The position numbers and the translations under genes are program-made. Shown here in pieces: positions 1 through 46,293 of a stretch of DNA of 46,293 nt. The notes under the pieces are model-generated. The model saw nothing but the letters and a program-made list of their open reading frames with translations, did no database searches and was not told where the DNA came from. Every line of letters starts with the position of its first letter. The first letter of the stretch is position 1. Origin of the DNA: a virus (Duplodnaviria > Caudoviricetes); IMG/VR virus record IMGVR_UViG_3300020042_009326, positions 1 through 46,293 of that record; one strand, 5' to 3'.

Positions 1-98
1 AGGGGCAAGAGCCAGGGACCCGGATCGGCCACCAGGGGCGCGGGCGGGTTACCGGCAGGTTCCGGTAATCCTGGGGGGTCCTGGTGCGATACCAAACG

Positions 99-125
99 AA
101 AAAAAGCCCGCCACCAGGGCGGGCT
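99..125 (-). terminator. Rho-independent terminator
   Basis: Minus strand AGCCCGCC-CTGGT-GGCGGGCT followed by a T run, downstream of the 149-364 ORF. Confidence 0.8.
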
Positions 126-148
126 CAGGGCCAGGGGAAACCGGCGAG

Positions 149-364
149 CTACGCGGGCATGCCGGCCAGGGCGGCGAGCTCTGCCAACATCACGTCGGCG
201 GTGCCCAGGGCGTCAGCCCGATCGTCGGTAAAGTATTCGGCCACCATGCCGGCCGGGCCGGTGGCGCGCACGCGGTATTCCGCCCAGGTGGCGGACCATG
301 CGACGCGGACCATGCCGACGTCGGCCAGGTGCACCAGCTGCACAAGGCGCAGCCGGGCGCTCAT
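149..364 (-). CDS. hypothetical early protein (71 aa)
   Basis: ATGA overlap with the upstream gene; terminator follows. Confidence 0.7.
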   Translation of the reverse strand: MSARLRLVQLVHLADVGMVRVAWSATWAEYRVRATGPAGMVAEYFTDDRADALGTADVMLAELAALAGMPA

Positions 365-1059
365 GCTGCGAGCCCGATATCGCCGGCCACGTGGTGGCGC
401 AGTAGCGAGCCTGCCGGTAGCGAGCGCGCGAAAGCGGCCAGGGCCGCCGCATCGTCGGGCGCGCCCTTGGTCCTGGTGGCGTGCCAGGCTATAGCGGCAT
501 GCCCCTGGGCGGCATAACAGCCACCAGGATCATCGGCGGCCACTTTGGCCGCGCCGGTCCCATGGGCCACGAACACAATCACATATTCCCGCCCAGCTCG
601 CGCGCATAGTGGCCGGCCATTACCGCAGCTGGCGCATGTAAAGCCAGAGCCCGGCGGGCTCAGTTGTTCGGGACACTGAACAAATTGCACGCCCTCAAAC
701 ACGTATGGCCAGACCGTACCGGACGGGGCGGCCACTACAGCCGGACGCCCGGTGCGAACGGCGGCCACCGCTTGCGCCATGGTGTCAGCTGAATAATTAA
801 TCGTCGTCTTACCAGGGGCGGGGCGGGGCAAGTTCTGAAAAGCAAAATGACTATAGGTCCAAGCTTGGCCATTCGGGGGCACCGCGTCATACAAAGCGGC
901 CAGGTACTCGGTATCCACCAGAGCAGCACCATGCGCGCCCTGAGGGTTCAGCGCGCACGTCGGGGGGCACGAGCCAAAAGTATGGTGCGCGCCGGCGCGA
1001 TAGGTTACCGCGATAGGACCGGTTTTTTTGTTCGCAGATTGTCGAATTGTCTTAAGCAT
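361..1059 (-). CDS. Cys-rich phage protein, DUF7227/Gp88-like (probable Fe-S or metal binding)
   Basis: NKKTGPI, CPPTC, WTYSH, TINYS, QCP, TCASC, FVAHG, GCYA and RHHVAGD motifs; start moved to ATG 1059 behind an AGAAAGTGAGAAAA RBS. Confidence 0.65.
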   Translation of the reverse strand: MLKTIRQSANKKTGPIAVTYRAGAHHTFGSCPPTCALNPQGAHGAALVDTEYLAALYDAVPPNGQAWTYSHFAFQNLPRPAPGKTTINYSADTMAQAVAAVRTGRPAVVAAPSGTVWPYVFEGVQFVQCPEQLSPPGSGFTCASCGNGRPLCARAGREYVIVFVAHGTGAAKVAADDPGGCYAAQGHAAIAWHATRTKGAPDDAAALAAFARSLPAGSLLRHHVAGDIGLAA

Positions 1060-1144
1060 AATTTTCTCACTTTCTAACTTTCTACGGCCAAGCAAAATGC
1101 CGGGCCTGTTTAGATTCTAGACTAAAAATAAAAAGCACGTTAAC

Positions 1145-1175
1145 AATAAAAAAACCCGGCACGTGGCCGGGTTTC
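1145..1175 (-). terminator. Rho-independent terminator
   Basis: AAACCCGGC-CACGT-GCCGGGTTTTTTT on the minus strand, after the DUF932 gene. Confidence 0.8.
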
Positions 1176-1194
1176 AAGGGCCATGCGGCCAGGG

Positions 1195-2283
1195 CTAAGA
1201 GACTAGATCAAGCATGCCGCCGGCCAGGGTTTCGAATTCGACGCGGTCCGATTGCCAGGGGATCGTGCGCGCGTGCGCGGTGGCACCGGTTACCGCGTCC
1301 CAGACCGTTTCGATTGGCCGGCCCTCATCGAGAATATGCGCATGCTGAATTTTCGCGGCCACTCTCGGCCCGAACCTGGTGGCCAGGAATTTGTCAACTT
1401 TGTCGATTTTGCTGGCTTGCGCAGTGCGCAGTACCGTTGAAACGGTGGCCGCGCTGGACCGGCTGTATTCCAACAGGGCCGGCGTCACCTGCTCGATGAA
1501 TTTGTCGGGCGCGCTGGCAGTATGCCGAATGCTGATTTCATCCAGCTCGTGAGCTCCCCAAACAATTCGGTTCGCGCAAACAAAGTCAAAAAGAAAAGTT
1601 TTCAACTTTAGTGCGCCCCCGCCAACTTCAGAATTAGTCACAAAAAACCCCCGGGCAAGCTCTCCGGTTTTCCCGTCCCGGCGGCCCGGAAGTTCAATCC
1701 GGTTTACTTCATCGGCCAAGAAAATAAAGCAGTCCCGATCACCTGCGAACAAAGTCGTATTTTCTCGAGTGACGAAGTCCAGGGCATGGCCCCAGGTCCC
1801 AGGGACCCGCCAATTACCGGTCACGCCGTCGCCGAAACGGTCAATGAGGGCGGCCACTACGTCACCGTCCCAGATTCGGCCATAGTTCGGGCCGGTTACC
1901 GCGCGCAGTTCTGAGGTCCCGTTTTTTGTCAGCAGCACGCCGATATCCTTGGCGTCCCGCTCCACTTGGAAACCGTAATTAAGGCAGTCGGCGGCCAGGG
2001 GAGCGGGTAGGTCCCGCAAGTAGGCACCAGGCGCGCCCACCAGCTGAGCGGCCTGGCCCATTGCCCAATGAGTCGGCGCGTAGCCGTGGCCGTTGGGGCC
2101 TTCAATCATCAGGCCCTGGTTATCGTCAGTGGGGACGGCGCGCAGCTGGCGGCTGCTGACCGTGGCGGCCCGACTGATAGCGCGGCGCATTTCCATGGCC
2201 GCGTGCATTTCCGGCAAGCTGATAAACCGCTCTTCAGCGGGACGATTGGCCCATTGGGCAGAGGCTTGTGTCAGTGTGGACAT
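1195..2283 (-). CDS. DUF932 domain protein
   Basis: LRAVTGPNYGRI, GFFVTNSEVG, FDFVCANR and IRHT motifs typical of DUF932. Confidence 0.8.
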   Translation of the reverse strand: MSTLTQASAQWANRPAEERFISLPEMHAAMEMRRAISRAATVSSRQLRAVPTDDNQGLMIEGPNGHGYAPTHWAMGQAAQLVGAPGAYLRDLPAPLAADCLNYGFQVERDAKDIGVLLTKNGTSELRAVTGPNYGRIWDGDVVAALIDRFGDGVTGNWRVPGTWGHALDFVTRENTTLFAGDRDCFIFLADEVNRIELPGRRDGKTGELARGFFVTNSEVGGGALKLKTFLFDFVCANRIVWGAHELDEISIRHTASAPDKFIEQVTPALLEYSRSSAATVSTVLRTAQASKIDKVDKFLATRFGPRVAAKIQHAHILDEGRPIETVWDAVTGATAHARTIPWQSDRVEFETLAGGMLDLVS

Positions 2284-2338
2284 AGTGAGCTTTCTATCTT
2301 TCTAATTACCGGGAAACCGTCCCGGCAGCGGAGTCAGA

Positions 2339-2368
2339 ATTCTAAACTCGAATTTATGACCCTGTCAA
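2339..2368 (-). promoter_or_regulatory. sigma70-like promoter
   Basis: TTGACA-18 nt-TAGAAT, followed by a CCGGG/CCCGG hairpin and an RBS. Confidence 0.7.
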
Positions 2369-2372
2369 CAGG

Positions 2373-2609
2373 TCAACTATTCTCGTTTTCCAGTTCTTGG
2401 CTGACCATGCGCCGATACCGCTCGAACAGTTCAGCGAACGCGCCCAAAATTTTCGCCTGGTTCCCTGAGTCGGCGCGATGGTAGGCCAGGCCCAAGGCCG
2501 ACGCAAACCCGCCGCCGTGCAGCTGCATCAAAGCGGCTGCGCGGTGGTTGGCCTGGGCCAATGCCTGAATGTGATTGCTCCTGTAAAGCTCAGCAAGTTC
2601 GGGGTTCAT
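2373..2609 (-). CDS. hypothetical phage protein
   Basis: GGGFASALGLAYHRADSGN segment recalled from small phage proteins; GAAAGG RBS. Confidence 0.7.
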   Translation of the reverse strand: MNPELAELYRSNHIQALAQANHRAAALMQLHGGGFASALGLAYHRADSGNQAKILGAFAELFERYRRMVSQELENENS

Positions 2610-2625
2610 AATTTTGCCTTTCAAG

Positions 2626-2856
2626 TTAGAGGTCAAGGTTGGACCAGTGGTCCAGCTGGCTGGCGATTGCCAGGCCGGTGTCGTACCAGGCCGGGGCGCT
2701 GATGATGCCGGTGGGATTGTCAGCGGGCCGGCCAGCGGCCACGACGCTGCTGCAGTATTGGCGCACTGCCTCGAGGATCATGACCTGGGCCAGCGGGCCC
2801 CCGGGGTTCATCGTCATTAAGTACGTGATTTTCCGCACATTGTTAAGGGGTTTCAT
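2626..2856 (-). CDS. hypothetical protein
   Basis: ORF with AAGGA RBS before ATG 2856; fits operon packing. Confidence 0.65.
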   Translation of the reverse strand: MKPLNNVRKITYLMTMNPGGPLAQVMILEAVRQYCSSVVAAGRPADNPTGIISAPAWYDTGLAIASQLDHWSNLDL

Positions 2857-2867
2857 CGTGGGGTCCT

Positions 2868-3254
2868 TCAAAAGCTTATGGTCGCTCGATTGTCGCTAAA
2901 GAACGACTTAATTTCATCTTCCATATCAAGCTCGCTGGCCAGGTCGGAGAGGCTAATCTCGGACGCCAAATCCGATAAGCTGATGTGCTCCGCGATGTCG
3001 TCCGAATAGTTGTCACCCACCTCCGCCGCCAGGTCTGCCAGGTTGACGTGGCGGGCCATAACTTCCAGCTGCCCATTGGTCAATTGTTGGGCCAGGTCGG
3101 TCAGGTCGACGTCCCCCGCGGGGCGGGCGTTCAATTGAGCCAGCTTTTCTGACAGGCTGTCGTTCATCCAGTCATCGATCATGACGGCCACCATCGGGCG
3201 CATTTGCTCAGCCAGGTCTTTCACCAGGGCTTGCATGAGTGCGTGCATTTCCAT
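2868..3254 (-). CDS. hypothetical acidic protein with 9-aa repeats (xxLSDLAxE)
   Basis: Own promoter and RBS; repeats NLADLAAE, SLSDLASE, SLSDLASE. Confidence 0.75.
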   Translation of the reverse strand: MEMHALMQALVKDLAEQMRPMVAVMIDDWMNDSLSEKLAQLNARPAGDVDLTDLAQQLTNGQLEVMARHVNLADLAAEVGDNYSDDIAEHISLSDLASEISLSDLASELDMEDEIKSFFSDNRATISF

Positions 3255-3308
3255 GTTCTTTCTCTCTTTCTAGGGTTACGGCCTCGCGAAATTGCTTGGC
3301 CAGATCGC

Positions 3309-3337
3309 ATCTTATATCTACTTTATCAACTTGTCAA
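3309..3337 (-). promoter_or_regulatory. sigma70-like promoter
   Basis: TTGACA-17 nt-TAAGAT. Confidence 0.8.
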
Positions 3338-3427
3338 CTACCTCCACCAAATATTTTATGGACTAGCCACCACCAGAAAAGCTTGGCGGCCAGGGGCTTT
3401 TGGTCTGGGGGATGCTGGGACAGGGGT

Positions 3428-3511
3428 GGTCGGATTTGTTTTTGACGCGCCGCCGCCAGGCGCTCGCGGTCCCGGCGGTTCATAGTCCAATTTTTTCAAC
3501 CACACTTGGTA
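3428..3511. repeat. direct repeat B, copy 1 (84 bp)
   Basis: Matches 3723-3806 with 3 mismatches; includes the PSVVEKIGL-stop coding end. Confidence 0.95.
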
Positions 3512-3686
3512 GCTTGGCTAAGCGGTAGAAGTGCATATCCGCCCGGTGGATAACGTCTTTTCTAAAGCCGCAGTCGGTTTGCATCCACATTCCACGTGAG
3601 GCAACCCACTTTAATAAGTACCCCTGTTGGTCTATGGTGTGCGTACCACCCTCAATCAGTTTTATCAATTGCTGCGTTCTGTTCAT
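3480..3686 (-). CDS. hypothetical protein (68 aa)
   Basis: ATG 3686 behind TAGAAAGAGAGAAAG; C-terminus identical to that of the NinX-like gene. Confidence 0.7.
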   Translation of the reverse strand: MNRTQQLIKLIEGGTHTIDQQGYLLKWVASRGMWMQTDCGFRKDVIHRADMHFYRLAKLPSVVEKIGL

Positions 3687-3730
3687 CTCTTTCTCTCTTT
3701 CTAGTTTGCCTGGAAAAGTCCAGGTCGGAT
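3683..3730. repeat. direct repeat A, copy 1 (48 bp; hairpin + RBS + ATG)
   Basis: Matches 4343-4390 with 1 mismatch. Confidence 0.95.
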
Positions 3731-3806
3731 TTGTTTTTGGCGAGCGGCCGCCAGGCGCTCGCGGTCCCGGCGGTTCATAGTCCAATTTTTTCAACCACAC
3801 TTGGTA
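3723..3806. repeat. direct repeat B, copy 2
   Basis: Matches 3428-3511. Confidence 0.95.
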
Positions 3807-4122
3807 TCTCGACCTCATCGCCCAGCACTGAGGCCACGTAGCAGCGCATTGCTGCGACTAGGGGTGTTGAGCCCCAGTAAAACGGGAAGTGCGGAAGGGG
3901 CCAATCGCGCCCCGCTTTCCACGCCTTGATCACTCCGTTGTGTATAGAGTACGGCGTGATTGTGATTCCCTCTCGCTCAATGATCGGCCCACTTTCGGCC
4001 CAGTCTGTCGAGAACCAGGCGCACCGGCCCTCATGCCAGTACGGGTCTTGCAGCTTCATTGCCTTGCCGACTGCCCGATCAAGGGCCTCGCCCGTCAGTT
4101 CTGCTGTTTTCGCGCGGGTCAT
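3775..4122 (-). CDS. ninX: NinX-family (DUF2591) phage protein
   Basis: KTAELTGEALDRAV, STDWAESGPIIERE and TPLVAAMRCYVAS.LGDEVEIP motifs. Confidence 0.8.
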   Translation of the reverse strand: MTRAKTAELTGEALDRAVGKAMKLQDPYWHEGRCAWFSTDWAESGPIIEREGITITPYSIHNGVIKAWKAGRDWPLPHFPFYWGSTPLVAAMRCYVASVLGDEVEIPSVVEKIGL

Positions 4123-4346
4123 GGCAGTTCCTCTGGTACTTCGTGTTGTGCGCCGCAGGTGGTGCAAAAGAACCGCACCGAGTACTCTGCTCCGCTAGTC
4201 TCATTGTTGGCGTATGTGCTCTCGAACTTCTTGGTCTCGGCGTCCCACTCAATGGTGCTGTATTCCGTGCGGTCTTCGGCCAGGAGGAAGTCGTTGTCGC
4301 CACATACGGCGCATTTGCCGTCGATGGGTTTGGGTAATGTGCTCAT
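4119..4346 (-). CDS. small zinc-ribbon-like protein
   Basis: CAVC and CTTC pairs; promoter and RBS upstream. Confidence 0.7.
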   Translation of the reverse strand: MSTLPKPIDGKCAVCGDNDFLLAEDRTEYSTIEWDAETKKFESTYANNETSGAEYSVRFFCTTCGAQHEVPEELP

Positions 4347-4390
4347 CTCTTTCTCTCTTTCTAGTTTGCCTGGAAAAGCCCAGGTCGGAT
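4343..4390. repeat. direct repeat A, copy 2
   Basis: Matches 3683-3730. Confidence 0.95.
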
Positions 4391-4391
4391 A

Positions 4392-4421
4392 ATCCTAGCA
4401 TGCCTTTGGCCGGTCGGTCAA
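4392..4421 (-). promoter_or_regulatory. sigma70-like promoter (extended -10)
   Basis: TTGACC-18 nt ending in TGC-TAGGAT. Confidence 0.55.
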
Positions 4422-4837
4422 GCGGTCACCAAAAACTTTCTCAGCTCTGCCCAAGGGATGCCCGTCCACGGCCAGCGGGCCATGGGTCGCGTATCGATGC
4501 CCAGGTTGACCAGGTCGATCGCCTGTTCGCCCGCGTACAGCAGCAGTTCAGACTTGCTTGCATGCGCGGTGCCGGGCGGGTGGTACTGAACAAGGATGTA
4601 GGTCGGGCAGCGCAGGTCGGCGTGCTTGATCTGGAACGCCACCTGATGCGGGGACAGGTTGACCTTGCGGCCCCGCTTAACCACCTTGAGTTCCACCATG
4701 ACGAACAGCCCATGCGGGAACGCCAACAGGCAGTCGGGGATGCCCAGGTTAACCCTTGACTCGATTCGGGTGAAATGGCAGCTTGGAAGGTTTTCCCTCA
4801 ATCGCTTGTACAGGTTCGCTTCGGGTTTCAATGCCAT
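4418..4837 (-). CDS. VRR-NUC / Holliday-junction-resolvase-like nuclease
   Basis: PEANL, RIES..NLGIPD, VELK and LSPHQVAF PD-(D/E)XK motifs; start overlaps the terS tail. Confidence 0.8.
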   Translation of the reverse strand: MALKPEANLYKRLRENLPSCHFTRIESRVNLGIPDCLLAFPHGLFVMVELKVVKRGRKVNLSPHQVAFQIKHADLRCPTYILVQYHPPGTAHASKSELLLYAGEQAIDLVNLGIDTRPMARWPWTGIPWAELRKFLVTA

Positions 4838-5435
4838 TGTCTTCCTCTTCGGGTTCTTCTTCAATTTGTTTAAGGGTCACGTCCACAATCGGCCCGGCAG
4901 CCCCGCCGCCGTACAAGCGCTTGATTTCCTCGAGCTTGCGGGTGACCTCTTCCTTGCTCATGCTGTCGATCGTGCCGTGCCTGATCTCCTTGCGGTCGAT
5001 GTAGATGGACCCGAGGGCCTGGCCGCGCCGGTATTCGGCCTGGACTGCCGCGCCATAGGCCCCTGCAGCCAGCGCCTGGTCGCGGATGACCTGGAGGTCC
5101 CGCATGTGCCGCTCGAAGGTCGTGCCGTACTTTTCGCCCAACTCGCGCCGGCGCACTTGGATCGCGGCCACGATGTGAGGGCAAACCTCAGGGTCGGTCA
5201 GTTCCCGCGCCCGGTTCTTGGCCCATGTCTCGCCGTACCCGGCCCGCATGGCCGCCTCTTTCAAGGTGACGTGCCCATCGCCCGCGCAGAACTCTTCCAC
5301 GAACTTCCATTCCTGGGGCGTCAGGACTCTAGGCTTGTGGGCTTTGACGGGCCCCGTCACGCGGGCCTCGACAACCGCTGGACGGCCCCCAAGGCTTTTG
5401 CCCGCCAGAAACCTCTCATCCTTGTGACTACCCAT
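4749..5435 (-). CDS. terS: terminase small subunit
   Basis: LTPQEWKFVEEF...EAAMRAGY HTH, then HMRDLQVIRDQA...AAVQAEYRRGQALG. Confidence 0.8.
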   Translation of the reverse strand: MGSHKDERFLAGKSLGGRPAVVEARVTGPVKAHKPRVLTPQEWKFVEEFCAGDGHVTLKEAAMRAGYGETWAKNRARELTDPEVCPHIVAAIQVRRRELGEKYGTTFERHMRDLQVIRDQALAAGAYGAAVQAEYRRGQALGSIYIDRKEIRHGTIDSMSKEEVTRKLEEIKRLYGGGAAGPIVDVTLKQIEEEPEEEDNGIETRSEPVQAIEGKPSKLPFHPNRVKG

Positions 5436-5653
5436 CAGGAGACCCTCCAGAGCCGCCAGCCTTCGCCGTAGCGCCTGCAGGTGAACCTGACCCCTGGGTG
5501 ACGGCGCGCGTGCATGTAGGCGGCGCTACGCAGGTTCTTGATCCAGTCCTTGTCCAGGATCAGGAAACTGTCCCCAACCGCCATCCGAATAAAGGGATAG
5601 CTGGTCCGGGAGTCCGCGTCGGGAGGCATTGGGATGTTTTTTTCGATATTCAT
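5435..5653 (-). CDS. conserved small phage protein
   Basis: IEKNIPMP, YPF..M.VGDSF and RLWRV pattern common in phages. Confidence 0.75.
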   Translation of the reverse strand: MNIEKNIPMPPDADSRTSYPFIRMAVGDSFLILDKDWIKNLRSAAYMHARRHPGVRFTCRRYGEGWRLWRVS

Positions 5654-5690
5654 GCATACAGTCTACAACAAATCCACGGGCAACACGACT

Positions 5691-5730
5691 ACAAGGGCCC
5701 AAAAGGGCCCAAAAGGGCCCAAAAGGGCCT
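5691..5730. repeat. 4 x 10-bp tandem repeat AAAAGGGCCC
   Basis: Read directly from the sequence; first and last copies each have one mismatch. Confidence 0.9.
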
Positions 5731-5749
5731 GGAAAGGTCAAATTCGAGG

Positions 5750-5965
5750 TTTTAGTTAGGAATAAATAGGGAAGAGTATGTTTTTTTTTTTTCAAAAAAG
5801 CATCGCGCGCGCATTTTATGTGAATTACATCCATTGACTATGTGTAATCTAACGTGTTCTCATAACCCATTGATTTCATTCAACTATTACACCATTACTT
5901 CTATTACGTCTAATTTCAAAAAAAAAAAAAAAATAATTTTACTTTTTCATTTTTCTTCTACTAAA
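5750..5965. other. AT-rich non-coding region (candidate origin or packaging site)
   Basis: T12 at 5781, A16 at 5918 and repeated ATTAC in a GC-rich genome; no credible ORF; function is inference. Confidence 0.45.
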
Positions 5966-6066
5966 TGGCGAAATATGGCCCTTTGCCGTGATCCCCGGTC
6001 CGTGATCCTGTATAAATCCCCAGTGCAACTAAGGGTAAACCCCTGTAAAATAGGCACTTGACCCTT

Positions 6067-6098
6067 AAAACCCGCCAGCTCAACCCTGGCGGGTTTTT
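6067..6098. terminator. bidirectional terminator-like hairpin
   Basis: AAAACCCGCCAG-loop-CTGGCGGGTTTTT. Confidence 0.75.
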
Positions 6099-6382
6099 CA
6101 CTGCAACTGCGTCCCCAGCCAGCGCCTGTGCTCCCCTGAGAGCATCTTGCCCGCTATTTCCATGGGAATCAGGTCGCCAAACTCAATCTCTGTCACCTCA
6201 TTAAACCCCCCATCTCTTGCCTCAGGGTCTTGAATTACCGGCCCGATGAGGGCGTACTTCTGCCCGCCGGCGGTCAGGATGACCACCTGGACCATGGTCC
6301 GTGAGCCGAGAGCCTCCATGACCCCTTGGAGAGCCGTCTCCGCCGCCGCCCCCTCCTCTTCCAGTTCAAACCCTTGTTTCAT
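6098..6382 (-). CDS. hypothetical protein
   Basis: ORF with GGGGG RBS; last gene of the operon. Confidence 0.7.
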   Translation of the reverse strand: MKQGFELEEEGAAAETALQGVMEALGSRTMVQVVILTAGGQKYALIGPVIQDPEARDGGFNEVTEIEFGDLIPMEIAGKMLSGEHRRWLGTQLQ

Positions 6383-6560
6383 GTGATCCCCCTGTTACAT
6401 GCACGCCACACCGGGTGCATTGTCCGTCTTTAACCTCATGCGCCTTGTCCAGGCCGCTGCCCTGGCACTCATGCGCCCCAAACAGCCTGGCCAGCCCCGG
6501 CGCGTACTCACCCCCAATCCGGTACAGCTTTGGGAAGGCGGGGTGGAAATATTCAATCAT
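6366..6560 (-). CDS. hypothetical Cys/His protein
   Basis: ATGA-coupled start at 6560; HEC, H, CTRC. Confidence 0.55.
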   Translation of the reverse strand: MIEYFHPAFPKLYRIGGEYAPGLARLFGAHECQGSGLDKAHEVKDGQCTRCGVHVTGGSHETRV

Positions 6561-6748
6561 GTGCTGTGTCCCTTCAATTCGGCGTAGAAATCCGTCCAGT
6601 ATTTCGCCATGTCTTCGGGGGCTGATCCTGTCCTGCATCCCGCATCGACGACTGCTATGATCCCGCGCCAAAATGCCGCTTGCTCCTTCGCAGGTAGTGC
6701 TTTTATTCGGGCAACGAACCTTGCCCTTTTTTGTTCTTCGTCTGTCAT
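6557..6748 (-). CDS. hypothetical protein
   Basis: ATGA overlaps at both ends. Confidence 0.7.
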   Translation of the reverse strand: MTDEEQKRARFVARIKALPAKEQAAFWRGIIAVVDAGCRTGSAPEDMAKYWTDFYAELKGHST

Positions 6749-7020
6749 GTGTTGCGCTCTTTCAAAGCGGTTGAAACCTCCTTGTAAAAGCCGATGCTGT
6801 CAAATTCTTCAGCGATTAAATTGGTGTCCGTCACTTTGTCGTAACCCGCATTGAACAGCTTGCTGTGCTTCTTTCTGTAAAACTGCACCTCCTCATCCGT
6901 CAGCCCTACCCATTGGCGCTTAGGCGGCAGGGGCGACAACGCCAGCACATCATGCACTTGTCTGAGCACGGCGCACAGACTGTTGTTGGTTTCAACCCAC
7001 TTGTGTTCTTGCGGTGTCAT
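6745..7020 (-). CDS. hypothetical protein with WVGLTDEE motif
   Basis: QWVGLTDEE and ALKERNT phage motifs. Confidence 0.75.
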   Translation of the reverse strand: MTPQEHKWVETNNSLCAVLRQVHDVLALSPLPPKRQWVGLTDEEVQFYRKKHSKLFNAGYDKVTDTNLIAEEFDSIGFYKEVSTALKERNT

Positions 7021-7573
7021 AATTTTTCCCCTTCAGTTTGATTTCAGCAAGTCTAAAAATCTCCATGACAATATGTCCGTCATCATCCTCAGTGCATCCC
7101 GCTGCCGTTGCAATTTTCTTTTTGTCCTCGTCTGTCAGCCCCTGCCACGGGCGCTGTGCTGCAAAATGGTCAGCAAGTTCCCTCGCCTTGTGCTTGTTGA
7201 TGCCCTCTCGGACTAGGCTAACCACTACCATTTCTCGCCACTGACTCGGCTCCTGCTCTGGCTGTGCCAAGGCTGCTTGCAATCGCCTGATGGCGTAAGC
7301 ACAGTCGTTTGGAGTGGGCCACTTGCAACATTCGGTTCCATGCTCTTCAGCTTTTTCTTCCATCTCATCACACACTTTCGCGCAAGCCTCACGCTCTGCT
7401 TCCGCACCAGCCAAAACCCCGCAACGGTACGCCTCGGCAAGAGAAATGCGCTGGGCAAAATGCTCGTTGCTGTCTTTATCCTGCGGATACCAGTCCGTAC
7501 TAATGCTGTCAAACATCTGCTTTCCCCGGCTGTAAAACTCCTTGTCCTTGCCAGTGCTGTTGTCTTTAGTCAT
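6992..7573 (-). CDS. hypothetical mosaic protein
   Basis: EREACAKVCDE, AALAQPEQEP, WQGLTDED and KLKGKN motifs. Confidence 0.7.
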   Translation of the reverse strand: MTKDNSTGKDKEFYSRGKQMFDSISTDWYPQDKDSNEHFAQRISLAEAYRCGVLAGAEAEREACAKVCDEMEEKAEEHGTECCKWPTPNDCAYAIRRLQAALAQPEQEPSQWREMVVVSLVREGINKHKARELADHFAAQRPWQGLTDEDKKKIATAAGCTEDDDGHIVMEIFRLAEIKLKGKNYDTARTQVG

Positions 7574-7836
7574 TTCAGTTCCCCTTTTGCAATGGCGGCC
7601 ATGGCGTTGGCCGTTGCGTCCTCCCACTCTTGCCGGCTGGAGTCGGACAACTCCACGTGCACCATTGCATGCAGCGATTGCTTCAACGCCGCCAGCAGTT
7701 GAGCATTTACACCGTGCAAGCGGCGCAACTCCGCAGCACCCTCACTGAGATAGCCCTGCGTGTCATCATCAGCTTCCGCTGCGCGGCGCTTGGCCTCTGC
7801 TTCAATGCGCCGAAACTCATCTTCCTCGCTATTCAT
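7570..7836 (-). CDS. hypothetical protein
   Basis: AAELRRLH..N.QLLAALK...AAIAK motif; ATGA coupling. Confidence 0.7.
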   Translation of the reverse strand: MNSEEDEFRRIEAEAKRRAAEADDDTQGYLSEGAAELRRLHGVNAQLLAALKQSLHAMVHVELSDSSRQEWEDATANAMAAIAKGELK

Positions 7837-7955
7837 AGCATGGCCCAGATAAACCCGGCCAGCCCGGCCAGGAAGACAACCGTCATCAGGAAGAGGATCA
7901 CAATGGTCACCCAATGCATGATTTCGTCAATGCCCCCGTAATCGCCATCATCCAT
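7833..7955 (-). CDS. small membrane protein (40 aa, not in ORF track)
   Basis: MDDGDYGGIDEIMHWVTIVILFLMTVVFLAGLAGFIWAML; fills the gap with overlaps at both ends. Confidence 0.65.
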   Translation of the reverse strand: MDDGDYGGIDEIMHWVTIVILFLMTVVFLAGLAGFIWAML

Positions 7956-8275
7956 CAGAACTTCTCCTGGTAAAACCTGCCGATTGCCTCGGCCAATTCG
8001 TGAACGTGAAAGTCGCCGCCCTCGCCGCTGGCATCCCTGATCCAGATCATGCCAGGTTGCACGCCGGGCGTCAGGGTCCAGCCGGCAATGTGCACCTCAA
8101 AGCGCTCGCGCCCGTCCTTCATCCCCTGGTCGTAGGCCGCTTGGGCCTTGCACGCATCTTCAATGGTCATCAGCGTGTACTTCTGGCACTCTTCCCAGAC
8201 ATACCGGGCGTTGGACGCCCCAATCCGCTTGTGCTCTGCCTTGGTCAACTGGTCCCACCATTCTTCAAATAGCAT
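7955..8275 (-). CDS. hypothetical protein
   Basis: MLFEEWW start behind GGGGG; GEGGDF motif. Confidence 0.7.
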   Translation of the reverse strand: MLFEEWWDQLTKAEHKRIGASNARYVWEECQKYTLMTIEDACKAQAAYDQGMKDGRERFEVHIAGWTLTPGVQPGMIWIRDASGEGGDFHVHELAEAIGRFYQEKF

Positions 8276-8477
8276 GACGGCCCCCCTTGAACAGGTCCGT
8301 GAGCCGTGACCAAATACCCTTGTCCAGGCACGCCTGCAGCCGCTTGTTTTCGGCCTGCAACGCATCCGGGACCTGCGCGTGCAGTTGGACCGCATCAGCA
8401 TAGCCATCGGCGTGGCCCTTGGCGTAGGCCGTGGCTGCCACCTCTTTGAAGGTCCTTCGTTTTGTTTTAAGTTCCAT
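8265..8477 (-). CDS. hypothetical protein
   Basis: GGAG RBS before ATG 8477. Confidence 0.65.
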   Translation of the reverse strand: MELKTKRRTFKEVAATAYAKGHADGYADAVQLHAQVPDALQAENKRLQACLDKGIWSRLTDLFKGGRHAI

Positions 8478-8478
8478 G

Positions 8479-8721
8479 TCAATTCTCCATGTGGTTGTAG
8501 ATTTCGTGTTCCAGCTGGGCAAGGGATTCCCCCGTCATCTTGCGCTCCAGCCACGGCGCGGGTCGGCCGTTGCGGTCGAGGATTTCCCAGATTCCATGCC
8601 CGCCCTCTTCCTCCGCGCTGTCATCCGGGTCGGCGCGCAGGACGGCGGGGCAGTACGGCTCCCACTCCGTCACGCGGACGCGGCAGGGTATGCCGCAAAC
8701 AGCTGTTTCAAACTCTGTCAT
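8479..8721 (-). CDS. conserved phage hypothetical protein
   Basis: GIPC.V.V and WEILDRNGRPAPWLERKMT motifs. Confidence 0.75.
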   Translation of the reverse strand: MTEFETAVCGIPCRVRVTEWEPYCPAVLRADPDDSAEEEGGHGIWEILDRNGRPAPWLERKMTGESLAQLEHEIYNHMEN

Positions 8722-9038
8722 AGCGGCATGTCCTCGTGCCATGGCTCGTCAACCATGCGCTTGAGGTTGAAGATGAACCGATACTGCGGATGCACCTTGA
8801 CGAACAAGCGCGCGTAGAAGGCAATGAAATTGTTGCAAATCTTGAAGTCCGCGCCTGTGGTGGTTATCACCACCTCCCAGCGGATGCGGTTGATGATGAG
8901 CCAGTGACTGATCTTCCGGTGGCCGGCGTTGATGACCTGGAGCGTGAAGCGTTCAAAGTATTCCCACACCAGCGGGTTGCCGGCGTTGAATTCGTTGAAC
9001 TCACGCTGCCTTATGTGGAACGGCGTGTTCATGCTCAT
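8718..9038 (-). CDS. conserved phage hypothetical protein
   Basis: NP.VW..F, IINRIRWE and FKI.NN.IAFYARLF motifs. Confidence 0.8.
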   Translation of the reverse strand: MSMNTPFHIRQREFNEFNAGNPLVWEYFERFTLQVINAGHRKISHWLIINRIRWEVVITTTGADFKICNNFIAFYARLFVKVHPQYRFIFNLKRMVDEPWHEDMPL

Positions 9039-9136
9039 AGCGGGGCCTCCTCTGCATCAGCCGGATACACAGGCCCGCTCGGGGCCCGTGGTTCTTGGTA
9101 CGGGGGCAGCGGCCCGATGGGGAAGGGCCAAATCAT
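9035..9136 (-). CDS. small Pro-rich protein (33 aa, not in ORF track)
   Basis: MIWPFPIGPLPPYQEPRAPSGPVYPADAEEAPL; ATGA overlaps at both ends; GGAG RBS. Confidence 0.65.
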   Translation of the reverse strand: MIWPFPIGPLPPYQEPRAPSGPVYPADAEEAPL

Positions 9137-9450
9137 GGCTCCACCACGTAGGTAATGGCCAAGAGGTTCTGGATCATGTCCTCCAGCCGGTTGAGCTTTT
9201 CCTGAGCCTCCACACGCACCCTTGCCTGTTGCGTCTTCAGGGTCTCGATCTTGCTGGCAACCAGCTCGTTGGGCGTCAAGACCATGTCCACCGTGATGGT
9301 GGCCTCGCCCACGTAGGTCCAGCCGCTTGTCCGCATGTCGGCGGAACAGAACGCCAACTCCTGAACGGCCTTGTCGCCCTGCATGTCCTCAGGGCTCAGC
9401 CGGCTGTAATCAGGCAACCAGGCCTTCGAGGCTCCAATAATTTTCTTCAT
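9133..9450 (-). CDS. hypothetical protein with C-terminal coiled coil
   Basis: GWTYVGEATITV...IQNLLAITY; AGAAAG RBS. Confidence 0.75.
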   Translation of the reverse strand: MKKIIGASKAWLPDYSRLSPEDMQGDKAVQELAFCSADMRTSGWTYVGEATITVDMVLTPNELVASKIETLKTQQARVRVEAQEKLNRLEDMIQNLLAITYVVEP

Positions 9451-9512
9451 GACTTTCTCGCTTTCTTTAAAAATGACCGTGTCTGATGGCAGACCGTGTC
9501 GGTTGGGGTGAA

Positions 9513-10055
9513 TTAACGGTCGATGCCTTCGAGGCGGTCGGCTACCAGGGTTGCGTAGCCTGCAATGTCGACCCAGTGGTCGACTTTGTCGGGGTTGCCG
9601 TTGACGATGCGGCTGATCTTGTGGACGATCATCTCCAAGGCCTCCCACTGGTCATCAGCAAACGTCTTGTTGTGCCGTGACGCGTGGTCCGCGAGCAGTC
9701 GTTTGATGCCCTGCATCAGCGCGGCGCTGTCCCGGAACTTGCCGTAGTCCTGGCCACGCGCGTCCAATACCCCGTCCACAATGACCTTTGCAAGGTCTGG
9801 GAAGTATTTCGCTGTGCGCGCCTTGCGCTGCTTGTCCGTGAGCTTGGCCCTGCTTACCAAGGAGGCAGCCCGAGACGTTGCCTCGTGCTCTGGGGTCGGC
9901 ATGGGCACCGTATCGCCCGGCTCGGTCTCTGCGCGAACCTGGCCGCGCAGCTTGTAGGTCATGGGTTTGGACGCCTTAAACTTTGCCGCTACTTCGACTA
10001 CTTTAGCGTCAGGGTGGTTGCGAAAATGCTCGCGGATTTTGTCAGATGTGTTCAC
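9513..10055 (-). CDS. DUF6378-like domain protein with N-terminal HTH-like region
   Basis: LDARGQDYG, KISRIVNGNP and DHWVDIAGYA motifs. Confidence 0.75.
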   Translation of the reverse strand: MNTSDKIREHFRNHPDAKVVEVAAKFKASKPMTYKLRGQVRAETEPGDTVPMPTPEHEATSRAASLVSRAKLTDKQRKARTAKYFPDLAKVIVDGVLDARGQDYGKFRDSAALMQGIKRLLADHASRHNKTFADDQWEALEMIVHKISRIVNGNPDKVDHWVDIAGYATLVADRLEGIDR

Positions 10056-10537
10056 AATGTTTCCTTTTGAAGTTGAACGATTGCACGGGCCTTGCCTTGG
10101 CGAATAATCGCCTCAACAAAGTCGTGCGCCCTCTCGATGTCCAGAACAGTGGCGTTAGCCAGCTGCTCCTCATGCAGGTCCATCACCAGCTTCAGTGCCT
10201 CCCACTGCTTCGCGGTCATGATGAACCTCATTTCTCGTTCAATGCCCCTGCGCACCAGCTCGAGCAGGGCAGTTTGGGCGGCATTGATTTCTTCCAGCCA
10301 GTCGCATCCAAGGCCCTTGAGGGCCAGCGCCTCCGCGATGTTGAAGGCACCGACAAGGATGTCAATGTCTGCCCTGGTGGCCAGCCCGCGCCGGACCGCT
10401 TCCAGCGCTGCGCGGTTCTTGATCTGGACGTCCAGGAAAACGCCTGGCACATCCCTCAAAGGACGCAGCCCTGACAGAACAAACCCCAATGGGTCCTGGA
10501 GCACGGCCCGCGGGCGGTAGCTGCTGCGCTTCCTCAT
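10052..10537 (-). CDS. conserved hypothetical protein
   Basis: MRKRSSYRPR start; helical composition; coupled overlaps. Confidence 0.75.
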   Translation of the reverse strand: MRKRSSYRPRAVLQDPLGFVLSGLRPLRDVPGVFLDVQIKNRAALEAVRRGLATRADIDILVGAFNIAEALALKGLGCDWLEEINAAQTALLELVRRGIEREMRFIMTAKQWEALKLVMDLHEEQLANATVLDIERAHDFVEAIIRQGKARAIVQLQKETL

Positions 10538-10788
10538 GACTTGCAGGAAATGAAGAGGCTTCCGAACAGGAGGATCAGCACCATCACGTAGGCGACCTCT
10601 GTGATGGTTATGCCCGGCCGATGGCTGCCAAGCAGAACGCCTTGAATTAGCTCTTCATCGCGATTTAAATGGGCAGGCTTGGGTTGGTAGCTTAAACCTA
10701 TCAGCACTTTGCCGGTGCTGACGTACTTGCCGGTAGAGGCAAGTTGCTTGAAGGCCCGGCCGGCCTTGAGTGGTGGCTTTTTAGTCAT
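10534..10788 (-). CDS. hypothetical membrane protein
   Basis: TGKVLIGL.Y motif; hydrophobic C-terminus; AGAAAGAGAGAAAG RBS. Confidence 0.7.
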   Translation of the reverse strand: MTKKPPLKAGRAFKQLASTGKYVSTGKVLIGLSYQPKPAHLNRDEELIQGVLLGSHRPGITITEVAYVMVLILLFGSLFISCKS

Positions 10789-10822
10789 GGCAGTCTTTCT
10801 CTCTTTCTGTGATTGCAGCCCG

Positions 10823-10850
10823 ATAGTAGCACGTCTATTTCAACTGTCAA
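10823..10850 (-). promoter_or_regulatory. sigma70-like promoter
   Basis: TTGACA-16 nt-TACTAT with TG extension. Confidence 0.65.
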
Positions 10851-11298
10851 CAACTTTTTGAATAATTTTATTTTTATTTAAGGGATGCTTCAAGTACTCT
10901 TCTCTCAGCAGACTGTACAGTGTCAAGTCTCCACCGTCAGGGAAAGCCTTGCGCATACGTCCTTCGTACTGAAAGCCAAGGCGCGAGACAAAGCGCTGAG
11001 CGTCTGAATTCTCTGCGCGGATGAGACCCGTGACCCGCGGCACTTGGAGCACGAGGAAGGGTAACTCAAAGGATGCTTTAAAGAACCTGCGCGAGAACCA
11101 ATTACTCCTGGGCCGCGCTGCGATGTGCATGTCAATGTTGATGCCTGTGTGAGCAGAGAAGACAGTGACGGCCAAGAACTCGTCCTTGTCATCCACCAGG
11201 CTCACGGTGGTGACGTCTCCTGTCATGCCTTCAATGCCGATGACCCTTTTGGCCCAGGCCACGGCCTCGTCGTTGCGTTCAAAGCGAAGGATTTTCAC
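10840..11298 (-). CDS. GNAT (RimJ/RimL-like) acetyltransferase
   Basis: F.LPF..L.VPRVTGLI...N..A.RF..RLGF..EG.MRKA motif. Confidence 0.8.
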   Translation of the reverse strand: MKILRFERNDEAVAWAKRVIGIEGMTGDVTTVSLVDDKDEFLAVTVFSAHTGINIDMHIAARPRSNWFSRRFFKASFELPFLVLQVPRVTGLIRAENSDAQRFVSRLGFQYEGRMRKAFPDGGDLTLYSLLREEYLKHPLNKNKIIQKVVDS

Positions 11299-11518
11299 TG
11301 TAGTTCTCCATGATCTCGTCCTCAAGCAGCATGACCTGCTCCTCGGTCAGCGTCTTAGTGATGTCCACCTGGCGAGGCTTGCCGCTCGGGCCTTTGACGG
11401 TCAGCAGAACCTTGGTGATGTCCAGCAGCGCGGGCAATTCTGTGTCCTCCACTTGCATAGCCGGAAGCACTTCAAAAGTGAGTTCGACGGGGAACGCCAT
11501 CTCGGTTAGGTATTTCAT
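11279..11518 (-). CDS. hypothetical protein
   Basis: Protein-like portion of the track ORF from ATG 11518. Confidence 0.65.
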   Translation of the reverse strand: MKYLTEMAFPVELTFEVLPAMQVEDTELPALLDITKVLLTVKGPSGKPRQVDITKTLTEEQVMLLEDEIMENYSENPSL

Positions 11519-11882
11519 CTGGGGCTTTCTGTTTGGCTTTTTCTTTGTTCTCAGCGATGCGCTGCAGGGTGAGAGATTCTTCGTAGGCGTGATGGAAGGC
11601 AGGGAGGATGAGGCTGTACATGTAGTTGCCCATGCCGACTTCGTAAAAGGCAGCAACTTCCTTGAGCATGTGGTACGCATCTTCAGGCACAGCGACGCTC
11701 CTGTACCGCTGCCCCGCGCGCTTGGAGGGCGAGGCACGAATCTTTTGGTAGACACTCTTTTTCGGGCGTCCGTTCTTCTTAGGGCGGCCTCGCTTGCGTG
11801 CTACTACACGTACCGACTGACGTATGTACGGCTCCGGGTAAGCAGGGACAACTGTTTCTCGTAGCTTGAGAGGCATTGGCAT
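11472..11882 (-). CDS. putative DNA-binding protein (AT-hooks + ribbon-helix-helix-like)
   Basis: RKRGRPKK and GRPKK, then YRSVAVPEDAYHMLKEVA. Confidence 0.6.
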   Translation of the reverse strand: MPMPLKLRETVVPAYPEPYIRQSVRVVARKRGRPKKNGRPKKSVYQKIRASPSKRAGQRYRSVAVPEDAYHMLKEVAAFYEVGMGNYMYSLILPAFHHAYEESLTLQRIAENKEKAKQKAPDEIPNRDGVPRRTHF

Positions 11883-11916
11883 TAAATTCTCCTTTCTAAA
11901 GACTCGTTAACGTGTG

Positions 11917-11949
11917 AAAAAAACGGGCCGAAATCTTACTCCCGGCCCG
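11917..11949 (-). terminator. possible terminator after polA
   Basis: CGGGCCG stem with a large loop followed by T7 on the minus strand. Confidence 0.55.
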
Positions 11950-11994
11950 AACTCTAACAGGAGATAGGAGGCAACTGCATTGACTCCAACCCCA

Positions 11995-13872
11995 TTATGC
12001 CGCATCTCCCCAGCTTGATCCAGTCTCCACGTCAACCCGGGAGGGCACCTCCAGGGTCACGGCCTTGGCCATGATGTCAGCAGCGGCGCGAGCCTCGTCA
12101 ATGTTGCGCACCGACAACGCCACCTCGTCATGCACCTGCAGCATCAGGCTAAACCCCGCCTTGTGCAGCGCCACCATGGCCGCTTTGGTCTGGTCCGCCG
12201 CTGAGCCTTGAATCAGCTTGTTCAAGCCTTTGTAGGTGCCCGCGCGCTTGATCCGTGAGCCGTATTCCAAGGCCGCCTGCTCACGCGGCAGCGCCTTGTT
12301 CACGCCCCACTCCACGGGCTCCCACAGCGGAAAGCGGCACTTGCGGCCCAGGAGCGTGCGGATGGACCCGCCGGAGGTCGGGTGCTCAATGCGCTTCATC
12401 ACCGCATCCACGGTGCCCTTCAGAAACGGGACCTTGCTGTGGAACGTGGCGATCAGCTCGCTGGCCTCGTCCAGGGGCAGGTCCAGGCTGTGCGCCAGCT
12501 TGGCCTTGCCCATGCCGTACATCAGGCCCAGGCCGATGGTCTTGGCGGCCTTGCGTTTGATGCCGGCCATGTCCGCCACCATCTGATGAAAGTCCGTGTC
12601 GGGGTTGTCGCGGTAGGCCTGCGCCATCTTCTCTGCGCCCGGCAGGCCCAGCAGGGTGGCGTAGTGCACCAGCAGGCGCGGCTCCTGAGAGGAGAAGTCG
12701 TTGGCGGCCCAAATCTGGCCGTCTTCGGGCAGAAACAGGCCCCGCACCAGGGGGCCGATGATCTCGTGCCTGGCGGGCACCTGCTGGAGGTTGGGGTTGG
12801 ACGCCGACAGCCGGCCCGTCACCGTGCCGCCGTCCTCGTTGCGCATCTGGTTGAAATGGGTGTGAATGCGGCCGTCCTTGGCGCTGTGCTTCAGGTAGGG
12901 CTCCAAGAACGTGCCGTGGGTCTTGTTCAGTTCGCGCGCTTCCAAGATCATCTTGGCCAAGGGGTGCTCGTGGGTGTCCAGAAAGCTCTTGGTAAAGCTC
13001 GGTGCGCCTTGGGCCGTCTTGGGGTACTGGATGGCCAGGCGGTCAAATGCCGCGGCAATGGACTGCGCAGCCCAGATGTCCACCTGCATGCCGGCCTGGC
13101 TCTTCAGGTACTTCAGGATGTCTGTTTCCTTGCCGCGCATCTTGGCCATTTCCTGCTCACACTTGGCCCGGTTGAAGTTGATGCCCCTCAGGGTAATGTC
13201 CACCAGCACCGGCAGCACCTCTGTCTCAAGGTTAAAGACCGACTCAACCTCCTCCTTGCGCATGAGCACCTTCAGGTGGTGCCACAGCTTCAAGGTGAGC
13301 GCCGCGTCCTGCTCGGCGTACTCACCCACGTGCATGGCCGGCAGCTTCCACAGCTCCTTCTTGGGGTGCACACCAAAATCCGAGGCGGATTCTTTCAAGC
13401 CCTGCTCGGACTTAACCTCCTTCAGGTAGTCAAAGCCCAGGGAGTTCAAGGCATAGCTGAAGCGGTTCTCGTCCAGCACTGGCGCGGCCAGCATGGTGTC
13501 GTAAATGGTGCCGTTTACTTCAAATCCGGCGGCCCTGAGCCAGCCGAGGTCGTAGGCGGCGTTGTGCATGACCTTGTCCGCCGGCGTGGCCAGGACATCA
13601 CGCATCCAGCGCTCCACGATACGCTTGTCCAAATTGCCGCCACCAGCATGAGCAACAGGGAAATAGCCAGCCCAGCCATCGATAGCAATGGCATAACCAA
13701 CAATGTAACCGTCATTTCGAGGCCAGCCCGGGCCCAGGCTTTCCATATTGGGGTCACAGGTTTCGAGGTCAATTGCAATCTCCTTGGCTTCACTGAGGTT
13801 GGGAAAAGATGCCGGCGGCAGCCACTCTGAAATCCGGGGAAACATGGACAGGGTCTTGATGTCACGTTTCAT
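11995..13872 (-). CDS. polA: family A DNA polymerase with 3'-5' exonuclease
   Basis: IDLET, HNAAYD, YAEQD (ExoI-III); TGRLS..NPNLQQVP; DFSSQEPR (motif A); KTIGLGLMYG (motif B); QVHDE (motif C). Confidence 0.97.
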   Translation of the reverse strand: MKRDIKTLSMFPRISEWLPPASFPNLSEAKEIAIDLETCDPNMESLGPGWPRNDGYIVGYAIAIDGWAGYFPVAHAGGGNLDKRIVERWMRDVLATPADKVMHNAAYDLGWLRAAGFEVNGTIYDTMLAAPVLDENRFSYALNSLGFDYLKEVKSEQGLKESASDFGVHPKKELWKLPAMHVGEYAEQDAALTLKLWHHLKVLMRKEEVESVFNLETEVLPVLVDITLRGINFNRAKCEQEMAKMRGKETDILKYLKSQAGMQVDIWAAQSIAAAFDRLAIQYPKTAQGAPSFTKSFLDTHEHPLAKMILEARELNKTHGTFLEPYLKHSAKDGRIHTHFNQMRNEDGGTVTGRLSASNPNLQQVPARHEIIGPLVRGLFLPEDGQIWAANDFSSQEPRLLVHYATLLGLPGAEKMAQAYRDNPDTDFHQMVADMAGIKRKAAKTIGLGLMYGMGKAKLAHSLDLPLDEASELIATFHSKVPFLKGTVDAVMKRIEHPTSGGSIRTLLGRKCRFPLWEPVEWGVNKALPREQAALEYGSRIKRAGTYKGLNKLIQGSAADQTKAAMVALHKAGFSLMLQVHDEVALSVRNIDEARAAADIMAKAVTLEVPSRVDVETGSSWGDAA

Positions 13873-15368
13873 AGCCGGAAGCCCTTTTGTTCGTTTTTTG
13901 GCAGGACAACATGCAGCGTTTGTTTGGCACGGGTGATGCCCACGTACAGCAGGCGGTTGATGTCATCGGAGTTCCTGTCGTATTCTCTTGCAGAACGGGT
14001 GGACAGGTCGGACAGCAGCAGCACATTGTCGGCCTCGCCGCCCTTGGCCCCGTGGATCGTGGACAGTTTGATGGGCACGTGGCCCGTGAGCCGTGTATTG
14101 CGTTTCAAGAGCGAGACCATGTAGTCACGGCGGTCTTCACTGATCTTGGTCAGCGCCTCGTGCCAGATTACTGCAGAAAGAAGTCCGTGCTTTTCTTTCA
14201 GCAGATCAAGGGTGTAGCTGATGGTTGTGTCGGCCGTGCGCAGCAGCTTGTGGCCATGCTTGATGAAGTCGCCGTCCATGTACTTGTAGATTTGCTTGAC
14301 AACCGGGTAGGGCACTTCGCCGCCCTTGCGCAGCTTCTCCCAGCCCAGCACGGCAATCAGGACAGCCTCACTCACGCTGCGTTGTCCGTGGCGCTCGAAC
14401 AGCAGGCCCTGGCTTTTGATCCATTCGTGCATGTCGTTGAGCATGTAGTTGGCGCTGGCCAGGATGAGCCAGTTGCCGTGGGTAATGTCGACCTGTTGGA
14501 AGTCGTTGTAGTAGTTGACGCTGCCGGCCTCCTCGCGGGCCTTCCAGACCTTAGGCTGGCGGTTTTTGATGCGGGTTACCACGCGGTTGGCCAGGGCGTG
14601 GATTTTTGAGGGCACGCGGTAGGACTGGTCCAGTACTTTAACGTCGCCGGAGAAGTTCAAGAAGCTCTCGACGTCGGCCCCGGCCCAGGTGTAGACGGCC
14701 TGGTCGTCGTCGCCTGCCAAAAAGCAGCGCTGGGCTCGCAACGCAAGTTGCTCGACCAGCCTCCATTGCAAACGGGACAAGTCCTGCGCCTCGTCAATGA
14801 TCAGGGCTTCCAGGTTGGGAAGGCGCTCGGGCTCCAGCAGCACATGCTCCAAGAGGTCAGTGAAGTCCAGCAGGGCGTGTGAGGTCTTGTAGTGCCGGTA
14901 GGCGCGTTCCACATACTCAAAGTGATACCACTCAATGTCCATGCTGGACTGGTTGTAGTGCGAGCGCAGGTCCAGGCCCTTGATCCGTGCAATGTTGATC
15001 TCGTTAAGGATGGGATGGTCTGCCTTGACCGCAAATTCCTCCTCGCCGTTTTCAATGGCCAGCTCAATGCCGGCCTCCTGGGCAAACTCCTTGTAGTGCT
15101 CAGGGGACATCATGTCCTTGGTGCTGATGCCCAGGCACCGGTAGGCCAGACTGTGCAGCGTGCGGAAGAACGGGAAGTCGCTGTCGGGGTTCAGGTGGGG
15201 GAACTTTTGGATGGCCCGGTCCTTGGCTTCAGTGGAGGCCTTTTTGGTAAAGGCGAAGTAGCCGATCTTTGTGGGATGGACCTTGTCCTCAAGCTCCGTT
15301 TCAACCACCTTGAGCAGGAAGGTTGTCTTGCCTGTGCCGGGGGGACCGAACACCTTGGTGGTAGTCAT
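13869..15368 (-). CDS. UvrD/Rep-like SF1 helicase
   Basis: GPPGTGKT, TLHS, IIDEAQD, GDDDQA, QSYR, TIHGAKGGE and YVGITRA motifs. Confidence 0.93.
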   Translation of the reverse strand: MTTTKVFGPPGTGKTTFLLKVVETELEDKVHPTKIGYFAFTKKASTEAKDRAIQKFPHLNPDSDFPFFRTLHSLAYRCLGISTKDMMSPEHYKEFAQEAGIELAIENGEEEFAVKADHPILNEINIARIKGLDLRSHYNQSSMDIEWYHFEYVERAYRHYKTSHALLDFTDLLEHVLLEPERLPNLEALIIDEAQDLSRLQWRLVEQLALRAQRCFLAGDDDQAVYTWAGADVESFLNFSGDVKVLDQSYRVPSKIHALANRVVTRIKNRQPKVWKAREEAGSVNYYNDFQQVDITHGNWLILASANYMLNDMHEWIKSQGLLFERHGQRSVSEAVLIAVLGWEKLRKGGEVPYPVVKQIYKYMDGDFIKHGHKLLRTADTTISYTLDLLKEKHGLLSAVIWHEALTKISEDRRDYMVSLLKRNTRLTGHVPIKLSTIHGAKGGEADNVLLLSDLSTRSAREYDRNSDDINRLLYVGITRAKQTLHVVLPKNEQKGFRL

Positions 15369-15613
15369 TCTTCTTCCCCTTCATCCCACATGTCCTGTGT
15401 CCAGACAAGGACGGGGGTGTCCTCCCCTACGTATGCGCCTTCGATGTTGAACTCAATGAACTCGCGTGCCTCCTCGCTGGTCATGCCATCACGCATGAGG
15501 TTTTCGCGGATAAGCTCCGCGTCGTACACCAGCACATCTACCCGGCCGGAGCCCCGCCATATGCAGGCAGGGCCGAGGATGGCGTCGTCATGTCCGTCAA
15601 TTTTCAACATCAA
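15365..15613 (-). CDS. conserved acidic phage protein
   Basis: DG.DDAILG, VYD and EEA.EF.EFNI.GAYVGE.TP motifs. Confidence 0.8.
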   Translation of the reverse strand: MMLKIDGHDDAILGPACIWRGSGRVDVLVYDAELIRENLMRDGMTSEEAREFIEFNIEGAYVGEDTPVLVWTQDMWDEGEEE

Positions 15614-17142
15614 AAAGGACTCCGGTTGGTGCGCTGCTCTGGCGTGTCAAATGGGGCGTCTTGGCGGCTGAAGCGGGGGATTTTCCAGCAGCGTGCAGCG
15701 CGGTTCTTGAGGAAGAGGCTGATGGGCTCGCCGCCTTGATCCCGCAGCCGTTGGGCCATCTTTGGCGCGGTCATGCCCTTGAAGTTGTTGCGCACCAGGT
15801 GCGCCTCCAAATCCTTCATGCGGAAGTAGGTCTTGGCCTCGTTTTCATCCGTCCATGGACGTCCCATGAGGATTTCATCACGGTCCATTGCCTGCTGCAG
15901 GTGCGTGCAGAACTCCTCGAGCAGGTCGTTGAAGCGGCCGGTGATGCTGGTGTCCTCGCTGGCCTCGGTAATTTGCTCAGTCTCCACCATTTCCTTGAGC
16001 AGTGCATTGAGCATCTGCTCCCAGTCCTGCTTACGCAGTGTGGGCGGCAGCAGGTTGATTTTTTCAACACAGGCTTTTTGGAAGGCGGCCTGTGCAAACA
16101 GGCTCTCGGTGTCCAGTTCAATGCGCTTGCCGTTGATGTCGAGGAACCACAGCGGCGGCTCGGAGTTGTACTTGGACAGAGAAGACATTTGCGGGGAGTC
16201 TGGTCCGTGAGCCCCGATCCCATGCTTACGAGTCCTGCAAAGGCCGCTGTTGCAAAAGCTGTTTAAGGGGGCGTCCTTGCACTTGTACTTGTAGTCTTTT
16301 TTATTCAGCTGCTTGACGAGGACTTGCAGTTCATTGTTGGGCAGCGGGGGCGAGACGTACTTCAGGTTGTGCACCACCAGGGCGTCATCCCAGTGGATGG
16401 GGATGATTTTCTTGAGGTAGATGCCGATGTTGAAAAGGGCGTTGTTGCGGGTGCCTTCTGGCACGCCCTGGGCGCACAGCGCCTGCAGGCAGGGAGGGCC
16501 GTCCTTGATGGGATGGTCGGGCTCCTTGGGCTCTTCTGGGTGCTTGAGGTCTGGGGGCTGTACCCACTGGTCGTACAGCGCATAAAACTCCTCCAGCGTT
16601 GCGGCCGAACCATCGTCCCTGATGGCGTAGCGCATGGTTTGGTCCCCGCCGAAATAGGGCAGGTTGAGAAAGTTGCCGGTGTCGCCGCGGTCCACGAGGA
16701 TTGCAGCTTGCTTGGGGAAAATCTCCCGGCCGGCCTCGCCCAGTAAAGCGGCACAGGCGCTGAGAAACCGCTGCATCTCTGCAGCAGGAATAGGCGACTG
16801 GACAAATAGGAAGACGTGGGCCCCGCCGGACTTGCTGCGGCATACCACCATGGGGAGTTCAAGGCTCCTGACCTTTTTTATGAGGCCGGCGTGGTCCAGA
16901 GGATACTGGTCAATGTCAATACAGCCCCAGATGCAGGAGTTATCAGCCCGGATCGGGATAATTCCCAGACTCGGTTCAACGCCCTCCAGGTGCTTGGTCC
17001 ACAGGTCGTCAGTTGGTGGCTTGCGCACCACAACGGCCTTGCCTGCCTGTTTCCCGTCTCCTCGGGACGACTCAATTCTGTATGTTCCATAGGCGATATC
17101 CAGGCCGGAAAAAATCGCTTTGAACCGGGTTATGTCGGTCAT
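15610..17142 (-). CDS. AEP-type primase/polymerase with PriCT-like domain
   Basis: WGCIDID, RSKSGGAHVF, EIFPKQ, NLPY, PPCL and EGTRNNALF motifs. Confidence 0.85.
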   Translation of the reverse strand: MTDITRFKAIFSGLDIAYGTYRIESSRGDGKQAGKAVVVRKPPTDDLWTKHLEGVEPSLGIIPIRADNSCIWGCIDIDQYPLDHAGLIKKVRSLELPMVVCRSKSGGAHVFLFVQSPIPAAEMQRFLSACAALLGEAGREIFPKQAAILVDRGDTGNFLNLPYFGGDQTMRYAIRDDGSAATLEEFYALYDQWVQPPDLKHPEEPKEPDHPIKDGPPCLQALCAQGVPEGTRNNALFNIGIYLKKIIPIHWDDALVVHNLKYVSPPLPNNELQVLVKQLNKKDYKYKCKDAPLNSFCNSGLCRTRKHGIGAHGPDSPQMSSLSKYNSEPPLWFLDINGKRIELDTESLFAQAAFQKACVEKINLLPPTLRKQDWEQMLNALLKEMVETEQITEASEDTSITGRFNDLLEEFCTHLQQAMDRDEILMGRPWTDENEAKTYFRMKDLEAHLVRNNFKGMTAPKMAQRLRDQGGEPISLFLKNRAARCWKIPRFSRQDAPFDTPEQRTNRSPF

Positions 17143-17162
17143 TTCTTCTTTCTATTGCAGGT

Positions 17163-17257
17163 GGGGCCTACTCATGCCGAGAGGGGTACCCGTATATCGC
17201 CTGCCATGAGCTACATGGCAAAGCTCAACTATCGGTCTCCCGAACACTTTCGGCCCC
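17163..17257 (-). ncRNA. candidate structured RNA with loop-E-like motif
   Basis: GGGGCC/GGCCCC closing stem, GAA/AGUA internal loop, nested stems. Confidence 0.5.
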
Positions 17258-17262
17258 TGAAA

Positions 17263-18036
17263 TCAAAAGGGAGCAGGGCCGTTAGCTGGCGTGCTCGTTT
17301 CACCCTCATGCTTTACCTTGACGTCACCCGCGCCAATCGACTGCGCAAATTTCCTGGCAGCGGCGTACACCGTAGGCGACTCCACAGGACCCGTGCGTGC
17401 AACCTCCCAGCCAAACCACTTGCCCTTGTCGTTAGACTCAGCCGTGGTGGAGAGCAGGTACAACTGGCTGTACATTGGCGGCGTGAACACACCGTTCTTG
17501 CCAGACAGCTTGACCGACTGCATCATGGAATTCCACTTGCGGCTCTTCTTCAGCTGCGTGGATTTCATGGTGATGAGAGCAGGCTCAGGGAATCCAGAGG
17601 AACCAATTATCATCACGTAGTAGTTGGCGGTGTTCTCGATGTAGTTGCCATTGTCCAGGTAGTCCTTGTTATCCCCAGGCTCCCTGTGAGTCTTCGTCAA
17701 GATATCGCTGGTCGCAGGGTAGATGTGCACAGGTGCACCGCTTCCCTGACCGCGTGGAGTCCACTCAATGTACTGGCGCACATAAGCGCAAGGTATAACG
17801 GCGATACCCTTCTTGCCGTCATACAGCTCCCCCGTCACGGAGTTGAAAACCATGCCGGGAAGAGCGCCATCAACTTCCCCGACCTCCGGGCTGGTGTTGG
17901 TGAGCAAACGCAGGAACGGCAGTGCGTAGTCCTCCTGTGTCATGCCATCAAAACCCACCCCAGCGTCCTGCTCCAACTCACCCATGATTGCCAGTGCGGT
18001 GCCGGCCTTTTGTTCCGCAATTTCGTTCTTTGCCAT
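17263..18036 (-). CDS. putative ssDNA-binding protein
   Basis: LPFLRLL...SPEV, YIEW.PR, MKSTQLKKSRKWNS, NDKGKWFGW; C-terminal PF; located in the replication module. Confidence 0.7.
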   Translation of the reverse strand: MAKNEIAEQKAGTALAIMGELEQDAGVGFDGMTQEDYALPFLRLLTNTSPEVGEVDGALPGMVFNSVTGELYDGKKGIAVIPCAYVRQYIEWTPRGQGSGAPVHIYPATSDILTKTHREPGDNKDYLDNGNYIENTANYYVMIIGSSGFPEPALITMKSTQLKKSRKWNSMMQSVKLSGKNGVFTPPMYSQLYLLSTTAESNDKGKWFGWEVARTGPVESPTVYAAARKFAQSIGAGDVKVKHEGETSTPANGPAPF

Positions 18037-18053
18037 GATTCGATTTCCTTGTT

Positions 18054-18608
18054 TCAGTTTGATTTAATGATAGCCTTTTGGCCAATGAATACGCCAAAAA
18101 GCTCAGTGTCAACGGGCTGACCCTTCTCGACACGTTCCTTGACCCAGGCCTTGAGGGTCTGGGGCTCTATCTTCTGTGCTTGCTCGGCAGGGAAGCCTTG
18201 CGTGCCCAGGAGATTCAGTAGACGGGCGGAAAGCTCGTCTTCACCGCGCCCAAAGCGGACGCTGATGGTGTTCTTGATGATGTCGTCAAAGCCGTGGTTG
18301 CGCAGCCATTGGTACGCCTCTGCCTGGCGTGCCTTTGGGATGCTGGCACCGTAAAACGGCTTGACATCAATACTGCTGCCGTCCTCCATGACAAACTTTC
18401 GCATCCCTGCCTCGGCCATGGCCTCGGGGATAGTCTGCTCAGTAAGCTTTCGGTACTGCTCGCTGCGCTCGCCAAGCACTTCCTCCATGTCAGCGATCTC
18501 TTTCTCCAACATCTTGGCACGCTTGGCAAGCCCTGCAATACCAGCCACCTGGTCGTCAGCTACCTTGTACGCACCTGCATCAGTCTCAAACAAATTCGTA
18601 AGACTCAT
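18054..18608 (-). CDS. conserved replication-module protein
   Basis: IPEAM, A..WLR.HG.DDIIKN and PQTLKAWVKE motifs. Confidence 0.8.
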   Translation of the reverse strand: MSLTNLFETDAGAYKVADDQVAGIAGLAKRAKMLEKEIADMEEVLGERSEQYRKLTEQTIPEAMAEAGMRKFVMEDGSSIDVKPFYGASIPKARQAEAYQWLRNHGFDDIIKNTISVRFGRGEDELSARLLNLLGTQGFPAEQAQKIEPQTLKAWVKERVEKGQPVDTELFGVFIGQKAIIKSN

Positions 18609-18930
18609 CACTTTCTCCTTTCTTAAATAAATCAACCTCCAATGGAATGTAGCGGCGTTCCCGCTTGTCCCACTTGAGACACTTAAAGCGGCCATTATTT
18701 CTACTGGCAGCTACTGCACAGGCAATGCCTATGGCAGAGGGGTCACCGATGAGAAGCAGGTAGTCCTCATCGGTAAATTTCTCCAGCTTGCGCTGGATAC
18801 GGCGGACTGTCGGTACAACTGAGAAAGCAATTTGCGCGTTGGGCGGCAAAATGGTTTCGATCTGGCCATAGTCCAGAGCGCTTGCTATGTTGTGTTGCGT
18901 AGTCTCTGAGACAACGTAAACTTTGGGCAC
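18586..18930 (-). CDS. conserved hypothetical protein (GTG start)
   Basis: VYVV, DYLLLIGDP and LKWDK...Y motifs; AGAAAGGAG RBS. Confidence 0.8.
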   Translation of the reverse strand: MPKVYVVSETTQHNIASALDYGQIETILPPNAQIAFSVVPTVRRIQRKLEKFTDEDYLLLIGDPSAIGIACAVAASRNNGRFKCLKWDKRERRYIPLEVDLFKKGESDESYEFV

Positions 18931-18961
18931 TTGAATTTCTCCTTTCTTAGTTCCAGCCATC

Positions 18962-18991
18962 AGTGTACACTATCTTCACAGGACATTGCAA
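18962..18991 (-). promoter_or_regulatory. possible promoter in the divergent intergenic region
   Basis: TTGCAA-18 nt-TACACT. Confidence 0.5.
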
Positions 18992-19015
18992 GCCCCTGCC
19001 AGAAAGAGATACACC

Positions 19016-20467
19016 ATGACGCAATTTTTATCGACCTACCCCTTCAAAAACAAGCCTTTTGTCCATCAACAGGCCTACCTTCAGCGCTTCTGGGAGTACC
19101 CGGTAGCGGCCCTTTTTGCGGACATGGGCACTGGGAAAAGCTTCATGCTGATCAACAATGTGGCCATGCTCTACGACAAGGGCAAGCTCAACGGGTTTTT
19201 GATCGTAGCGCCAAAAGGAGTCTACCGCAACTGGTTTGACACCGAAATCCCAAAACATTTACCGTCGCACGTAGTCTACCGCATGGCCCTGTGGAGCGCT
19301 TCTCCCCGTAAAGCGGAGCAAAAAGCCCTGGACGAGCTGTTCACCGTCACCGAGGATTTAAAAATTCTGGTGATGAACATCGAGGCGTTCAGCACGGTTA
19401 AAGGCACGGCGTATGCCAAGCGGTTTCTGCTCGTGCACGACGCAATGATGGCGGTTGACGAGAGCACCACCATCAAAACCCCCACCTCGGCCCGCAGCAA
19501 AAACACCGAGAAGGTGGGCCGTGGCGCGCGGTTCAGGCGCATCCTCACCGGCTCCCCGGTCACCAAAAGCCCGATGGATTTGTACCAACAATGCGCATTT
19601 CTCTCTGACAACTGCTTGGATGTGAGCAGTTACTACGTTTTTCAGGCGCGCTACGCCGTGACCATTGAGCGCCAGCTCAACACCCACACTTTCAAGCAGA
19701 TCGTGGGCTACAGGCGCTTGGATGAACTCAAGGAAAAGCTCGACCGCTTTGCGTTCCGGGTGAAAAAGGAGGAGTGCCTGGACCTGCCTGACAAGCTCTA
19801 TGTCAAGCGGGAAGTGGACCTGACGCCGGAGCAGCAAAAGGCCTACAACGAGATGCGCACGCTGGCCCTGGCACAGATCAGCGGGGGGTTGGTGAGCACG
19901 GTCAATGCACTCACGCAGCTCATGCGCATGCATCAGATCGTCTGTGGCCACGTGAAGCTGGACGACGGCACAGTCATTGATTTGCCCAACAAGCGCATGG
20001 ATGAGTTGCTGTCAGTTGTTGAAGAGACGGATGGCAAGCTCATCATCTGGGCCAACTACCGGCACGACATTGAGGCCATCAAGCTGGCCCTGTCCAAGGA
20101 ATACGGGATGAACGCCGTGGGCATGTACTACGGCGACACTGACATGGATGAGCGCAAACGGGTGCTCGAGGAGTTCCAAAACTTGGACAGCGGGATGAGG
20201 TTTTTTGTTGGCAATCCCAGCACCGGGGGCTATGGTTTGACGCTCACAGCCGCCAGCACCATGGTCTACTACAGCAACAGCTTTGACTTGGAAAAGCGCC
20301 TGCAGTCCGAGGACCGCGCACACCGCATCGGCCAGACCAAAAACGTGACTTACATCGACCTGATTGCCGTGGGCACCGTGGACGAGAAGATCGTCAAGGC
20401 GCTGCGCGCAAAGATTGACATTGCAACCCAAGTGCTTGGAGAGGAACTCAAAACATGGCTCATTTGA
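19016..20467 (+). CDS. SNF2-family (SF2) helicase
   Basis: DMGTGKS, VDEST, LTGSP, GGYGLTLT and QSEDRAHRIGQ motifs. Confidence 0.95.
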   Translation: MTQFLSTYPFKNKPFVHQQAYLQRFWEYPVAALFADMGTGKSFMLINNVAMLYDKGKLNGFLIVAPKGVYRNWFDTEIPKHLPSHVVYRMALWSASPRKAEQKALDELFTVTEDLKILVMNIEAFSTVKGTAYAKRFLLVHDAMMAVDESTTIKTPTSARSKNTEKVGRGARFRRILTGSPVTKSPMDLYQQCAFLSDNCLDVSSYYVFQARYAVTIERQLNTHTFKQIVGYRRLDELKEKLDRFAFRVKKEECLDLPDKLYVKREVDLTPEQQKAYNEMRTLALAQISGGLVSTVNALTQLMRMHQIVCGHVKLDDGTVIDLPNKRMDELLSVVEETDGKLIIWANYRHDIEAIKLALSKEYGMNAVGMYYGDTDMDERKRVLEEFQNLDSGMRFFVGNPSTGGYGLTLTAASTMVYYSNSFDLEKRLQSEDRAHRIGQTKNVTYIDLIAVGTVDEKIVKALRAKIDIATQVLGEELKTWLI

Positions 20468-21159
20468 TCCCCTGGTCAACCCCGTATGTGTACGAAAAGC
20501 TTGAGCGAATTGACACGTCCAGCGGACGTGTATACAAACTCGCCGAAAACGTACATGTCCCGTCCGTGACCACTGTGCTCGATCGCACCAAGAACAAGGC
20601 TGCACTTGAGGCGTGGGCCCTTCGGATCGGCCAGGCGGAGGCGGATCGGAAAAAGGACGAGGCGGGGTACATCGGCACGTGGATGCACAACACGCTGGAA
20701 TGCATCATCAGCGGCGATGCGATGAAATTCGGCACTGATTGGTTGGCCATGAAGGGGCATGAAATGGCCTTTACCCTGGCCAACCGGTACTTTGATTCGA
20801 TCTCCGCGGTCCACGGTTCGGAGGTGGGGCTGTACTACCAAAACCGCTACGCCGGCACGACTGACCTGGTGGCCACGTACCGCGGCAAGCTGGCCATCAT
20901 CGACTTCAAACAATCGGTTAGGCCCAAGCGCCACGAGTACATCACCGACTACTTTCACCAGTTGGCTGCCTATGCGGTGGCGCATGACTGGCGGCACGGC
21001 ACCGCCATTGACTACGCCGCGGTGCTGATTTCAGTGCAGGATGGGACGACCCAGGAGTTCACCACCACCGGCCGAGAATTTCAAGAATTCAAGGCGCAGT
21101 GGATGGCCCGGCTCACTGCCTCGGAGGCTGCTGCGCCTGTGCCCCCGCCATTTGGCTGA
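20455..21159 (+). CDS. PD-(D/E)XK exonuclease
   Basis: PSVTTVL, GTWMH, YAGTTDL, IIDFK and QLAAY motifs. Confidence 0.9.
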   Translation: MAHLIPWSTPYVYEKLERIDTSSGRVYKLAENVHVPSVTTVLDRTKNKAALEAWALRIGQAEADRKKDEAGYIGTWMHNTLECIISGDAMKFGTDWLAMKGHEMAFTLANRYFDSISAVHGSEVGLYYQNRYAGTTDLVATYRGKLAIIDFKQSVRPKRHEYITDYFHQLAAYAVAHDWRHGTAIDYAAVLISVQDGTTQEFTTTGREFQEFKAQWMARLTASEAAAPVPPPFG

Positions 21160-24100
21160 CCGTGTCAAACGGGAAAAGCGATTGGAACATGGCTCGGGCG
21201 TTGGCGTTGGTTGGAGCACCGCTGCTGCCTTGACCAGGAGGCTTCGGCGCGGTGTCCGTGAGCCCTGGTACACCCCGCGTGCTGGGGGCTGTTGGTAGCT
21301 GGCGCAGCTGACGTGCTGCCGCGCCTTCGGGGGTGAAGGGCGACGTCTGAGGCGGCTTTTCCTCTTGCGCATTCAGGTAATTCAAGGCCGGGGTAACGGC
21401 GCTCTTGCCTACTGAGACGCCCATGGAGCCTAAAAATTTAATCACGCCGTTGGCGATGTCAATTTTCTCTTTCTCAGTGCGGCCCTTGGCAAGGAGCAAG
21501 GCCATTGCTTCGGGGTCTTTTATGGCGTTTTCAAAAACCGCCCGCACCGTGGCATTGGGCAGTGCATCAAAGATTTGCCGCACAGCTTTGGAGCCGGCAG
21601 AAGCTGCAATCAAGCTGCCCGGGCCACCAGGTGCGGCGGCTGTACCGATCTTTGCGCCAATGATGCGCAGGCCCAGCTCAGTGACGGCGTCAGCGCCTTG
21701 GATTAAGTTTTCAACGGGCAGATTGTTCTTGATGGACGTCTCAATGCGCGCCATGGGGACAAGGAGCTTCTTGAAGTTTGACAGCTCTTGCAGCGTCAGC
21801 ATGCCGTTGGCACGCATGATGTTGGCAATAGACGGCTGGTTGCGAGAGATCGGATCAAACAGCGCCGCCGCGTAGGCGTCGACGCTGAACGTCGTGCCGA
21901 CGTTAGGGCTGTTGCCCCCGGCCTTCGTGTAGGCGTAGTCGTACAGGGAGGATTTAAATCCTTCCACCGCATCGGGGCCGCTCTTCTTGGCCAGATCGGC
22001 AAGCTCACGAATGTCCCTGACAGGGAACCGCCCGGTCAGGCTGTCTGCAATCACTTTGGAGGGACTTTCAGCGGTCAGCAACTTGGCAAACGCACGCTGG
22101 CTGTCTGCAGTCCGGGACAGGACGCTGGTTTCCTTGGTCACTTGGGTGAGCAGGTTGGCTGCGTGGGCCGCGTCCCGCAGGTCACCCATGATGCCCATCT
22201 TTTCCAACAGCGGCGCGTTTTTTTGCGCAAACTTGGTGAGCTTTTCAAAATTCAGCTTTTGCACAAAAGACCCCGGTTCACTGCCTGGAACAACCGTTAC
22301 GGCTTCCGCAGCGGCCAGACGCAGAATCCGGTTGTGCGCATCGCGAATGGAGGCAACATTGCCTGTTGCGGCAACAGCCAGAGGCTTTAATTCCAAGGCT
22401 CGGGGGCTGTCAAACCCAAACTGCGCTACGGCGTCCCGATACTGCGTGCGCAGGAACGTAACAGAGTCCTCGATCTCCTTCATGCGCAGGGCTGTCTGAT
22501 CTGCGCTGCCGCTAAAGGCGTTTTGGACCAGTGTTTCCACGGGGATTCTGTCCATTCCGGTTGGAGTCACTGCAGTCAGCTGCCCGGCATAGGTCCGCGT
22601 AAAGGTGTCATTTAAAGCACGGGAAAACTCACGCGCCTGGTCGTACATCGGGTCCTTGAGCGTGTCCAAGTCCCGCATCATGCCGTCGGCCAAGCTGCTG
22701 TAAAAGTCCGCGTTGCTGCGTTGGCCAGGGGTGGCGGCAGCGTCCCGCGCCATCTTGAGCAGGGCGGACCGATAGCTCACCAGGTCCTGTACAGGCTGCT
22801 CTCTTATCCGTGGTGCAAAGCTCCCAGGAACTTTTCCGGTGTTCAAATAATCGTCGGTTAGTTTGCCCTCTCGAAACCGCTTTACCGCGTCTTCGCTCAC
22901 GCCAAACGACTCCATAATATTGCGCACTTGTGGCGGAATATTGTCAAACAACACCGGCCCCATTTCGGAAGCTCTTGCAAGAAAAGAATCAGCTGTTGCC
23001 GTGGGCGTGAGTTTAGGCGCGTTGATTACCGGTTGGTTGTATGTTGTGTAAACGGGCTTGTCCCGAAATCGGTCCCAGCCCGATGCAACCTTTGTTAGGA
23101 CGGTAGATTTAACGGGCCTGGTCATGGGCTCCAACGCTGCAATCCAAATTTGAGACTCGACATCCCGCCCTTCTGCCAGCGCTCTCACCGTCTCGTCTTT
23201 GACAATCCTCCCAATTTCTTGGCGGGCTTCAGGGGTGTCTTTGCTGATCTTGGCAATCTTGCGCGCAGCGTCAGCATTGGCCAAATCCAAGCGTGTCTGG
23301 AGGCCGTTGACAAATCGGTCGTAGCGCAATTTGCTGGCGACTTTCAAGCCTTCAGGACCTGTTTTTCCAAGCGCCTCAATGAGGGCTTGATATGCCAGCA
23401 TGGCCGTATCGCCCTGCGTTTTAATTTCCCCTCCAAACTCTGCGCGATGAGTGGCGAGCGACCTTTCCAGTTCCATTAAAGCCGGGCTTCCGGTCTTCTG
23501 CCCAGAAGTGGGCGTGGGCACTGTCCCAGGCAGCTGTTGGCGCAGGGCCTTGATCAGTGCTTCAGGGTCCTCGCCGTGTTTGGTAAGAATATCAAACAGG
23601 AGGTTGGCGGCCTTTTTCTCTGTAGAGGCGCTACGCCCAGAGTAGGCTGCTTTAGCTGCCTCTAATGCCGACTTACTGGCGTCGACGCCAAGCGTAAACA
23701 GCTTGCCCACAGGGGCCACGCCCGCTGCCAACTCAGCAGCAAGGCGGACGCCTTCTTGGCCTGGGCTATAAGCCTCCGCAGCGCCTCCAGCAATCCCTGT
23801 TGTCGCAGCAGTAACGGCCTCAGCGCCCATAAACACCTTGGGATTGCGACGAGCAACCTCTCCCATGGTAGACAGGTATGTGGCCACGCGACCCGCAGTG
23901 GGGCCTGCTATTGGCAGACCAAAGGTAAAAGGTGCCGTTAAAAGGGCTGAGCCGAAGGTGGTGCCGCCTTCAAAGTAAGGCTTTAGGCGCGGGTCGTCTT
24001 CTCCGGGGATTATTCCCGAAGCGGACTGCCCTGCCTCGTAGCCCAAATAGCCGCCCAGCGCCGTGGTGGCAAGTGGGATGGCTCCAGCAAAAGGCCCGAT

Positions 24101-24424
24101 GAAAGGCGCTGCTGCAGCAGCCAAAGGCATGCCCACTCTAAATCCTGCCAACGCACCGCCCAAAACAGGCGGATCACGAAGGCCGCCCTTAACAGCGCCC
24201 TGAAAAGCAGAGGCCGCTAGGTCCTTTCCCGTGGGCTCAGGAGGCCCTCCTGTCGGGAGGTTTATGTCCAGGGAATTCTTTGTGGGAACAGACGCGGGCG
24301 GGGCTTTATTAAACCCTGCAAGGGCAGGCTGGGAAGCAGCTTCAATTTCCGCAGGAGTAGGCTCATTTTCCACAAACTCCCCTGTTGGGAGGTTTATGTC
24401 CAAGCTGTTTTTGGAAGTTGCCAT
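21113..24424 (-). CDS. large internal virion / ejection protein (1103 aa)
   Basis: Last and largest gene of the virion operon; Ala/Gly-rich hydrophobic segments; helical. Confidence 0.7.
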   Translation of the reverse strand: MATSKNSLDINLPTGEFVENEPTPAEIEAASQPALAGFNKAPPASVPTKNSLDINLPTGGPPEPTGKDLAASAFQGAVKGGLRDPPVLGGALAGFRVGMPLAAAAAPFIGPFAGAIPLATTALGGYLGYEAGQSASGIIPGEDDPRLKPYFEGGTTFGSALLTAPFTFGLPIAGPTAGRVATYLSTMGEVARRNPKVFMGAEAVTAATTGIAGGAAEAYSPGQEGVRLAAELAAGVAPVGKLFTLGVDASKSALEAAKAAYSGRSASTEKKAANLLFDILTKHGEDPEALIKALRQQLPGTVPTPTSGQKTGSPALMELERSLATHRAEFGGEIKTQGDTAMLAYQALIEALGKTGPEGLKVASKLRYDRFVNGLQTRLDLANADAARKIAKISKDTPEARQEIGRIVKDETVRALAEGRDVESQIWIAALEPMTRPVKSTVLTKVASGWDRFRDKPVYTTYNQPVINAPKLTPTATADSFLARASEMGPVLFDNIPPQVRNIMESFGVSEDAVKRFREGKLTDDYLNTGKVPGSFAPRIREQPVQDLVSYRSALLKMARDAAATPGQRSNADFYSSLADGMMRDLDTLKDPMYDQAREFSRALNDTFTRTYAGQLTAVTPTGMDRIPVETLVQNAFSGSADQTALRMKEIEDSVTFLRTQYRDAVAQFGFDSPRALELKPLAVAATGNVASIRDAHNRILRLAAAEAVTVVPGSEPGSFVQKLNFEKLTKFAQKNAPLLEKMGIMGDLRDAAHAANLLTQVTKETSVLSRTADSQRAFAKLLTAESPSKVIADSLTGRFPVRDIRELADLAKKSGPDAVEGFKSSLYDYAYTKAGGNSPNVGTTFSVDAYAAALFDPISRNQPSIANIMRANGMLTLQELSNFKKLLVPMARIETSIKNNLPVENLIQGADAVTELGLRIIGAKIGTAAAPGGPGSLIAASAGSKAVRQIFDALPNATVRAVFENAIKDPEAMALLLAKGRTEKEKIDIANGVIKFLGSMGVSVGKSAVTPALNYLNAQEEKPPQTSPFTPEGAAARQLRQLPTAPSTRGVPGLTDTAPKPPGQGSSGAPTNANARAMFQSLFPFDTVSQMAGAQAQQPPRQ

Positions 24425-26536
24425 TTACTTACCTTTAGCGGCTGGTTTTTTTTCACGGATTACTTTAAACCCCTTCGGGTCAAGGACAATGTATTGTCCA
24501 GGTGGCAGCTTTGCCCACCTATTGCGGTCTTCGTCTGAATTGTAGTCCGGAGCAATCGGCAAGAATGTGCGTTGTTGAATCCCCAGCATTTCACGCACTG
24601 CACTAATCTCTTCAAGTTTCTTAGCAGCATCATTACGAAACTGAATTCCTGTTTTTACATTGTTAAATATTCCGTAAGTTTTTTGTTCAATTTTTTCAAA
24701 CGAGTTATCTAGTGAAATAATTCTGTTTATAAACGCTGATTTGTTAGTAAAAAGTTCTGGTGATATGTCCAAGTCTTTTTTAATCATTACGCGCTCGCCT
24801 TCTGCAAAGCGGGGGTTTTCCTGTAGCACGTTAACAACGCGGTTAGACATATCCGTAATCATTGATGTGGCCTGTTGAAAATCAGAACGAATCTGGCCCG
24901 CTGCGTCCAACGGCACATTGCGTGCAACGCCTGCCACCAACACAGGCACAAAGCCCGTACCAAAGCCGGCCAAGTCAAAAAAAGTGCTTCTTGGTGCGGT
25001 ACTGGCTACTTGGTAAATTTCAGGACTACTGTCGTTAGGCGTCAGCCCTAAAGAGGGGGCGGCCCCTCCTGGTGCAGGGCGGCTTCCTGATGCGGCGGAC
25101 CCTCCAAAAGAAGTCGTGGTGCTTGGCTTGGGAGCATATTTTCCCAAGGCTTCCCGGACAAAATCTGGCAGTTCGTTGCGCTGTGTGCGAAGGGTCTTGA
25201 GGCCTGTTGCGGGGTCCACGTACTCCACCGTAGTGGGCTGCGTGTAGTCCGTGACGGCGGCCATGAAGGCGTTGCGCTGCTCGGGGTCCAACGAGCCCTC
25301 TTTGAACAGCGGGGCAAATTGAATGAGGGCGTTCAGGATGTCGCCTTTGCTGCCCGCGCCAAGAGGGCCTTTTTTAGGAGTACCAGCTGCTTTAGCGGTA
25401 GCTGCTGCTATTCGAGCTTTCCCTGCAACGTCGGCAGCGTCAACTTTTCCTTGGGCAGTGAGCACCTGATTCATCAGAGCGCCCTTGCGTTTTTGCAGCT
25501 CACTATTCTCAGCGGTGACCTGATCAATGTCCTTTTCGCCTTGTTGCAGCGCCAGCACTTTAAGCTGCCGGTCAATCTTCGCAATTTCGTCAATGCGCTT
25601 GCCCATGGCAGCGGGCAATGTTTGAGTAGCGCCCGCCAAACGCGAAAGGAAACTGCCCGTCAACGGACGTCCCGCGTCGTCTCTGTTTGCAGCAAAGCCA
25701 AAGGCCCGTTGTCCTAGATCAAACAACAGCTGCGCCTGCGATGCATCTTTGTCTGGCCCTAAAAGTTTGGTGTACTCAGGCAAGCGCGCCAACATGGCAG
25801 CCGACAAAGTAGGCGCTACAGTTGCTTGCCTGTTGAAAAGTTCCGTTGACGCTTTCCGGGCCGCTGCCACAAGGTCAGCCGGATACCGTGTCAAATCTTC
25901 AGCAGGAACGGCCTCGTCAACAGGGGTGACGCCGTTCTCGTCAGTCCCTACTTGAAAATTTTGTACATACCCGCCGCGTGCCATGCCCATGGGCGGAGGC
26001 ATCGGGGCACCACCGCCAGGAGGCGGTGGCGGCATTGGGGGCATACCGGGTGCACCTCCGCCAAGGCCGGCCATCAGCTCTGCAATACCGCCTTGCGCGG
26101 GAGGCGGGGGCATGCCCGCATCAGGAGGCATTGGGGGCATACCGGGAGGCGGCATGCCAGGAGCGCCGCCCATCATCGGGGGCTGTGGTCCTTGAGCCAT
26201 GGGCTGTGATTGGGGCAGCGCGCCAATCCCGCCACCGCCCTGCTGCGCAAGAATAGGCTGCAGCATCGCCAGCACCTGCTCAGGCGTCTCAGTAGCGGCC
26301 TGGTAGCCCACGAGGTCAGCCAGTTCGTCACGACGAGCGTCGATAGAGCGCATGTCGCCCCGCAAGTTGTTCATCAGGATTTCAGGAGAGTCAGGGCGAC
26401 GCTCCATCATCATTGCAGCGCTCTCTCCGCCTTCCTCGTCGTCCGCATCCTCATCTGCAACCATGGAATCCATGAATCCTTTCATGATCCCTATGTTCTC
26501 GACGTCGTCGTTTTCGCGCATCATTTTTCTGTTCAT
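24425..26536 (-). CDS. internal virion / ejection protein (703 aa)
   Basis: Position; Pro/Gly/Met-rich linker; MARGG motif; coiled-coil region. Confidence 0.65.
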   Translation of the reverse strand: MNRKMMRENDDVENIGIMKGFMDSMVADEDADDEEGGESAAMMMERRPDSPEILMNNLRGDMRSIDARRDELADLVGYQAATETPEQVLAMLQPILAQQGGGGIGALPQSQPMAQGPQPPMMGGAPGMPPPGMPPMPPDAGMPPPPAQGGIAELMAGLGGGAPGMPPMPPPPPGGGAPMPPPMGMARGGYVQNFQVGTDENGVTPVDEAVPAEDLTRYPADLVAAARKASTELFNRQATVAPTLSAAMLARLPEYTKLLGPDKDASQAQLLFDLGQRAFGFAANRDDAGRPLTGSFLSRLAGATQTLPAAMGKRIDEIAKIDRQLKVLALQQGEKDIDQVTAENSELQKRKGALMNQVLTAQGKVDAADVAGKARIAAATAKAAGTPKKGPLGAGSKGDILNALIQFAPLFKEGSLDPEQRNAFMAAVTDYTQPTTVEYVDPATGLKTLRTQRNELPDFVREALGKYAPKPSTTTSFGGSAASGSRPAPGGAAPSLGLTPNDSSPEIYQVASTAPRSTFFDLAGFGTGFVPVLVAGVARNVPLDAAGQIRSDFQQATSMITDMSNRVVNVLQENPRFAEGERVMIKKDLDISPELFTNKSAFINRIISLDNSFEKIEQKTYGIFNNVKTGIQFRNDAAKKLEEISAVREMLGIQQRTFLPIAPDYNSDEDRNRWAKLPPGQYIVLDPKGFKVIREKKPAAKGK

Positions 26537-26548
26537 ATTGACCTCTTA

Positions 26549-28150
26549 TTAGAAAAGTCCTGACCTGCCGCCGGGGGAGCCTAAACCTGGACCTCCGCCG
26601 GGAGCATTCAGACCCAGACCTCCGCCGGGGGAGCCTAGACCCAAAACTGCGCCGGGCGTCTGCTGCTGGCCGAACGGGTTGGCCTGTTGTTGGCCGAATG
26701 GATTGGCCTGTTGTTGGCCGAATGGATTGGCCTGTTGTTGGCCGAATGGGTTCGCTTGTTGTAGGCCGTATGGACTCTGTTGCATTGCTTGTTGTTGGCC
26801 GAATTCGTTTGCCTGTTGTTGGCCGAACTGGTTGTACGTGGCAGCGGTTCGTTCGCCTAATGGACCATATGGATTGAACGTAGCAGCGGTCATGTAAGGA
26901 TTAAAGCCGGGCATCTGTTGCTGCGCCTGTTGTTGGCCGAAGTCGTTTGCTTGTTGTAGGCCGTATGGGTTCGCGGGCTGTGGGCCAAGCATGGCAACCC
27001 CAGGTGGCGGACGTTGGTTGGCCTGTTGCAGCGCCTGTTGCAGCGCCTGTTGTCCGCCGAACGGACTCAGTTGAGGTGGCGGACGTTGGCCGAACGCATC
27101 GAATTGAGGCTGGCCAAGCATGGCAACCCCAGGTGGCGGACGTTGGCCGAACGCATCGAATTGAGGTGGCGGACGTTGGCCGAACGCATCGAATTGAGGT
27201 GGCGGACGTTGGCCGAACGCATCGAATTGAGGTGGCGGACGTTGGCCAGGCATTGAGACAGCGGGTTGAGTTTGAGCCCTTATCACATCCTGCACTGTGT
27301 AATTTTGGGGATTAGGCGTTAGTCCAACAATAGCGTTTAGCATTTCTTTAGGCGATATACCGAACGACCCCTGTTGATTGCCCTGCATCTGTTGCATGGC
27401 CTGTTGGGTGCCCGGACCAAACGTGCCGAAGCCCCCAGGTAACGCAGTGGTGGGCATCTGCTGCAGCGCCTGTTGGCCAGGCGGACCAAACGTGCCGAAG
27501 CTCACAGGTAACGGAGTGGCAGGCATCTGTTGCATCGCCTGTTGGCCAGGCGGGGTCTGTTGATTGCGTTGCTGCGCTTCGAACTGCCGCATCATATCCT
27601 GCGTCTGTTGCATGGCCTGTTGGGTGCCCAGACTAAACGTGCCGAAGCTCCCAGGTAACGGAATGGTGGGCATCTGCTGCAGCGCCTGTTGTTGGCCGGC
27701 CTGTTGCAGCGCCTGTTGCCCAAACGCATTTCTTATGATCTGAGGGTTGCCGATCGTGCCGTCTCCACTGACTTGAGGCTGCCCGAACGCATTTCTTATG
27801 ATCTGAGGGTTGCCGATCGTGCCGTCTCCGCTGACTTGAGGCTGGCCAAACGTACCGACCTGAGGCTGGCCAAACGTACCGACCTGAGGTTGGCCAAACG
27901 TACCGACCTGAGGTTGGCCAAACGTACCGACCTGGGGCTGCCCGAACGTACCGGCTTGTTGCAGCGCCTGTTGGCTTAACGGGGCAACCCCTGGCTGACC
28001 GAACGTACCGACTTGAGGTTGGCCGAACGTACCGGCTTGAGGCTGGCCAGCCCCGGGCTGGCTAAATATGTTGGCTTGAGGTCGAACCGCCTGCATGATC
28101 CCCATGTTTTCAACATCGTCGTCGATTTCGCGTATTCTTTGTGTGCTCAT
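26549..28150 (-). CDS. FG-repeat, Q/P/G-rich low-complexity protein (533 aa)
   Basis: Open frame filling the gap exactly; GAGG RBS identical to the neighbour's; repeat units are multiples of 3. Confidence 0.8.
   Translation of the reverse strand: MSTQRIREIDDDVENMGIMQAVRPQANIFSQPGAGQPQAGTFGQPQVGTFGQPGVAPLSQQALQQAGTFGQPQVGTFGQPQVGTFGQPQVGTFGQPQVGTFGQPQVSGDGTIGNPQIIRNAFGQPQVSGDGTIGNPQIIRNAFGQQALQQAGQQQALQQMPTIPLPGSFGTFSLGTQQAMQQTQDMMRQFEAQQRNQQTPPGQQAMQQMPATPLPVSFGTFGPPGQQALQQMPTTALPGGFGTFGPGTQQAMQQMQGNQQGSFGISPKEMLNAIVGLTPNPQNYTVQDVIRAQTQPAVSMPGQRPPPQFDAFGQRPPPQFDAFGQRPPPQFDAFGQRPPPGVAMLGQPQFDAFGQRPPPQLSPFGGQQALQQALQQANQRPPPGVAMLGPQPANPYGLQQANDFGQQQAQQQMPGFNPYMTAATFNPYGPLGERTAATYNQFGQQQANEFGQQQAMQQSPYGLQQANPFGQQQANPFGQQQANPFGQQQANPFGQQQTPGAVLGLGSPGGGLGLNAPGGGPGLGSPGGRSGLF
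26660..26762. repeat. 24-bp coding tandem repeat (NPFGQQQA)
   Basis: About 4 copies read directly. Confidence 0.9.
27071..27247. repeat. 33-bp coding tandem repeat (FGQRPPPQFDA)
   Basis: About 3.5 contiguous perfect copies at 27131-27247 plus one at 27071. Confidence 0.9.
27723..27952. repeat. 63-bp x2 and 24-bp (GTFGQPQV) coding tandem repeats
   Basis: Read directly from the sequence. Confidence 0.9.
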
Positions 28151-28159
28151 ATTGACCTC

Positions 28160-30721
28160 TTAAAAAAGACCGGCTCTTTTTGCGCCGGCAGCAGTAGAAA
28201 CGGCACCTAGACCAATGCCCACGGCCTGTTGGAATGGGCTTGCCGATGGCTGGCTTGCCACGGCCGTGGACATCTGCGAAGACGGTGCGCCCTTGTAGAT
28301 GTCCGACAGAAAACCGGCCTGCTGATACGGGGCGTAGACTTTTTGCAGCTCGGTTGCGCGGCTGGCGTCCAGTCCTTGTTGGTTGAGGGCCTGTTGAGCC
28401 TGTCCGGTGTTGTACAGGAAGTTGATATCGCCCTGTTGAAGGGCCTGCGCTGTCTGGCCCAGAGCGCCCTGTTGCACGCCCAGTTGCCCCAGCTGCCCGG
28501 CCAACTGACCGAGGCCTTGAGCCTGCTGTTGGCCAATGCCAAACTGCTGCCCAGCCAACTGCCCAATGCCCTGGCCAAGGCCTTGGTACTGCTGAGCCTG
28601 CTGGCCATAGATGCCTGCTGCTGTTTGAGCGGCTTGGTTGCGCGCTTGGCCCTGCTGCAGCATCAGGTTGGCAATGTTTTGGTTGATTGACGCCTCTTGG
28701 CCCGCCAATGCGCCACCTTGAGACGCCAGGTTGCCGTACTGTTGCGCTGCTTGGCTGTAGATATTTGCTGCGCCCTGGCCCAACTGTGCTTGTTGCACGC
28801 CCAACTGACCAAGGCCTTGGCCAGCGGCAACTTGCTGCTGGGACAGGTTGCCGTAAAGGCCTGCTGCTGCTTGACCCAGCTGCGCCTGCTGCCCGGCCTG
28901 TGCACCCACCTGTTGGCCGATGTTGGCCAGCTGACCCGCACCGGCCTGTCCAAGCTGTGCGCGCTGTGCTTCCAGTGAGCCCAACTGCTGCCCTGCCTGC
29001 AGTCCCAATTGGCCTTGCTGAGCGGCAATTTGAGCAGCCTGCTGCCCCAATTGGCCCTGTGCCTGAGCTGACTGGCCGTACATGCTGCCGATGCCCTGCA
29101 TCAATTGAGACTGTTGGCCCGCTTGGCTGGCCTGAGTCTGCTGCAGCTGTGCCATTTGCATGGCAGTTTGAGCGTCAAATCCGGCTTCTTGAAACTGCTG
29201 CTGAGCAGCCTGCATGCCCAATTGACCCTGCTGGCCGGCCGTTTGGGTCTCTAACTGAGCGGCTTGAGCAAGCTGCTGTGCGGCATTTTGGCCAAGACCG
29301 GCCTGCTGTGCAGCAACAGAGGCCTGCTGTCCTCCTAGTTGACCAATGCCTTGCCCCGCCTGCATTTGTCGGCCCTGCTGCTGCTCAAAGGAGGCCATAG
29401 CGCCGGCCTGCGCTTGGGAGTAGCCCTGCGACAGGAGGTTGGCAATTGTGGAGGATTTTTGATCCATCAAATTGCGCTGCATCTCCGCGCGCTGAACACC
29501 TTCGCGCTCACCTCCAAACGCCCCTGACTTGACCGCCTGCGCTGCCAGGCCTTGGCCAGCGATCGCGCTCTGGCGATCCATTTGCTTCATCGTTTCATCG
29601 ATGACCTGCTGGCGGTAGGGGTCCATGAAGGCTTGGGCAGAAGCAGGGTTGTAGCCTTGAGTTGCGCCGGCAAGTTGGCCAATGCCCTGTTGAATCGTGC
29701 CCTGTGCTTGATTAAAGCCGGGCTGCGCGGCCGCAAGGCGCGACTGCTGCGCCGCCTCATAAGCACTGCCTACGCCTTGCCCAAAGCCCCCCTGCTGCGC
29801 CGCTTGACTGGCCATGCTGGAGGCCTGGGCAGCCGTTTGACCGGCACCCCGAAGGTTCTCGTTTGCTGCGCTGAAATCAGAGGGGCCTGCCTGCCGTGCT
29901 GCGTCCGTGGCCTGGCCAAGCGCCACGTTTTGGGCCACGAATCCAGGCTGACGGGCGGCCTGAGAGGCCATGCCAACAGCCTGCTGGCCTTGGCCGACCC
30001 CGTAGCCAATCATCCGATTGGCTTGGCCAAACTCAGGCTGTGCACCTTGCAACTGCCCGGCCGCCTGCCCCATCAGGGCTTGGGAACCACTGAAGTCCGC
30101 TGCACCTGAGCCCAGCGCCAACTGCTGGGCCTGCGTCAAGCCGCCAATGCCCTGTGCAATGGCTGCCGTTGCGGGTTGCAAGTTGGCCTGGCTGGACTGA
30201 GCCGCCATGTTCTGGGCCGTGGACAGCGATCCAAGGCCCGTGTTCAGGTCTGCTCGGGCGTTACCAAACTGCCCAGTGGTGTCGGATGCAGCTGCACGCT
30301 GCGCGGCCAGGTCAAGGTAGCCCAGGCCCTGGTTGATTTGCCCGATGCCAGAGGTGATGTTGGCCGTGGCCCCACCTGCTTGGCCCATGGCTTTTTGAGC
30401 GTCGGTGAACTGGTTGCGGGTGTCCGCCCCGCGCAGAATGTCGGCGGCCTCCCCGGTGGTGTCGTATGCGCCGGTCAACGCCTGATTGGCAGACGTCATG
30501 TAGGGATCAAAGGACCCTACCCCCGCGGCTTGGGCCGCATTTAAAGCGGTCTGTTGCGGAGCGGTAAAACCGGCTACCTGATAGCCAGGGAGTTGGCTAC
30601 TAAGTGTCGGGCGATTGACGTTGTACGCTAAGTCTTCTGCCTGTTTTAAAAGCCGAAGTTTATAGTCTTCAATTTCCTCCGCTTCGCGGATTATCTGAGT
30701 CTGAGTTGTGGTTTCTGCCAT
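28160..30721 (-). CDS. Q/G/A-rich DNA-transfer (pilot-like) ejection protein (853 aa)
   Basis: FMDPY.QQVID, GAFGG.REGV; approx. 11-residue QLGQLGQQQ repeats; small hydrophobic C-terminus. Confidence 0.7.
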   Translation of the reverse strand: MAETTTQTQIIREAEEIEDYKLRLLKQAEDLAYNVNRPTLSSQLPGYQVAGFTAPQQTALNAAQAAGVGSFDPYMTSANQALTGAYDTTGEAADILRGADTRNQFTDAQKAMGQAGGATANITSGIGQINQGLGYLDLAAQRAAASDTTGQFGNARADLNTGLGSLSTAQNMAAQSSQANLQPATAAIAQGIGGLTQAQQLALGSGAADFSGSQALMGQAAGQLQGAQPEFGQANRMIGYGVGQGQQAVGMASQAARQPGFVAQNVALGQATDAARQAGPSDFSAANENLRGAGQTAAQASSMASQAAQQGGFGQGVGSAYEAAQQSRLAAAQPGFNQAQGTIQQGIGQLAGATQGYNPASAQAFMDPYRQQVIDETMKQMDRQSAIAGQGLAAQAVKSGAFGGEREGVQRAEMQRNLMDQKSSTIANLLSQGYSQAQAGAMASFEQQQGRQMQAGQGIGQLGGQQASVAAQQAGLGQNAAQQLAQAAQLETQTAGQQGQLGMQAAQQQFQEAGFDAQTAMQMAQLQQTQASQAGQQSQLMQGIGSMYGQSAQAQGQLGQQAAQIAAQQGQLGLQAGQQLGSLEAQRAQLGQAGAGQLANIGQQVGAQAGQQAQLGQAAAGLYGNLSQQQVAAGQGLGQLGVQQAQLGQGAANIYSQAAQQYGNLASQGGALAGQEASINQNIANLMLQQGQARNQAAQTAAGIYGQQAQQYQGLGQGIGQLAGQQFGIGQQQAQGLGQLAGQLGQLGVQQGALGQTAQALQQGDINFLYNTGQAQQALNQQGLDASRATELQKVYAPYQQAGFLSDIYKGAPSSQMSTAVASQPSASPFQQAVGIGLGAVSTAAGAKRAGLF

Positions 30722-33505
30722 TTAGTTCCCCTTAACGGCTCCGCCTTCGAGCTTCTTCATTAACTTGTACATGCGAGCCGCGCCCTTGCGACGACTGCCC
30801 CCTCCGGCGTTGCGTACCGCTTTGGCGGTAAAGACAAACTCGCCGTCCGACAACATGGCTGGGATGTCGTCCGAAGTCCCTGTGCCAGGGCCGTTGATAG
30901 GGCCGTCGCGGCGAGGGAATTGCGTCATCTTGGTTGGACCGCCTTTGGCAAAGGCTTGACTGCCACCGCCAAAGCCAGCATCTCCACCCCCATAGCCATC
31001 AGCGTTTGCACCTGGTGCATCAGAGCCACCGCCATAGCCTTGGTAACCAAGTGACACTGATGAACCTGGGTCAACCTTTCCTGTTAAGGCAGCTAAATCT
31101 GCTGCCGTAAAAGTTCCATCTCTATATGCCGCACCCACTGGTATTCCCGAGGCCAGAAAACCACCGACGCCCGTAAGCCCCACTCGATTGGCCTCTCCAG
31201 CTAGGTTACCAAGCATTCCATAGGCAGTTTGTCCAGTGCCTTTGTTGTCAGTCCCCGGTCCACGCGCATCACCCGCATTGCTCCCACCACCGCTTTGGTC
31301 AAGCGGTTTTACTTTCTCAGGCTCGCGTGCCCGATAAAGTACTCTCTTCTGTGATGGGTCAAACACATTTCCTTCTAAACCATAGCCGCCGCTCTCTAAA
31401 AAGTCTTGCCGTTCTTGAGCACGTCGCCTACGTTCTTCGTAACCAGCGTCGCCACCCTCATGAAACCGTCCTATGATGCCGCCATTGGCCATGCGACGGG
31501 GCTGACCGTCTGGGCCGTAAATCAGTGGGACGCCGTACAGGCCTGCGACGTTGTAGGGTTGCGCTACGCCGGCCGGACTCCGGGTTATGCCGGTTGGAGC
31601 CGCCGTACCGGGTGCCCCAACAGGGGCAGTGCTGTACGAGGCGGGCACGATTGGGTTATACGGTGCGTTAAGCACGGGTTTTTCCAGACCATAACCGCCC
31701 TTCTCCATAAATTCTCGCCGTTCTTTGGCACGCTGCCTAGATTCCATGTAGCGCGCTCTCTCCCCGGCTGTCATTTCGTCTATTTCGGCAGGACTGGAGT
31801 CCATGCCCCCAAAGGCTGCTATGGCTGCCGTCCCCGCCGCCGCCAGCGGACCGTATTTCTGGAAAATGCCTGCGTTTTCCATGCCGGGTCGGCTAGGGGA
31901 AAGGTACTCGTCGTACATGCCCTTAGCGCCCGTGACCATCTTGTCGAAAAAGCCGGTGGGTTGTGTACCTGGGAGCATGCCAAGGTTGTTGGCATCCAGC
32001 GCAGCTTGTTGTCCCGGAGAGGAGAAACTAGAGGAAAAAGGCGGCGGGGTATTGGAGTTGAGAAGCGGCTGCTCAATCCCCGCGCCAAGGTTGTTGGCAT
32101 CTAGCGCACCTTGTTGCCCCGCGTTGCCGCCGGTAGACACACCAGGACGCAGGTTGCCGCTATAAGGCAATTCGGGGGCCGGTTGACTTAGCAGTTCCGT
32201 AGCCGTTCCAGTTTGGCCAATTTGACCAATTGGGCCAGGGTCGGAGACGCGGAAATTTAATTTGGGATTATTTTTAATAAAACCTGCCATTTCTGCAGTG
32301 TTATCTCCCAAATAGACGTCAGCTGCTTTTGGGTCCGTGTAAGCACGCTTAAACATGTCAGTTCTCGTGGCGTAATCTGCCTCATTCAAGCCGCTAGCTG
32401 GTTTACCCATGCTGCCAAGCGCCTTCATGCCGCCTGCCGATACGCCCGATACAAGCCCCATCTTCAAGGCGTCTGCTGTGCTCATGCCCCCTAGTTTGCC
32501 GATGCCTGCGCCGATGATGCCCGTGGCCAGGCCCGTGTTCAACGCGCCGCCAACTGCGCCAATTCCCGTGCCGGCTGCGCCAGGAAGGTATTGGCCAACA
32601 GTTGCAATGGGGTTTGCGCCCATGATCGTGCCGCCCCCGCCGATGTAGCCCATGGCACCAGAGATCAGGGCCTCTTTCATTGAGCCCCCGCCTGCAAGAG
32701 CGACAGTTCCGGAGGCCAAAGCAGCAGTTCCTCCACTGCCCAGCGCCGCGCCAATGGCAGTTGGTCCGAGGACCGTGGCCAACGCAATGGTGCCCAAGAT
32801 GCGCCCAACAGGGCTTTTGAGCACGTCTTTGGCGATGTTAACGACCCCTTTGACGGCGTCCCCAATGGCGTCAAAAACTCCACCAAGAAGGCCGCCTTTA
32901 AACTCCGGCAAGCCTGTGATTGGGTTGATCGTGCCAGAGCCGCCACGGCTCTTGAGCATTGCAGCTTCTTTAGGGTTAATGTGAGCCAGGATGCTGTCGC
33001 CGCCACGGCCTTTGGAGGCAAGGTACTGCCCGACATCTGCTAGGCCACCACTGGCCATGTTCATCGGCTGGAGGCCTTGAACAACGGGAGACAGGTCCAT
33101 GGGCTCTTGAGCGCCGGCGGCCTGCATCTGCTGCATCTCGTTCAAGACCGCCAGCATCGCGCCAATAAATTCTGGGTCGTACTCAGGGGGCATGTCCCCC
33201 TCATCGAGGACCTTTGCTTCAACCATCTTTTGGAGCAGGTTTTTGTAGTCGCCAGGATGCTGGCTGACGTACTCAAAAACCTGAATGAGGGCGTCAAGCT
33301 GCTGGGGCGTCAGCCGAAGGTCGCCGATATTTTGTCGCAGAGCCTCCTTGAGAGCGGCTTGTTCCCCAGGATTGACCATCCCAAGGGCGGTTTGCGCGGC
33401 GTCATACGATTCAGCGCTCGTCACGGTCGGCTGCGGCTGCCTTTGCGGCTGCTCGCCCTGCATGCCCATGCCCTGAGGCAGGGCCATGATTCCTTCATTT
33501 GCCAT
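30722..33505 (-). CDS. internal virion / ejection protein with GPG-D-GEF domain
   Basis: GRGGDSILAHINP.EA...GGSGTINP.TGLPEF; Gly/Ala hydrophobic stretch; C-terminal GPGTGTSDDIPAMLSDGEFVFTA. Confidence 0.75.
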   Translation of the reverse strand: MANEGIMALPQGMGMQGEQPQRQPQPTVTSAESYDAAQTALGMVNPGEQAALKEALRQNIGDLRLTPQQLDALIQVFEYVSQHPGDYKNLLQKMVEAKVLDEGDMPPEYDPEFIGAMLAVLNEMQQMQAAGAQEPMDLSPVVQGLQPMNMASGGLADVGQYLASKGRGGDSILAHINPKEAAMLKSRGGSGTINPITGLPEFKGGLLGGVFDAIGDAVKGVVNIAKDVLKSPVGRILGTIALATVLGPTAIGAALGSGGTAALASGTVALAGGGSMKEALISGAMGYIGGGGTIMGANPIATVGQYLPGAAGTGIGAVGGALNTGLATGIIGAGIGKLGGMSTADALKMGLVSGVSAGGMKALGSMGKPASGLNEADYATRTDMFKRAYTDPKAADVYLGDNTAEMAGFIKNNPKLNFRVSDPGPIGQIGQTGTATELLSQPAPELPYSGNLRPGVSTGGNAGQQGALDANNLGAGIEQPLLNSNTPPPFSSSFSSPGQQAALDANNLGMLPGTQPTGFFDKMVTGAKGMYDEYLSPSRPGMENAGIFQKYGPLAAAGTAAIAAFGGMDSSPAEIDEMTAGERARYMESRQRAKERREFMEKGGYGLEKPVLNAPYNPIVPASYSTAPVGAPGTAAPTGITRSPAGVAQPYNVAGLYGVPLIYGPDGQPRRMANGGIIGRFHEGGDAGYEERRRRAQERQDFLESGGYGLEGNVFDPSQKRVLYRAREPEKVKPLDQSGGGSNAGDARGPGTDNKGTGQTAYGMLGNLAGEANRVGLTGVGGFLASGIPVGAAYRDGTFTAADLAALTGKVDPGSSVSLGYQGYGGGSDAPGANADGYGGGDAGFGGGSQAFAKGGPTKMTQFPRRDGPINGPGTGTSDDIPAMLSDGEFVFTAKAVRNAGGGSRRKGAARMYKLMKKLEGGAVKGN

Positions 33506-33509
33506 GATA

Positions 33510-33564
33510 GTCCTTTCCAATTTTTGCCAGTAGCCGCAAGGGCCGCGCGCCGGGAAAGGACGCG
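33510..33564 (-). promoter_or_regulatory. leader with anti-Shine-Dalgarno pairing
   Basis: GUCCUUUCC is perfectly complementary to the RBS GGAAAGGAC. Confidence 0.55.
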
Positions 33565-33591
33565 AATTTGAGCCAATTATCCCTTAAAGTC

Positions 33592-33930
33592 CTAGTTCCT
33601 GTCCACCAAAAGCGCACTGACAACCACATAAACATTGCTCTGCGAAGATGTGACAACCAACGCGTCAAGCACCTCAAGCACCAAAGGGCCGGCGTTCCAG
33701 CCAGCTAAAAGGTCCACGTACTTGTTGGACGCCACCGCTTCCAAGGGCACTAAGTAGTGCGTTCCAACCCCAGCAGGGGAAAAAGTGACCGTTATGTTGG
33801 TGCTGCTTCCGTTCGTATTGGCAATCCAAATGGATTTGACAATGGCCGTCGTGGCGTCAGGAACCGTCAACACGGTTTCTGGAGTGGCTGCAACCAGCGT
33901 CTTTTCAAAGCGTTTGTATGCGTTTGACAT
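33592..33930 (-). CDS. small beta-rich virion protein
   Basis: TVP..TTAIVKSI.IAN and PLVLE..D.L motifs. Confidence 0.75.
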   Translation of the reverse strand: MSNAYKRFEKTLVAATPETVLTVPDATTAIVKSIWIANTNGSSTNITVTFSPAGVGTHYLVPLEAVASNKYVDLLAGWNAGPLVLEVLDALVVTSSQSNVYVVVSALLVDRN

Positions 33931-34106
33931 TACGTGCCTAAAAACCAGGTTTGCGCCTGGTCCTTGTCCTCTGTAGTAACGGGCGTGTAGGTGCTGTTAA
34001 GCTGAAAGATGACCTGCTCAAGCGAACGCACAAGCTGATTGAACTGTTGCGGGTCGTAGGCCAACGGCGACGCGTTGGGCAGGCGGACGTTGTTGATCTT
34101 GCTCAT
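33930..34106 (-). CDS. small conserved virion protein (58 aa, not in ORF track)
   Basis: MSKINNVRLPNASPLAYDPQQFNQLVRSLEQVIFQLN...WFLGT; overlaps at both ends. Confidence 0.75.
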   Translation of the reverse strand: MSKINNVRLPNASPLAYDPQQFNQLVRSLEQVIFQLNSTYTPVTTEDKDQAQTWFLGT

Positions 34107-35953
34107 CTTATTCCGTCCGGCTGAACATCAATCCGCATTGTGCCAAATCGCCACCATCCGTTTAACTCATCGCTTTCAATTCGCAATTGAATTTGTCTGC
34201 CGCGCGCACGTGTATTAACAAACTCCGTGCTCGGCGAGATGGGATAGGGGTCCAAGGAGCTTGGCGTTGCAGTGGCCTGTGGATAGGCGCGCAAGAATAG
34301 TCGCACTACGATCTCCCCCACTTGAAGCTTAAAGTCAGGGATAAACTTTTGCATAAGCAGCATTTGGTCCCCGTCACCAATATCAAAATAGCCTGAGTAC
34401 ACGAAGGCGTCAATTGCCTCCCCGTTAGCATCCACCCCGTCTTCTTGGTTGTAAAGATGGCTGCGTCCGGCTGTAAGTCCGTAGATTGTGGAAATAGTAG
34501 CCGCGTTGTCTAAAGGATCGTACTCGGTAGCCAGGGGTTTTTCAAACGTGCCGACGTCGGCCCAGGCCGTGCGGGACATAGAGCCGATAGACCAGACACC
34601 TTCCATATAGTTGTAAGTCACAAAGCGGTTTATATAGTCGCTGCTTAGTGACGGGTAGAACCATGTCACCTCATTAAACTGAGTGTTGATGCCCACGTTA
34701 ACAGCAGTCGCCTGTGCAAGATTAAAGTCTTCAAATACGTAGTCCTGCACCGTACAAGGAAGTTTTTTCACCGTACCGTCAAACATAAAGAACGCGTCCT
34801 TGCCCATCCAATACGATATACCGTTAACGTCAGCCGCCGCATGAGGACTAACAGTGCCGCAGTTGGCTCCTAGCTGCTGAAAGCCAAAGGTATACGGAGG
34901 CCCGAGGTATTGCTGGCCATGCAGTGCGGTGTCCGTCCAAAGCAGAATTTGGCCACGGGAGCGCAGTGCCGCGATAATCTCGTTGCCGTCCGTTAAACGC
35001 TGGCCGCCAGCTGTGTTGGTTGCCGTCACCACAAAGTCGCCAATGTCCTCTTGATCTGAAAACCGCACAAACATGGGGTCTTGAGTGGTTGGGGTGCCCA
35101 CCGTTTTCTCAGTGCCAAAACACACCAGGTGCCTGTCTGGAGTGGAGATCAGCGCATACTTGCTTTTGGTTGGAGCGCCGGCAATAGCCGTGGCCCGCAC
35201 ACTAAGGCCCGTGCTTGGCAACCATTCATAGACGCCGCCATTTACCAATTGAAGGACAAGGTCTTCTCCATAGGAGTCAAACTGCCAGACCCGTGCAAAC
35301 AGGGAAAGCCCCGCGGAAGCAGGACGGGGCGTCCCCCAAGTGCTCAAGCCCCAGGTGCCAGTGCCCCAGCCAAAGTCCACAAAACTGACATCGCTGCCAA
35401 CGTTGAGCTGATAGGTTGCGGTTGCCGTTCCAACCGTTGCTGCCGTGGAGGTTGCTGCAACCGGGGAAATGATGGTGTAGGCGTTGCTGCTTGTGATAAA
35501 TTGAATCTCAAATTCATTGTTTAAAGAAGCATTGGGTATGCCACCCGGGTTGCCTGTGGTAGCGCTTAAAGTAACAAAGTCGCCTACGATTGCGCCGTGA
35601 GAAGCGTCGTTAACAGTCACCGTGGTGCTGCCATTGACAGTGGTAAAGGTAACAGCGCCGGTGTCTCGGATGGGGGTAATATCGGCCCATGTGCCTCCGT
35701 AAAACACATAGACCTTGCGGTTGGTTCCTACAACAGCATAGGGCTCGCCGTTTAGCCCATTCCAAGTAAAAATGTCGCTGACTGCTCCTACAAAATTAAC
35801 AGCAGTTTCCCCGAAGTCCGTCCACCCACCTAGTTTTTCCGGCAGGCCGTAGCGAAACCGGACGTAGTCGCTGTCCACCCAGCCGCCTTCCGCACCGTAC
35901 TCGGTGTTCTGCTTGTCAACGCCTGGCTTGAAGGGGAGTCGTAACAATGCCAT
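34103..35953 (-). CDS. tail tubular B / P22 gp10-like stabilisation protein
   Basis: FKPG, W.D.D.VRFR.G.PEK.GGW, RFSDQE, EVTWFYP and RARGRQ; beta-propeller-like. Confidence 0.8.
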   Translation of the reverse strand: MALLRLPFKPGVDKQNTEYGAEGGWVDSDYVRFRYGLPEKLGGWTDFGETAVNFVGAVSDIFTWNGLNGEPYAVVGTNRKVYVFYGGTWADITPIRDTGAVTFTTVNGSTTVTVNDASHGAIVGDFVTLSATTGNPGGIPNASLNNEFEIQFITSSNAYTIISPVAATSTAATVGTATATYQLNVGSDVSFVDFGWGTGTWGLSTWGTPRPASAGLSLFARVWQFDSYGEDLVLQLVNGGVYEWLPSTGLSVRATAIAGAPTKSKYALISTPDRHLVCFGTEKTVGTPTTQDPMFVRFSDQEDIGDFVVTATNTAGGQRLTDGNEIIAALRSRGQILLWTDTALHGQQYLGPPYTFGFQQLGANCGTVSPHAAADVNGISYWMGKDAFFMFDGTVKKLPCTVQDYVFEDFNLAQATAVNVGINTQFNEVTWFYPSLSSDYINRFVTYNYMEGVWSIGSMSRTAWADVGTFEKPLATEYDPLDNAATISTIYGLTAGRSHLYNQEDGVDANGEAIDAFVYSGYFDIGDGDQMLLMQKFIPDFKLQVGEIVVRLFLRAYPQATATPSSLDPYPISPSTEFVNTRARGRQIQLRIESDELNGWWRFGTMRIDVQPDGIR

Positions 35954-36186
35954 TATCGGAACCCTGCTGTTTTCTTTGCTATGGTTTTAGGTTGTTTTAC
36001 AAACTGTTTTCCCGCTGCTTTCCCGGCGCGCTTGGCTCTGGTTGTCGCTGCGTACTCAGCCGGGCTAAGGCTCTTGATTGCGGCCTCAGGTAGGTACCTC
36101 TCCCCCGTCTTGCTCGACGGTTTACCGGATTTGGTGCGCCATTTCTGGTCGCCCCAATTCTTCAGGGACTGTTGCGGCGCTTTCAT
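35953..36186 (-). CDS. small basic protein (DUF5872-like)
   Basis: QQSLKNW..QKWRTKSGKPS...ERYLP. Confidence 0.7.
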   Translation of the reverse strand: MKAPQQSLKNWGDQKWRTKSGKPSSKTGERYLPEAAIKSLSPAEYAATTRAKRAGKAAGKQFVKQPKTIAKKTAGFR

Positions 36187-36187
36187 G

Positions 36188-36424
36188 TCAGTCCCTGTAC
36201 CCGCCACCTGCAGCTTTGTATTTCTTGGCGACCAACTGTGCTTTTCTCGCGGACCACTGCCCTGCGCCCGTGCCCTGCGTGGCAGCAGCCTTGACCTGGC
36301 TCACGATGCGCTTGCGCATCTCGGGCTTGGTGTAGTTGCCCGCCGCATTGACCGTGCCGCCCTCTTTGAACGAGGCAGTCTTGGATTTCTTGGGCAGCGT
36401 TTTGGGTAAGTTCTGTGCTTTCAT
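36188..36424 (-). CDS. small basic protein (DUF5872-associated)
   Basis: NYTKP.MRKRI and GQWSARKAQL....YK..GGGYR. Confidence 0.75.
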   Translation of the reverse strand: MKAQNLPKTLPKKSKTASFKEGGTVNAAGNYTKPEMRKRIVSQVKAAATQGTGAGQWSARKAQLVAKKYKAAGGGYRD

Positions 36425-36432
36425 TTTTCATC

Positions 36433-36909
36433 CTAAGACAGGAACAGGGCACGTTCGTCATTGCGGCGCTTGACCAACCCCGGCAGAATTTTACCCCCGC
36501 CCCTCGTAAATTTCAAGAACTCGTCGGCAGCTTCTTGCGTCTCGCCCCGAAGCATCTTCTGACGGAGGGTGCTTCGCTGTACGCCCCCCAAACCCAAATT
36601 AAAGCTAAAGCTGACAAGAGCATCATTTTGACCTTGGGTAAGCACCATAGGAAAAAGTCGGGCGACCCCAACCTCAAATCGCTGGAGATCAAAAGCAAGG
36701 GTTCCATCTACTTCGTCTTTTGAAAAAGTACGGTTGTCATGCGGCTCCAACGGGTAAGCGTCTCTCTGATCCAGTGGTAAACGACCTTGATCTGCGTATA
36801 AAACATGTCCGACTCCTACAGTCCAAAGTTTTGCGGGGCAACGATACGGCTTGTACCGAACGCCTTCATGGTGTTTGATCATCTCTTTGCAACGATCAGA
36901 AACTTTCAA
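36433..36909 (-). CDS. endolysin, GH24 lysozyme
   Basis: HEG.R..PY.C....WTVGVGH, DALVSFSFNLG and LPGLVKRR..E. Confidence 0.93.
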   Translation of the reverse strand: MKVSDRCKEMIKHHEGVRYKPYRCPAKLWTVGVGHVLYADQGRLPLDQRDAYPLEPHDNRTFSKDEVDGTLAFDLQRFEVGVARLFPMVLTQGQNDALVSFSFNLGLGGVQRSTLRQKMLRGETQEAADEFLKFTRGGGKILPGLVKRRNDERALFLS

Positions 36910-37397
36910 TCTTTTCCACCTTTAAACGCTCGTCCACCAAAATGAAAACTAATAATAGATGCAAAGATGATCTGAGTGTCGGCGTCCCACAGTTTTGCAA
37001 TCAGCACATCAAAGGCAATGTCCCGATGCCACGCATAAATAAAGCCGCCGACTTCAACAAACGCAAACAGGGCGAAGAACCCATACGTCAGTATCGGGCG
37101 CACACCAGAGCGCAGGTTGACCATCCACTGTGATGCACCCTGTCCTATGGCTATGTCGTGTGCGTAGAGCGCGGCCCGTTCTGATGCCTCGGCTTCGATG
37201 GCTTGGCCCTCTACTTTGATCTCCTCCACCCGCTGCTGGGCCTCAAACCCGGCTTTGCGTAGTTCCAGTTCGCGCTCAATCTGAAGTTGTGCCATCGCCA
37301 TCTCATGCTTCTTGTCTGCCCTGTCCTGAAAGAAACCCAGCAGCTTGGGCAGGCCACCAGCAAGAAAGGAGATCAGGGTTGAGAGTAGGGTTAGCAT
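36906..37397 (-). CDS. holin-like membrane protein
   Basis: D.KHE, SGVRP..TY and IISF.FG.R; several TM segments; adjacent to the endolysin. Confidence 0.65.
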   Translation of the reverse strand: MLTLLSTLISFLAGGLPKLLGFFQDRADKKHEMAMAQLQIERELELRKAGFEAQQRVEEIKVEGQAIEAEASERAALYAHDIAIGQGASQWMVNLRSGVRPILTYGFFALFAFVEVGGFIYAWHRDIAFDVLIAKLWDADTQIIFASIISFHFGGRAFKGGKD

Positions 37398-37615
37398 TTC
37401 TTTTCTTCCTCATGGGACAGTTTGACGCCAGCAAGTAAACCAATGAAGCCACCAACAATAGTTTGAAACGCAGGCCCGACCAACTCAAAAATCTTGTTGT
37501 TGTCCACCTTCTCGTCAAACAGTCCCATCAGCATTACACCGGACATTGACAAGACAACGATACACAAGGTCATGCTGACCATCAGGGTAACGAAGAAGGT
37601 GAGCTTGGCTTTCAT
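37391..37615 (-). CDS. 2-TM membrane protein
   Basis: Two hydrophobic helices; PAFQTIVGGFIGLLAG. Confidence 0.75.
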   Translation of the reverse strand: MKAKLTFFVTLMVSMTLCIVVLSMSGVMLMGLFDEKVDNNKIFELVGPAFQTIVGGFIGLLAGVKLSHEEEKKC

Positions 37616-37764
37616 TTGTCTTTGCGGTTGAATATCTCAAACAGCGATTTAACTTTTTCTTCCAGCACGGCGATCTTGATATCCATCTTCGCAAGCACAA
37701 TAATCAATCCAATCAGCGCCAGCAGCATCGGCCAACCTTTCGCCAGTGCTTCGAAGAACTCCAT
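37612..37764 (-). CDS. small membrane protein (50 aa, not in ORF track)
   Basis: MEFFEALAKGWPMLLALIGLIIVLAKMDIKIAVLEEKVKSLFEIFNRKDK. Confidence 0.7.
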   Translation of the reverse strand: MEFFEALAKGWPMLLALIGLIIVLAKMDIKIAVLEEKVKSLFEIFNRKDK

Positions 37765-37766
37765 GA

Positions 37767-37931
37767 TCAACGGAATGTGAGGCTTGCATAAACGATAGCT
37801 GACATACTGACGATAAGCACCCCGGCGGTCTTCATAATCACGCCCTCAAGTCGTTTTAATCGTGCATTTATCTGCGCGTATCGTTCGGCGCAGACCGCTT
37901 CATGGGCAGAGAATTGTGCTTCAAGGTTCAT
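37767..37931 (-). CDS. XhlA-like small membrane protein
   Basis: HEAVCAERY..I..RL.RLE followed by a TM helix. Confidence 0.7.
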   Translation of the reverse strand: MNLEAQFSAHEAVCAERYAQINARLKRLEGVIMKTAGVLIVSMSAIVYASLTFR

Positions 37932-38067
37932 CTTTTGCTTTCGGTACTTGCGCTTCGGCCTGCTCTTTGATTTTGACAATCAGAGGCCACACGCCTGATT
38001 TGCTTGGCAACTCGCCCAAGGTTTGCAGGATGAAGTTGATTTCGTTAACGTCGAGTTCTAGGTTCAT
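37921..38067 (-). CDS. small tail-fibre-associated protein (48 aa, not in ORF track)
   Basis: MNLELDVNEINFILQTLGELPSKSGVWPLIVKIKEQAEAQ; ATGA coupling. Confidence 0.7.
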   Translation of the reverse strand: MNLELDVNEINFILQTLGELPSKSGVWPLIVKIKEQAEAQVPKAKDEP

Positions 38068-38363
38068 GTTGTTGACCAAGGTGTGCCTGTGGCGGTTACG
38101 GGGTTCTTTTGCAATGCAATCTGCTGGGCCAGTGCTGCCTCAACAGCGGTCTTGTCCACGCCTGCTGCGTAGCACCAATCCAAGACCTCTGCCATCGTAA
38201 CGTTGGCATAAGGGATAGTGGGCGTGCCATCAGCCCATGAGCAGGTTGACCAGATGGATGCGGTGTAGCCCTCGTCTACTGCTGTGGCAGTCCAATGTGC
38301 CGTAAAAATGAAACCCGTTGCGGTTTGGTAGTCGGTTTGGGTGATTGTCCAGCTAGTGTTCAT
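38064..38363 (-). CDS. tail-fibre-associated protein
   Basis: W.I, HW.ATA.D, PY...T..EVL.W and G.PW motifs; follows the fibre gene. Confidence 0.75.
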   Translation of the reverse strand: MNTSWTITQTDYQTATGFIFTAHWTATAVDEGYTASIWSTCSWADGTPTIPYANVTMAEVLDWCYAAGVDKTAVEAALAQQIALQKNPVTATGTPWSTT

Positions 38364-38377
38364 GGTAATCCTTTGGG

Positions 38378-40912
38378 TTAAGCGATGCCTGCTGCTGCAA
38401 GGCGTTTACGAAGGTCTTGGAGTTCAGCTACAAGGTCGGCAATGACTTCAGCAGTACCCGCTTGCATTCCTTGGTAAATAGGTTTTCCTTCAGCGTCCAC
38501 AGCGTCTTTAGTGCCTGTTACGCTGCTTGCATAGACCTCTTGAAATTGGTGCGCCAAGAAACCACGGGTGCGTGCGCCGTTGGAGTTCCATGTGTATTCA
38601 ATAGGTTGGAGGGCGTCAATACGTGCGCCTTGACCGGATATTTCGCCGACAACAGTTTTAAGGCGGTAGTCTGAAGTTTGATTAAACAGAGTTACTGTTT
38701 GGTTGTAGGTAATAGAACCAACGGGAGAACTTGCAGTCCTAAACTCCATAAAGTTTTGAGTACCGCTTGTGCCTTGGTTATAAAGCCGTAGCGGCACGTT
38801 TGCACTAGCTGCAACAGAAATTGAAGATTCGTAACTTCCAGCAGAGCCGCCAAAGATTGAACCAGAACTACCCAAAGTAGAACTCGTAGTCCCCACCAGC
38901 AAGTTACCGCTGGAGTCGATGACTAAACGGTCATTTGTACCTAAACTGCCACCGTCTGCAATCCTAAAGCTGCTGTCAGTGCGGTCTACTCCAATTGTAA
39001 ATTCCTGCACTCCAGTTAATTGCAGCATGATGGCGGCATCATTAGCGCCATTGTCGATAACCTCAACTGTGCGATCTGTTGTTGAGCCTTTGACTGTAAG
39101 TACTTTAAGCGGAGATGTATCCCCAATACCTACATTTCCAGCAAAGTAATTTTTATCATTTGCTCCTGCTTGATATAAGCCATACTTGTTTGTAACGGTA
39201 CTGCCAGTGTAATTGCCAGCTTCAAGATACAGGCCAAATGCGTTTGTAAAGGTTGCCCCGGCTGTTACGTTAGGGCCAGCGTAAAGGTTAAAAAGGTTTG
39301 TTGTAACTGTGTTTGGGTATGTTGGGTTTAGTACAAAACCATACTGATTTGCTCCAGATGTAGTTGCTGCAGTAAAAGCCGCATCAATTAAACGATCTGA
39401 GGTTGTACCTTGGGTTCCAAAGCCAATGCGACCTGCGGAGTCGATACGCATACGTTCTGCGTTGGTTGTTTTAAATGTTATTGGGTTTGCAGAGGGTACT
39501 GAAAGTTGCAATGCGCTACCAGTTATTGAAATAGTATCTTCAATAGTGCCATCATTAAATGTAAGTGTGGGCGTTGCGGAACCCCTTGCTCTGATATTTC
39601 CAACAACATCCAATTTTGCTCCCGGCGTAGCCGTCCCGACACCCACATCCCCGCCAGATGTAAGCGTCAAGCTGGTCGCTGGCGCACTGCCTGAGAAGCT
39701 ATATCCTGTGCCGCTTGTGCCGCCGGTTAGTGAGATGCCTACTCCAAGGGCTAGTGCGGTGGAGGAGAATTCTCCAACTAGCGTTGATGGTGAAACGGTA
39801 TCTACTGCTTGCGTGTAGAAGCGCAGGTTTGTTTCATTGGCTATCGACCACGATCTATCTGTTCGCGTGAACGCAACTTTAGCTGTGTTGCCGTTCTGCG
39901 CCCCACGGATATTGACAAGATTCGCAGGCTCCACTGCACCTGTTACGCCGAGGTTGCCAGATGTGTCCAATGTCATCCGGTTACCCGATAATCCAAAGAA
40001 CGTCAACACATTACTACTTGTAGGCTGATAGATAATCCAATCAGTCCCACTTGTACCGCCCCCAAGATTTATGCCTACCTGCCCCGTACTTTGACTTGCA
40101 CGATTTGAATTAATATATGAGTTACCAGATGCCGGGGCATTAGTTATGCCAGCCGTAGCTGTAATTGCCTTGGCTGCAAGGGTTGTGTTTGCAACAGTCA
40201 GAGTGCCAGTGGCAGCACCAATGTTCACGGCAGTGGCTGCACCAAACGCATTGACCGTTGTGCTGGTTGTGTTGAATACAGCCATCGTCGCGCCGCCAAT
40301 GACTGACGTAGTGAACGTGGGCGAGGTGGCAAACACTAGTGCGCCAGAGCCTGTTTCGTCAGTAACGGCGGCGGCAAGGTTGGCAGAGGACGGTGTACCC
40401 AGCCAAGTTGCTACGCCAGTGCCAAAAGATGTGATGCCTGTGCCGCCAGATGCTACGGGGAGGGCAGAACCCAGGGTCAAAGAGGTAAAGTACGAAGCCG
40501 CATCAACGACATTTGTGCCGTTGTTGTAGACCAGCGTTGCCTTGCCCGCAGGGACAGAGATGCCTGTGCCTGTAGTGTTTTTGACCGTCTTGGCCCCAGT
40601 GCCTGTGTTATTGATGAGGTAAAACTTTTCAATCTGGCAACCAGACCCCAGTATCAAGCTACGCACCGAACCCACGCCTGTGGAGCTTTCCGTAATATTT
40701 AAACGTAGGTTTCTGGCCGATTGGGTGGTTGCAGAGTCCGTTAATGTGACCGTTACATCTGCGTCCGTTGGAAAATCTACCGTGGCGGAACCAGTAATAG
40801 CCTCGCCCAAAACAGCATCACCCAAATTGACATTGGTTAACGTGCCCCATGTGCCTGAGTTTGCCCCTGTCTCAAGCAGTTCTATTTTTAGTGCTGACCA
40901 TGTTGATGCCAT
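38378..40912 (-). CDS. tail fibre with C-terminal Peptidase S74 intramolecular chaperone
   Basis: GTWG..TN.N anchor; RMRIDSxG / GNVGIG repeats; TSDYRLK...GFLAH...coiled coil. Confidence 0.9.
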   Translation of the reverse strand: MASTWSALKIELLETGANSGTWGTLTNVNLGDAVLGEAITGSATVDFPTDADVTVTLTDSATTQSARNLRLNITESSTGVGSVRSLILGSGCQIEKFYLINNTGTGAKTVKNTTGTGISVPAGKATLVYNNGTNVVDAASYFTSLTLGSALPVASGGTGITSFGTGVATWLGTPSSANLAAAVTDETGSGALVFATSPTFTTSVIGGATMAVFNTTSTTVNAFGAATAVNIGAATGTLTVANTTLAAKAITATAGITNAPASGNSYINSNRASQSTGQVGINLGGGTSGTDWIIYQPTSSNVLTFFGLSGNRMTLDTSGNLGVTGAVEPANLVNIRGAQNGNTAKVAFTRTDRSWSIANETNLRFYTQAVDTVSPSTLVGEFSSTALALGVGISLTGGTSGTGYSFSGSAPATSLTLTSGGDVGVGTATPGAKLDVVGNIRARGSATPTLTFNDGTIEDTISITGSALQLSVPSANPITFKTTNAERMRIDSAGRIGFGTQGTTSDRLIDAAFTAATTSGANQYGFVLNPTYPNTVTTNLFNLYAGPNVTAGATFTNAFGLYLEAGNYTGSTVTNKYGLYQAGANDKNYFAGNVGIGDTSPLKVLTVKGSTTDRTVEVIDNGANDAAIMLQLTGVQEFTIGVDRTDSSFRIADGGSLGTNDRLVIDSSGNLLVGTTSSTLGSSGSIFGGSAGSYESSISVAASANVPLRLYNQGTSGTQNFMEFRTASSPVGSITYNQTVTLFNQTSDYRLKTVVGEISGQGARIDALQPIEYTWNSNGARTRGFLAHQFQEVYASSVTGTKDAVDAEGKPIYQGMQAGTAEVIADLVAELQDLRKRLAAAGIA

Positions 40913-40921
40913 TTTTTGCCC

Positions 40922-41596
40922 CTACGTTAAAATTTGAACCCAAGTCACGGTGTTTCCGTTATTTACATTTTGCCAGTTAGGCGTCTGGTTGTCATCTACA
41001 GGACTCCAGATAAGCAAATTCCCCACTTGGCCCTGCGCTGAAACCCCGGTAACAAACACGTCTGCATTTGCGGCTACCGTAACGCTGCTCACCGTCCCAA
41101 CCGCCTGCAGCCCTGTAACAGTCACATTCGCACCGGCAGCAGTGACCACTGTTCCCAGGGCCGTGGTCCCTTGCACACCAACCGGGGAGACGTTGGCGTC
41201 GCCCGTGTGAGCAACCGACCCTACCTGCCCAACACCCGCTACCCCAGTGACAACCACGCTCACATCTGCGGTCACCGTGACACTGCCCAGCGCCGTGGTG
41301 CCCTGCACCCCAGTGCCCGTCACGTTGGCATCCCCAACCATGGTGACCTGGCCAACTTGGCCCGTTGCATTTACCCCAGTAACGCTGACGTCCGCATTGG
41401 CGGTAACCGTAACACTACCTACTGACCCTGTGGCCGACAGCCCCGTCAGCGTAACATTAGCTTCTGCTGATATTGTGACGGAGCCAACCGCGCCCGTGCC
41501 CGTGGGAAGAGCAGCGAGGCTCTCGCCCCACGGATCATCCCCCCAGCCTACACCAGACGCATTCCAGCCCTGAAACGCAACAACAGCATCAGCCAC
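40922..41596 (-). CDS. virion structural protein with 20-aa VTGVxATGxVGxVT repeats
   Basis: GWG...WG N-terminus; regular repeats; GTG start behind GGAG. Confidence 0.8.
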   Translation of the reverse strand: MADAVVAFQGWNASGVGWGDDPWGESLAALPTGTGAVGSVTISAEANVTLTGLSATGSVGSVTVTANADVSVTGVNATGQVGQVTMVGDANVTGTGVQGTTALGSVTVTADVSVVVTGVAGVGQVGSVAHTGDANVSPVGVQGTTALGTVVTAAGANVTVTGLQAVGTVSSVTVAANADVFVTGVSAQGQVGNLLIWSPVDDNQTPNWQNVNNGNTVTWVQILT

Positions 41597-41605
41597 CCCT
41601 GCTCC

Positions 41606-42043
41606 TTATGCAATTCTAATAATCGCATTGCTTGCATCAGCAGTGGGGAAGATGATGGTAAAGGTACCGCTGGTGGACGTCTTCGCACCGCCAAAGTCCA
41701 GAACGCAAACGGTGGGGTCGCCCGAAGCCGTGTCGTTGTAAATCAAAGCACCAAAGGCCGTGATGGTCGCACTGGTAAAGGACAGATCAGCAAAGTCCGT
41801 AAACGCAGTGGTCCCAGTGGCTATGGGTGTGACGTTGGTCAACGTGCCGCCGCCCGCCGCATAGGTGCCTGAGTTGGCCACCTCGTTGGTGGCCGTATAG
41901 GCGGTTGTTGCGGCGGTGAACGATGCACTGTTGTCGTACAAAGCCAGTTTGAAGGTGTTGCCCGTGCTGGTCGTGAAGTTATGCACCGCTCGCATCAGCT
42001 CCACTTTAAAGCTGGTGCACATGAAATTTCCTGAGAATGCCAT
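41606..42043 (-). CDS. virion structural protein
   Basis: CTSFK.EL, FKLALY, Y.AGG..L, GALIYN and VLDFGG.KT motifs. Confidence 0.8.
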   Translation of the reverse strand: MAFSGNFMCTSFKVELMRAVHNFTTSTGNTFKLALYDNSASFTAATTAYTATNEVANSGTYAAGGGTLTNVTPIATGTTAFTDFADLSFTSATITAFGALIYNDTASGDPTVCVLDFGGAKTSTSGTFTIIFPTADASNAIIRIA

Positions 42044-42045
42044 TT

Positions 42046-42333
42046 TTAATCTCCTAACAAATGAACTAAGTCTGGGTGACCGGCCTCGCGCAGGCGTGAA
42101 GCAATAGTTGCTCGGTCCTGTTCAACCGCTTCTTTTAAATAAAACGCCACGACTTGCTTGACATTTTCCTTAAAAGCTCGTGCCTGCGCCTGCACCGCCG
42201 GGTGCGACTGGTCCCCGACATAGATGATCTTGTCGGCAGCGCGCATAGCCAGTTCTTCTGGCGTCCAGCCACGCCCTTGCGTGGTTTGAACAAAGACGCT
42301 GCCCATGCCCATGGGTAAAGGTGCGGTCATCAT
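42046..42333 (-). CDS. conserved hypothetical protein
   Basis: TT.GRG.TPEE.A....DKII.V motif. Confidence 0.75.
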   Translation of the reverse strand: MMTAPLPMGMGSVFVQTTQGRGWTPEELAMRAADKIIYVGDQSHPAVQAQARAFKENVKQVVAFYLKEAVEQDRATIASRLREAGHPDLVHLLGD

Positions 42334-42989
42334 GGTCCGGGTGAATCCGATTTAAGTGGAATACGAAGCATGCCATCACGGTACTCGTCACGGCGGCGAC
42401 GGCCCTGCTGCTCTGCGCCCAAGCCCTGAAGCGCCTCTTTGTAGGCACCACGGAAGTACTGCATCATTTCAGCCGGCCCTTTTGTGTAGCTGTAGGCTTG
42501 AATCAAGCAGGCGTACAACAACGCTTCTGGTGCATTGCTGCTGATCCAGGTAGTGGGATTGGCCGACGAGAGCTGTGGTGGGCGGTAGATGTAGCCCAGC
42601 TCTACGCTGTAGTTCTGGTTCGGGGTAGGTGCAATGTAAAACGTGGCCTGGTTCCAGACCGAGTAGTACTTAGGCGTGCCCTGCGTGGTGCCGTTGTCCC
42701 AGTACTCCTTCATAAAAGACGTGTCTCGGAATTCCAAAAACAGCTGGTCCCCACTGGTTGGCGTCAGAATCATGTAGCGATGCGTCAGGAGGTCTGTGGG
42801 AGCAGTCAGGAACTTATTGCCTTGAGTCATGCTGCCCGTGACCTCTAGCTTAAAGACATCCAGGTCAATCTCGCGAAGAATTTGGTTCTCCGCCATGGTG
42901 ATGAAGGTGTCTATCACAGCGCTGGTAAACACGTTGCTGTTTACCTCGGTGTAGTTCCGAATGTTGGTGACAAGTTCGTTGTAGGTCAT
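42330..42989 (-). CDS. tail tubular A / head-tail adaptor
   Basis: MTY.EL...I..Y, FI..AE..I.R, G.PKYY, APTP and LLYA.L..A motifs. Confidence 0.8.
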   Translation of the reverse strand: MTYNELVTNIRNYTEVNSNVFTSAVIDTFITMAENQILREIDLDVFKLEVTGSMTQGNKFLTAPTDLLTHRYMILTPTSGDQLFLEFRDTSFMKEYWDNGTTQGTPKYYSVWNQATFYIAPTPNQNYSVELGYIYRPPQLSSANPTTWISSNAPEALLYACLIQAYSYTKGPAEMMQYFRGAYKEALQGLGAEQQGRRRRDEYRDGMLRIPLKSDSPGP

Positions 42990-43336
42990 GTGATGCTCAC
43001 AGTCACTTTGCCGACAACGCCCTGCGCAATGAGCGCCTGGTCCTGCACATACGGCTGCATGTTAGTGCCGCCCTGCACGCTGCCGTAACTTTGAAAAGCG
43101 GTGAAGCCCGGTGCGCCAACAAAGACGGACACCGGTTCAATGCGATCGGGCCGCGGATCGCGGAGCGCGATGGCGTCGCCCTTGTAGCGAAGCGGCTCGA
43201 GTTGCGGCTCCTTGGGCTCGTAATCGTCCGGGCACACCATAAACCCGCGCCAGTTCTTGCGCAAAATGTTGTACTTGTACCGCTGCCCGCAATAGTCACA
43301 GAGGGCATTAGAAAACTTGCCTGACGCAAAGGCCAT
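42986..43336 (-). CDS. conserved Cys-containing protein
   Basis: ASGK...A.CD.CG.RY, W.G..VC...YEPK.PQL and PRPD motifs. Confidence 0.75.
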   Translation of the reverse strand: MAFASGKFSNALCDYCGQRYKYNILRKNWRGFMVCPDDYEPKEPQLEPLRYKGDAIALRDPRPDRIEPVSVFVGAPGFTAFQSYGSVQGGTNMQPYVQDQALIAQGVVGKVTVSIT

Positions 43337-43337
43337 G

Positions 43338-44003
43338 TCATACCCCCAAGTCCGGTACAAACTGCACGCTGGCAGTGTCTCGGTCTTCCAAAGCAGCGCG
43401 TTGAAAGTCCTCCTCGTAGATCGTCTTGAGCGCTGCAACCCGGTCGGCGGCAAACTTGAGGGCCAGGTAGTAAGCCAGACCCGAAGCCAGGCAAGGCAAG
43501 AACCGGAAGTTTACGTCGGCGGTGTTGGTGTAGTCGCCGGCGTCTTGGATGCGGCGGATGCGGTAGTAGACAAAGGTGTAGTTTTGGTCTGCTGCCGGGT
43601 AGAAATACACCTTTGGGACGTTGGTGCGCTCTACGTAAAACTGAGCAGGGCGAGCCTGCGTGGTCTTGTCAGGGACGTTAAGGTAGTCTTCACGGCTGAT
43701 GCGCTCAATGTAGACGTCCGTGTTGATGCCTTGGTTGTTTTGGCGAATAACCGCCTCCAGCACATTGACCACGTCAGTCGGCAACGAAATGCTGCTGGTC
43801 CCCTGCACCAAGGCAAAAGTGGCCTGCTCAATGGTCCACAGGTTTAACCCACGATTGGCCCAGTCGAGAAACAGCAGGTTGAGCGAGCGGCGTGCCGAAG
43901 AAAGCTGATAGCCGCTTGTGGGCCGCATTCCGCAACGCTCAAATGCCTCTTCGACCAGGTCATCAATCGACAGATCAAATGTGGTGGTGTTTGAGGTTGT
44001 CAT
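43338..44003 (-). CDS. head-tail connector-type virion protein
   Basis: EEAFERCG, ARRSLNL...WANRG.NLW and RFLPCL..GLAYYL motifs. Confidence 0.8.
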   Translation of the reverse strand: MTTSNTTTFDLSIDDLVEEAFERCGMRPTSGYQLSSARRSLNLLFLDWANRGLNLWTIEQATFALVQGTSSISLPTDVVNVLEAVIRQNNQGINTDVYIERISREDYLNVPDKTTQARPAQFYVERTNVPKVYFYPAADQNYTFVYYRIRRIQDAGDYTNTADVNFRFLPCLASGLAYYLALKFAADRVAALKTIYEEDFQRAALEDRDTASVQFVPDLGV

Positions 44004-44671
44004 TTGCTGCTGTACAGGTTGTTAAAGGTCTGCTGTGCGTCCATGTACGAATCATCTTGCTCTGCGCAGTGTGTCCACTGGCTGGGCCTAAAGTCTGGAG
44101 CACCCTCCCCTGTTTGCCAAAACGCAGGGCTGGTGACCCTGACTCGGTTGTTTGGCAACGCCACGATGTTGCCCGTCCACTTGCCCGCATCTGTCAACAT
44201 CAAAACATGACTTTGTTTGTGTTGCGCAGGACAGTCTGCTACCTCGCTCTCCGCATAGTCTACGGTAAACAGGTACCTGCCGGTGTGAAATTCCCCGTCA
44301 ATCTTGCACATCCAGGGGCTAGGACTGGTCCGCGCAAACTTCACTACCGTGTGGTGGTGAGATGGGCAATCCCATGGCTGCGCCAAATGCGTAGGCATAC
44401 GTTCTGGCCACTCCTCCAAAGGAATGTCCCCCACCAGCGCGGTGATGGGCATGCGCGCCCACATCGCTCCCCCGTGCACGTTCTCAGACCCGTCTACATG
44501 GCTTTCACACCCCGTGAACACAAGCTGAAAACTCAAGCAACGGTCCGGCATGACATTGACCGCAATGACGTTTGCGTGCAAATACTCGCCATGGTACTTC
44601 TGGTGCATGTGCGTGAACTCGCGTCTGACCCAGCATTTAAAGTACGGGATGTTGCTGATGAGATAGGACAT
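44000..44671 (-). CDS. conserved hypothetical protein (223 aa)
   Basis: NIP, GAMWAR.P, QPWDC, YLFTVD, HKQSH and PNNR motifs. Confidence 0.8.
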   Translation of the reverse strand: MSYLISNIPYFKCWVRREFTHMHQKYHGEYLHANVIAVNVMPDRCLSFQLVFTGCESHVDGSENVHGGAMWARMPITALVGDIPLEEWPERMPTHLAQPWDCPSHHHTVVKFARTSPSPWMCKIDGEFHTGRYLFTVDYAESEVADCPAQHKQSHVLMLTDAGKWTGNIVALPNNRVRVTSPAFWQTGEGAPDFRPSQWTHCAEQDDSYMDAQQTFNNLYSSK

Positions 44672-44907
44672 TACTTGGCGCGCTTGCCGCCCGCCATCAT
44701 GCCTTTAGACATCTTCTTGGCCGCGCCGCCTGCAGCGTAACCTTTGGACATCATGCCGCCTGCCATCATGCCCTTGCTGGCCATGCCACCCATTTGCATT
44801 TTAGGAATGCCAGTGGTTTTACTTGTCTCAGACAGCATTTTGTTTGCGGGGCCGCTTTCAACAGCACCACCGCCGCGCGTAGCGGCTCCCATTCCACGTC
44901 CAGCCAT
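44671..44907 (-). CDS. small basic Gly/Met-rich protein
   Basis: GRGMGAATRGG and four xxxGG repeats; GGAG RBS. Confidence 0.75.
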   Translation of the reverse strand: MAGRGMGAATRGGGAVESGPANKMLSETSKTTGIPKMQMGGMASKGMMAGGMMSKGYAAGGAAKKMSKGMMAGGKRAK

Positions 44908-44908
44908 A

Positions 44909-45130
44909 TCAAACTCCTTTTTTCATTGCACGGCCCTTGACGTCGGCCGTTTTACGTTTAACAGCGCGACCCATCTTGTCGCCCATGTCAGAATCCTTCA
45001 TCATCTTGCCGTCGGGCATCTTGTGCATGCCCACCGCGCCGCCTTTTTTCATCTTGCCAACGCCGTCGGCTGCAAAAGACGGAACCATCTTGCCGTCCTT
45101 TTTTACCATTTTCATGCTAGATTTTTTCAT
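44909..45130 (-). CDS. small basic Lys/Met-rich protein
   Basis: VP.FAADG.GKMKKGG and HKMPDGKMMK. Confidence 0.75.
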   Translation of the reverse strand: MKKSSMKMVKKDGKMVPSFAADGVGKMKKGGAVGMHKMPDGKMMKDSDMGDKMGRAVKRKTADVKGRAMKKGV

Positions 45131-45158
45131 ACACTTACCCTATTTTTAACGGTTGATC

Positions 45159-45443
45159 TCAACACTTCCAACGCTTTCTCGCTTGACGAAGCCTGCTGTT
45201 AGGGTCCTTGGCAGCCTCAGGAAAATCCTTCATCTGTCCTTCCGACCTGGCGCAATATGAAGCACGACGCTTCGCCTCTGTGGGCGAAGGCTTGCTAGAA
45301 GTCACCGCCGTCTTGAGCTTGCTTCCAGGATTGGCCTGGCGATACGCTGCAACGCCTTTCTTGGTCATGCCAGCACCGGCCTTGGTAGCGCGGAAGTTCC
45401 CGCTCTTCACCGAGGTTTTAATGCCCATGCCCTTGGAGGCCAT
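45159..45443 (-). CDS. small basic protein (DUF6321-like)
   Basis: GMTKKGV..YR..NPGSKLKTAV, RR.SYCARS.GQ and R.RWKC motifs. Confidence 0.75.
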   Translation of the reverse strand: MASKGMGIKTSVKSGNFRATKAGAGMTKKGVAAYRQANPGSKLKTAVTSSKPSPTEAKRRASYCARSEGQMKDFPEAAKDPNSRLRQARKRWKC

Positions 45444-45745
45444 TATTGCGCTGCCCCACCATAAAAGAACAACGTCACGCTGGTAATTTCAACACCAGAG
45501 ACATCAATGAACACCCCCGAATCAAAGAGGATTCCTTGGTCCGGCAAAAGAATGTCAGTGGCTCCAGCCACTGCGGCGGTGGTGAGAGCCAGCAATGCCG
45601 TGCTCCCAACAGTACTGCCATTCCTTAGGGTAATTGTTCCGGCCGTTGCCGTGTTTGTGAAATAGATGCCGGCTACCCTTGTGCGACCGGCAATTGCATG
45701 CGCATCGACAGTCTTTGTGACTGCCTGAATATTGCTGTTGCTCAT
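45443..45745 (-). CDS. small virion protein
   Basis: GRTRV.GI, P.QGILF..GV and VTLFFY; beta-rich. Confidence 0.75.
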   Translation of the reverse strand: MSNSNIQAVTKTVDAHAIAGRTRVAGIYFTNTATAGTITLRNGSTVGSTALLALTTAAVAGATDILLPDQGILFDSGVFIDVSGVEITSVTLFFYGGAAQ

Positions 45746-45757
45746 GTCGGCTCCTGA

Positions 45758-46225
45758 TTAAGCAGTGCGTGTGAACACGTAGGCTGTGGCGCTAGAGAAC
45801 ATGAGGGTGAAACGGGCCACGCCTATTGCAGCTATAGCAACAGTCAGGTCACCAAAGCTGCCGGGGGTATCAGTAGCAGCGGTGGACAAGATGCCGTTGG
45901 TTGCTACAACCATGGTTACTACGCCTGAGCTTGTGCTTGCGGTGTTGTCAATGTACAAGTCGAACACAGTGCCTTTGACCGCGCCGAGGGCTGCACCAAG
46001 CAAAGTGCCTGTGGGCAGAGTAAGGGCTACAGCCGTTGTTGAAGTGACTGTGATGTAGCCGGTTGCTACCTGTGCTGCTGTGAGGGTTGCAGTGGCAGCG
46101 ATTGCAACGGTTGTGTCGTGCGTGATGCTACCTGATCCTGCAATGTTGCCCGTGACGTTGCCCGTCAAGGTTCCAATAAAGCCGTTGGTAGACGTAACCG
46201 GGCCCGAAAACGTGGTTGATGCCAT
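45758..46225 (-). CDS. virion protein (capsid decoration-like)
   Basis: MA.TTFSGPV.S.NGF start; TLPT motif; Thr/Ala-rich. Confidence 0.75.
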   Translation of the reverse strand: MASTTFSGPVTSTNGFIGTLTGNVTGNIAGSGSITHDTTVAIAATATLTAAQVATGYITVTSTTAVALTLPTGTLLGAALGAVKGTVFDLYIDNTASTSSGVVTMVVATNGILSTAATDTPGSFGDLTVAIAAIGVARFTLMFSSATAYVFTRTA

Positions 46226-46231
46226 GATTTT

Positions 46232-46293
46232 TCCTTACATACAAGTTAGGTGCATCAGTCTGTATGTCGTCAGCCGGGGCTGTCTAATGCACC
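46232..46293 (-). ncRNA. candidate cis-regulatory pseudoknot abutting the RBS
   Basis: GGUGCAUUAG/CUGAUGCACC stem; inner CAGC/GCUG hairpin; ACAUACAG/UUGUAUGU pairing next to AAGGA. Confidence 0.55.

Follow-up and report, generated by a model that had tools for sequence, protein, structure and literature searches.

The window, by which we mean the whole stretch of 46,293 nucleotides analysed here (IMG/VR record IMGVR_UViG_3300020042_009326), carries a run of genes behind the tail hub gene g616 in the order g112, g932, g853, g533, g703 and g1103. The genes that matter here are:

34103..35953, minus strand: g616, tail hub/stabilisation-type virion protein (PHROG 3287, E 2e-85)
30722..33520, minus strand: g932, Gly-rich gene of the module, with an N-terminal NEGIM motif similar to that of g703
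28160..30721, minus strand: g853, conserved Q/A/G-rich ejection (pilot-type) protein with a GLF end (profile match to HTVC023P gp81)
26549..28150, minus strand: g533, an optional gene for a low-complexity Q/P/G protein of 533 aa with 27 FG and predicted disorder
24425..26536, minus strand: g703, conserved helical protein, donor of the N-terminal motif (no fold match)
21113..24424, minus strand: g1103, large conserved protein (positional counterpart in DSL-LC04 annotated 'DNA transfer protein')

The g616 protein is 62.5% identical to its counterpart in DSL-LC04, a metagenome-assembled lake phage, and 41% identical to those of HTVC023P and HTVC027P, which places the phage of the window as a freshwater relative of DSL-LC04 and HTVC023P. 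The stretch, whole or in part, is present in 20 of the 23 runs listed, and every one of these 20 comes from freshwater or a lake. A host hint from Synechococcaceae and Bifidobacterium bins was set aside, as the contigs concerned are of 8 kb, have empty slots and are probably mis-binned.

The placement of g533 in a DNA-ejection module, made in the initial annotation, holds by transitive homology. The g853 profile matches HTVC023P gp81 (probability 99%, E 3e-18), and both gp81 (E 2e-10) and the short DSL-LC04 homologue (E 7e-9) match PHROG 4287, 'DNA ejection protein'. Among relatives, g853 varies from 294 to 1405 aa. By its position, g703 is likely an ejection protein as well. A sequence search of solved structures with g853, g703 and g1103 gave no match, nor did a fold search with the g703 model, and the window core genes showed no homology to the Bruynoghevirus TL ejection proteins (probability 0.8% or less). 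The predicted complex of g853 residues 340-853 with g703 residues 1-100 scored 0.00 and is given no weight in either direction, and a promoter and terminator scan returned nothing specific at either end of g533.

Several other features of the window were recorded. The hydropathy of g853 has a period of 3.67 residues (power 17.6, versus 0.7-5.3 at six other periods), a periodicity like that of the phiX174 H tube with its 11/3 coiled coils (PMC7354561, table); g853 may be a conduit of variable length. An N-terminal [EN]-x-G-I-M motif is common to g932, g703 and g533, while M-A-x-G-G sites occur three times in g932 and once in g703; loading or cleavage signals are a possible explanation of these motifs. 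The C-terminal region of g1103 (window 21113-21180, minus strand) contains Q-S-L-F-P-F-D, in which L, F, P and D are invariant in 15/15 rows and which loosely resembles the LF tail described below. A g932 homologue at L027:5747-7887 is broken into two ORFs of 314 and 419 aa, by a frameshift or a sequencing error. Away from the module, a 223-aa protein containing 7 Cys and 14 His (window 44000-44671, minus strand) adjoins the tail adaptor genes and matches PHROG 3704, annotated ferredoxin (E 2e-29), and a perfect 10-nt tandem repeat (x3.7) lies at window 5693-5729, in the gap region near 5526-5834.

The g533 protein consists of 21.6% Q, 15.2% G and 12.9% P, with 37 F, one K and no C, W or H. 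It contains 27 FG dipeptides, compared to 5.6 expected from its composition, and 35 charged residues (6.6%), 8 of them within the first 23 positions. This recount agrees with the composition first reported (533 aa, about 27 FG, one Lys, no Cys/Trp/His, little charge outside the N-terminus), and the motifs GTFGQPQV, DAFGQRPPP and NPFGQQQA are all present as described. With Q+N at 25.9% and such low charge, the chain has a prion-like composition; its Pro content speaks against amyloid. Cys, Trp and His together amount to 0-0.54 per 100 aa in the four neighbours of g533, versus 0.95-13 across the other 16 proteins tested from the window. Since this depletion is common to all four neighbours, it marks the module and not g533 itself.

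Most of the repetitive DNA of the window lies in this gene (11 of the 14 tandem-repeat rows), with unit sizes of 24, 27, 33, 63 and 69 nt. Of the 27 FGs, 15 derive from three repeat units (7+4+4), and the FGs are therefore not independent of each other. The repeat arrays and the two ends of g533 are arranged as follows:

28091..28150, minus strand: codons 1-20; residues 10-20 copy the g703 N-terminal D-x-E-N-x-G-I-M
27833..27953, minus strand: 24-nt tandem array x5.0 (GTFGQPQV units), with a further 2.3 copies at 27993-28048
27717..27852, minus strand: 63-nt tandem array x2.2
27385..27553, minus strand: 69-nt tandem array x2.4
27056..27247, minus strand: 33-nt tandem array x6.1 (DAFGQRPPP units)
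26660..26774, minus strand: 24-nt tandem array x4.8 (NPFGQQQA units)
26562..26656, minus strand: 27-nt array x3.5, the Gly-rich linker preceding the tail
26549..26566, minus strand: C-terminal R-S-G-L-F and stop, a tail found also in g853 and in unrelated slot proteins

Four orthologues of g533 were found (L094, L172, L173 and L174), all of them open frames with differing repeat numbers. Three are cut by contig ends; the complete one, in L173 (385 aa), keeps both termini, and its middle is reshuffled as compared to g533. Between g533 and L094, residues 1-301 (212 aligned codons) gave a dS of 0.46 and a dN of 0.055 (dN/dS 0.12), and dN/dS rose to 0.29 over all 281 aligned codons, which include a poorly aligned tail. 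For residues 64-147 of g533, dN/dS was 0.03. The neighbouring genes gave 0.035-0.30, and g533 falls inside this range. The internal repeat lags of g533 are all multiples of 3 (664 windows versus 0). We also compared repeat copies within the gene, choosing the pairs by DNA, since pairs chosen by protein would be circular; in the window these pairs, which are not independent of each other, gave a pS of 0.26 versus a pN of 0.07. The synonymous excess was similar in L094, weaker in L173 and L172, and absent from L174. Its substitution pattern identifies g533 as a real coding gene under purifying selection.

We rejected an assembly artefact because parts of the gene recur in independent runs with 99-100% identity, because these runs span both junctions, and because the indels listed inside g533, all but 6 rows, add up to whole codons (9 nt; net 135 nt). 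Frame-disrupting indels in reads or relatives had been named in the initial annotation as evidence that would count against the gene; the four orthologues are open, and the indels listed are in frame. An RNA run (X16) contains short contigs inside g533 and across both junctions, and contigs of this kind cannot show transcription. Queries with g533 found no relative among viral contigs, in a search insensitive enough to miss L094, none in PHROGs or among ESM Atlas features, and none among 5.8 billion proteins, where residues 1-150 returned two eukaryotic repeat look-alikes. A profile search of 1.84 billion representatives yielded 142 matches, nearly all on a repeat array; the 13 inspected were all repeat look-alikes, and the N-terminal motif of g533 occurred in 0 of the 144 proteins retained from this search.

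The AlphaFold2 model of g533, built from a 5-row alignment, has a pLDDT of 40 and a pTM of 0.17, with four short helices and 470 of the 533 residues below pLDDT 50. The ESM Atlas model has a pLDDT of 0.36. The simple version of FoldIndex gave a borderline value of 0.037, the lowest among 21 window proteins. The protein is thus predicted to be disordered, as had been supposed at the outset, with the caveat that the shallow alignment alone may lower the confidence. The model does not show a helical, channel-forming or membrane-spanning structure, and the highest 19-residue hydropathy window is weak (0.65).

We examined the slot between g853 and g703 in 164 loci, retained after dropping the unrelated pattern matches L047, L050 and L053; these loci are the best-scoring relatives and not a random sample. 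A g853 homologue is present in 162 of them, which reduce to 105 haplotypes defined by the last 400 nt. The slot is empty in 96 haplotypes, while 5 hold a complete gene, 3 a partial gene (one being L094) and 1 a remnant. Judged by this distribution, the g533 gene is optional and dispensable across lineages, and a slot gene is not required and conserved across the clade in the manner of a podovirus ejection protein. On a quick g853 tree (106 rows), the filled state implies at least 6 changes, versus 8-10 in 100 shuffles, a count that does not distinguish gains from losses. L098 and L103 share both flanks at 98% identity, the difference between them being the slot gene. The remnant (L035:7136-7234) consists of 32 frameshifted codons with the GLF end surviving in another frame, and reflects either decay or assembly collapse.

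Other genes occupy the same slot, in the tenant groups L036, L046 and L051; L095, L096 and L103; and L107. A second slot follows g1103, with the tenant groups L012 and L070, L213 and L227:

L012:15356-17071, L070:8706-10025, L213:11105-12418 and L227:11039-12241: tenants of the second slot, low-complexity Q/P/G proteins between 400 and 571 aa long with a G-[LIV]-F end

Three of these four second-slot proteins have an N-terminal Q/A/R-rich stretch. The tenant groups do not align with g533, nor clearly with each other; the weak scores between some groups (z up to 7) would be compatible with a remote common origin. The tenants are rich in Q, P and G, carry 4.7-12.8% charge, contain no more than 2 Cys/Trp/His and have 0-11 FG. 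Within the survey span of about 5-10 kb around the ejection cluster, all of the low-complexity instances lie inside the cluster or at its end. The second slot can also hold an ordinary-looking 156-aa gene, found in 3 of 70 haplotypes (L001:15589-16059, L022:14716-15186 and L025:15590-16060).

The complete Q-rich low-complexity proteins in the relatives all end in G-[LIV]-F (10/10), and account for 10 of the 11 such ends among 1461 distinct non-g853 ORFs of at least 150 aa in the loci; queries that did not demand the tail also led to every one of the 10. A short terminal motif is common to otherwise unrelated, putative cargo, as expected of accessory internal proteins of the T4 type. Of the 105 haplotypes, 75 have a g853 protein with an exact GLF end, and in 101 [LI]F falls within the last four residues of g853. 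L174 and 3 of the 4 runs examined carry a variant with 9 nt inserted at the g853 stop (window 28162), in which g853 ends GLFG. Beyond its last three residues, the C-terminus of g533 reached a score against the g853 C-terminal profile that 8 of 200 shuffles equalled, and its derivation as a decayed g853 C-terminal helix was rejected as not significant.

The tail is partly tied to the DNA preceding the g703 ribosome-binding site, as two observations indicate: the terminal Leu codon of g853 is never CTG or TTG (0/75), versus 49% of the internal Leu codons, and the g853 ending is exactly GLF in 73 of the 96 haplotypes with an empty slot versus 2 of the 9 with a filled one. In addition, all six complete slot-1 sequences examined (g533, L173, L036, L046, L051 and the L096/L103 family) end in CTT-TTY-TAA before the g703 start. 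On the other hand, the four tenants after g1103 face a convergent gene and have no ribosome-binding site to conserve. They keep G-[LIV]-F with other codons (CTG, ATT and GTC), which points to selection on the peptide too. In a second family the last 20 residues are conserved but for one amino-acid change, alongside several synonymous ones. Taken from these sequences, the tail likely tags the slot proteins as passengers of the injection apparatus.

The two ends of g533 suggest where the gene came from. They lie within two copies of one junction:

28091..28171, minus strand: junction copy 1, with the g853 end (GLF, stop), a ribosome-binding site and the g533 start
26477..26560, minus strand: junction copy 2, with the g533 end (GLF, stop), a ribosome-binding site and the g703 start

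The copies align with a score of 115, versus a maximum of 58 in 500 shuffles. Residues 10-20 of g533 match the g703 N-terminal profile with 25.1 bits (0/200 shuffles as high), and the D-x-E-N-x-G-I-M motif is invariant in the g703 alignment. This g703-like motif is present only in the g533 lineage and in no other tenant group. We propose that a tandem duplication of the g853/g703 junction would have created a gene with the g703 start and the g853 end, and that in-frame repeat expansion would have supplied its middle. Recombination between the junction copies could then remove the gene cleanly, restoring the empty state as in L098 and L037. On this account, g533 would be a well-documented case of a new gene arising from a duplicated gene junction and repeat expansion.

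Our main reading, to which we assign a probability of roughly 45%, is that g533 is an accessory disordered passenger, loaded and ejected by means of its terminal tags, and serving as a filler or decoy. It would be packed into the head with the core ejection proteins, the tail (together with the N-terminal motif in g533) routing it to the site that loads or handles them. Its low-charge body, free of Cys, Trp and His, would thread through the phage tail unfolded, and after ejection would most likely be a filler or decoy, weakly sticky, that keeps host envelope quality control away from the core pilot protein. Composition and ends would then matter, with F, Y, M or L as interchangeable sticky residues. 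The passenger reading draws support from the open frame, the predicted disorder, the module-wide depletion of Cys, Trp and His, the optional slot and the common tail; the filler or decoy role is what we infer beyond these. A precedent exists in T4 IpIII, whose first ten N-terminal residues are a loading tag (PMC8402733, section 4.1). However, P22 gp7 and gp20 load via their N-terminal parts and not their C-termini (PMC8402733), which speaks against a C-terminal tag. We also count against the passenger reading that the marine g853 homologues are without the tail, that the tail is partly explained at the DNA level, and that the N-terminal motif is confined to one lineage. The mismatch between the g533 C-terminus and the g853 profile, the uneven synonymous excess and the weak hydropathy weigh in the same direction.

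We think it unlikely that g533 is a by-product of the junction duplication with little function, selection preserving an open frame and a harmless product so that ribosomes get to g703, and GLF being the translation of the U-rich start region of g703. The duplicated junction itself fits this explanation, as do the uniform CTT-TTY-TAA end of slot 1, the Leu codon bias, the rarity of exact GLF in g853 of filled haplotypes, the frameshifted L035 remnant and the frequent loss of the gene. Nevertheless, the dN/dS values of 0.03 and 0.12, at a dS of about 0.5, are more than an open frame needs, and 260-571 extra codons would be a costly spacer. The peptide-level conservation in the second family and in the genes after g1103, which have no downstream start, is likewise at odds with a mere by-product.

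It is similarly doubtful that g533 stays in the cell and is never packaged, acting there as a condensate scaffold that gathers ejection proteins or as a decoy for proteases or defence sensors of the host. The same evidence for disorder and selection would serve this explanation, the common end motifs would work equally well as bait, and the 156-aa gene after g1103 illustrates that non-virion accessory genes enter the operon too. However, the Cys/Trp/His-free make-up of g533 matches its ejected neighbours and not the cytoplasmic proteins of the window, and within the span surveyed every low-complexity instance belongs to the ejection cluster.

A bolder extension of the passenger reading, which we regard as quite improbable, is that the G-[LIV]-F tag loads arbitrary disordered polymers into heads, that prion-like proteins are repeatedly bred at ejection-gene junctions by duplication and repeat expansion, and that they are injected with the DNA to condense into a protective gel within the conduit or the host envelope, with stickers (FG, YG or Met) arising convergently. 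If such proteins do condense after ejection, theirs would be a material state new for ejection machines, within the literature searched.

The FG dipeptides had been read in the initial annotation as the hallmark of cohesive FG-nucleoporins and as a hint of a possible condensate- or gel-forming protein, with the likeness convergent and not homologous. A Pfam search of g533 at E up to 0.1 returned only Prion_octapep, below its cut-off, and no nucleoporin or anchor domain; together with the profile matches, which were repeat look-alikes, this gives no sign of nucleoporin homology, as that annotation had anticipated. FxFG is a canonical FG-nucleoporin motif, and g533 contains 0 FxFG, 0 GLFG and 1 [SP]xFG, with 20 of its 27 FGs being FGQ. 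Like the FG-nucleoporins, it has many FG dipeptides in a charge-depleted chain, predicted here to be disordered, and residues 42-143 hold 9 FG in 102 aa, a local density close to that of Nup98. In Nup98 the density is about 8 per 100 residues and GLFG dominates (PMC9918544); g533 as a whole has 5.1 per 100 aa, with Pro-rich spacers. The expectation that FG would be conserved at this locus was borne out in part: the four orthologues carry 16-19 FG in 292-385 aa (4.2-5.5 per 100 aa in 4/4), even where the repeats differ, whereas the other slot occupants have 0-4.0 per 100 aa. Phe is substituted about as often as other residues in the orthologues (5/49 versus 71/738), and the claim that FG is the functional hallmark was not upheld. 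The nucleoporin-like FG pattern appears to be mostly a trait of the g533 lineage. To our knowledge, bacteria have no counterpart of the transport receptors. That cohesive FG motifs form a selective gel, acting as a plug or filter of the ejection conduit or as a DNA shield, is accordingly the least probable of the explanations, for all its agreement with the FG number, low charge and predicted disorder. The dense stretch at residues 42-143 and the FG density kept by the orthologues leave it some chance in the g533 lineage. It is weakened as Phe is not specially conserved, longer spacers sharply lower cohesion in tests of Nup98 (PMC9918544), and 96 of 105 relatives work without a slot gene.

Prion-like stretches of Q/N type have been predicted in phage proteins, some of which serve attachment and penetration (Tetz and Tetz 2017, PMC5694896). 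In the parts of that report cited here, the domains lie in tail, baseplate, head and lysin proteins, with no stand-alone low-complexity genes swapping within an ejection operon under a common tail. More widely, the slot, its tenant proteins and the tail were not found described in the open literature searched; annotation tables in supplements could mention such genes.

Another close comparison is with the HTVC023P-type pelagiphages and DSL-LC04 (proposed 'Dishuiviridae', PMC10611076). Both share the tail hub and g853 with the window by homology, and DSL-LC04 additionally shares g703. In DSL-LC04, a g853 of only 294 aa stands directly against g703 with a 9-nt gap. Unlike the phage of the window, the marine isolates have neither a slot gene nor the GLF tail. 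This marine kin group has been reported as the most abundant known (bioRxiv 2019.12.14.876532).

The location of g533, inside the ejection cluster behind the tail hub, is that of a podovirus ejection protein. The same cluster is formed by gp7/gp20/gp16 in P22, gp14/gp15/gp16 in T7 and gp56/gp54/gp53 in Pa223. Section 10 of the Pa223 report gives the ejection order as a small membrane-type protein, a tunnel-type protein and a protein of about 1000 aa (bioRxiv 2025.06.11.659172), with which the gene order in the window agrees, and an extra small gene of unknown function, gp55, lies there between gp56 and gp54. Podovirus ejection proteins are needed for infectivity and largely helical, in contrast to g533, which is optional, predicted disordered and built of repeats.

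T4 internal proteins are small basic proteins, whereas the cargo at the g533-type slots is an uncharged low-complexity chain of 260-571 aa. In T4, IpI-III are non-essential for assembly and carry a short terminal loading tag (PMC8402733, section 4.1), as our model would have it for g533. The T4 tag is N-terminal and experimentally shown; that of the g533 type would be C-terminal and is deduced from sequence. According to the same section, the choice of packed and ejected proteins in podoviruses is still poorly understood. As several unrelated putative cargo sequences have only their composition and a three-residue tail in common, a loading or targeting signal is directly testable with short fusions. 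Being neither a nucleoporin nor a core ejection protein, g533 is best filed as a putative accessory internal protein.
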